This document shows positions 1 through 32,000 of a stretch of DNA of 32,000 nucleotides, in pieces. Where the stretch lies: NCBI RefSeq assembly GCF_000684975.1, contig NZ_BAXZ01000005.1, positions 317,827-349,826 on the forward strand. Reading direction: 5' to 3'. Below the pieces are notes generated by a model. It did not search any database. It saw only the letters and a program-made list of their open reading frames with translations, and was not told the origin of the DNA. Source of the stretch: Paraburkholderia acidipaludis NBRC 101816. GTDB taxonomy: Bacteria > Pseudomonadota > Gammaproteobacteria > Burkholderiales > Burkholderiaceae. How positions within the stretch are numbered: the first letter of the stretch is position 1; each line of letters begins with the position of its first letter. The position numbers and the translations under genes are program-made.

Positions 1-855
1 GATCACCCAGCGAAGCGCGGCGCGGCCGCGCCAGCCCGAAACCCTTCGCGCGGTGAGCAGCGCGCCGAACATGAGCCACGAGAGGATCGCGAAGACGGTC
101 TTGTGATCGAGGGAGAGCGGCCGGTCGATCAACTGCTCGCTGAATACGATGCCGGAGGCGAGCGTGAGCGTGAGCAGCACGAAGCCCGCGCCGATCAGGC
201 GGAACAGCAGCTTCTCCATGGTGAGGAGCGGCGGCAGCGTCTCGATCCAGTTCGAGAGCCAGCCGCCGCCGCGCGTGCCCGCATTGCGCTGGAAGCCGCC
301 GCCGCGCAGCGCGTGCAGGCGGCGCTCGACGGCCAGCATCAGCACCGCGTGCAGCGCGGCGATCGCGAAGAGCCCGTAGGCGACGTTGGCGATGACGAAG
401 TGCAGCTTGAACATCGGCGCTGCGGCATACGGCAGCACGCGCACGCCGCCGAACGCGAGCGGCAGGAGCGACGCCACGGCCGCAAGCGGCAGCAGCAACA
501 GACGCAGCCCGTCGAGCTGGAAGAAAAAGCTCTCGATCCAGTAGATGCCCGCGCCGAGCCAGAACATTGCCGACAGCGCAAACGCGAAGCCGAAGATCAT
601 CTCGTGGGCGGGAAAGATCGTCATGTGCAGCAGCACGCCGTGCGCGGCGAGCGCGATGAAGAGCAGCGTGCGCGAGAGCAGCCCGAAGCTGCGCGTGCGC
701 GCCGGACCGCCGGCCGAGGCACCCGTAGCGGCCACCGGCACCGCGGGCAGGCTGCCGAGCAGCGGCTCCATGCCTGCGTGACGCAGCGCGCGCCAGTCGG
801 CGGCGCACAGTCCGCCGTACAGGAGCACGGTGAGGGCATACAGTACAATATCCAT
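1..855 (-). CDS. Cytochrome c assembly (CcsA/YpjD-like) family inner-membrane protein; C-terminus runs off the window
   Basis: Absent from the ORF track because there is no stop inside the window. Hand translation of the minus strand from the ATG at 855 gives 285 uninterrupted codons (MDIVLYALTVLLYGGLCAADW...WIESFFFQLDGLRLLLLPLA...). The product is strongly hydrophobic and multi-TM. It is divergent from ffh, as ypjD is in E. coli. The listed + ORF 103..873 is its R/E-rich antisense shadow. Confidence 0.7.
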   Translation of the reverse strand, partial: MDIVLYALTVLLYGGLCAADWRALRHAGMEPLLGSLPAVPVAATGASAGGPARTRSFGLLSRTLLFIALAAHGVLLHMTIFPAHEMIFGFAFALSAMFWLGAGIYWIESFFFQLDGLRLLLLPLAAVASLLPLAFGGVRVLPYAAAPMFKLHFVIANVAYGLFAIAALHAVLMLAVERRLHALRGGGFQRNAGTRGGGWLSNWIETLPPLLTMEKLLFRLIGAGFVLLTLTLASGIVFSEQLIDRPLSLDHKTVFAILSWLMFGALLTARRVSGWRGRAALRWVI

Positions 856-939
856 GTTCGAAGTTTACTATAGGCCCCCTGGCGCGCGCCGGATTGCCCC
901 CGCGCACGTATCGCCCGGCCGCACTGCTCACCGCTCCCC

Positions 940-2307
940 ATGCTCGACAATCTCACTCAACGGATGGCGCGCGTCGTCAAGACGCTGCGCGGCGAAGCCC
1001 GGCTGACCGAGGCCAACACGCAGGAAATGCTGCGCGAAGTACGCCTTGCCCTGCTCGAGGCGGACGTCGCGCTGCCCGTCGTGCGCGAGTTCATCGCCAA
1101 GGTCAAGGAAAAGGCGCTCGGCGAGGAAGTGATCGCCAGCCTCTCGCCGGGCCAGGCGCTCGTCGGCGTGGTGCAGCGCGAACTGACGGCCGTGATCGGC
1201 GGCGACTACGAAGGCAAGGCCGCCGAGCTCGATCTCGCCGTCACCCCGCCCGCCGTGATCCTGATGGCCGGTCTGCAGGGCGCGGGCAAGACCACCACGG
1301 TCGGCAAGCTCGCCAAATTACTGCGCGAGAAATACAAGAAGAAGGTGCTGACCGTTTCCTGCGACGTCTACCGTCCGGCCGCTATCGCGCAGCTGAAGAC
1401 GGTGACCGAGCAGGTCGGCGCCGACTTCTTCCCGTCGCAGCCCGACCAGAAGCCCGTCGATATCGCCAATGCGGCGGTGGACTGGGCGAAGCGCCACTAT
1501 CACGACGTGCTGCTCGTCGACACGGCCGGCCGTCTCGGTATCGACGAGGCGATGATGCAGGAAATCGCCGCCTTGCACGCGACGCTCAAGCCGGCCGAAA
1601 CGCTCTTCGTCGTCGACGCGATGCTGGGCCAGGACGCCGTCAACACCGCCAAGGCGTTCAACGACGCTCTGCCGCTCACCGGCGTCGTGCTGACCAAGCT
1701 CGACGGCGACTCGCGCGGCGGCGCGGCGCTCTCCGTGCGCCACATCACGGGCAAGCCGATCAAGTTCGTCGGCGTGGCCGAAAAGCTCGACGGCCTCGAA
1801 GTCTTTTACCCGGACCGCATGGCGAACCGGATCCTCGGCATGGGCGACATTCTCGCGCTCGTCGAGGAAGCGCAGCGCGGCGTGGACGTGCAGGCCGCCC
1901 AGAAGCTCGCCGACAAGGTCAAGAAAGGCGGCGACTTCGACCTCAACGACTTCCGCGCGCAGCTCTCGCAGATGAAGAAAATGGGCGGCCTCTCGTCGCT
2001 CATGGACAAGCTGCCCGCGCAGTTCCAGCAGGCCGCCTCGGGCGCCGACATGGGCGTCGCCGAAAAGCAGATGCGCCGCATGGAGGGCATCATCAATTCG
2101 ATGACCCCCGCCGAGCGCGCCAAGCCCGAACTCATCAAGGCCACGCGCAAGCGCCGCATCGCGGCCGGCGCGGGCGTGCAGGTGCAGGAAGTGAACCGCA
2201 TGCTCAACCAGTACGAGCAGATGCGCACGATGATGAAGAAGCTCAAGGGCGGCAACCTGCAGAAGATGATGCGCGGCATGAAGGGCATGATGCCCGGCAT
2301 GCGCTGA
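940..2307 (+). CDS. ffh: Signal recognition particle protein Ffh (SRP54 family)
   Basis: 455 aa. G-domain motifs GLQGAGKTTT, DTAGR and TKLDGD are present, with a Met-rich M-domain tail (MMKKLKGGNLQKMMRGMKGMMPGM). Confidence 0.97.
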   Translation: MLDNLTQRMARVVKTLRGEARLTEANTQEMLREVRLALLEADVALPVVREFIAKVKEKALGEEVIASLSPGQALVGVVQRELTAVIGGDYEGKAAELDLAVTPPAVILMAGLQGAGKTTTVGKLAKLLREKYKKKVLTVSCDVYRPAAIAQLKTVTEQVGADFFPSQPDQKPVDIANAAVDWAKRHYHDVLLVDTAGRLGIDEAMMQEIAALHATLKPAETLFVVDAMLGQDAVNTAKAFNDALPLTGVVLTKLDGDSRGGAALSVRHITGKPIKFVGVAEKLDGLEVFYPDRMANRILGMGDILALVEEAQRGVDVQAAQKLADKVKKGGDFDLNDFRAQLSQMKKMGGLSSLMDKLPAQFQQAASGADMGVAEKQMRRMEGIINSMTPAERAKPELIKATRKRRIAAGAGVQVQEVNRMLNQYEQMRTMMKKLKGGNLQKMMRGMKGMMPGMR

Positions 2308-2466
2308 TTTGCCGGGCCCGGTCGCGGCACAGATGCCGGGCTGCGACCGGGCCCCGGGTGCCTCCTGTAACGCGGCGCGCAAGCTGGAATGCGCGGGTTT
2401 ATGCTGTAGCGCGCGCCGACGTTATTTTCCACACTTCACAGCTACAGCTACGGTCCCGCCAGAGTC

Positions 2467-3018
2467 ATGAATCGCGAAGAAGCCCTCCACATTTTCCGCC
2501 ACTCCGAAGAAATCGTTTCGGAGGGCGAGGTCAATGCGTCGATCGGCCGGATGGCCGAAGCCATCCGTAGCGAAATCAGCGAGGACTTCCCGCTCGTGCT
2601 GTCGGTGATGGGCGGCGCCGCCGTGTTCACCGGCATGCTGCTGCCGCACCTCGACTTCCCGCTCGAGTTCGACTACATCCACCTCACCCGCTATCGCAAC
2701 GCCATCAAGGGCAGCGCCGAGATGCAATGGCGCGTCGCGCCGCGCGAATCGGTGAAGGACCGGGTCGTGATCGTGCTCGACGACATCCTCGACGAGGGCG
2801 AGACCATGGCCGCGATCCGCGACCGCATCATCGCGATGGGCGCGAAGCGCTTCCTCTCGGCCGTGCTGTGCGAAAAGATCATTCCGAAGGCGAAGCCGCT
2901 GCACCCCGACTTCTGCGGGTTCTCGGTGCCGGATCGCTATGTGTTCGGCTGCGGCATGGATGCGAAGGGCTACTGGCGCAATCTGCCCACTATCCGCGCG
3001 CTGACCGAAGGCGCCTGA
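2467..3018 (+). CDS. Type I phosphoribosyltransferase, hypoxanthine/guanine PRTase-like
   Basis: 183 aa with the PRPP-binding loop VVIVLDDILDEGETM. Size is typical of 6-oxopurine PRTases. Confidence 0.75.
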   Translation: MNREEALHIFRHSEEIVSEGEVNASIGRMAEAIRSEISEDFPLVLSVMGGAAVFTGMLLPHLDFPLEFDYIHLTRYRNAIKGSAEMQWRVAPRESVKDRVVIVLDDILDEGETMAAIRDRIIAMGAKRFLSAVLCEKIIPKAKPLHPDFCGFSVPDRYVFGCGMDAKGYWRNLPTIRALTEGA

Positions 3019-3061
3019 ATCGCGCCGCCCCGCGCTCGCGCGGGAACTGAAGCACCATGAA

Positions 3062-3090
3062 GAAAGCGGCCCGCGGGCCGCTTTTCTGTT
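3062..3090. terminator. Bidirectional rho-independent terminator between the PRTase gene and the marC-family gene
   Basis: GC stem agcggccc/gggccgct flanked by an A-run on the left and ttttctgttt on the right, lying between convergent genes. Confidence 0.7.
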
Positions 3091-3115
3091 TGTACGTGCC
3101 GTGGAGGCAACGAAC

Positions 3116-3715
3116 TCAGAGGTGATGCACGAAGTTGCTGATGCCCGCGAGGATCATCTCCACGGAGATCGCCACGAGCACGAGACCCATCAGCCGCTCG
3201 AACGCCGTCACCACGCGCTCGCCAAGCCATTGCTGGATGCGCTCGGCCAGCACCAGCACGGCCGCACAGACCACCATCGTCACGGTGAGCGCGCCGATCC
3301 ATTCGACCAGTTTGCCCGGCGCCTGCGAGGTGAGCAGCATGACCGTGGCAAGCGCGGAAGGCCCCGCCAGCGCCGGAATGGCGAGCGGCACGATGAGCGG
3401 CTCGCCGTCCTTGTCGCCGCCGCCGAACGGTCCGCCCGGATGCGGGAAGATCATGCGCAGCGCGATCAGGAACAGCACGATGCCGCCGCCGATGCGCAGC
3501 GACGTGTCCGTGAGCCCCATCATCCGCAGGAAACCGTTGCCGGCCACCATGAAGATGAGCAGGATTCCGAACGCGATCGCCACTTCCCGCAGGATCACGA
3601 TCGCCCGGCGCGACCGCTCCACGTGGCGCAGACACCCGATGAAGAGCGGAATGTTGCCGAGCGGATCGGTGATGAGGAGGAGCAGGACGGTCGCGGAAAG
3701 GAAGCTGTATTCCAT
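3116..3715 (-). CDS. MarC family (UPF0056) integral membrane protein
   Basis: 199 aa, multi-TM, with the N-terminal signature LLLITDPLGNIPLF typical of the MarC family. Confidence 0.8.
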   Translation of the reverse strand: MEYSFLSATVLLLLITDPLGNIPLFIGCLRHVERSRRAIVILREVAIAFGILLIFMVAGNGFLRMMGLTDTSLRIGGGIVLFLIALRMIFPHPGGPFGGGDKDGEPLIVPLAIPALAGPSALATVMLLTSQAPGKLVEWIGALTVTMVVCAAVLVLAERIQQWLGERVVTAFERLMGLVLVAISVEMILAGISNFVHHL

Positions 3716-3729
3716 CGCTTCCTGGCCGC

Positions 3730-5466
3730 CTAGCGCGCGAGCGCCGCGCGGACCTTCTGCACCACCGCCTGCGCGGCCTCTTCGGCCGGCAACAACGTCG
3801 GCTCGGCGTCGCGGCGGCCCTGGTACTCGATCTTGCCTTCCTTGAGGCCTCGCTCGCCGATCACGAGACGATGCGGCACGCCGATCAGCTCCCAGTCGGC
3901 GAACATCACGCCCGGACGCTCGCCGCGGTCGTCGAGGATCACGTCCACGCCGGCCTTCACGAGCTCGTCGTAGATGCGTTCGGCGTGCTCGCGCACGAGC
4001 TCGCTGCGGTCCATGCCCATCGGGCAGAGCACCACCTCGAACGGCGCGATCGATTCCGGCCAGATGATGCCCTTCTCATCGAAGTTCTGTTCGATCGCGG
4101 CGCCCAGGATACGCGTGATGCCAATGCCGTAGCAGCCCATCTGCATCGGCGCGGGCTTGCCGTTCTCGGCGAGGAAGGTCGCGCCCATTGCATCGGAGTA
4201 CTTGGTGCCGAGCTGGAACACGTGGCCCACTTCGATGCCGCGGCAGATGTCGAGCACGCCCTTGCCGTCCGGCGAGGGATTGCCCTTTTTCACGTTGCGG
4301 ATGTCGGCGACGACCGGCTCCGGCAGGTCGCGGCCCCAGTTCACGCCCGTCGTGTGGAAGTCCACCTCGTTCGAACCCACTACGAAGTCGCTCATGTTCG
4401 CGACCGTACGGTCCGCGATCACCTTGACGGGCTTCTTCGTGTTGAGCGGCCCGAGGTAGCCCGGCGGCGTGCCGAACCATTCGACAATCTCGGCTTCGGT
4501 CGCGAAGCGGAAATTGGCGAGGCCTTCGAGCTTCGCCACCTTGATCTCGTTCAGGTCGTGGTCGCCGCGCAGCATCAGCAGCCAGATCGTGGGCTCGGCG
4601 CCTTCGTTGTCGGTCGCCAGAATGATCGACTTGATGGTGCGCTCGAGCGGAATGCCGAGCAGAGCCGCCACGGCCTCGCACTTCGCCGCGCCCGGCGTCG
4701 CGGTCTTCGTGAGGGCTTCGGTAGCCGGGCCGCGCGTGGCGATGAGCGGCAGCGCATCGGCTGCTTCGACGTTGGCCGCGAAGTCCGAAGTCGGGCAGTA
4801 GGCGATATCGTCCTCGCCCGTCTCGGCGATCACGTGAAATTCGTGCGAGCCGCTGCCGCCGATCGAGCCGTTGTCGGCCGCGACCGCGCGGAACTGCAGG
4901 CCGAGACGCGTGAAGATGCGCACATAGGCGTCGTACATCTTTTGGTACGAGCCCTTGAGGCCTTCGATGTCCTTATCGAACGAGTACGCGTCCTTCATGA
5001 TGAACTCGCGGCCGCGCATCACGCCGAAACGGGGACGGATTTCGTCGCGGAACTTCGTCTGCACCTGGTAGAAGTTCACCGGCAGCTGACGGTAGCTCTT
5101 GATCTGGTTGCGCGCGATGTCGGTCACGACTTCCTCGTGCGTCGGACCCATCACGAAATCGCTCTGCTTGCGGTCCTTGAAGCGCAGCAGTTCCGGCCCG
5201 TATTTTTCCCAGCGTCCCGATTCCTGCCACAGCTCGGCCGGCTGCACGGCCGGCATCAGGAGCTCGATCGCGCCCGCACGGTTCATTTCCTCGCGCACGA
5301 TCTGCTCGACCTTGCGGATCGAGCGCAGGCCGATCGGCAGATAGTTGTAGATGCCGCCCGCGACGCGGCGGATCATGCCCGCGCGGACCATCAACTTGTG
5401 GCTGACGATTTCGGCGTCAGCCGGCGCTTCCTTCAGGGTGCCGATAAAGAAACGGGAGGCTTTCAT
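3730..5466 (-). CDS. proS: Proline--tRNA ligase
   Basis: 578 aa starting [33 protein letters not shown]. Bacterial-type class II ProRS with an inserted editing domain and a C-terminal anticodon-binding region. Confidence 0.96.
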
Positions 5467-5705
5467 TCAGATTATCCAAAGGCGGCGGCCCGGTGAGAGG
5501 CCGCCCGAAAGAGTCCAACGATGGAGTTCACAGACCCGACATTATGACAACGCCCCATGCACCGCACCGATGACGCCAGCCGGCCTTGCGACGAACGCTG
5601 CTTGCGCGCTCGCGGCAAATCGCGCCAATCTTCCGGCCGCCGGGTGCGTGAGGACCGTTATCTGTTTATAATCAAAGCAATTTTAAAGGATTCGAAGGTG
5701 GTTGT

Positions 5706-6353
5706 ATGCTGGATCGTGAAGGCTTTCGCCCGAACGTCGGCATCATCCTCTTGAACGCGCACAACGAGGTGTTTTGGGGCAAGCGGGTTCGCGAACATTC
5801 CTGGCAGTTTCCGCAAGGGGGCATCAAGTATGGTGAGACCCCTTTGCAGGCAATGTATCGGGAGTTGCAAGAAGAAACCGGGCTGCTTCCTGAGCACGTC
5901 AAGATTGTCGGTCGCACGCGCGACTGGTTGCGTTATGAGGTGCCGGACAAGTTCATCAAGCGCGAAGTGCGCGGCCATTATCGCGGTCAGAAACAGATCT
6001 GGTTTCTGCTGCGCATGGTCGGGCGCGACTGCGATATCTGCCTGCGGGCAACGGAGCATCCCGAGTTCGATGCGTGGCGCTGGAACGAGTACTGGGTGCC
6101 GCTTGAAGCGGTCATCGAGTTCAAGCGCGACGTCTATCAGCTCGCGTTGACCGAGTTGTCGCGCTTCCTGCGGCGCGCCGCCGCGCCGCGCCAGGAACGC
6201 CACGAGCGCGGCATGCATGCTCACGAGGTCCGCTACCCGCGCATCGTCACGTCGGCGCATGCCGATGCCGTGCAGGCAGCCCCGGCGCTGGAAAGCGGCT
6301 GTGGGGGCGACGGCGGGAGTATGATCGTGCCTGCGCCGGGCGAGCACGAGTAA
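5706..6353 (+). CDS. rppH: RNA pyrophosphohydrolase (Nudix)
   Basis: N-terminus [17 protein letters not shown] and Nudix box [24 protein letters not shown] long C-terminal tail, as seen in Burkholderiales homologues. Confidence 0.9.
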
Positions 6354-6463
6354 GCCCGTCACGACGGCGTGCCGGGGGGGAACCCGCGGCGAGAACCGGC
6401 GACGCGAACCCACGGTTTGCGCCGCCGTTCGTATTTGCGGCGCTGCGCTTCAAGGCCGGGCCG

Positions 6464-7048
6464 TTGCTTCGAAGGAAAATCAATTTGAAACGATTGGCTC
6501 TTGCCGTGGTGTGCGCCGCGGCCGCAAGTAGTGTCCTGCTGACCGCCTGCAGCAGTTCCGGCCCCACCAACAAGGACGACAGCGCGTTTGTCTACCTGTT
6601 CGACCGCCAGGGCAGCTGGAAAGAAAACGCGCTCGAAGGGCTGCCGCCGATGCCGCAAGCCGGCACAAAGCTGCTGCCGTTTGACGTCTCGAACGATACG
6701 TCGCTCAAGTTCGCGATCGATCCGGCTTCGCTGACGGTCGGCTCCGACGGCGTCGTGCGCTACACGGTCGTCATCACGAGCCCGAGCGGCGCGCGCAACG
6801 TGAACTACGAGGGCATACGTTGCGACACGTACGAGTGGCGCCTGTACGCGAGCCTCGATGCCGACCACAACGCGTGGGACCAGACCGTTGCGAACGACTG
6901 GTCGCGTATCGAGAACGGCTCGCTGAACGCGTATCGTGCCTCGCTCTATCAGGACTATTTCTGCGCGAACAAGATGCCGGTGGCAAAGGCTCAGGTCATC
7001 GTCGACAACCTGCGCTACGGCCGCACGCAGGCGTCGCTGATCCACTGA
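6464..7048 (+). CDS. Putative lipoprotein (possibly CNP1-like family)
   Basis: Signal peptide with lipobox LLTAC. The more likely start is the TTG at 6485, preceded by AAGGA, giving MKRLALAVVCAAAASSVLLTAC. The family name is recollection only. Confidence 0.6.
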   Translation: MLRRKINLKRLALAVVCAAAASSVLLTACSSSGPTNKDDSAFVYLFDRQGSWKENALEGLPPMPQAGTKLLPFDVSNDTSLKFAIDPASLTVGSDGVVRYTVVITSPSGARNVNYEGIRCDTYEWRLYASLDADHNAWDQTVANDWSRIENGSLNAYRASLYQDYFCANKMPVAKAQVIVDNLRYGRTQASLIH

Positions 7049-7068
7049 CACCCGGCCTGGAACACCAT

Positions 7069-7109
7069 AAAAAAAGCTGCCCCGGCTCGATGCCGGGGCA
7101 GCTTTTTTG
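7069..7109. terminator. Bidirectional rho-independent terminator
   Basis: aaaaaa-agctgccccggc-tcgat-gccggggcagct-ttttt: a 12-bp perfect stem with an A-run and a T-run, between the convergent lipoprotein gene and proB. Confidence 0.85.
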
Positions 7110-7143
7110 TCGCCCGTATTTCCGCCAGGGATGCGGGTGCAGA

Positions 7144-8262
7144 TCAGACCAGCACGAGATTGTCGCGATGAATCAGCTCCGGTTCCAGCATGTAGCCGAG
7201 CACGCCCTCAATCTCGCCGCTCGGATGACGCTGGATCAGCTTCGTTTCCGCGCTGCTGTAGTTCGTGAGCCCGCGCGCCACCTCCACGCCCGTGCTGTTC
7301 AGGCACGCAATGACCTCGCCGCGCGCGAACGCACCCTGCACGCCGACTACACCGATCGGCAGCAGGCTCTTGCCGTCCGCGGTGAGTTTTTGCACGGCGC
7401 CGTCGTCGATCACCACATGGCCGCGCACCTGCAGATGGTCGGCCATCCATTGCTTGCGGGCCGCCATGCGGGCCGTGCGGGCGATGAGCTGCGTGCCGAT
7501 CGCCTCGCCCGAGGCGAGTCGCACGAGCACGTCGGCCTCCCGGCCGCTCGCGATCACCGTGTTCGCGCCGCTATGCGCCGCGCGCTTGGCCGCGAGGATC
7601 TTGGTGAGCATGCCGCCGCGACCGAGGCTCGACCCCGCGCCGCCCGCCATCGCCTCGAGTTCGGACTTGCCGGCGTCGGCCTCGCGGACCAGCGTGGCGG
7701 CCGGATCCTTGCGCGGATCCGCCGTGTAAAGCCCGCTCTGGTCGGTGAGAATCACGAGCGCATCGCCTTCGATGAGGTTCGCGACGAGCGCGCCGAGCGT
7801 GTCGTTGTCGCCGAACTTGATTTCGTCGGTAACGACCGTGTCGTTCTCGTTGATGATGGGCACGACTCCGAGACGCAGCAGCGTGAGCAGCGTCGAGCGC
7901 GCGTTCAGGTAACGTTCGCGATCGGCGAGGTCGGCATGGGTGAGCAGGATCTGCGCGGTACGAATGCCGTGCCCGGCGAAGCTGCTTTCGTACACCTGCG
8001 CAAGTCCCATCTGGCCGACCGCCGCGGCCGCCTGCAATTCGTCGATCTCGCGCGGGCGCTTGCTCCAGCCAAGCCGTTGCATGCCCTCGGCGATAGCGCC
8101 CGAGCTGACGAGCACGACCTCGAAGCCCCGCTCGCGCAGCGCCGCGATCTGCGAGGCCCAACGGCCGATCGCCGCATGATCGAGCCCGCGGCCATCATTG
8201 GTGACAAGGCTCGAACCGACTTTCACTACCAGACGCCGGGAATCGGCGATGACGGAACGCAT
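7144..8262 (-). CDS. proB: Glutamate 5-kinase
   Basis: The ORF track gives 7144..8535. The conserved N-terminus [21 protein letters not shown] begins at residue 92 of that ORF, which is the ATG at 8262. An amino-acid kinase domain plus C-terminal PUA-like region gives 372 aa. Confidence 0.92.
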
Positions 8263-8339
8263 GCTGCGCGGTCTCCCAAATGGCTGATGACGCGTAAAGC
8301 TGCCGGCGCGCCATGCGCGCCGGAGAGGGCGAAGATGGG

Positions 8340-9455
<1,116 letters not shown>

Positions 9456-9536
9456 TTACTCCGTCCCGTGGATGTCGTTATTTTGCCGCGCGCCGGCCTC
9501 CGGGCCAACCTGGCCGAACGGACACGCCCCATAAGC

Positions 9537-9566
9537 AAAAGGCCCCGCAAACTTCGCGGGGCCTTC
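9537..9566 (-). terminator. Rho-independent terminator/attenuator downstream of rpmA
   Basis: On the minus strand, stem ggccccgc/gcggggcc is followed by ttttgctt. It lies between rpmA and obgE. Confidence 0.65.
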
Positions 9567-9594
9567 CTTGCGTCGATTGCGAACGGGCCAGTAC

Positions 9595-9858
9595 TTAGGC
9601 CGCTGCCGGGACGACGTTGACCGTGTGCTTGTTCGCCGCGCCCTTGGTGGTGAACGAGACGTGGCCATCGACCAGCGCGTAGAGCGTGTGGTCCTTGCCG
9701 ATGCCGACGTTCAGGCCCGGGTGCATGCGCGTGCCGCGCTGGCGAACGATGATGCCGCCGGCGAGGATCGCCTGGCCACCGAACACCTTGACGCCCAGTC
9801 GTTTCGACTCGGAATCGCGGCCGTTACGCGAGGAACCGCCTGCCTTTTTGTGTGCCAT
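9595..9858 (-). CDS. rpmA: 50S ribosomal protein L27
   Basis: 87 aa starting [24 protein letters not shown]. Confidence 0.97.
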
Positions 9859-9884
9859 TTGTTTGCTCCTTTACCTGCGTGCGC

Positions 9885-10196
9885 TTACGCGTTGATCGCG
9901 TCGATGCGCAGTTCGGTGTAGTTCTGGCGGTGGCCGCCATGCTTCTGGTAGTGCTTCCGGCGACGCATCTTGAAGATGGTCACTTTGGCGTGACGACCGT
10001 GCGAGACAACGGTGGCCTTGACGGAAGCCCCACTGACCAGCGGCGTACCGAACTGAATCGATTCGCCTTCGCCCACTGCGAGAACCTGGTCGAGCGTGAT
10101 TTCTGCGTCAATGTCAGCCGGTATCTGTTCTACTTTGAGTTTTTCGCCAACGGCAACCTTGTACTGCTTGCCGCCGGTTTTTATGACCGCGTACAT
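9885..10196 (-). CDS. rplU: 50S ribosomal protein L21
   Basis: The conserved start [14 protein letters not shown] is residue 13 of track ORF 9885..10232, which is the ATG at 10196. This gives 103 aa. Confidence 0.95.
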
Positions 10197-10471
10197 TGAG
10201 AACCTCACTCTGAGAATACTTTCCAGACACACTGCGCGCTGGAAACCTTAGATTATACATAGAGTTAGCGGCGCGGTCAAAACTCCTTGACATCCATCTC
10301 GGCCTGCCGCCACGCGCACGGCGGCACATCCCGTGCGGAGCGTCGAAAGCGCCGCCTGGCGGGCGTTTCCCGAGTCCCGCCCCTGGACCGAAGGCCAATC
10401 TGGAGACGTCTCAGGGTCCGGCGTTTGCGCGATTCGCCTTATAATCCGCGGCACTACCCCTATTCGCCATC

Positions 10472-11464
10472 ATGTCGTCCACCGCCACCCACACCCCCAG
10501 CGCCGCTGCCCTGCTCGCCCCGATTGCCGCTGACATGGAGCAGGTCAACCGCGTCATCCGGCAAAGCCTGGCGTCCGAGGTGATGCTGATCAACCAGATC
10601 TCCGAGTACATCATCGGTGCGGGGGGCAAGCGCCTGCGCCCGGCGCTGCTGCTGCTCGTCGCGGGGGCGCTGGGCGACCGCGGCACGCATCGTCACGAAC
10701 TCGCCGCCGTCGTGGAATTCATCCATACGGCGACGCTGCTGCATGACGACGTGGTGGACGAATCCGACCTGCGGCGCGGCCGGCAGACGGCCAATGCGCT
10801 CTTCGGCAACGCCGCGAGCGTGCTCGTGGGCGACTACCTGTACTCGCGCTCGTTCGAAATGATGGTGGGCGTGGGCAAGATGCGCGTGATGGAGATTCTT
10901 TCCCAGGCGACCACGATCATCTCCGAAGGCGAGGTGCTCCAGCTCCTGAACATGCATGACGCCGACGTGGACGTGTCGCGCTACATGCAGGTGATCCGCT
11001 ACAAGACGGCCAAGCTGTTCGAGGCGGCGGCACAGCTTGGCGCAGTGCTTTCGGGGTCGGATGCGCGAACGGAAGAAGCGGCCGCCGAGTTCGGCCGGCG
11101 CATCGGCACGGCATTCCAGCTCATGGACGACTGGCTCGATTACGCAGGCACGGCCGAGGCGATGGGCAAGAACGCCGGCGACGACCTGCGCGAAGGCAAG
11201 CCCACGCTGCCGCTCATCTGGCTGATCGAGCACGGCACGGCGGCGGAAGCGGCGCTCGCGCGCGAGGCGATCGAACAGGGCGGCACGACGCGCTTCGACG
11301 AAATCTTCGCGGCGATCACGCGCTCGGGCGCGCTCGATCACACGCTGGAATGCGCAAGGACCGAGGCGCAGGCCGCCGCCGACGCAATTTCGGCCTTCCC
11401 CTCTTCCATTTACAAAGAGAGCCTGCTAGAATTATGTTCTTACTCGACGACGCGCCAGTCTTGA
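10472..11464 (+). CDS. ispB: Octaprenyl diphosphate synthase (trans-polyprenyl diphosphate synthase)
   Basis: 330 aa with two Asp-rich motifs, LLHDDVVDESDLRRGR and FQLMDDWLDY. Conserved position divergent from rplU-rpmA. Confidence 0.93.
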   Translation: MSSTATHTPSAAALLAPIAADMEQVNRVIRQSLASEVMLINQISEYIIGAGGKRLRPALLLLVAGALGDRGTHRHELAAVVEFIHTATLLHDDVVDESDLRRGRQTANALFGNAASVLVGDYLYSRSFEMMVGVGKMRVMEILSQATTIISEGEVLQLLNMHDADVDVSRYMQVIRYKTAKLFEAAAQLGAVLSGSDARTEEAAAEFGRRIGTAFQLMDDWLDYAGTAEAMGKNAGDDLREGKPTLPLIWLIEHGTAAEAALAREAIEQGGTTRFDEIFAAITRSGALDHTLECARTEAQAAADAISAFPSSIYKESLLELCSYSTTRQS

Positions 11465-11496
11465 TTAAGACGCGGCATGTTGAAGAGTCCAGCAGC

Positions 11497-11541
11497 AAAT
11501 TCGGGGTGTAGCTTAGCCTGGTAGAGCGCTACGTTCGGGAC
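11497..11541 (+). repeat. attL direct repeat (5 nt of leader plus tRNA-Pro positions 1-40)
   Basis: aaattcggggtgtagcttagcctggtagagcgctacgttcgggac is identical to 25091..25135. Confidence 0.9.
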
Positions 11542-11574
11542 TGTTTACACGGTCCACAAATCCTCTCACCCCGA
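11502..11574 (+). pseudogene. Chimeric pseudo-tRNA-Pro (attL/attP-type copy)
   Basis: The 5' 40 nt and the last 16 nt (aatcctctcaccccga) match the intact gene. The 3' anticodon-stem strand, variable loop and 5' T-stem strand are replaced by tgtttacacggtccaca, which cannot pair. There is no CCA. Confidence 0.8.
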
Positions 11575-11723
11575 ATTAAAAACCCCTTTAAAATCAATGA
11601 GTTGCTGAGCTTTGATCTCAGGTCAGTATTGCACTAGACTGGTGCATACGATCTTTTGATTTTGCTCTGCGGCTTTTCTGTGCTTTCGATTCTCTGTTTG
11701 CGCTGTATGGGTTGCGGCTCTCT

Positions 11724-13007
11724 ATGCCAATACCAATAGAACAGCCAACGATTTCCCTTCTTCCATCCAAAGCAACCCGTACCGTGCCGATTCCAGGCAC
11801 GCTCGAATCCGTACCGGGCTATCCAGACAAGCTCAAGATTTACCGCATGGCAGCCAGCCCATTCTGGCAAGTGCGATTCTTCGACGGCCGCAAGACCATC
11901 AAGCGTAGCACCGGCGCAACAGACAAGCGCATTGCGCACCGGTTCGCCAAAGACCTCTACGAACAGATCCTCTACAGCAAATTCGGCGATGTCGATAACA
12001 CCGGCCGCAGCCGCTTCGGCGTCTGCGCAGCCGGCATGCTGGAAGCGCAAGCGGGCCGCGTGCTTCGCAAAGAGATTTCCGCGCAGTCGCATCAGAACGA
12101 CATCTACATGCTCAATAACCGCGTGCTTCCGTTCATGCGTGAGCTGGATGTCAGCGAAGTCACCTACGAAGTGCTTGAGCGGTTCGTTACCGCGCTATCC
12201 GATCTATCTGCGTCCGCAATACAGCGGCATCTCGGCATCGTTCGCAAAACGCTCGATTACGCAGCAAATCATCGATTGCTGACCGGCATTCCCAATTTCC
12301 CAAAAATCAAGAAGCGCGAAGAACCGCGCGGCTGGTTCACCGTCCGCGAATATCGCTGGCTGTGGTCGAAAGCTCGCTCCCTGCTTGGAACCAGACAGGT
12401 CATTGAACCGAAATCGGGCAAGGATGTGGACGTTCGGCGCGTCCAGTTCACGGATGATCTGCTCTACATGATCGCGTTTATGGTCAACGGCTTCATCCGC
12501 CCTACCGACCTGAAAACCATGCAGCACCGGCATGTCGAAATCATCCGAAACAGCCATACTTATCTGCGACTGACGCTGCCGGAAAGCAAAAAACACAACA
12601 AGCCGATCGTCACGTTACGGAGAGCCGTCGATGCTTATGAACGGCTGACGGCCATTCATCGTGCGGAAGGGCTGGCCGGACCGGCCGACTACGTTTTCCT
12701 GCCTCAGTTCAAGAATCGGGCGACCGCGCTGCGTCGACTCGAACAGCAGTTCAATTTCCTGCTCGATGCGCTCGACCTGAAAACCGGCCTGCGTGGCGAA
12801 AAGCGCACGATCTACAGCTTGCGGCATACGTCCATCATGTACCGACTGCTGTATGGCGACGGAATCGACATGCTGACGCTTGCCCGCAATGCCCGCACGT
12901 CTGTCGAAATGATTGAGCGTTTCTACGCCAGCGAGCTAGTCGGCGAAATGAACATCGGCGCGATCCAGTCGCAGCGTCGGCGCAAGACTCGATCCGAACT
13001 GCGCTGA
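11724..13007 (+). CDS. int: Tyrosine-type site-specific integrase (phage/P4-like)
   Basis: Track ORF 11712..13007 starts at a TTG; the first ATG is at 11724. Catalytic-domain signatures are IRPTDLKTM, YSLRHTSIMY (HxxR) and the terminal MIERFYAS Tyr. It is adjacent to attL. Confidence 0.88.
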   Translation: MPIPIEQPTISLLPSKATRTVPIPGTLESVPGYPDKLKIYRMAASPFWQVRFFDGRKTIKRSTGATDKRIAHRFAKDLYEQILYSKFGDVDNTGRSRFGVCAAGMLEAQAGRVLRKEISAQSHQNDIYMLNNRVLPFMRELDVSEVTYEVLERFVTALSDLSASAIQRHLGIVRKTLDYAANHRLLTGIPNFPKIKKREEPRGWFTVREYRWLWSKARSLLGTRQVIEPKSGKDVDVRRVQFTDDLLYMIAFMVNGFIRPTDLKTMQHRHVEIIRNSHTYLRLTLPESKKHNKPIVTLRRAVDAYERLTAIHRAEGLAGPADYVFLPQFKNRATALRRLEQQFNFLLDALDLKTGLRGEKRTIYSLRHTSIMYRLLYGDGIDMLTLARNARTSVEMIERFYASELVGEMNIGAIQSQRRRKTRSELR

Positions 13008-13184
13008 CCGCATAAAATTGTCGTGGCAACAGACGTTCCCCCTGCGGTTGGCCAAACGAGCCGCCATGCGTTTTGCTGGCCCGCTCGATACTTGTGCTGC
13101 CTCACGCTCAAGCAGCAAGCCAAAACGCCGTTAAATTAACGTGGCGGCACAACACTAGTCTTTCTGCGACGTTTTTCCGTACCC

Positions 13185-13847
13185 ATGACTGACATCGTAC
13201 TCACTCGCAAATTCGGCGAGCCTTTCCCGATCTTTGATTCGATCAGTGCGGCGTCTGACGCGATCACCAAGGCCGCATTTCGGCTCTATGTTGTGATAAA
13301 CCCAGACCACTCAGCAGACGACTTCTTAAGGGAAGTCCTCATGCCCATAGCGCAGTCATCGGCCGAAAGCCCGACGCAAATCGAAGTTCGGGTGTTCAAG
13401 AATCACTCCGAGCAATCGTTCGTCATTTACATGCGAGCAATCTGCCACGCGTGCGCCTACGTACAGGAAGCACGAAACGCGCACAATGAAGGCCGGGAAA
13501 GCGAAGGGTGGTCTCATATCGCCAATGCACACTACCTGCTGGGTTATGCGGAAGGCATATTTGCCCTGGAACCGGCGCTAGTCCGCACTATCTCCGCCCG
13601 AGCAAGGAAAAATTCATCCGAAGGCGATGAAAAGCGATATGGGCCGCTCCGGAAACTGGCTCGGGAACTTGCCGCCGCTGGCAACTACAAGAGCAAACGC
13701 AACGCCGCGCTGTCGATCAAGGATCGGGTCATTGCCGAATCACGCAAGACGGGCGTCAACATGTCCGAAGCGCAGGCAGAAAAAACCATCACGGCATGGC
13801 TTGAGGGGATGACGTTTGCTCGCAAACAGGGAACTTCTGCGGGCTGA
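13185..13847 (+). CDS. Hypothetical protein (no motif recognised)
   Basis: 220-aa ORF with normal amino-acid composition and no competing ORF. Helical-looking C-terminus. Confidence 0.55.
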   Translation: MTDIVLTRKFGEPFPIFDSISAASDAITKAAFRLYVVINPDHSADDFLREVLMPIAQSSAESPTQIEVRVFKNHSEQSFVIYMRAICHACAYVQEARNAHNEGRESEGWSHIANAHYLLGYAEGIFALEPALVRTISARARKNSSEGDEKRYGPLRKLARELAAAGNYKSKRNAALSIKDRVIAESRKTGVNMSEAQAEKTITAWLEGMTFARKQGTSAG

Positions 13848-13955
13848 CGCAGTATGTCAGCGGGCGAGCAATCTATTTTTAAATCCCGCTCCGAAATAAA
13901 GTTCGTTTCGTCGATTAGCTAATCGACGATTCCGAAACCTTATAAGGAGTATGTC

Positions 13956-14816
13956 ATGGAAAATATCAACGCAACCGAAACCAACACGCAGGAACTCGAT
14001 ACGAGCGCCGCAAAAGAATTTCCGATTGAGAAGTCCAAGCTCAAAAAGGCTCTCGAGAAAAATAAGCAATCGGTTGGCTTCGAATTCAGCTCGAACAAGC
14101 TGGAGTCACACGATGAAAATGTGGTAATCCCTCTTCTCAAAGCAGAGCTGGACGATCTCAAGAAGCGCGGCGAGTCGATTAGAAAAAAGATCGACGGATT
14201 TCACGGAAAAATTCAGCAATCTGCAATTGACGAGCTTGCGAAATGTCTTGGGATTCGTCAGAAATTTTTCAAAATCGACAGCATCTTGCTTCAAGACAAA
14301 ATCTACGCCACCCTGTATGAGAAAGCAATGAACGAGCCGTTCAAAAAAAAGCGAAAGAATACGACAGAATACCATTTGATTTCGCGAATTTACCGCGGAG
14401 AAGAGCGGCGACAAGCGTCCTCCGATGCACTCATCCTCCAGCGCGCCAACGACGCAGGCCAGACGGAACAGACATTTGCGGCATGGGTGCTTGCAGAGAA
14501 AGGACTTGATGAAATTCGTCGTGCCATCTCCGCAGAGCGCAAGGTTGCAAATTCCAGCAATGGTAAGTTAAAAAAGAAAATCAGCAAGAATGTTGGAACC
14601 GATCGATTTATCAAGCTATTCAATGATCTAAACCACTCTGGACATGTTCGAGATATGACAGTTCTCGAAAAGGATGAGATGCACACCTTGTTTGGAAGTT
14701 GGCTTATTTGGGAGCCTGAAAATTCCGTACCTATCGTTGTGTACCCTCGGAAAGACGGGAAATTCCAGATTCGCAAACTTGATCTTAATGCGATGCGAAC
14801 CAACAATCCTTCTTAA
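13956..14816 (+). CDS. Hypothetical protein, Lys/Glu-rich, AT-rich gene
   Basis: 286-aa ORF preceded by a strong RBS (taAGGAGtatgtcATG). Predicted coiled-coil-like N-terminus. It is the most AT-rich stretch of the window. Confidence 0.65.
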   Translation: MENINATETNTQELDTSAAKEFPIEKSKLKKALEKNKQSVGFEFSSNKLESHDENVVIPLLKAELDDLKKRGESIRKKIDGFHGKIQQSAIDELAKCLGIRQKFFKIDSILLQDKIYATLYEKAMNEPFKKKRKNTTEYHLISRIYRGEERRQASSDALILQRANDAGQTEQTFAAWVLAEKGLDEIRRAISAERKVANSSNGKLKKKISKNVGTDRFIKLFNDLNHSGHVRDMTVLEKDEMHTLFGSWLIWEPENSVPIVVYPRKDGKFQIRKLDLNAMRTNNPS

Positions 14817-14941
14817 AATTGTCTGTTGACGCGACGTTTTTGTCAAAATGTTTCTTGATGGCCCAGTAGCCCTTCGCTACCCTCTTTTACATCGGCATTG
14901 CACTTGATGCCGTTCCGATATTAAGCGTAGCAAGGGGTTAA

Positions 14942-15376
14942 ATGTTCGCGATCACGCGTTTTCATAATTTCATGTCGCTGTATCAAGGGCGGTACGCTAC
15001 CGCCCTTGCAAAATCGCTCGGTACGTCGGTGTTCGCGGCGAAAGCGCTCGATATCGCACTGTCCACCGGCGAAATCTCCCTTGATAAACTGCATCTGCTG
15101 CTCGGTTGCAGTCGGGGACAGGCAATCGGTGCTGCGTTCGACTTGCAGGAACAGGGGCTAGCCCGAGTCATCGAATCGACAAAAAGCCGCAACGGAGAAT
15201 ACTTCCTAGTGGCCGTCGATGCACGGTGCGAAGCTGCCCGACTGTACCGCGCCAAGCTGGAACGACTCGGCCGTGATATCGGCCTGTCCGATGCTCTGGA
15301 AAAGACGCTTCCGGCCCTGCAGGCGATCTTCATGGACGCCCTATCCGCGATGGTAGCGAAGCCACCCAAACGGTAG
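14942..15376 (+). CDS. Winged-helix (MarR-like) domain protein, paralogue A
   Basis: 144 aa. Shares RFHxFMSxY...AAxAL...LxxLLGxSxGQxIGAxFDLQ with the convergent ORF 15410..15889. Confidence 0.6.
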   Translation: MFAITRFHNFMSLYQGRYATALAKSLGTSVFAAKALDIALSTGEISLDKLHLLLGCSRGQAIGAAFDLQEQGLARVIESTKSRNGEYFLVAVDARCEAARLYRAKLERLGRDIGLSDALEKTLPALQAIFMDALSAMVAKPPKR

Positions 15377-15409
15377 CGTTGTCAATTATTCAATGGTGCT
15401 CGGCACGGC

Positions 15410-15889
15410 TCACACGACCCGCGCCAATATCCGCCGCTGGGCCTGATACTGGACGTTCTGCGCATCGCCTTGCAGTTCCTCAAGCGCTTTCGTCAGCACG
15501 TCCTGATACACAGGTAGCAGGGTTGCCAACCGCTCGGTAACTCCGGCTTCCGCGGCCAGATTGAATACCAGTTTGTCATATCCCTCGAATCCGAACAGTC
15601 GCTCCCGGCTCGGCTTCAACACCCGTTGTCGATTGTCGTTACCCTCCTCCGCTATCTCGATGTAGCGGAGATGTTGCAGGTCAAATACGGCGCCAATGAT
15701 TTGGCCCTGACTTCCGCCAAGGATGCAGCTCAACTCGTGAAGGGTCATGCCGGGAAATGTCCGGATCAGGCCCAAGGCTCGCGCGGCCATCGGCGTCATC
15801 TGCAATGCTTGGCCGAGCGCCGATGCGCGGCAGCTCTCGTAGACCGACATGAACGTATGGAATCGGAAAAGTGAATCACTCGTAGTCAT
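15410..15889 (-). CDS. Winged-helix (MarR-like) domain protein, paralogue B
   Basis: 159 aa. About 30% identical by eye to 14942..15376 over the N-terminal ~90 residues. Confidence 0.6.
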   Translation of the reverse strand: MTTSDSLFRFHTFMSVYESCRASALGQALQMTPMAARALGLIRTFPGMTLHELSCILGGSQGQIIGAVFDLQHLRYIEIAEEGNDNRQRVLKPSRERLFGFEGYDKLVFNLAAEAGVTERLATLLPVYQDVLTKALEELQGDAQNVQYQAQRRILARVV

Positions 15890-15965
15890 AGGCTATTGAT
15901 TTTTCGAAATAAAATCCGCCGAGCGGCTTTCACCTGTGCCCCGACCACTCACGCAATCCCTGTAC

Positions 15966-16035
15966 GATACGAAAACACCCTCAAAAATTCAACCGTTTTG
16001 GAATTAAATATTCCTATTAGGGTGTTCATCGTATC
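15966..16035. promoter_or_regulatory. Imperfect inverted repeat in a divergent promoter region (candidate operator)
   Basis: gatacgaaaacaccct (15966..15981) pairs with agggtgttcatcgtatc (16019..16035). It lies between divergent genes 15410..15889(-) and 16062..16460(+). Confidence 0.4.
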
Positions 16036-16061
16036 TGGAATGAAGTCGACCATATCGTCCT

Positions 16062-16460
16062 ATGAGCACTCGTTCCGCCCCCACAACCGACGACGCACAC
16101 GACGCGCTGCTAGCTGCCCGCGTCGGGACCGCCATTGCTGAACAACGACGTGCACGCGGACTGACCCAAGCCAAGCTTGCAGAAATGATCGATCTGGAAC
16201 AGGAAGCGGTCAGTCGCTGGGAACGTGGAACGCGTGTACCGACGTTACATCGCCTTCAACAACTAAGCGATGCGCTGGACTGCTCGGTAGACCAGCTATT
16301 GCAGCGTGGTTCGAAGCGGCCGGACGACCAGATGGCCATGATCGCCGACGCGCTAGAGGGACTGGGCGCCGACGAACGTTTGCTCGTCGTGAATTTCGTC
16401 CAGCAGTTCGCCGACATGCTCAAGGTGAAGCACCGCACCAAGAATAATCGACGTAAGTAG
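16062..16460 (+). CDS. XRE/Cro-CI family helix-turn-helix transcriptional regulator
   Basis: 132 aa with the classic HTH_3 segment QRRARGLTQAKLAEMIDLEQEAVSRWERGTRVPTLHRLQQLSDALDCSVDQLL. Confidence 0.85.
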   Translation: MSTRSAPTTDDAHDALLAARVGTAIAEQRRARGLTQAKLAEMIDLEQEAVSRWERGTRVPTLHRLQQLSDALDCSVDQLLQRGSKRPDDQMAMIADALEGLGADERLLVVNFVQQFADMLKVKHRTKNNRRK

Positions 16461-16816
16461 GAGTCGGACCGGATGCGAAAACAATCAGGGGCCGGCGCCC
16501 AACCTCGCACCGTAGCAAGGAACCGAGTTCCGGCCATGAAGCGTCGTTCGTATGCGTTATCGCACGACCTTTCAAGCGTCTGCTCTGCACTTGCACCGGC
16601 CCCTTGTTCGGAGGCTGACCGGTGCACATCTGGCGAAGTGTTTGCCGTGGGCTGCCCTGAAACCGATCTCTACGTTTAACGCGGGCGCTCACTGGGGCGT
16701 GCGCTATTTCGCGGCCGGCAGGTTTCTGCCAAAACGCAGCCGCGAGTGAAATCGCGGTGGGCGTACCACGTCAGCCGCCTCGCCGCTAGGTGCCAAGGGC
16801 GAGTCCGCTGACACAC

Positions 16817-19708
16817 TTAACCGAGATACATAATGGCCGTCGCGCGTCGCGAGCGACGGCCATTTGTGTCAGCCTCATGCTTGATGGCCAGTCGTGTACC
16901 AGCTCCAATATGTGTCCACCGGTGTGTGTTCCGGTTCTCGAAGGCGGATGAATGCAGGAAATACGACTGGCCATCGTCGTCCTTTGCGAACACATAACTT
17001 GGAAACCCATCGGCAGCGGGCACGTTGCTGACGCAAACAAGCGTATAGCCCTCATCCTTGAGCGTTTCGGTCACCCCTTGGAGCGACTCTCCGACGGCTG
17101 GCGCGATCTCGGCGATACCGATTTTCGGCGGCAGCGCGATACCCAACGTTCCCGCGACCAGTCGAAGGTCCGATTCGTCAGCACCGGCGCGTTGCAGTTC
17201 GGGCAAATAGTCATCAATAAGGCGGTGGATTGAGTCAGCCTGTGGGTCAGAAGGCCTTCCGAGGTCGGGCTTGCGGAGATAGAAAGCGATATCGCCGCAC
17301 AGTTTTCGTAGCTCGTGCGCAAGTGTGCGGGACATGCCGTATCGCTTTAGCAAGAACGCTGCCGCGTCAATGCCATGGCCAATTAGCTTCCATACACGAC
17401 CGTGCCCAGCAACACCTCGCCGGAATTCAAGATCAGCCTGTCGGCGATATGCCGACACACGTGCTGCACCGTGTGTCGCCATTAATGGTCCAGACACCTT
17501 CCAATCCTGGGTCAGCGAGTAAACGGTTCCCAGCTTTTCCTGGAAGTTTAGTGCGGACAGATAGATGCTCCACAGCCGCAGGACGGCATGCTCCGCATCT
17601 TCTGACACATTACCCCATCCTGCGTCGATTAGCTCCTGACATAGGGTCTCCGCCTCATCGTGGTTGTTTGCACGCATTGCCAGTGCAGCAAGCATGAGCT
17701 TGGCAGCAGGATCGGCACTATCCTGCTGGATTGCAAACCGCAATGCAGACTCTGCGTCCCTCGGATCATTCAACCTCAAGAGCAACTTGGCCTGCAAGCG
17801 ATACAGAAATGCGGAACCGCCTTGGTTGTCGATCTGCTGCCGCACGCGCGTCAGAAGCGGTGCGCATGGCAAAGGGCTCTCGGCAGCGCATGCGCCTGCG
17901 ACCTGTCTCGAAAGCGCAATCGCCGAGGCCGGTGTACCTTCAGGGATGAAAAATGGATCGAGCGGTGAAAGCCCGCGCTCGGCCTGCAATTTGAGCGCGG
18001 AGGCGACGGCTGCCTCGCTCTTTCGCTGCCAATCAAGCAGCGAGGCCCGCACTTTGAGATTTCTGGGTTGCACACGCAACAACTCCCGGATTGACGTGCC
18101 CAACGCATAAACCTCGCCCGCATCTGTTGTTTCCCGCGTAATCAGGGAAGTCTTACCAAGGCTGGCGATTGCCGCTGAAATAGTGTCGACGTCCAAGTTC
18201 AACGCTTCGCAGAGGCGACCTCGGGACGGCTGCTCCAGTACGAATAGCGCTTCAAGTACTTCGTTTGCTGCCGGGGATAGAGTTTCGAGCAAATTCGAAA
18301 AGGAAAACTCTGTAACATCGACCTGTGACGATTCCAAGCTCTCGTTGATGTCTCGGCCTGCGACGTAGTAGTCCACCGTTAGGCGTATCGCCAGTGGGTT
18401 GCTGTGGCAGGTATCGATGATGCGCTGGAGTGTCACAGCGTCGAGGGGCGCCGTGCCTTTCGCTGCTAGGTAGGCACGCGCAAGCGCCATCGCTCCGCCA
18501 TCATCGAGGGATGGCAATGGGATGTTTTTCGCCCCGTCGAGCGGCACCCGACTTGTGACGATCACCTTCCAGTTTTGCGGCAACTCATCCATGAGGCCGT
18601 CAAAGACGAGCGGCTCATCGCGCAGCAGAGTTTCGAGGTTGTCAACAAATAGCCATATCCGTCTGTCGTCGCAAGCCCTCAGCGCGGCAGGAAAGTCGGG
18701 CCAGTCCCAACCGAACATGGCGTTCAAAGAGGCGGTGAGATGGTCACGGACGCCTGCAATCGTCTGCGGCGCGTTGAGCGTCTCGATGCCACGCTCGGTC
18801 AGCTTTTCCTGTTTGAGCGAGATAAAGAGTACGCCATCGGTTAGCTGCGGCGCCTCCGGCGAAACGCAAAAATCGGCTAGGACCTGCAGTGCTAAACTCG
18901 TCTTCCCGATACCGCCTCTCGCTACAATCGAGACAAGAGGTGACCGAGCATTCCGCAGTTCCTTTTGAAATCTTGCGACATCCCGATTGCGCCCGATCAA
19001 GCCCGTGGACGAGTGTTCGAACTCGGTGGGCAAATTCGTGGGAACACACCATCGCGGCTGGTTCAACCATTCATCGGGCGGCTCCTTGAGGTCGCCGGCG
19101 ATCGCGCTTGCCAGCGCCGCCGAGACATCATACAGGTGCAGCGAGTCAATCGCGGGGTCACTGGCTAAAGCGCAGCAGCGGTACCAGTAGCAATGCGGGA
19201 ACGGCCTGTTGGGATGGCTGACCGCATTGCGGATGTCGAACACCTCAAGAGCATTGCAAAGCGCCATCAGTCGCTTAGCGTGTGCGGCCTCCGACGAGCC
19301 CTCCGCTACTTCGAGCGCAAGCTGCAGAACTTCTGCAAAGTAGCTGTTCTCGATAATTATCGAACACGTCTCCTGCAGATCGCCGACGATCGAGCGACCT
19401 ATTCTGCTCAGTATTTCCCTCCCTACCGGGCCGGTGGAGATGTTCGTGTTTGATTCGAGAATATAGCGGCCGAGACTACGTTCGAATTCGTATATCACCA
19501 TCGCGCATTGAATGCGTAACTGACCGTCGCCGTTCAATTTGATCCCCCGCAGTCCCGTTTCTGGTCCGTTTGCACGGACGCGATTTACATGCCACCAGAA
19601 CGCCATTATAAGGTCAGTACACCGGGTCATCGCCCTGTGAAACAACTGGCCCATTCGCACCGGCATGTAGGCGGCGCAGCCTATCTGCGCAACGAGATCT
19701 CGCGACAT
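16817..19708 (-). CDS. STAND-class NB-ARC NTPase with an N-terminal HEPN-like domain, TPR-like repeats and a possible CSD-like C-terminal domain
   Basis: 963 aa. NB-ARC motifs are the P-loop VARGGIGKTSLA, Walker B RIWLFVDNLE, VIVTSR, and the GxP motif SNPLAIRL followed by a winged-helix-like region. The N-terminal ~230 aa contain FDIRNAVSHP (Rx4H). Residues ~620-760 are TPR-like helical repeats. The last ~80 aa (YVFAKDDDGQSYFLHSSAF...GTRLAIKHE) resemble a cold-shock/OB pattern. Confidence 0.8.
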   Translation of the reverse strand: MSRDLVAQIGCAAYMPVRMGQLFHRAMTRCTDLIMAFWWHVNRVRANGPETGLRGIKLNGDGQLRIQCAMVIYEFERSLGRYILESNTNISTGPVGREILSRIGRSIVGDLQETCSIIIENSYFAEVLQLALEVAEGSSEAAHAKRLMALCNALEVFDIRNAVSHPNRPFPHCYWYRCCALASDPAIDSLHLYDVSAALASAIAGDLKEPPDEWLNQPRWCVPTNLPTEFEHSSTGLIGRNRDVARFQKELRNARSPLVSIVARGGIGKTSLALQVLADFCVSPEAPQLTDGVLFISLKQEKLTERGIETLNAPQTIAGVRDHLTASLNAMFGWDWPDFPAALRACDDRRIWLFVDNLETLLRDEPLVFDGLMDELPQNWKVIVTSRVPLDGAKNIPLPSLDDGGAMALARAYLAAKGTAPLDAVTLQRIIDTCHSNPLAIRLTVDYYVAGRDINESLESSQVDVTEFSFSNLLETLSPAANEVLEALFVLEQPSRGRLCEALNLDVDTISAAIASLGKTSLITRETTDAGEVYALGTSIRELLRVQPRNLKVRASLLDWQRKSEAAVASALKLQAERGLSPLDPFFIPEGTPASAIALSRQVAGACAAESPLPCAPLLTRVRQQIDNQGGSAFLYRLQAKLLLRLNDPRDAESALRFAIQQDSADPAAKLMLAALAMRANNHDEAETLCQELIDAGWGNVSEDAEHAVLRLWSIYLSALNFQEKLGTVYSLTQDWKVSGPLMATHGAARVSAYRRQADLEFRRGVAGHGRVWKLIGHGIDAAAFLLKRYGMSRTLAHELRKLCGDIAFYLRKPDLGRPSDPQADSIHRLIDDYLPELQRAGADESDLRLVAGTLGIALPPKIGIAEIAPAVGESLQGVTETLKDEGYTLVCVSNVPAADGFPSYVFAKDDDGQSYFLHSSAFENRNTHRWTHIGAGTRLAIKHEADTNGRRSRRATAIMYLG

Positions 19709-19910
19709 TTGCGACCGGCTGCAAGTATCTTGTGGTCGAGGTTACGGCGGATCCGTGGGAGTGGGAGAGAGCCGACGATCTGCCAGCGATGGAAACACAC
19801 GTGATCGACCGCTGTACCTTTGAAGGGGACATAGCGCGTTACCAGAAACGCGTGGCGGAAGAGGGTCGCACTGTGCCGAAGAGTTGCCTGCAGGAATTTG
19901 CCTCCCCCTT

Positions 19911-20105
19911 TTACGGCACGAGTTTCATCGTGCCGTGACTACCGCAACGCAAGCAACCGTCGTTGCCGCTCCAATTGCGGTTCGTACAGCGATGATCGCG
20001 GCATCCGACAGCGCCGCATTTGGTGCACCGATAGATATTGGCCGAGTGTTGCCCTGCCTGATTGGGAATGCGACCTGCGCAGCTTGCCATGTGTGATTTC
20101 TCCAT
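19911..20105 (-). CDS. Cys/His-rich miniprotein (zinc-ribbon-like)
   Basis: 64-aa ORF. The better start is the ATG at 20090, preceded by GGAGAA, giving 59 aa. Pattern is CxxC...Cx2HxC...CxxCxxH, with 7 Cys and 4 His. It begins 8 nt after the stop of the upstream ORF on the same strand. Confidence 0.5.
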   Translation of the reverse strand: MEKSHMASCAGRIPNQAGQHSANIYRCTKCGAVGCRDHRCTNRNWSGNDGCLRCGSHGTMKLVP

Positions 20106-20112
20106 CAGTTGA

Positions 20113-20358
20113 TTAAACGCCTGCTATTCTGAACAGGTCTCCTTTATCCGACGGCGCAAACCTCGCTAGACCAATGCGCCGATTGAATAGCTGGACTGCT
20201 TTCTCGAAATACTGCTGATCGGTCAGCCTGTGCATGTCCTGTCCGAGCGACCAACCGTTGCCGAGTACGTGCGTTAGTTCCGGCCTGCTCTCATGCCTGA
20301 ACGCGAGCGCAAACCGGCGACGTGCTTCTATCTGAGCAGGATTAGCGCGGCTCATCAC
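20113..20358 (-). CDS. Hypothetical 81-aa protein, translationally coupled to the small recombinase
   Basis: Its start (GTG 20358 or ATG 20355) overlaps the recombinase stop codon (20355..20357). No motif recognised. Confidence 0.5.
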   Translation of the reverse strand: MMSRANPAQIEARRRFALAFRHESRPELTHVLGNGWSLGQDMHRLTDQQYFEKAVQLFNRRIGLARFAPSDKGDLFRIAGV

Positions 20359-20936
20359 ACGAGGTCCACAGCTTTGCGCTGCATGTCGTCGTTGACGTCG
20401 ATGTATCGCTGCGTCGTCGAAATATCTCGATGTCCTGCTAGCGACATCAACACTCGCACGCCGACGCCTTTGCTTGCCAGATTGGTGATGAACGAGCGCC
20501 GGCCGGAATGGCTGCTCGCGCCTTGAATGCCTGCTTCCCTGTAGAGCCAGTGGAAGTACTGACAGAGCGTATTGGCCGTGAACCCCGCCCGCTTCTGTGT
20601 ATAGAACAGCGGTTGCTCAGGTCTCGAATTCTTCAAGCTCGCGACATACGCGGCGAGCTCGCGCCGTAACTTCTGTCCCACGAACACGGTACGGGCGTGT
20701 CGCCCTTTGGTCTGCTCTGGAGCAAGTCGAATTTCTGACTTGATCGAACCATCTGCGTCGAGCACATCCCTCACAAGCAACGCGGCGACTTCGCCAACAC
20801 GCATACCAGCCCAATGCGTCAGCAGCACCATCGCTCGATTACGCAGCACATGCCGCCGCAACGAGACGTAGGTCAGTACCTGCTTTAGTTCCTTTTCGGT
20901 GAATGTCTTGGCCTGCTTCATTTTCCCCCTGAACAA
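20355..20936 (-). CDS. Small (193 aa) tyrosine recombinase, catalytic-core-only, FimB/FimE-sized
   Basis: Box I is AGMRVGEVAALLVRDV. HSGRRSFITNL supplies HxxR, and LAGHRDISTTQRYIDV supplies the H and catalytic Y. There is no N-terminal arm-binding or SAM-like domain. Confidence 0.8.
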   Translation of the reverse strand: MFRGKMKQAKTFTEKELKQVLTYVSLRRHVLRNRAMVLLTHWAGMRVGEVAALLVRDVLDADGSIKSEIRLAPEQTKGRHARTVFVGQKLRRELAAYVASLKNSRPEQPLFYTQKRAGFTANTLCQYFHWLYREAGIQGASSHSGRRSFITNLASKGVGVRVLMSLAGHRDISTTQRYIDVNDDMQRKAVDLV

Positions 20937-21072
20937 AGAAAGTCCATAGCCAGAGGATGTATTCTTTAGTTATACGGATCAACAAAGGAATGACACCACG
21001 CAGGTGTCAGAGGAAACAAGCACTTACGCGAAAATTAAAGGTTTTAGCAAAAACCTTTTATTTCGACCTGCT

Positions 21073-21134
21073 GCCGACATGAGATGTCGGCTAACCGACA
21101 AGTGATGTGCGCGCTGCCGTCGAAATTGTCGGTT
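21073..21134. repeat. Cluster of CCGACA/TGTCGG motifs including an 8-bp-arm hairpin
   Basis: Hairpin gccgacat-gag-atgtcggc (21073..21091), aaccgaca (21093..21100) and tgtcggtt (21127..21134). It lies between the small recombinase and the HUH gene. The same 7/8-mer recurs at 24706..24728. Confidence 0.5.
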
Positions 21135-21414
21135 GCCCAGACAAATTTCCTTGCACGGAGCGCCGTTGCAGTGGAAGCGGAAGTAAGGGGGGAACTAGGA
21201 GAGGAACGGATGTGATGTGTATCTGGTTATTTCCTATCGCATGCTCTATCCGTTCCTTGTTCGTCGTATTGTTCACATGCAGTTCTTCATCGAAATCTAT
21301 AACCGTAGTAAATCATTAAAGAGCTACTTTACAAGGCTCTTTTCGTGCTGAAAGCTGCGGAACGATTTCGTTAGCGACGCAGCCTGGGCAGTTCAGCGGA
21401 AAGCTTGCTTACTT

Positions 21415-21909
21415 CTATTCTTCGTCGGGAATGTGCATGTTCCCGACATCCACGTTGTCGGCGCTGCCCAAACCGACTTCTTTGGTGATGTAGTCGATCC
21501 AGCCTTCAGTGCATACAGGTTTGATCTTAATTTCGTTATTTCCGAACGCGGTCTTGTACCATGCTTTATGAATCGCAGCGGCGATTTCCTCTTGGCTCAT
21601 CTCCTCTCGGAAATTTCCGAAGGCGCAGTGATAGTGCAGATTCTTACCGGTCGCCTTGCCCTCCAAAACGGGAATGACGTACAGGCGTCGAGTCGAATTT
21701 CCGAACATGCTGCGATTCAGTCTGTTCATGAAGTGTCGGAAGTTCTTTCGTGCTTCGTCTTCGGTCAGTGTCTGCGTAGTCATGCCCTTGTCGTTCGTGA
21801 TTTCACGATACTGCTTCATCGTTAGCGTAACGGCATGCGTCATGCACCATTGGTACTCAAGCAGCCAATCGCGCGTCTCCCGCTGAATTTGTTTTTGATT
21901 GTTTGTCAT
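21415..21909 (-). CDS. Minimal HUH-superfamily endonuclease (Rep / inovirus Gp2 / YagK-YfjJ-like)
   Basis: Track ORF 21415..22074 overlaps the divergent gene. The internal ATG at 21909 (MTNNQKQ...) gives 164 aa. The three ordered motifs are HAVTLTM (motif I), NLHYHCAF (HUH) and IDYITKEVG (YxxK). Confidence 0.55.
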   Translation of the reverse strand: MTNNQKQIQRETRDWLLEYQWCMTHAVTLTMKQYREITNDKGMTTQTLTEDEARKNFRHFMNRLNRSMFGNSTRRLYVIPVLEGKATGKNLHYHCAFGNFREEMSQEEIAAAIHKAWYKTAFGNNEIKIKPVCTEGWIDYITKEVGLGSADNVDVGNMHIPDEE

Positions 21910-22022
21910 AGCTGTATTTAGCTCAGCCAGGACAAAAAAACCTATATAACCGAGAAATTCTGTTGATTTCAACAATGGGCGAATACATCCTCCTCTGTAT
22001 CGAAACGACATAGGAGAACTAC

Positions 22023-22469
22023 ATGAGCGCAATCGCAAATCTGAAAATCGTCGCTGCAAAACGCCCCGGTGCATTGCCGCAGGTCGTACAGCGTCGTAAC
22101 CGACTGATCGCGCAAATTTGGGAACAGACAGAACTTGCGAAGGCTCAACAGGCCGGAACGTCGTTTACACCGACGAAGTTCCGTTCGGTGAAGGATGCCG
22201 AAACCGGCGAACGCCGTAACGTGGAGGTGCAGAAGCGCGTTCGTGCTTGGTGGTGGACTGCGGAAAACGGTCGCATTCACATGCACGTGAAATACGGCTC
22301 GAAGACGCTGGAACTCGCGAAGGGCAAACAGGCTATCGAAGTCGGTACGCTAAAGGATCTGATTCCGACGCTCGACACGCTCAAGGCAGCAGTCGTCGCC
22401 GGTGAACTCGATGCGCAGATCGAAGGCGCAAGCAATCAGATGCGGTCGGGCTTTGTTGGCAAGACGTGA
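22023..22469 (+). CDS. Hypothetical protein (148 aa)
   Basis: Strong RBS (atAGGAGAactacATG), normal composition, and followed by a 13-bp perfect hairpin. No motif recognised. Confidence 0.65.
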   Translation: MSAIANLKIVAAKRPGALPQVVQRRNRLIAQIWEQTELAKAQQAGTSFTPTKFRSVKDAETGERRNVEVQKRVRAWWWTAENGRIHMHVKYGSKTLELAKGKQAIEVGTLKDLIPTLDTLKAAVVAGELDAQIEGASNQMRSGFVGKT

Positions 22470-22474
22470 AATAC

Positions 22475-22503
22475 ATCGGAAGTCCGATAATCGGACTTCC
22501 GAT
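22475..22503 (+). terminator. Perfect 13-bp hairpin downstream of 22023..22469 (terminator or protein-binding palindrome)
   Basis: atcggaagtccga-taa-tcggacttccgat, starting 6 nt after the stop codon. There is no clear U-tract. Confidence 0.45.
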
Positions 22504-22717
22504 CACGCGATGATACTGCGCATCCCAAACGGTGCACTCATCGGGCATGCATCCCCATCACCTGTACGTCGCAGAATGGCTAGTTTCGGCTATACGATCA
22601 AACGTGCAGGATTATCGACAATCGTTTTCACTCTGCGAAGCAGACGAACGGACGACTCCGCAAACTAAACTTCGTGTGGTAGTTCGCCAAGGGCCACGTT
22701 TCCCACGGCACGAAGTC

Positions 22718-23146
22718 TCAAAGGGATTCGCTAATGCGGAGCCATGCTTCGTGGAATTTGGCCTGCTTGTAGGATACAACGCTAAGCCAATAAGCGCCGC
22801 CATTCGCATCCCGCGTTGCCATCTGCTGCACTTCCTGCCTTGTCAACACATAGCAGACCGGCTGGTCTTCATTGGCATTAACTGTGACGACCCACCACGC
22901 TGAACATAGTGCTTCGAGCGACTTGCCTAGAGGGACGGCATGGTATTTGCTGAGTGCCTTTGACTGGACACCGAAAAACCTGCTCTCTTCAGCATCCGTC
23001 ACCATTAGGTCTGAGCCTCGCATGTTACGAACCGTCGGCATGACATGCCATCCGCGTCGAGAAAGCTGCCAAGCAACATAGTTAAGACCGGCATTTCCAG
23101 TCGTCGAATTCCGATAGGATCGGCCAGTATCTGCACCTAAACCCAT
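22718..23146 (-). CDS. PD-(D/E)xK-like nuclease-fold protein (Hjc/restriction-endonuclease-like)
   Basis: 142 aa. The pattern N-A-G-L-N-Y-V-A-W-Q-L-S-R-R-G-W-H-V...GSDLMV...FFGVQSKAL fits helix - beta - D - x(n) - (E/Q)xK. Confidence 0.45.
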   Translation of the reverse strand: MGLGADTGRSYRNSTTGNAGLNYVAWQLSRRGWHVMPTVRNMRGSDLMVTDAEESRFFGVQSKALSKYHAVPLGKSLEALCSAWWVVTVNANEDQPVCYVLTRQEVQQMATRDANGGAYWLSVVSYKQAKFHEAWLRISESL

Positions 23147-23275
23147 GAAGCCTTGTCCCGTTAAAATCGCTTAATCATGTTGCCCTTGTTGCGTAGCAAG
23201 ACTGCCCATGCTCGCCATTTATTGCAACATACATCTATTTGTGGAGTTTGGTTTCTCCACATTTCGGGTGCTAAT

Positions 23276-24160
23276 TTACCTCCGAAGACCACCACCTCTA
23301 TATAGGCTTTGTCTGCCAGACCGGCTTGACTCGTAATCCTCCATCAGGAGTGCAGAGAGCAGATTTCCCTTCCCAACAATCCGCAGGCGCGAATCTTTTG
23401 TTTCGTCGGTCTTGGGATCATAGTAGCCCCTTGGCCTTAGGCGGTCATCCACCAGTTCCAGTCGGCCATCCCTCTTCTGACTGATTCGGCCAATAATGTT
23501 GCCTCGCGCGTCCTTTAAGACCTGATCACTCGGTGGCTTTATAGATTTTGTGCGTGCTGAGATGTCGTTGGACGTCCTCGACAGCCTTCTGTCTCCCTTC
23601 GACGAACGCCTGCCACCGGCAAAGAGCTTGAACAGGCCCAACATGATCAAACCAAGTATGACAAGACCACCGCCTACACTACCACCTTGTGTCGTAACCG
23701 CGTTCGAAATTAAAGGTTCTGCGGACCTCTCCACAGTCAGGGGTGGCTGAGTCGCCTGCAGGGATGTTACTTGGGCCTGACTAGCGCCGGCTTCGCCGCT
23801 CGTGGCTAACTCGTGCGACGATTGCCTTGCCAACTCGGACTGCCCCGATTGCATAGACTTCATGAGTTCCTTCCACTGGGAAAAGACCTCATCAATACAG
23901 TGAACATCCGTGCACGCATCACGCTGCTGCTGCCAGTCGACAAGGTCTTCGCTCGATAGTCGTCCCGAAGCCAGCAACGATTGCTGCTGCGCGAAGATGC
24001 TGTCGTACTCGTTGTTTAGGATGGCATGGTCGCAGATGATACGCCGCGCCGCTTGCTGGGTAGTCTCGCATTGCAGGTCCCGAGCCGAAACGCTGGTACT
24101 TCCGAGTACCACCATGACGAACAGTGTTGTCGTCATTCCCTTGTGCCATATCACCGCCAA
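23276..24160 (-). CDS. Single-pass membrane protein with a Cys-containing exported N-domain (DUF1311/LprI-like?) and a basic cytoplasmic tail
   Basis: Signal-like segment TLFVMVVLGSTSVSA. N-domain CETTQQAARRIICDHAILNNEYD...RDACTDVHC. TM segment GGGLVILGLIMLGLFKLFAG. The start codon is uncertain, with a GTG, TTG and ATG all near 24136..24160. Confidence 0.55.
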   Translation of the reverse strand: MAVIWHKGMTTTLFVMVVLGSTSVSARDLQCETTQQAARRIICDHAILNNEYDSIFAQQQSLLASGRLSSEDLVDWQQQRDACTDVHCIDEVFSQWKELMKSMQSGQSELARQSSHELATSGEAGASQAQVTSLQATQPPLTVERSAEPLISNAVTTQGGSVGGGLVILGLIMLGLFKLFAGGRRSSKGDRRLSRTSNDISARTKSIKPPSDQVLKDARGNIIGRISQKRDGRLELVDDRLRPRGYYDPKTDETKDSRLRIVGKGNLLSALLMEDYESSRSGRQSLYRGGGLRR

Positions 24161-24493
24161 CTCCCTGTTTGAAACCTCACAGTACGTGATTACGGCGCAT
24201 GCGTAGAAATCTTTACGTCGAGGAAAACCTACGTCATTTGATGCATCTGCTAACGCACACTTTTCTGCTTATCAAGGAGAAGTTCCCGGAGTACGTGGCG
24301 CCGCTCACAATTTCATGAAAGGTGGAGTAGCCTTTATTGCCACCCATCCTATTATTGCCACGAGGGCTGTCGCGCTTCCCAGACCGAACCCCACCTTCCG
24401 GCTAAAATCCACCCTAACGTCCGCTAATGAGAAAGTTGAGAGGCCACTTCGGGTCAATCGCGGTCTCCGGCCGCATAAATATCCGCGACAACG

Positions 24494-24694
24494 ATGGAGA
24501 CAACAACCATGAGATACCACGAAATTCTGACCCGATCTGGTCTGCACGAAGTAGCCGACCTTGAGCAACAGCGCATCAAAGCGCAGCAGCAGGCTGCCAA
24601 GCGTCAGACCGCAGCAGCGAAACGTGCTGACCTGATGCATCGAAAGCAGAAGATAGACAAGCAGCTTTCCGACCTCAACTCCAAGCCGATCTGA
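24494..24694 (+). CDS. Small coiled-coil/basic protein
   Basis: 66-aa ORF. The ATG at 24509, preceded by GGAGA, gives MRYHEILTRSG...QQRIKAQQQAAKRQ. It is followed by two strong hairpins. Confidence 0.4.
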   Translation: METTTMRYHEILTRSGLHEVADLEQQRIKAQQQAAKRQTAAAKRADLMHRKQKIDKQLSDLNSKPI

Positions 24695-24705
24695 CAGCGT
24701 TCGGC

Positions 24706-24772
24706 AAATGTCGGTCGAACCGACATTTGAGCGAAGCGCAAGCCCTGTTCGCACGCAAGTCGAACAGGGCTT
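24706..24772 (+). terminator. Two consecutive strong hairpins (tandem terminators or a recombinase-type core site plus terminator)
   Basis: aaatgtcgg-tcgaa-ccgacattt (24706..24728) and aagccctgttcg-N9-cgaacagggctt (24740..24772). Confidence 0.45.
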
Positions 24773-25004
24773 CATCGTTGAAGAACCGCGTTTTTCGTGA
24801 TTTCTCCTGTGTACGATGTACACAGGCTACGCCTGCTGCACTGCGTTTTCTTTGGTTTTGGGGCCACATTGACTGTAGTACGCAGTGTAGTACAGTTAAT
24901 TCCTACAAAAATACAACAAGGTTCAGTCGGATGATGTTCGGAGCCGGCCACCGCAGTATCGGCGCAGACTCTCACACGATCTCCAAATTTTGCCGGCAAG
25001 CTTC

Positions 25005-25033
25005 TTGCCAAGAAGTTCAGCCTTAGCTACAAT
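25005..25033 (+). promoter_or_regulatory. Sigma70-like promoter upstream of tRNA-Pro, located in island DNA
   Basis: TTGCCA, 17 nt, then TACAAT. It sits ~60 nt upstream of the mature tRNA 5' end. Confidence 0.5.
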
Positions 25034-25090
25034 ACTGGTCTTGCTTGATGACAAACGCGGCGTAACTTGCTGTGTACGCTGTCAACGCAA

Positions 25091-25135
25091 AAATTCGGGG
25101 TGTAGCTTAGCCTGGTAGAGCGCTACGTTCGGGAC
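25091..25135 (+). repeat. attR direct repeat
   Basis: Identical to 11497..11541. Confidence 0.9.
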
Positions 25136-25172
25136 GTAGAGGCCGGAGGTTCGAATCCTCTCACCCCGACCA
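25096..25172 (+). tRNA. tRNA-Pro (anticodon CGG)
   Basis: 77 nt. Acceptor stem CGGGGTG/CACCCCG, D-arm GCTT/GAGC, anticodon stem CTACG/CGTAG, loop TTCGGGA (CGG, G37), T-arm GGAGG-TTCGAAT-CCTCT, and an encoded CCA. Confidence 0.95.
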
Positions 25173-25180
25173 GAATTTCG

Positions 25181-25213
25181 AAAAAACCGCGCAAGCATTG
25201 CGCGGTTTTTTTT
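25181..25213 (+). terminator. Rho-independent terminator after tRNA-Pro
   Basis: aaaaaa-ccgcgcaa-gca-ttgcgcgg-tttttttt. Confidence 0.85.
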
Positions 25214-25370
25214 CGCCTGCTGTTTTTTGCCAGGAAGCTTTTTGCCAATAAGCGCCAAACAAGCAAGCACGCCCTACGGGCACGATGGGGCACGACAGCC
25301 CGGCCACAACCGGCTGGCAAACGTCCCTCTGCTATAGTCTCCCCATCCGTTTCTCTCACTTTCGCGACGC

Positions 25371-26690
25371 GTGGACCACCTCCCGTTATGGGCGCAGATC
25401 GGCGCCGTCTTCGTGCTGCTCATCTGCTCCAGCTTCTTCTCCATTTCCGAAACGGCGATGATGGCGCTCAACCGCCATCGGCTGAAACACCTTGCCAACC
25501 ACGGCGCGCTCGGCGCGAAGACCACACAGAATCTGCTGGGCCGCACGGATCTGCTACTTACCGTCATCCTGATCGGTAACAACCTCTTCAACACGATCAT
25601 CCCGGTTCTCACCACCTCGATCGCGCTGCGCACCTTCGGTCATAACAACCTCGTGCTCTCGGTCGCGACCGGTATCGTCGCGTTCCTGATCATCGTGTTC
25701 GCGGAAATCACGCCGAAGATCGTCGGCGCGACCTTCCCCGAGAAGATCGCCCTGCCCGCGAGCCTCCTGATCGCGCCGCTCATGCGCGTGACCAAGCCGG
25801 TCGTCTGGTTCGTGAACCTGTTCGCCAACAGCGTCCTGCGTCTGTTGCACATCAACACGGCCAACGCGCACAGCCAGCGGCTCTCGACCGAAGAGCTGCG
25901 CACCATCGTGCTCGAGTCCGGCAGCTTCATGCCGACCAAGCACCGCAGCGTCCTCCTGAACCTGTTCGACCTGGAGAACATCACCGTCGACGACGTGATG
26001 ATTCCGCGCCGGCGCATCGAGGCGCTCGACTTCGACGCGCCGCTCGACGACATCCTCCATCAGCTAGAAACCTGCTATCACAACCGGCTGATCGTCTATC
26101 AGGGCGACATCGACCGCGTGCTGGGCGTTCTGCACGTGCGCAAGACGCTGTCCGCGCTGCACAACCAGGAACTGGAGCGCGACACGCTGCGCGAGCTGCT
26201 GGACGAGCCGTATTTCGTGCCCACCGGCACGCCCGTCTTCCAGCAGCTTCAGTACTTCCAGGAAGGCCGCCACCGCGTTGCGCTCGTGGTCAACGAGTAT
26301 GGCGAGATGGAAGGCCTCGTCACGCCGGAAGACATCATCGAGGAGCTGATCGGCGAGTTCACCACGACCCTGCCGCGCAGCGGCGCGGGCCGCGGCGGCT
26401 GGAACGAGGATGGCGAGTGCATCGTGCCGGGCAGCATGCCCTTGCGCGAGTTGAACCGCTGGCTGCATCTCACGCTGCCCACCGACGGTCCGAAGACGCT
26501 CAACGGCCTCATCCTCGAAATGCTGGAGGAGATTCCCGAAGGCGACGTGTGCCTGCAGATCGGCGACGTGAAGCTCGAAGTGCTGCGCAGCGACGACCAG
26601 TCCGTGCGCACCGTGAAGCTCTTCAAGCCCGGTGCGAAGCCGCGCGCCAGCACGCTGCAGAAGGCAAAGAAGCTCTTGCCGGGCCGTTAG
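25371..26690 (+). CDS. HlyC/CorC family transporter (DUF21 TM domain + CBS pair + CorC_HlyC domain)
   Basis: 439 aa with a GTG start. N-terminal TM region with SISETAMMALNRHRLKHLA, a CBS region, and the hallmark TPEDIIEELIGEF. Confidence 0.88.
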   Translation: MDHLPLWAQIGAVFVLLICSSFFSISETAMMALNRHRLKHLANHGALGAKTTQNLLGRTDLLLTVILIGNNLFNTIIPVLTTSIALRTFGHNNLVLSVATGIVAFLIIVFAEITPKIVGATFPEKIALPASLLIAPLMRVTKPVVWFVNLFANSVLRLLHINTANAHSQRLSTEELRTIVLESGSFMPTKHRSVLLNLFDLENITVDDVMIPRRRIEALDFDAPLDDILHQLETCYHNRLIVYQGDIDRVLGVLHVRKTLSALHNQELERDTLRELLDEPYFVPTGTPVFQQLQYFQEGRHRVALVVNEYGEMEGLVTPEDIIEELIGEFTTTLPRSGAGRGGWNEDGECIVPGSMPLRELNRWLHLTLPTDGPKTLNGLILEMLEEIPEGDVCLQIGDVKLEVLRSDDQSVRTVKLFKPGAKPRASTLQKAKKLLPGR

Positions 26691-26728
26691 CCGTTCGGCC
26701 GAGTGGCGCACGAGTCGCGCGTCGCTCG

Positions 26729-28051
26729 ATGATGGAAGCCGTCCTCCATGAAGGCGGCTTCGGCCGGATCCCCATGTTTCGCATTCCCTACCGTGAGGCG
26801 GCGCGCCGTGCGTGCTCGTCCGCGCAAACTACGGCCGGCGGTGGCGGTATCGCTCGCCCGAACGCCCCCGCATCGCTTGCCGCTGCCGACGACGCGCCCG
26901 CGGTACGACTCCTCGCCGACACGCTGCGCGAAGCCGCACGACGCAATGCGTCCGATCTCCACGTCGAGCCGCTCGAGCACGGCTGGCGTATCCGGCTGCG
27001 CATCGACGGCGTGCTGCATGAAGCGGCCCGGCCACCCGCCCATTTGCGCGACGCGTTCATCACACGCGTCAAGGTGCTCGCGCGCATGGACATTGCCGAA
27101 AGACGCATTCCGCTCGATGGACGGCTGCGGCTCGCGCCGCCCGGTTCGGCACAGGCCGCCGAGGACTATCGCGTGAATTCGCTCCCCACGCTCTTCGGCG
27201 AGAAGCTCGTGCTGCGCCGGCTCGAAGCCTTGCCCGCGAATCTCTCGCTGGCCGCGCTCGGGCTAGACGAGCTGCAGCGGCAAGCGGTTGCCGAGGCGAT
27301 CGGCGCGCCGCACGGCCTCGTGCTCGTCACCGGTCCGACCGGCAGCGGCAAGACGCTCTCGCTCTACTGCTTCCTGCAGAAGCTCAACAACGATTCGTGC
27401 AATCTGTGCTCGGTCGAAGACCCCGCCGAAATCCAGCTCGCGGGCATCAACCAGGTCAACGTGCGCGAAAAAGCGGGACTCACCTTCGCGGTCGCGTTGC
27501 GCGCGCTGCTGCGCCAGGATCCGGACGTCATCATGATCGGCGAGATCCGCGACGAGGAAACCGCCAGCGTTGCCGTGAAGGCGGCGCAGACGGGCCACCT
27601 CGTGCTTTCCACCCTGCATACCAACGACGCGCCCGCCGCCGCGGCGCGGCTGATCGATATCGGCGTCGAGCCTTATAACCTCGCCGGTGCCGTGAGGCTC
27701 GTCACGGCGCAGCGGCTCGTGCGCAAGCTCTGTGCTCAGTGCCGCACGAGCGCCCGCGAATCGGCCGCCACGCTGCGCGCCGCCGGGCTGGACGCCAACG
27801 AGGAAACCTGGACAGCACGCGGCTGCGAAGCGTGTCACGGCATCGGGTATCGCGGGCGCATCGGGATTCATGAGGTGATGCCCGTGTCGGAGGGACTGCG
27901 AGACCTGATCGCCGCGAAGCAGGGTGCGCGAGCCATCGCTCGACAGGCGCGCGCGGAAGGTGTCGCGACGCTGCGCGATGCCGCGCTCGCACGCGTGCGC
28001 GACGGCACGACGAGCCTCGCCGAAGCGCTCGCCGCGACAGATACGCCATGA
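26729..28051 (+). CDS. pilB: GspE/PilB-family type IV pilus / T2SS assembly ATPase (short form)
   Basis: Track ORF starts at 26417 inside corC. The first plausible start is the ATGATG at 26729. Walker A GPTGSGKT, Walker B DPDVIMIGEIRD, His box TGHLVLSTLHTN, and a tetracysteine CAQC...CEAC. Confidence 0.85.
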   Translation: MMEAVLHEGGFGRIPMFRIPYREAARRACSSAQTTAGGGGIARPNAPASLAAADDAPAVRLLADTLREAARRNASDLHVEPLEHGWRIRLRIDGVLHEAARPPAHLRDAFITRVKVLARMDIAERRIPLDGRLRLAPPGSAQAAEDYRVNSLPTLFGEKLVLRRLEALPANLSLAALGLDELQRQAVAEAIGAPHGLVLVTGPTGSGKTLSLYCFLQKLNNDSCNLCSVEDPAEIQLAGINQVNVREKAGLTFAVALRALLRQDPDVIMIGEIRDEETASVAVKAAQTGHLVLSTLHTNDAPAAAARLIDIGVEPYNLAGAVRLVTAQRLVRKLCAQCRTSARESAATLRAAGLDANEETWTARGCEACHGIGYRGRIGIHEVMPVSEGLRDLIAAKQGARAIARQARAEGVATLRDAALARVRDGTTSLAEALAATDTP

Positions 28052-29274
28052 CGCCCGCGCGCGAGGGTCACGCCCAGCCGCCGGCCGAGTGGTGCTACAC
28101 GTGGCAAGGCTTCGATGCTTCGGGCAGGCCGCGGCGCGGCGCGCTGATCGCAGTCGATGTGGCCGCCGCCCGGTACGCGCTCAAACGCGAACGCATCGCC
28201 GTCACGGCACTTGCGCAGCGGCGGGCCGCGCCGCGCCCGCGAGCGAGCCATGCCGACGTCACGCGCTTCACGCGCCAGTTATCGAGCCTGCAGCGCGCTG
28301 GCCTGCCGCTCGCGCCGTCGCTCGAACTGCTCGCGCAATCGCCCGGCCCTGGCGGCATGCCGCGTATCGCCGGGGCGCTCGCACGCGATATCACCGCCGG
28401 CATGCGCTTCTCCGATTCGCTCGCACGCCACCCTGCCCGCTTCGGCGTGCTCTACTGCCAGCTCGTCGCGGTTGGCGAGGCCTCCGGCACACTCGCCGCC
28501 GTCCTCGGGCGCATCGCCGACGACCGTGAGCGCGCCGCCGCGCAGCGTTCGAAGGTACGCGCGGCCCTCACCTATCCGGTTGCCGTCCTTTTGCTGGCCG
28601 TGGCCATTACGGCAGCGTTGCTGGTCTGGGTCGTGCCCACCTTCAAGCAGATCTTCGACGGTTTCGGCGCTGCGCTGCCCGCGCCCACGTTGTTCGTCCT
28701 GATGCTCTCCGGCGCGGCGGCGCGCTGGAGCGTGCCCGTCGCGGCGTGCATCGCGGCGGGCGTTGCCGCGACGCACGCCGTGCTGCGCCGCTCGGCGCAA
28801 GCGCGTATCGCTTTTGGCCGCGCCGCCCTCAAGCTGCCGTTCGCCGGCCCGCTGCTCACGGCGCTGTGCGCAGCGCGCTGGAGCCGCGCGCTCGGCACCC
28901 TGCTCGCCGCGGGCACGCCGCTCGCCGACGCGTTCGATTCGCTCGCCCACGCCAGCGGCAACGCCTTCTTCGATCACGCGAGCGCGGGCATCAGCGCGCG
29001 TTTGAGGCGCGGCGAGCGGCTTGCCTCCGCGATGCGCGCCACGGGCTGCTTTCCCGCCGACGTCGTCCAGCCCGTGGCCGTTGCAGAGGAGTCCGGCGCA
29101 CTCGACGCCATGCTGCTCGACGTCGCCTCGCTCGCCGACCGTCAGGTCGACGAAAAGATCGGCCTGCTTTCGAGTCTGTGCGAGCCGCTCGTAATCGTCG
29201 TGCTCGGCGCGCTGGTCGGCGGACTCGTGGTGGCGATGTATCTTCCCATCATTCAACTGGGCAACGTGGTGTAG
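28048..29274 (+). CDS. pilC: Type IV pilus / T2SS platform protein (GspF/PilC family)
   Basis: 408 aa with two T2SSF repeats and three TM segments. The ATGA overlap with the pilB stop indicates coupling. Confidence 0.88.
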   Translation: MTPAREGHAQPPAEWCYTWQGFDASGRPRRGALIAVDVAAARYALKRERIAVTALAQRRAAPRPRASHADVTRFTRQLSSLQRAGLPLAPSLELLAQSPGPGGMPRIAGALARDITAGMRFSDSLARHPARFGVLYCQLVAVGEASGTLAAVLGRIADDRERAAAQRSKVRAALTYPVAVLLLAVAITAALLVWVVPTFKQIFDGFGAALPAPTLFVLMLSGAAARWSVPVAACIAAGVAATHAVLRRSAQARIAFGRAALKLPFAGPLLTALCAARWSRALGTLLAAGTPLADAFDSLAHASGNAFFDHASAGISARLRRGERLASAMRATGCFPADVVQPVAVAEESGALDAMLLDVASLADRQVDEKIGLLSSLCEPLVIVVLGALVGGLVVAMYLPIIQLGNVV

Positions 29275-29301
29275 CATCGCTGCCAGATTCCCGTTCCGAC
29301 C

Positions 29302-30219
29302 ATGCCTCTTCATTTTCTGTCCGCTCCCGACCTCGCGGCCACCGGCCCCGCCAGCACCGTCGATGCCGCGCTCGTCACACTGCCGCCTGCCGTGCTGATG
29401 GGTTTTGCGATCGTGCTCGGGCTCGTCGTAGGCAGCTTCCTGAACGTGGTCGTGCACCGGCTGCCCATCATGGTGGAACGCGCATGGCGCGCGGACGCCG
29501 CCGAATCGTCGGGCCGACTCTTCGCTGACGACGGCCTGCCCGAACGCTACAACCTGTGGCTGCCGCGCAGCGCCTGCCCGCATTGCGGCCACGTGCTGCG
29601 CGCGTGGGAGAACATCCCCGTGCTTAGCTGGCTGGCGCTGCGCGGTCGCTGCTCGCGCTGCCACGCGCGCGTAAGTGCCCGCTATCCGCTCATCGAACTG
29701 GCCGGCGCCATCTGCGCGGCGCTCGCCCTGGCCGTGTTCGGCCCTTCCGGCAAAGCGTTGGCCGCGTTCGCGCTGTGCGCCGCGCTCATCGCCGCGAGCG
29801 CCATCGACCTCGAACATCAGATGCTCTACGACGAAATCACGCAGCCGCTGCTCTGGGCCGGGCTGATCGTGAATCTATGGGGCACGTTCGTTACGCTGCA
29901 CGAGGCCGTGATCGGCGCCGTGGCGGGCTATCTCGCGCTCTGGTGCGTGTACTGGCTGTTCCGGCTCCTGCGCGGCATCGAAGGAATGGGCTACGGCGAC
30001 TTCAAGCTACTCGCGGCGCTCGGCGCCTGGCTAGGCTGGAGCGCTTTGCCGCAGATCGTCGTGATCGCCGCCGTCGCTGGAGCCGCCGTCGGCCTCGCCG
30101 CCACCTGGAGCGGACGCATGCGCTTCGAGGAGCCCCTGCCGTTCGGCCCGTATCTCGCCGCGGGCGCGCTCGTCACGCTATTTGTGGGTACACCGTTCTA
30201 CTTCATGTGGGGGAGCTGA
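29302..30219 (+). CDS. pilD: Prepilin peptidase / N-methyltransferase (A24 family)
   Basis: 305 aa. Cys motifs CPHCGH...CSRCH, and the aspartic-protease region with GMGYGDFKLLAALGAWLG. Confidence 0.92.
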   Translation: MPLHFLSAPDLAATGPASTVDAALVTLPPAVLMGFAIVLGLVVGSFLNVVVHRLPIMVERAWRADAAESSGRLFADDGLPERYNLWLPRSACPHCGHVLRAWENIPVLSWLALRGRCSRCHARVSARYPLIELAGAICAALALAVFGPSGKALAAFALCAALIAASAIDLEHQMLYDEITQPLLWAGLIVNLWGTFVTLHEAVIGAVAGYLALWCVYWLFRLLRGIEGMGYGDFKLLAALGAWLGWSALPQIVVIAAVAGAAVGLAATWSGRMRFEEPLPFGPYLAAGALVTLFVGTPFYFMWGS

Positions 30220-30222
30220 TCG

Positions 30223-30840
30223 ATGTTTTCGGTCGGACTGACAGGCGGCATAGGCAGCGGCAAGTCCACGGTCGCCGACCTGTTCGCGGCGCGCGGCGTG
30301 CCGATCGTCGATACCGACGTGATCGCTCACCAGGTCACGGCGCCGCAAGGCGCCGCCATGGAAGCGATCCGCAAGCAATTCGGCCCTGAATTCGTCGCGC
30401 CCGACGGGTCGATGGACCGTGCCCGCATGCGCGCGCTCGTCTTCGGCGATGAGGCAGCCCGCAAGCGTCTCGAGGCGATCACGCATCCGCTCATCCGCTC
30501 GGAAACCGAACGCGAGTCGCTTGCCGCGAGCGGTCCGTACGTCATCGTCGTCGTGCCGCTGCTCGTCGAGTCCGGCACGTGGAAAGCGCGGGTCGACCGC
30601 GTGCTCGACGTCGACTGCAGCGTCGAGACGCAAATCGAACGCGTGATGCGCCGCAACGGCTTCACGCGCGAACAGGTGCTGGCCATCATTGCGCGCCAGG
30701 CCACGCGCGATGCGCGCCTTGCGGCTGCCGACGACGTCGTCGTCAACAACGGCGCCACGCTCGAATCGCTGGGCCGGGACGTGGACGCGCTGCACGCGCG
30801 CTACCTCGCACTCGCACAATCCGCCAGCACGCAAAGCTGA
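30223..30840 (+). CDS. coaE: Dephospho-CoA kinase
   Basis: 205 aa starting [17 protein letters not shown] (P-loop). Conserved position after pilD. Confidence 0.93.
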
Positions 30841-30920
30841 ACGCCACGGCGCGTTGATTCAGGACAGAGCATGGAAGTGCCGCCGGCCGCTCCCCGGCGA
30901 GCCGTCGGCGTCACCGGTGA

Positions 30921-31766
<846 letters not shown>

Positions 31767-31852
31767 CGGCTCGAAGCGCAGATTTTTGCCAGCAGCGTTT
31801 TGCCAACCGTACCGGCGCCTCGCAGAGCGCGCCCGACTGACCGTTCAACCGC

Positions 31853-32000
31853 ATGACCACTGTCGTCAAATGTCCGACCTGCGGCAAGGATGTCCGCTGG
31901 GTACCGGAAAACCGCTTCCGCCCGTTCTGCTCGGAACGCTGCAAGCAGATGGATCTGGGCGCCTGGGCCGCCGAAAAGTACCGCATCGGCGGCAACGACG
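31853..32000 (+). CDS. yacG: DNA gyrase inhibitor YacG (zinc finger), 3' end cut by the window
   Basis: Hand-translated from the ATG at 31853: [47 protein letters not shown]. Pattern CxxC...CxxxC. No stop before position 32000. Confidence 0.85.

What the first reader, a model, noticed from the sequence alone, without database searches (positions are those of the whole stretch)
16817..19708. HEPN-like / NB-ARC / TPR / CSD-like STAND protein: candidate NLR-type conflict (anti-phage) system
**Sequence evidence.** This 963-aa island-borne protein has an unambiguous AP-ATPase/NB-ARC core: GGIGKTSLA, LFVDNLE, VIVTSR and NPLAI.
- Upstream of the core, ~230 residues contain D-I-R-N-A-V-S-H, the Rx4-6H signature of HEPN RNases, in the RN..H flavour seen in Swt1-like, Abi and Cas13 HEPN domains.
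- Downstream of the core is a TPR-like helical array.
- The protein ends in an ~80-aa beta-rich segment whose pattern (aromatic-V-F...D-x-Y-F-L-H-x-S...G-x-x-L) is reminiscent of cold-shock/OB nucleic-acid-binding domains.

**Inference.** An effector - STAND switch - repeat sensor layout is the logic of Avs/bNACHT/NLR-like defence proteins. I cannot match this particular combination (HEPN + NB-ARC + TPR + CSD-like) to one of the named Avs types from memory.

**Context.** It sits in an integrase-bearing island, convergent with an XRE regulator and downstream of a recombinase/miniprotein trio.
Basis: partly seen in the sequence, partly recalled or inferred. Interest (0 to 1): 0.8.

Follow-up and report, generated by a model that had tools for sequence, protein, structure and literature searches.

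The report
HEPN RNase–STAND–TPR–cold-shock-domain defence-type protein
This is a real, strongly conserved single-gene cassette for a bacterial NLR-like switch protein that joins a predicted RNA-cutting (HEPN) domain to an ATPase, a repeat sensor and an RNA-binding cold-shock-type domain; it is most likely an untested anti-phage suicide system, but its design was already catalogued by computer analysis in 2013.

Summary
The ORF and every quoted motif are present. The real gene most likely starts at TTG 19537, giving 906 aa rather than 963.

All four domain calls hold:
- **N-terminus:** a divergent Swt1-like HEPN domain. The R-N-x3-H motif is invariant in 121 homologues. No Pfam model or Foldseek search detects it directly. 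It is linked through a sister family whose N-termini match Pfam HEPN_Swt1.
- **Core:** an NB-ARC-type STAND NTPase.
- **Sensor:** a TPR-like helical region.
- **C-terminus:** a cold-shock/S1-like OB domain, supported by an AF2 model with Foldseek and by hhalign (95%) to the sister family's Pfam-validated CSD.

**Mobility and context**
- The gene moves alone. Similarity to the Burkholderia cenocepacia and Ralstonia copies ends within about 330 bp of the gene.
- It occurs in about 70 of 185,579 species across many phyla.
- It sits in a tRNA-Pro island here. Elsewhere it lies beside CBASS, in a Tn7-like transposon, at a prophage edge and on 8-kb Acinetobacter plasmids.

**Most likely function (inferred):** trigger-induced oligomerisation pairs the HEPN domains into an active RNase, causing abortive infection.

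**Novelty:** Anantharaman et al. (2013) already listed "HEPN + STAND + TPR + S1/CSD". I found no experimental work and no PADLOC model. Verdict: new, divergent member of a known kind; moderate interest.

The parts
16817..19537 (-).
19088..19537 (-). N-terminal all-helical domain (aa 1-150): divergent Swt1-like HEPN, the predicted RNase effector
   Evidence: AF2 pLDDT 88.7. Linked to the sister family by hhalign and reciprocal HMM tests with controls. Sister N-termini match PF18731. No direct Pfam or Foldseek hit.
19214..19231 (-). R103-N-A-V-S-H108, the Rx4H catalytic motif of HEPN; the extended motif FDIRNAVSHPNRPFP is at 19196-19240
   Evidence: Invariant in 121 of 121 sequences. Coordinates.
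19466..19492 (-). YEFERSLGR in helix 1; invariant E19 aligns with the E of the sister family's Ex3R motif
18989..19087 (-). Conserved linker PPxEW...NLPxxFEHxxTGLxGR joining HEPN to the NTPase; shared with sister families (NLPxPDFDDTGFxGR)
18053..18988 (-). NB-ARC-type STAND NTPase plus winged helix (aa 184-495). Walker A GGIGKTS at 18896-18922; Walker B FVDNLET at 18629-18655; TSR at 18545-18562; NPLAI at 18386-18400
   Evidence: (plant NB-ARC 8yl6, E 1.4e-4)
17093..18052 (-). TPR-like helical sensor region (aa 496-815). The Pfam TPR_16 hit above cutoff is at 17609-17797
16820..17062 (-). C-terminal cold-shock/S1-like OB domain (aa 826-906)
   Evidence: AF2 gives a helix plus 5 strands. Foldseek hits Csp, IF1, aIF1A and S1 domains, with TM up to 0.73 on the target. 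hhalign to the sister CSD: 95%, E 2.6e-8.
16741..19868 (-). Limits of the mobile single-gene cassette: 91% identical to B. cenocepacia over exactly this stretch. It includes about 330 bp upstream and a terminator-like hairpin at 16757-16740

Best explanation
The gene encodes a stand-alone, horizontally mobile NLR-like (STAND) protein of 906 aa. Its layout is: N-terminal Swt1-like HEPN RNase, NB-ARC-type NTPase with winged helix, TPR-like helical sensor, and C-terminal cold-shock/S1-like OB domain.

**Most likely mechanism**
- In the resting state the protein is a nucleotide-bound, autoinhibited monomer.
- An infection cue is recognised by the TPR region, possibly with the OB domain.
- This drives nucleotide-dependent oligomerisation.
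- Each protomer carries only one HEPN domain, and HEPN RNases need two domains to form an active site. Oligomerisation would pair the HEPN domains and switch on metal-independent RNA cleavage.
- The result would be translation arrest or abortive infection.

**Shown here by computation:** the architecture, the conservation of the catalytic and NTPase residues, single-gene mobility, the patchy phyletic spread, and residence in mobile elements and defence islands.

**Inferred:** RNase activity, activation by induced proximity, the anti-phage role, the trigger, and the role of the OB domain.
For: **Architecture**
- R103, N104 and H108 are invariant in 121 sequences.
- The motif sits at the end of helix 99-106 and the start of the following loop, and helix 116-125 follows. 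PMC3710099 describes this placement for HEPN.
- Our N-terminus against the sister N-terminus: hhalign E 0.0017 over 166 columns with motifs in register. The score was 26.9, against 20.2 or less in 21 controls.
- Reciprocal HMM scores were 18.4 and 15.7 bits, against 5.1 or less for reversed controls.
- 22 of 32 sister N-termini hit PF18731 HEPN_Swt1, best E 2.9e-8.
- For the NTPase, the family profile hits a plant NB-ARC protein in the PDB, and sister families score above the Pfam NB-ARC cutoff.
- For the OB domain.

**The gene stands alone**
- No neighbour is conserved across 11 contexts.
- DNA similarity to other copies ends at the gene's edges.

**Defence-type ecology**
- About 70 of 185,579 species across at least 8 phyla carry it.
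- One copy lies beside CBASS and an Mrr-type protein. Others lie in a Tn7-like transposon, in a toxin-antitoxin and IS-rich region, on an 8-kb plasmid with RelE/ParE, and at a prophage edge.
- The nearest ORFs in 32 loci include RM I and IIG, SIR2+HerA, dGTPase, AbiLi, AriA and a type IV REase.
- Sister STAND proteins carry a Schlafen/AlbA_2 domain in place of HEPN, which is effector swapping.

**Selection:** dN/dS 0.045.
Against: - No experiment exists, and none was found in the literature.
- No Pfam HEPN model matches this family directly: 0 of 24 N-termini.
- Foldseek finds no solved or viral HEPN structure (best E 0.6 and 0.1).
- The hhalign probability for the N-terminus is only about 15%.
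- The canonical Ex3[KR] motif is not intact.
- Walker B is DN..E rather than DD/DE.
- No PADLOC defence model covers the protein.
- Several copies sit among housekeeping or catabolic genes.
- The neighbourhood test had no genome-wide control and gives only per-family counts.
- No copy was found in 50,697 phage genomes.
Confidence: 0.6

Rival explanations
1. It is a signal-transducing STAND regulator of the MalT/AfsR/GutR type. The TPR region would bind a metabolite or protein, the C-terminal cold-shock domain would bind DNA or RNA to control gene expression, and the N-terminal domain would be regulatory rather than a nuclease.
For: - JGI names sister-family proteins 'LuxR family glucitol operon activator', i.e. 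GutR-like.
- The CSD is a nucleic-acid-binding module.
- Some copies lie next to catabolic operons or regulators.
- There is a weak wHTH-type hit at aa 460-530 of the 963-aa ORF.
Against: - There is no conserved neighbouring operon or target.
- The gene moves as a 3.1-kb single-gene cassette between unrelated sites, plasmids, a transposon and a prophage.
- The R-N-x3-H catalytic signature is invariant.
- The family is present in only about 0.04% of species, scattered over many phyla.
- No LuxR or other classic output HTH domain is found.
Confidence: 0.1
2. It is a selfish addiction or stress-response toxin rather than a phage sensor. The RNase would be released by loss of the element or by a cellular stress such as RNA damage or cold, stabilising plasmids and islands.
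For: - It is found on 8-kb plasmids beside RelE/ParE, in toxin-antitoxin-rich regions and next to MqsA.
- HEPN domains are common toxin-antitoxin toxins (PMC3710099).
- The CSD family is linked to cold and RNA stress (established knowledge).
Against: - No cognate antitoxin gene is conserved next to it.
- A 900-aa STAND-TPR sensor is typical of ligand-triggered immune receptors (PMC13581612).
- Known defence genes recur in the neighbourhood.
Confidence: 0.15
3. The N-terminal domain is not a catalytic HEPN. It would be a helical adaptor or oligomerisation domain that happens to carry an RNxxxH-like motif, and the output would be something else, such as recruitment of a host factor or RNA sequestration by the CSD.
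For: - No direct Pfam HEPN hit.
- No Foldseek hit to any HEPN structure.
- Low hhalign probability.
Against: - R, N and H are invariant at canonical spacing and at the canonical secondary-structure position.
- There is a significant reciprocal HMM link to a family that matches HEPN_Swt1, Abi_2 and DUF3644.
- The domain occupies the effector position of the architecture and is swapped for Schlafen/AlbA_2 in relatives.
- No partner gene could supply an effector.
Confidence: 0.1

Closest known systems
Swt1-like HEPN + STAND-ATPase + TPR + S1/CSD proteins catalogued by Anantharaman, Makarova, Burroughs, Koonin & Aravind 2013 (Npun_F6454, MED222_16016, Desac_1927; PMC3710099). Here these are represented by the 'sister family' (Novosphingobium L083, Aliivibrio L081, Marinobacter L076, Pectobacterium L078; NCBI name 'cold shock domain-containing protein').
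   Same: - Same four-domain order, length (about 860-910 aa) and linker motif.
- Same DNLE Walker B, and the RNx3H motif is followed by RP.
- The NTPase is 26-30% identical.
- The C-terminal domain is homologous.
- The N-terminal domain is significantly similar.
   Different: - This subfamily is so divergent that Pfam sees neither the HEPN nor the CSD, and NB-ARC scores below its cutoff.
- The motif is RNAVSHPNRPF rather than RNRVMHxRPL.
- Ex3R is degraded to ExxxGR.
- The RNP1-like KGFGFI of the CSD is replaced by SYxFAxD.
- The N-terminal domain profile finds only 246 clusters among 1.84 billion representatives, nearly all with this same layout.
- I could not retrieve the 2013 example proteins themselves, so identity of the sister family with them is inferred from architecture and taxa.
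Avs/AVAST antiviral STAND proteins (Avs1-5; Avs7-24 in Lee et al., Nature 2026, PMC13581612)
   Same: - Single-protein tripartite logic: N-terminal effector, STAND NTPase, C-terminal TPR-like sensor.
- Defence-island residence, patchy horizontal spread and effector swapping.
   Different: - No PADLOC Avs model matches.
- The NTPase is nearest to NB-ARC/AP-ATPase.
- The effector is a HEPN RNase, not one of the experimentally characterised DNase, SIR2, TIR or protease types.
- An extra OB/CSD domain follows the sensor.
- The trigger is unknown.
- Whether it lies in one of the 589 clades of the 2026 census could not be checked, because the supplement is not held.
RNase L (ankyrin sensor, pseudokinase, KEN-type HEPN), and PrrC/RloC (ABC-ATPase + HEPN anticodon nucleases)
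   Same: The logic is the same. A ligand- or NTP-controlled assembly pairs HEPN domains, and the resulting metal-independent RNase shuts down translation during infection (established knowledge; PMC3710099).
   Different: The sensor and switch modules are unrelated, and there is no sequence relationship beyond the HEPN superfamily. This is an analogy, not membership.
Plant and animal NB-ARC NLRs (e.g. ADR1-like At5g66900, PDB 8yl6; Apaf-1)
   Same: - The NB-ARC NTPase motifs GxGKT, TSR/TTR and (G/N)PLA.
- Profile match at E 1.4e-4 over aa 290-398.
- An induced-proximity effector at the N-terminus.
   Different: A TPR sensor instead of LRR or WD40, a HEPN effector instead of CC/TIR/CARD, and a bacterial, mobile, single-gene unit.

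Membership tests
HEPN superfamily (as defined in PMC3710099) | Rx4-6H motif with a polar residue (N/D/H) immediately after R | tested here: met
   R103-N104-A-V-S-H108. R, N and H are invariant in 121 of 121 homologues.
HEPN superfamily (as defined in PMC3710099) | The motif lies at the end of core helix 3 and the start of the loop to helix 4 of an all-alpha domain of about 100-170 aa | tested here: met
   AF2 model with pLDDT 88.7. Helix 84-96/99-106 ends at R103-N104, H108 is in the loop, and helix 116-125 follows. The criterion is quoted.
HEPN superfamily (as defined in PMC3710099) | Four-helix up-down bundle similar to solved HEPN structures | tested here: inconclusive
   Foldseek against the PDB gave best E 0.6. 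Against BFVD it gave best E 0.1. No HEPN protein was among the hits. HEPN folds are diverse and helical bundles are hard for Foldseek, so this neither confirms nor refutes.
HEPN superfamily (as defined in PMC3710099) | Upstream conserved acidic residue, typically Ex3[KR] | tested here: inconclusive
   E19 is invariant and aligns with the E of the sister family's Ex3R, which 85 of 113 sister sequences carry. In this family, however, position +4 is G23 and the basic residue is at +5.
Pfam HEPN_Swt1 (PF18731) | Match to the curated profile | tested here: not met
   0 of 24 N-terminal domains match at E <= 10. The link is only transitive: 22 of 32 sister N-termini match (best E 2.9e-8), and sister and own profiles match each other.
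HEPN superfamily | Metal-independent RNase activity dependent on R and H | not testable with these tools
   Needs biochemistry.
STAND NTPase, NB-ARC/AP-ATPase clade | Walker A GxxGxGK[ST]; Walker B; sensor-1 R (TSR/TTR); GxP-like (N/G)PLA motif; winged helix | tested here: met
   GGIGKT, VDNLE (a DN..E variant), TSR and NPLAI are all at least 90% conserved. The family profile hits plant NB-ARC 8yl6 at E 1.4e-4. Sister families score 34-42 bits against the cutoff of 23.5.
STAND NTPase, NB-ARC/AP-ATPase clade | Pfam NB-ARC gathering score for this protein itself | tested here: not met
   14.1 bits against a cutoff of 23.5, covering the P-loop only.
Avs/AVAST (PADLOC v2 models Avs1-5) | Match to a family HMM | tested here: not met
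   No Avs model at E <= 1. The best PADLOC hits are weak partial matches to CasR HTH and mad8.
Avs/AVAST | Effector-STAND-repeat sensor in one polypeptide, acting alone | tested here: met
   Architecture. No conserved neighbour, and a single-gene cassette.
Avs/AVAST | Phage-protein-triggered oligomerisation and anti-phage protection | not testable with these tools
   Needs plaque assays and trigger screens.
Cold-shock/S1-like OB fold | Five-stranded beta-barrel with a short helix between strands 3 and 4, similar to Csp, IF1 and S1 | tested here: met
   AF2 strands at 33-39, 49-54, 59-63, 83-88 and 98-105 of the model, with a short helix at 72-75. Foldseek hits TaCsp (E 1.2e-3, TM 0.69), Bc-Csp (TM 0.71-0.73), IF1, aIF1A and S1.
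Pfam CSD (PF00313) | Match to the curated profile; RNP1 (KGFGFI) and RNP2 (VFVH) motifs | tested here: not met
   No CSD hit for this protein. RNP1 is replaced by SYVFAKD and RNP2 by YFLH, with the aromatics kept. Homology to the sister CSD, which scores 46 bits (above cutoff), is supported by hhalign at 95%, E 2.6e-8.
Defence-island gene (guilt by association) | Recurrent proximity to known defence systems in unrelated genomes | tested here: inconclusive
   Strong PADLOC hits among the two nearest ORFs on each side in 32 loci: RM I/IIG, SIR2+HerA, dGTPase, AbiLi x2, AriA x3, mREase_IV x2. There are also strong hits 6-10 kb away: Lamassu, DRT, Avs1a, BrxL, DpdF, and CBASS beside the B. cenocepacia copy. 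There was no genome-wide background control, only per-family counts are available, and several loci are plain housekeeping.

The most novel reading that the evidence does not exclude
The C-terminal cold-shock/S1-like domain, rather than the TPR region alone, is the sensing element. The protein would then be a nucleic-acid-triggered bacterial NLR, detecting phage single-stranded RNA or DNA, or a replication intermediate. On that reading it would answer with a HEPN RNase, a bacterial counterpart of the RNase L logic, unlike the characterised Avs proteins, which sense phage proteins. My data do not exclude this. The OB domain is conserved across both subfamilies with its aromatic surface residues retained. 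It is absent, however, from about 775-aa relatives, which argues that it is accessory.
Probability: 0.15. Interest if true: 0.8.

Novelty: new member of a known kind. Interest (0 to 1): 0.45.

Why it matters
**What would be new if confirmed**
- It would add an RNase (HEPN) output to the experimentally characterised bacterial NLR/Avs repertoire, whose tested effectors have mostly been DNases, NADases and proteases.
- It would give a tractable single-gene model for how STAND oligomerisation switches on a HEPN active site that requires dimerisation.
- The appended cold-shock-type domain raises the testable question of whether some bacterial NLRs read or hold nucleic acids.

**Practical value now**
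- This roughly 250-cluster subfamily is annotated only as 'tetratricopeptide repeat protein', 'ATP-binding protein' or 'hypothetical'.
- It is missed by Pfam HEPN and CSD models and by PADLOC.
- The alignments made here would let annotation and defence-finder pipelines pick it up.

**Limit.** The design principle itself is not new. It was predicted in 2013.

Tried and rejected
- **Direct profile searches of the whole protein.** Pfam, NCBIfam and PADLOC returned only TPR plus weak P-loop hits.
- **Sequence search of the PDB.** The single sequence found nothing. The family profile found TPRs and one plant NB-ARC.
- **Pfam scan of 24 isolated N-terminal domains at E <= 10.** No HEPN family was found.
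- **Foldseek with the confident N-terminal AF2 model.** No significant hit against the PDB or BFVD.
- **Exhaustive HMMER search with the N-terminal profile against 1.84 billion representatives.** It recovered only the family itself (246 clusters) and no bridge to other HEPN families within the 150 hits listed.
- **A multi-gene system with the XRE gene or the integrase/miniprotein trio.** Rejected, because DNA similarity to other copies stops at 16741 and 19868 and neighbours differ in every genome examined.
- **The 963-aa start.** Rejected.
- **Paralogy of the two integrase-like ORFs of the island.** Rejected.
- **Checking the STAND census of Lee et al. 2026 for this clade.** The supplementary tables are not held.
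- **Exact-sequence look-up of the window protein.** Not in the collection.
- **Literature searches for experimental work on HEPN-STAND-CSD proteins.** Nothing found.


Full report
**1. The observation**

The gene is shorter at its 5' end.
- Homologues are 900-920 aa long and cover only 94% of the ORF.
- The TTG at 19537 is preceded by GGGGGA at a 5-nt spacing.
- In the 91%-identical B. cenocepacia locus an in-frame stop lies eight codons upstream of the same TTG.

I therefore use a 906-aa numbering (gene 16817-19537).

The motifs are not chance. In an alignment of 121 family members, R103, N104, H108, P109 and N110 are invariant, and the P-loop, DNLE, TSR and NPLAI motifs are at least 90% conserved. 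Against the B. cenocepacia copy dN/dS is 0.045 at dS 0.28. The gene is intact and under strong purifying selection.

**2. Central and sensor domains**

Pfam recognises only a TPR pair above its cutoff, plus a weak P-loop match to NB-ARC, AAA_16 and nSTAND1. A profile of the family hits a plant NB-ARC resistance protein in the PDB (8yl6, E 1.4e-4, aa 290-398) and many TPR proteins. Close relatives score above the Pfam NB-ARC gathering threshold. Together with GGIGKT, VDNLE, TSR and NPLAI, this places the core in the NB-ARC/AP-ATPase branch of STAND NTPases. Walker B has the unusual form DN..E.

**3. The C-terminal domain**

An AF2 model of aa 800-906 (pLDDT 78; above 80 in the folded part) shows one helix followed by five strands, with a short helix between strands 3 and 4. 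Foldseek against the PDB returns cold-shock proteins (TaCsp E 1.2e-3; B. caldolyticus Csp, target TM 0.71-0.73, rmsd 3.2 Å). It also returns IF1, aIF1A, S1 domains and LysRS anticodon-binding domains, all at probability 1.0.

Pfam CSD does not match this protein directly. A profile of the family's last 90 residues aligns to the Pfam-validated CSD of a sister family with 95% probability, E 2.6e-8. The classical RNP1 (KGFGFI) and RNP2 (VFVH) motifs are replaced by SYxFAxD and YFL(H), with the aromatic residues kept.

**4. The N-terminal domain**

This was the critical claim. Direct tests failed.
- No Pfam, NCBIfam or PADLOC HEPN model matches.
- None of 24 isolated N-terminal domains matches any HEPN family even at E <= 10.
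- A confident AF2 model (pLDDT 88.7, all-helical) finds nothing significant by Foldseek in the PDB or BFVD.
- An exhaustive HMMER search with the domain profile against 1.84 billion representative proteins finds only 246 clusters. Nearly all are about 900 aa, so the domain is confined to this architecture.

The bridge came from the genome scan. Besides about 70 true family members, it recovered more distant STAND proteins of the same length through the shared DNLE motif. These sister proteins come from Novosphingobium, Aliivibrio, Marinobacter, Pectobacterium, Neptunomonas, Desulfovibrio and others. They have:
- NB-ARC above the Pfam cutoff;
- CSD above the cutoff (up to 46 bits);
- N-terminal domains with IExDLR ... 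RNRVxHxRP motifs.

A search seeded with one of them returned at least 335 relatives. Most carry PF00931 + TPR + PF00313 and are named 'cold shock domain-containing protein' by NCBI. Of 32 sister N-termini, 22 match Pfam HEPN_Swt1 (best E 2.9e-8), with occasional Abi_2 and DUF3644 hits. 112 of 113 carry RNx3H and 85 of 113 carry Ex3[RK].

Our N-terminal profile aligns to the sister profile over 166 columns. E19 aligns with the E of Ex3R, RNAVSHPNRP with RNRVMH-RP, and the NLP linker is in register (E 0.0017).
- The hhalign score is 26.9, against 16.0 for the reversed alignment and 20.2 or less for 20 column shuffles.
- Reciprocal HMM-versus-sequence searches give 18.4 and 15.7 bits. Reversed controls give 5.1 and 3.0 bits or less.

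The secondary-structure position of the motif, at the end of a helix and running into a loop before the next helix, is the one described for HEPN domains in PMC3710099.

I conclude, at about 85% confidence, that this is a divergent Swt1-like HEPN domain with an intact catalytic motif. The fold-level confirmation is still missing, and the Ex3[KR] motif is degraded.

**5. The unit and its ecology**

No neighbour is conserved in the eleven contexts examined:

| Copy | Context |
|---|---|
| Window | 13.6-kb low-GC island next to tRNA-Pro, bounded by tRNA-derived direct repeats, with integrase genes |
| B. cenocepacia | Between an 805-aa Mrr-type protein and a CBASS operon (CD-NTase + patatin) |
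| Herbaspirillum | Cargo of a Tn7-like transposon |
| Ca. Methylospira | Toxin-antitoxin and IS-rich region |
| Ralstonia | Edge of a prophage-like replication module that IMG/VR lists as viral |
| Acinetobacter baumannii | 8-kb plasmids beside RelE/ParE |
| Shewanella | Flagellin-glycosylation island, with transposases |
| Xylophilus | Just downstream of a type VI secretion gene cluster |
| Three others | Ordinary metabolic or housekeeping surroundings |

Nucleotide similarity to the B. cenocepacia copy covers exactly 16741-19868. Similarity to the Ralstonia copy covers exactly 16816-19551. The mobile unit is therefore the gene with its own about 330-bp upstream region. The XRE gene and the integrase/miniprotein trio belong to the island, not to the system.

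The family occurs in about 70 of 185,579 species genomes. These are scattered over Beta- and Gammaproteobacteria, Bacteroidota, Cyanobacteria, Campylobacterota, Verrucomicrobiota, Planctomycetota, Patescibacteria and Firmicutes MAGs. No copy was found in 50,697 phage genomes.

I ran a rough neighbourhood test on 32 loci.
- The two nearest ORFs on each side (128 ORFs) gave strong PADLOC matches to type I and IIG restriction enzymes, SIR2+HerA, dGTPase, AbiLi, AriA, type IV REases, MADS components and several PDC candidates.
- ORFs 6-10 kb away (117 ORFs) matched Lamassu, DRT, Avs1a, BrxL, DpdF and SoFic.

Many loci are therefore defence islands. The test lacks a genome-wide control and reports only per-family counts, so I treat it as supportive, not quantitative. 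Some relatives of the NTPase carry a Schlafen/AlbA_2 domain in place of HEPN. This is the effector swapping typical of immune STANDs.

**6. Mechanism**

Established knowledge: HEPN RNases are metal-independent and need two HEPN domains to build the active site (PMC3710099). STAND/NLR proteins are nucleotide-dependent switches that oligomerise when their repeat sensor binds a ligand. In Avs proteins this juxtaposes the N-terminal effectors (PMC13581612).

Each protomer here has one HEPN domain. The most economical model is therefore trigger-induced oligomerisation, then HEPN pairing, then RNA cleavage, then growth arrest or abortive infection.

The OB/CSD domain could hold substrate RNA, contribute to sensing, or autoinhibit. 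It is missing from about 775-aa relatives, so it is probably accessory. All of this is inference. Nothing here shows RNase activity, a trigger or phage protection.

**7. Comparison with what is known**

The architecture was already recorded. Table 1 of Anantharaman et al. [quoted passage not shown] The present subfamily is a divergent branch of that assemblage. Current domain models do not see its HEPN and CSD. It matches no PADLOC Avs model, and there is no whole-protein PADLOC model for it or its sister family. I found no experimental study of any HEPN-STAND-CSD protein. Whether the 2026 STAND census includes it could not be checked.

It works like an Avs/NLR. It is a member of the NB-ARC-type STAND assemblage with Swt1-like HEPN effectors. 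It is not a member of a named Avs family by the tests available.

**8. Verdict**

- Novelty class: new (divergent, unannotated, untested) member of a known kind.
- Interest: 0.45.
- Most novel reading not excluded: the cold-shock domain makes this a nucleic-acid-sensing bacterial NLR (probability about 0.15).

Noticed in passing
window 11497-11575 and 25091-25169 (tRNA-Pro(CGG) at 25096-25172): The low-GC island (45-58% against 65-70% GC) is bounded by direct repeats derived from tRNA-Pro. The left copy shares the first 45 nt and the last 16 nt of the tRNA exactly, but has a different 17-nt stretch where the T-arm should be, and ARAGORN does not call it. It looks like an attL/attR pair with a tRNA-like pseudo-copy next to the 431-aa integrase (11712-13007).
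   Followed up: partly
window 19911-20105 (-), 20113-20358 (-), 20355-20936 (-): A 64-aa cysteine-rich miniprotein (several CxxC pairs, zinc-ribbon-like), an 81-aa ORF and a short (193-aa) ORF holding only the tyrosine-recombinase catalytic domain lie upstream of the STAND gene. They are outside the conserved cassette, have no Pfam or PHROG match except the integrase domain, and are not paralogous to the 431-aa integrase.
   Followed up: partly
window 21415-22074 (-) and 22023-22469 (+): An ORF with a borderline match to REP_ORF2-G2P (the replication initiator of filamentous or ssDNA elements; exactly at the Pfam cutoff) and a DUF6641 ORF. This hints that part of the island is a remnant of a small replicative element.
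   Followed up: no
window 13185-15376 (+), 23276-24823 (-): Five island ORFs (220, 286, 144, 294 and 172 aa) have no match in Pfam, PHROGs or PADLOC. The 286-aa ORF lies in the lowest-GC kilobase (45%).
   Followed up: no
L080, L084, L085, L089 (Acidobacteriota genomes): STAND proteins related through the NTPase carry an N-terminal Schlafen/AlbA_2 domain in the position occupied by HEPN here. This is effector swapping within the clade.
   Followed up: partly
L094 (A. baumannii LAC-4 plasmid pABLAC1, 4646-7318): A family member fills one third of an 8-kb clinical Acinetobacter plasmid, next to RepM and a RelE/ParE-type toxin-antitoxin pair. The same gene is on five other small A. baumannii plasmids and is annotated only as 'ATP-binding protein'.
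   Followed up: partly
L001/L011 (B. cenocepacia), 5022-7439 of L001: An 805-aa protein with a C-terminal Mrr_cat / type IV REase-like domain lies directly upstream of the 97%-identical copy, and a CBASS operon (CD-NTase, patatin) directly downstream. The large N-terminal part of the Mrr protein is unannotated.
   Followed up: no
L073 (Propionivibrio MAG), 9803-12427: An 875-aa protein intermediate between the two subfamilies (motif NDIRNQIAHPQYD; C-terminus KGFGFAYT...). Pfam recognises none of its domains. It may be a useful bridge sequence for profile building.
   Followed up: no
sister family, (e.g. P0330, P0347, P0369, P0373): Versions of about 775 aa in Vibrio parahaemolyticus, Dickeya, Pantoea, Aeromonas and Pseudomonas lack the C-terminal cold-shock domain. 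One relative (P0377) has an S1 domain instead.
   Followed up: no

Follow-up and report, generated by a model that had tools for sequence, protein, structure and literature searches.

The 32,000-nucleotide stretch of Paraburkholderia acidipaludis NBRC 101816 analysed here (the window; contig NZ_BAXZ01000005.1, positions 317,827 to 349,826) carries three small genes, rec, p81 and cys64, upstream of a gene for a 963-aa STAND protein. This arrangement raises the question of whether a tyrosine recombinase and two small proteins serve the STAND gene or the mobile island in which they all lie. The three predicted open reading frames are present on the minus strand and read toward the STAND gene, leaving a gap of 202 bp between cys64 and the STAND start at 19708. 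For rec, which was listed as 20355-20936 (193 aa from a TTG codon), the most likely start is ATG 20921, which follows a GGGGGA ribosome-binding site and gives a gene at 20355-20921 encoding 188 aa, the commonest length among its homologues. Likewise, p81, listed as 20113-20358 (81 aa), most likely starts at ATG 20355 and then occupies 20113-20355 and encodes a basic, all-helical protein of 80 aa, a length shared with 22 of 25 homologues. The predicted overlap of the recombinase stop with the start of the small gene persists with this likelier start: the two codons share TGATG, which points to translational coupling, and the overlap is kept in all five loci compared. The third gene, listed as 19911-20105 (64 aa), has its start at ATG 20090, preceded by a GGAG ribosome-binding site of its own, and encodes, at 19911-20090, a basic Cys7/His3 miniprotein of 59 aa. 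Because of this shifted start, the gap between p81 and cys64 is 22 nt and not the 8 nt given originally. Pairwise dN/dS ratios of 0.04-0.06 for rec, 0.16-0.39 for p81 and 0.06-0.16 for cys64 indicate that all three are real genes under purifying selection.

The description of rec as a core-only recombinase that retains its catalytic residues proved correct. The PF00589 domain matches residues 11-183 of 193 (E 2.4e-26, 93 bits against a cut-off of 27.1), and because it fills this range there is no space for a core-binding domain; an N-terminal core-binding (SAM-like) domain is accordingly absent, with the catalytic domain beginning at residue 11 of 193 (residue 6 of 188). At least 97% of 82 family members retain R46, K77, H142, R145, H168 and Y178 (193-aa numbering), and the protein ends 15 residues beyond the catalytic tyrosine, which is position 173 in the 188-aa numbering. 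Among the PHROGs, rec matches the integrase family phrog_216 (E 1.2e-41). More than 7800 homologues were found, mostly of 188 aa, and identity across 80 genome loci ranges from 60 to 95%. We read rec as an active tyrosine recombinase that lacks a core-binding domain and is conserved in a very large betaproteobacterial island family.

None of the more specific recombinase models claims rec. The XerC/XerD models reach 73-77 bits against cut-offs of 279-335 and align to the C-terminal half alone (from about position 90-110), and the integron integrase model TIGR02249 aligns in two partial stretches with 46.9 bits against 265. For the invertase models NF007370 and NF007371, the scores are 27.4 and 25.5 bits (E 2e-6 and 8e-6) against cut-offs of 221 and 222, lower than those of the Xer models. 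The proposed placement in the FimB/FimE size class therefore holds for size and domain make-up but not for membership in these models.

The trio belongs to a 13.6-kb island (11497-25135) that is integrated at tRNA-Pro, bounded by a 45-nt direct repeat and equipped with a separate full-length integrase of its own; conjugation genes are absent. An Rfam search of 19.5-25.3 kb returned the tRNA alone, and the Polynucleobacter-1 RNA was absent. On the minus strand, a backbone block at 19926-22500 comprises a DUF6641 gene, a Rep-like gene, rec, p81 and cys64; it is 73.5-78.9% identical in nucleotide sequence to three related islands (L004, L005 and L006) over about 2.6 kb, and the homology ends at the cys64 stop. 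Outside this module lies a variable cargo slot (16537-19925, minus strand) that holds the STAND gene at 16817-19708. In the closest island, L006, homology stops at the end of cys64 and resumes 3.4 kb later at 16536, and the same slot contains genes for a nucleoside deoxyribosyltransferase, a SIR2-AAA protein, a DUF6884 protein and QueC in place of STAND.

Across the 80 rec loci, the usual companions of rec are a DUF6641 gene and an atypical integrase: DUF6641 accompanies rec in 59 of them, an int431-like gene in 42, a Rep-like gene in 16 and a STAND homologue in none. Reciprocally, 13 of 20 loci sampled for DUF6641 have rec at a distance of 1-3 kb. We compared the neighbourhoods of p81 and cys64 in the window and in the four further loci that carry the pair (L004, L005, L006 and the metagenome contig L118), each of which has a different downstream cargo. 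Because most rec genes lack both p81 and cys64, rec does not need them. Judged by these comparisons, rec belongs to the backbone of the island family, and p81 and cys64 join its operon in one Burkholderia/Paraburkholderia clade.

The trio is thus very probably independent of the STAND gene, which would be an interchangeable cargo in a slot beginning right after cys64. The association of the two that had been suspected dissolves in the neighbourhood comparison, in which the trio travels without STAND, an outcome that the original prediction had itself listed among its grounds for refutation; at E<=1e-20, moreover, 397 other genomes of the taxonomic family yielded no STAND homologue, including two (G015 and G363) that carry the small genes. 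The original prediction had proposed an inversion switch for phase variation of STAND, in which rec would act as a FimB/FimE-type invertase on a promoter segment, and we regard this as highly improbable. FimB and FimE resemble rec in their length of about 190-200 aa, in consisting essentially of the catalytic domain and in their complete catalytic set, and the weak matches to NF007370/NF007371 and the co-oriented position upstream of STAND agree with such a role. However, rec lies far below the cut-offs of these models and closer to the Xer models, its neighbours are unchanged in the 80 loci that lack STAND, and other cargo replaces STAND between the same flanks. Unlike the fim recombinases, rec is conserved within the backbone of a mobile island and does not stand beside one regulated operon, and bracketing inverted repeats are missing beside the gene in the window. 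The search for an invertible segment returned only chance-level pairs of 9-10 bp, with none above chance bracketing the STAND promoter, and the best repeat at the STAND start (10 bp) has one arm within the coding sequence. A 16-nt inverted pair at 17123/21110 was dismissed because it is expected by chance.

Equally improbable is the proposal that the STAND NTPase has p81 and cys64 as its partners, in the role of sensor, inhibitor or antitoxin-like protein. All that speaks for it is that the genes are adjacent and co-oriented in this one window, but the pair occurs at four other loci with other cargo and no STAND homologue, the slot content is swapped in L006, and G015 and G363 carry the pair and gave no STAND match. 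The remaining suggestion, a resolvase or accessory module of a nested element, comes close to the data, in which rec is part of a mobile island's backbone and has the small genes in its operon.

What the two small proteins do has to be approached from their sequences and models. Neither p81 nor cys64 has a match in Pfam, NCBIfam, PHROG or PADLOC, and the ESM Atlas gave no usable match for either. The homologues of p81 form 25 clusters, all from Burkholderia or Paraburkholderia and 75-89% identical. A p81 profile searched against 1.84 billion representatives matched its own cluster alone, and therefore no fused form of p81 exists. Its AlphaFold2 model consists of five helices (pLDDT 74.6). Comparisons by Foldseek with the PDB (no hit with E below 1) and by VIA-align with all representatives (best Z 4.0, mixed folds, a few homeodomains at Z 3.2-3.8) revealed no recognisable DNA-binding fold and no fold match to core-binding domains. 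A Pfam SAM-like domain was likewise not matched, and the p81 profile found weak HMG-box matches alone among PDB sequences (E 0.4-0.65).

The 59-64-aa protein had been described as Cys-rich, and this description is borne out by a pattern that is invariant in eight sequences: C4, H15, C22-x2-C25, C30-x2-H33-x-C35, C46-x2-C49 and H52. cys64 is probably a zinc ribbon; its model shows beta-hairpins only, at low confidence (pLDDT 59.7), and its profile gives weak matches alone to zinc-ribbon chains (E about 0.1). The gene is present in 3 of 400 sampled genomes of the taxonomic family. In L005, a second copy lies away from rec and p81, downstream of genes for an unrelated membrane-like protein of 84 aa and a 552-aa TPR protein. 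The idea that the two L005 copies are arms of a recent inverted duplication was rejected, with a protein identity of about 70-75% and saturated synonymous sites.

The approximately 490-bp non-coding region between the HUH Rep-like gene and rec (20922-21414, minus strand) contains a conserved promoter-like block (about 20940-20985), two hairpins (20991-21009 and 21032-21063) and a cluster of TGTCGG/CCGACA words at 21074-21134. Alignment with four related islands showed conserved blocks and a palindrome that is kept through compensating changes. Palindrome A (21085-21100, TGTCGG-N4-CCGACA, without strand) lies 149-164 bp upstream of the rec start, depending on whether ATG 20921 or TTG 20936 is used, and L004 and L005 have it at the same place. 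Palindrome B (24709-24725, also without strand), close to the island's right end, has 10-bp arms, AAATGTCGGT-CGA-ACCGACATTT, and a counterpart at the same relative position in L004. Such palindromes have three copies in the 6.47-Mb genome, two of them inside the island.

Across the island family, these palindromes are enriched and tend to lie where gene blocks join. We counted 188 GTC-type palindromes in the 80 loci and the window together (81 sequences), compared to 38-52 after shuffling, and one lies no more than 60 bp past the rec stop in 29 of 80 sequences, compared to 7.7 expected from background density. Palindrome copies flank exactly a c3/c5/AAA cassette, an integrase and a DUF6641 block, all of which are found in both orientations relative to rec. 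In L075, the palindrome is part of the 54-bp inverted repeats on either side of the integrase gene; L064 and L068 share 95.5% identity through rec up to the palindrome, where the match breaks off. L004 and L005 carry the palindrome after the cys64 stop, so that both small genes lie inside the palindrome-delimited rec module; in the window, no palindrome was found after cys64. Since rec itself was the basis for choosing the loci, its link to the palindromes is not independent of that choice. In the sample selected by DUF6641, which is small, clear palindromes occur in 4 of 13 rec-positive loci compared to 1 of 7 rec-negative loci. The palindromes sit mostly at the 3′ ends of genes and can form hairpins with folding energies of -7 to -23 kcal/mol, and because of this a role as terminators or protein operators would also fit. 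Several palindrome subtypes occur within one island, and distant rec homologues on Paracoccus and Legionella plasmids have no repeated palindromes.

The explanation we favour, tentatively and at somewhat below even confidence for the package as a whole, is that of a backbone operon whose recombinase acts on palindromes, with p81 and cys64 as accessory factors and STAND as cargo. The genes rec, p81 and cys64 form one operon in the backbone of the tRNA-Pro island, and rec would act on short, island-specific palindromes of the GTCG-N7-CGAC type that mark the joints of gene blocks. These palindromes appear directly past the rec stop in many islands, and the blocks that they join vary in order and orientation; by recombining at these sites, rec would resolve, invert or exchange modules, defence cargo included. 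p81, helical, basic and translationally coupled, and cys64, basic and zinc-ribbon-like, may be accessory DNA-binding or architectural factors of rec; they are confined to a small Burkholderia/Paraburkholderia clade, in which they separate the end of rec from the joint palindrome.

The main rival reading is that rec is a MOB_M relaxase, like MobK of pIGRK and MpsA of SGI1, that nicks an oriT in the approximately 490-bp upstream region, with the island mobilised by a helper conjugative element and p81 as an MpsB-like helper; we consider this unlikely, yet it has several points in its favour. Like MobK and MpsA, rec has a catalytic domain without core-binding or arm-binding domains and keeps the tyrosine, which are MOB_M features (PMC8152469). 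MobK has its catalytic tyrosine at position 179, and its gene comes after a 456-bp oriT region located downstream of a rolling-circle rep gene (PMC8152469); the window has the same order as pIGRK: an HUH Rep-like gene, a structured region with inverted repeats and rec with Tyr 173 of 188. SGI1 encodes MpsA together with MpsB, a helical protein of 98 aa, in bicistronic form (PMC6414798), and the coupled rec and p81 resemble this pair; SGI1 is also an integrative element with a separate integrase. According to a preprint (10.64898/2026.01.13.699239), MOB_M relaxases are common in chromosomes, where they are often annotated as integrases and 96% lie near an integrase; the island has its own integrase and no conjugation genes. 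However, rec shows no specific similarity to TcpM (a BLASTP match of E 0.005 covers just 79 N-terminal residues), p81 lacks a fold match to core-binding domains and is absent from most family members, and the many joint palindromes of the island family are unlike a single oriT. MobK also has two extra C-terminal helices, whereas rec ends shortly after its tyrosine, and MpsA is 322 aa long compared to 188 aa for rec.

Likewise unlikely, in our view, is that p81 and cys64 are independent small cargo (regulators, anti-defence proteins or defence modulators) that rides on the rec transcript and takes no part in recombination. Their confinement to a small clade while rec is widespread, their position at the edge of the cargo slot and the extra cys64 copy of L005 are consistent with this. 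Against it, the rec-p81 overlap is conserved wherever it was compared, both genes fall within the palindrome-delimited rec module of L004 and L005, and the small size and basic character of the two proteins would suit binding to nucleic acids.

If rec does recombine modules at palindromes, the closest known parallels are pdif (dif) modules and integrons. On Acinetobacter plasmids, short two-armed pdif sites bound modules in varied combinations and orientations; these are 11-6-11 XerC/XerD sites that are read by host Xer proteins (PMC6449649, PMC13141974). In contrast, the sites here are near-perfect palindromes of 15-29 bp on chromosomal islands, and the candidate enzyme is encoded by the island and lacks a core-binding domain. 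Integrons likewise combine a tyrosine recombinase beside a variable region with palindromic sites at the 3′ ends of exchangeable units, but rec lacks the IntI-specific insertion, its sites are short perfect palindromes, the modules are often multi-gene units with their own promoters, and the variable region lies downstream and not upstream of the recombinase gene. The boldest version of the favoured reading would make this an integron- or pdif-like analogue, in which a catalytic-only recombinase is aimed by separate small proteins at module-delimiting palindromes in a large, undescribed family of tRNA-integrated islands and swaps defence genes (HEPN-STAND here, SIR2/QueC in the sister island) into a fixed slot; we think it rather unlikely to hold in full.

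For the STAND gene, the outcome is negative but useful: it is a stand-alone cargo, and the neighbouring trio is not its system. For the recombinases, the locus draws attention to a group of short tyrosine recombinases without a core-binding domain that are routinely annotated as integrase or XerD. The rec family, with thousands of members in Betaproteobacteria, shows far stronger conservation than its host islands. If rec exchanges modules at joint palindromes, this would explain the shuffling of defence genes between islands; if it is a MOB_M relaxase, this would explain how small islands without conjugation genes move. On either reading, p81 and cys64 are candidate trans-acting DNA-targeting subunits of a minimal recombinase.

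The original prediction of three co-oriented minus-strand ORFs at 19911-20936, 202 bp upstream of a 963-aa HEPN-STAND defence gene (16817-19708), was confirmed. The first gene, rec, encodes a core-only tyrosine recombinase and most likely starts at ATG 20921, preceded by GGGGGA; the resulting length of 188 aa is the commonest among rec homologues. The second, p81 (an 81-aa ORF), begins at ATG 20355 in a TGATG overlap with the rec stop codon, and its length of 80 aa is shared by 22 of 25 homologues. The third, cys64 (a 64-aa ORF), starts at ATG 20090 behind GGAG and encodes a Cys/His-rich protein of 59 aa; it does follow shortly after p81, but the gap is 22 nt rather than the 8 nt first proposed. 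Because pairwise dN/dS is low for rec (0.04-0.06), p81 (0.16-0.39) and cys64 (0.06-0.16), all three are real genes. The block directly upstream of rec (20940-20985, TTGATCCGTATAACTAAAGAATACATCCTCTGG) is near-invariant in five islands despite diverged flanks and probably represents the rec promoter or operator; a consensus promoter scan of this region gave no match. A 68-aa plus-strand ORF (19732-19938) takes up the space that separates cys64 from the STAND gene; it had no Pfam match and no homologue among 80 rec loci and is probably not a gene.

Because PF00589 takes up residues 11-183 of the 193-aa rec ORF in Pfam, rec consists of the catalytic domain alone, and R46, K77, H142, R145, H168 and Y178 (193-aa ORF numbering) each show at least 97% conservation across 82 family members. 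The homologues of rec number more than 7800, are mostly 188 aa long with 60-95% identity, and come from Burkholderia, Paraburkholderia, Herbaspirillum, Massilia, Polynucleobacter, Methylophilaceae, Limnohabitans and other hosts. Every protein of the window's island was compared with 80 genome loci, picked by rec presence and taken with 10-kb flanks. Matches were found for DUF6641 (59 loci), the 431-aa island integrase (42), the Rep-like protein (16), p81 (three, plus one weak partial match) and cys64 (three); no locus gave a match to STAND. When the rec neighbours were clustered de novo, the outcome agreed with this comparison. Beyond a small clade comprising the window and loci L004, L005 and L006, no conserved gene lies 3′ of rec on the rec strand. 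Judged from these sequence comparisons, rec is a widespread backbone gene of the island family.

Most islands of the family (L016, L018, L021, L030, L043, L055 and others) carry beside rec, in either orientation, a three-gene cassette of two unknown ~290-aa proteins and a ~235-aa clamp-loader-like AAA ATPase (phrog_168, E 1e-21), which the window island lacks. Short rec-like recombinases (192-194 aa, 37-39% identity to rec) were also observed on Paracoccus and Legionella plasmids (L120, 4992-5986; L121, 643-1691), each directly followed by a small co-oriented gene of another family: in Paracoccus it belongs to DUF3768, and in Legionella it is an unknown gene of 154 aa, joined to the recombinase gene by a stop/start overlap. 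Such pairing of short recombinases with small partners may be a general feature.

Perfect 45-nt direct repeats (11497-11541 and 25091-25135) delimit an island that corresponds to the low-GC stretch at ~11.5-25.1 kb; the repeated sequence is the 5′ portion of tRNA-Pro(CGG), which the island duplicates. The left tRNA-Pro copy (11497-11578), adjoining the atypical 431-aa integrase gene (11712-13007; phrog_1, E 2.1e-15), has a scrambled T-arm and gave no tRNA call; the right copy (25091-25172) is intact. Upstream of rec lies a ~490-bp non-coding region and then an HUH Rep-like gene (PF23343), whose ORF overlaps that of the adjoining DUF6641 gene on the opposite strand.

The gene content downstream of cys64 varies: the STAND gene in the window, wHTH and membrane-protein genes in L004, the same two kinds of gene with a porin gene in L005 and in the metagenome contig L118, and nucleoside deoxyribosyltransferase, SIR2-AAA, DUF6884 and QueC genes in L006. 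Nucleotide sequence is conserved between the window and L006 over 22500-19926 (identity 78.7%) and 16536-14854 (identity 84.9%), and the 3.4 kb in between, with the STAND gene inside, is replaced in L006 by 4.7 kb of other genes. With its conserved flanks this is a clean swap of defence cargo (window 16537-19925 against L006 11010-15719), and 397 other family genomes yielded no STAND homologue at E<=1e-20. On this sequence evidence the STAND gene occupies a cargo slot. It had been suggested that the trio may serve the STAND gene, but neighbourhood analysis showed it to travel independently; STAND-centred readings were therefore rejected, since the 80 other rec loci have no STAND gene and the cargo is interchangeable. 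The suggested inversion switch fared no better: inverted repeats within 15.0-25.5 kb, and in a finer search of 19.3-21.45 kb, were at chance level, the sole inverted pair around the STAND start measures 10 bp with one arm within coding sequence, and invertase models scored rec at 25-27 bits against cut-offs of 221-222.

The small proteins have a narrow distribution. p81 forms 25 clusters, all from Burkholderia/Paraburkholderia, and in a set of 1.84 billion representatives it has just one cluster. It was detected in 2 of 213 genomes from the window's genus and in 2 of 95 from Burkholderia; of 400 genomes sampled across the family, 3 have cys64. Both proteins are basic. p81 is modelled as five helices (pLDDT 74.6) and had no structural or family match, the sole hint being weak similarity to HMG boxes (E 0.4-0.65). 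cys64, modelled as beta-hairpins at low confidence and with weak zinc-ribbon matches, has seven Cys and three His that are invariant in 8 of 8 known sequences. L005 holds a second, diverged cys64 copy, 3′ of genes for an unrelated membrane-like product of 84 aa and a TPR protein of 552 aa and with a palindrome after its stop; because this copy lies away from rec and p81, cys64 is able to move without them. The copy (region 13529-15675, minus strand) is inverted and 2.5 kb from the first, and since an ATTGTC..GACAAT palindrome trails both, inverted cys64-palindrome units enclose the porin/wHTH/membrane block of L005.

A feature of these islands is nearly perfect palindromes that follow the general pattern GTC(G/C)-N7-(C/G)GAC in lineage-specific versions: 188 occur in 81 sequences (the 80 rec loci and the window), compared with 38-52 after shuffling. 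Of 80 sequences, from loci that were selected by rec presence, 29 have one at most 60 bp past the rec stop, where the background density predicts 7.7. The c3/c5/AAA cassette, the DUF6641 block and the integrase gene each have palindrome copies exactly at their flanks and appear in both orientations and in varying order relative to rec, and the match between L064 and L068, at 95.5% identity through rec, stops at a palindrome. In the Methylophilaceae island L075, 54-bp inverted repeats containing the joint palindrome (4100-4190 and 5360-5460 from the rec start) enclose the integrase gene, which is oppositely oriented in the related L055 and L064 and could be an invertible module. TGTCGG-N3-6-CCGACA occurs three times in the 6.47-Mb genome of the window's strain, and two of these copies are in the island, at 24709-24725 and at 21085-21100; the latter precedes the listed rec ORF by 164 bp. 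A near-palindrome with 15-nt arms (16832-16864, containing GTCGCGCG..CGAGCGAC), similar to joint palindromes of other island lineages, lies within the last codons of the STAND gene. Because the palindrome comes after the cys64 stop in L004 and L005, p81 and cys64 fall there inside the rec module. Most of the palindromes are located at the 3′ ends of genes, they can form stable folds, several subtypes share one island, and a DUF6641-selected sample was too small to tell rec-positive from rec-negative loci.

A serious rival reading is that rec would be a MOB_M relaxase, one of a group of tyrosine-recombinase-like enzymes (PMC8152469). MobK of pIGRK lacks core-binding and arm-binding domains, has its catalytic Tyr at 179 and is encoded downstream of a rolling-circle rep gene and then a 456-bp oriT region (PMC8152469); MpsB of SGI1, a 98-aa helical protein like a core-binding domain, is co-transcribed with MpsA (PMC6414798). 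The window order closely parallels both layouts, with a Rep-like gene, ~490 structured bases and the recombinase gene as for MobK, and coupling to the small helical p81 as for MpsA/MpsB. Chromosomal MOB_M-type relaxases are reported in a preprint to be common, mis-annotated as integrases and in 96% of cases to adjoin an integrase (10.64898/2026.01.13.699239). However, rec has no specific similarity to TcpM, a MOB_M-related protein, and p81 no fold match.

The best supported reading is that the trio forms the operon of a backbone recombinase and borders a slot for defence cargo; rec would most likely act at the island's joint palindromes and p81 and cys64 would be clade-specific accessory factors.
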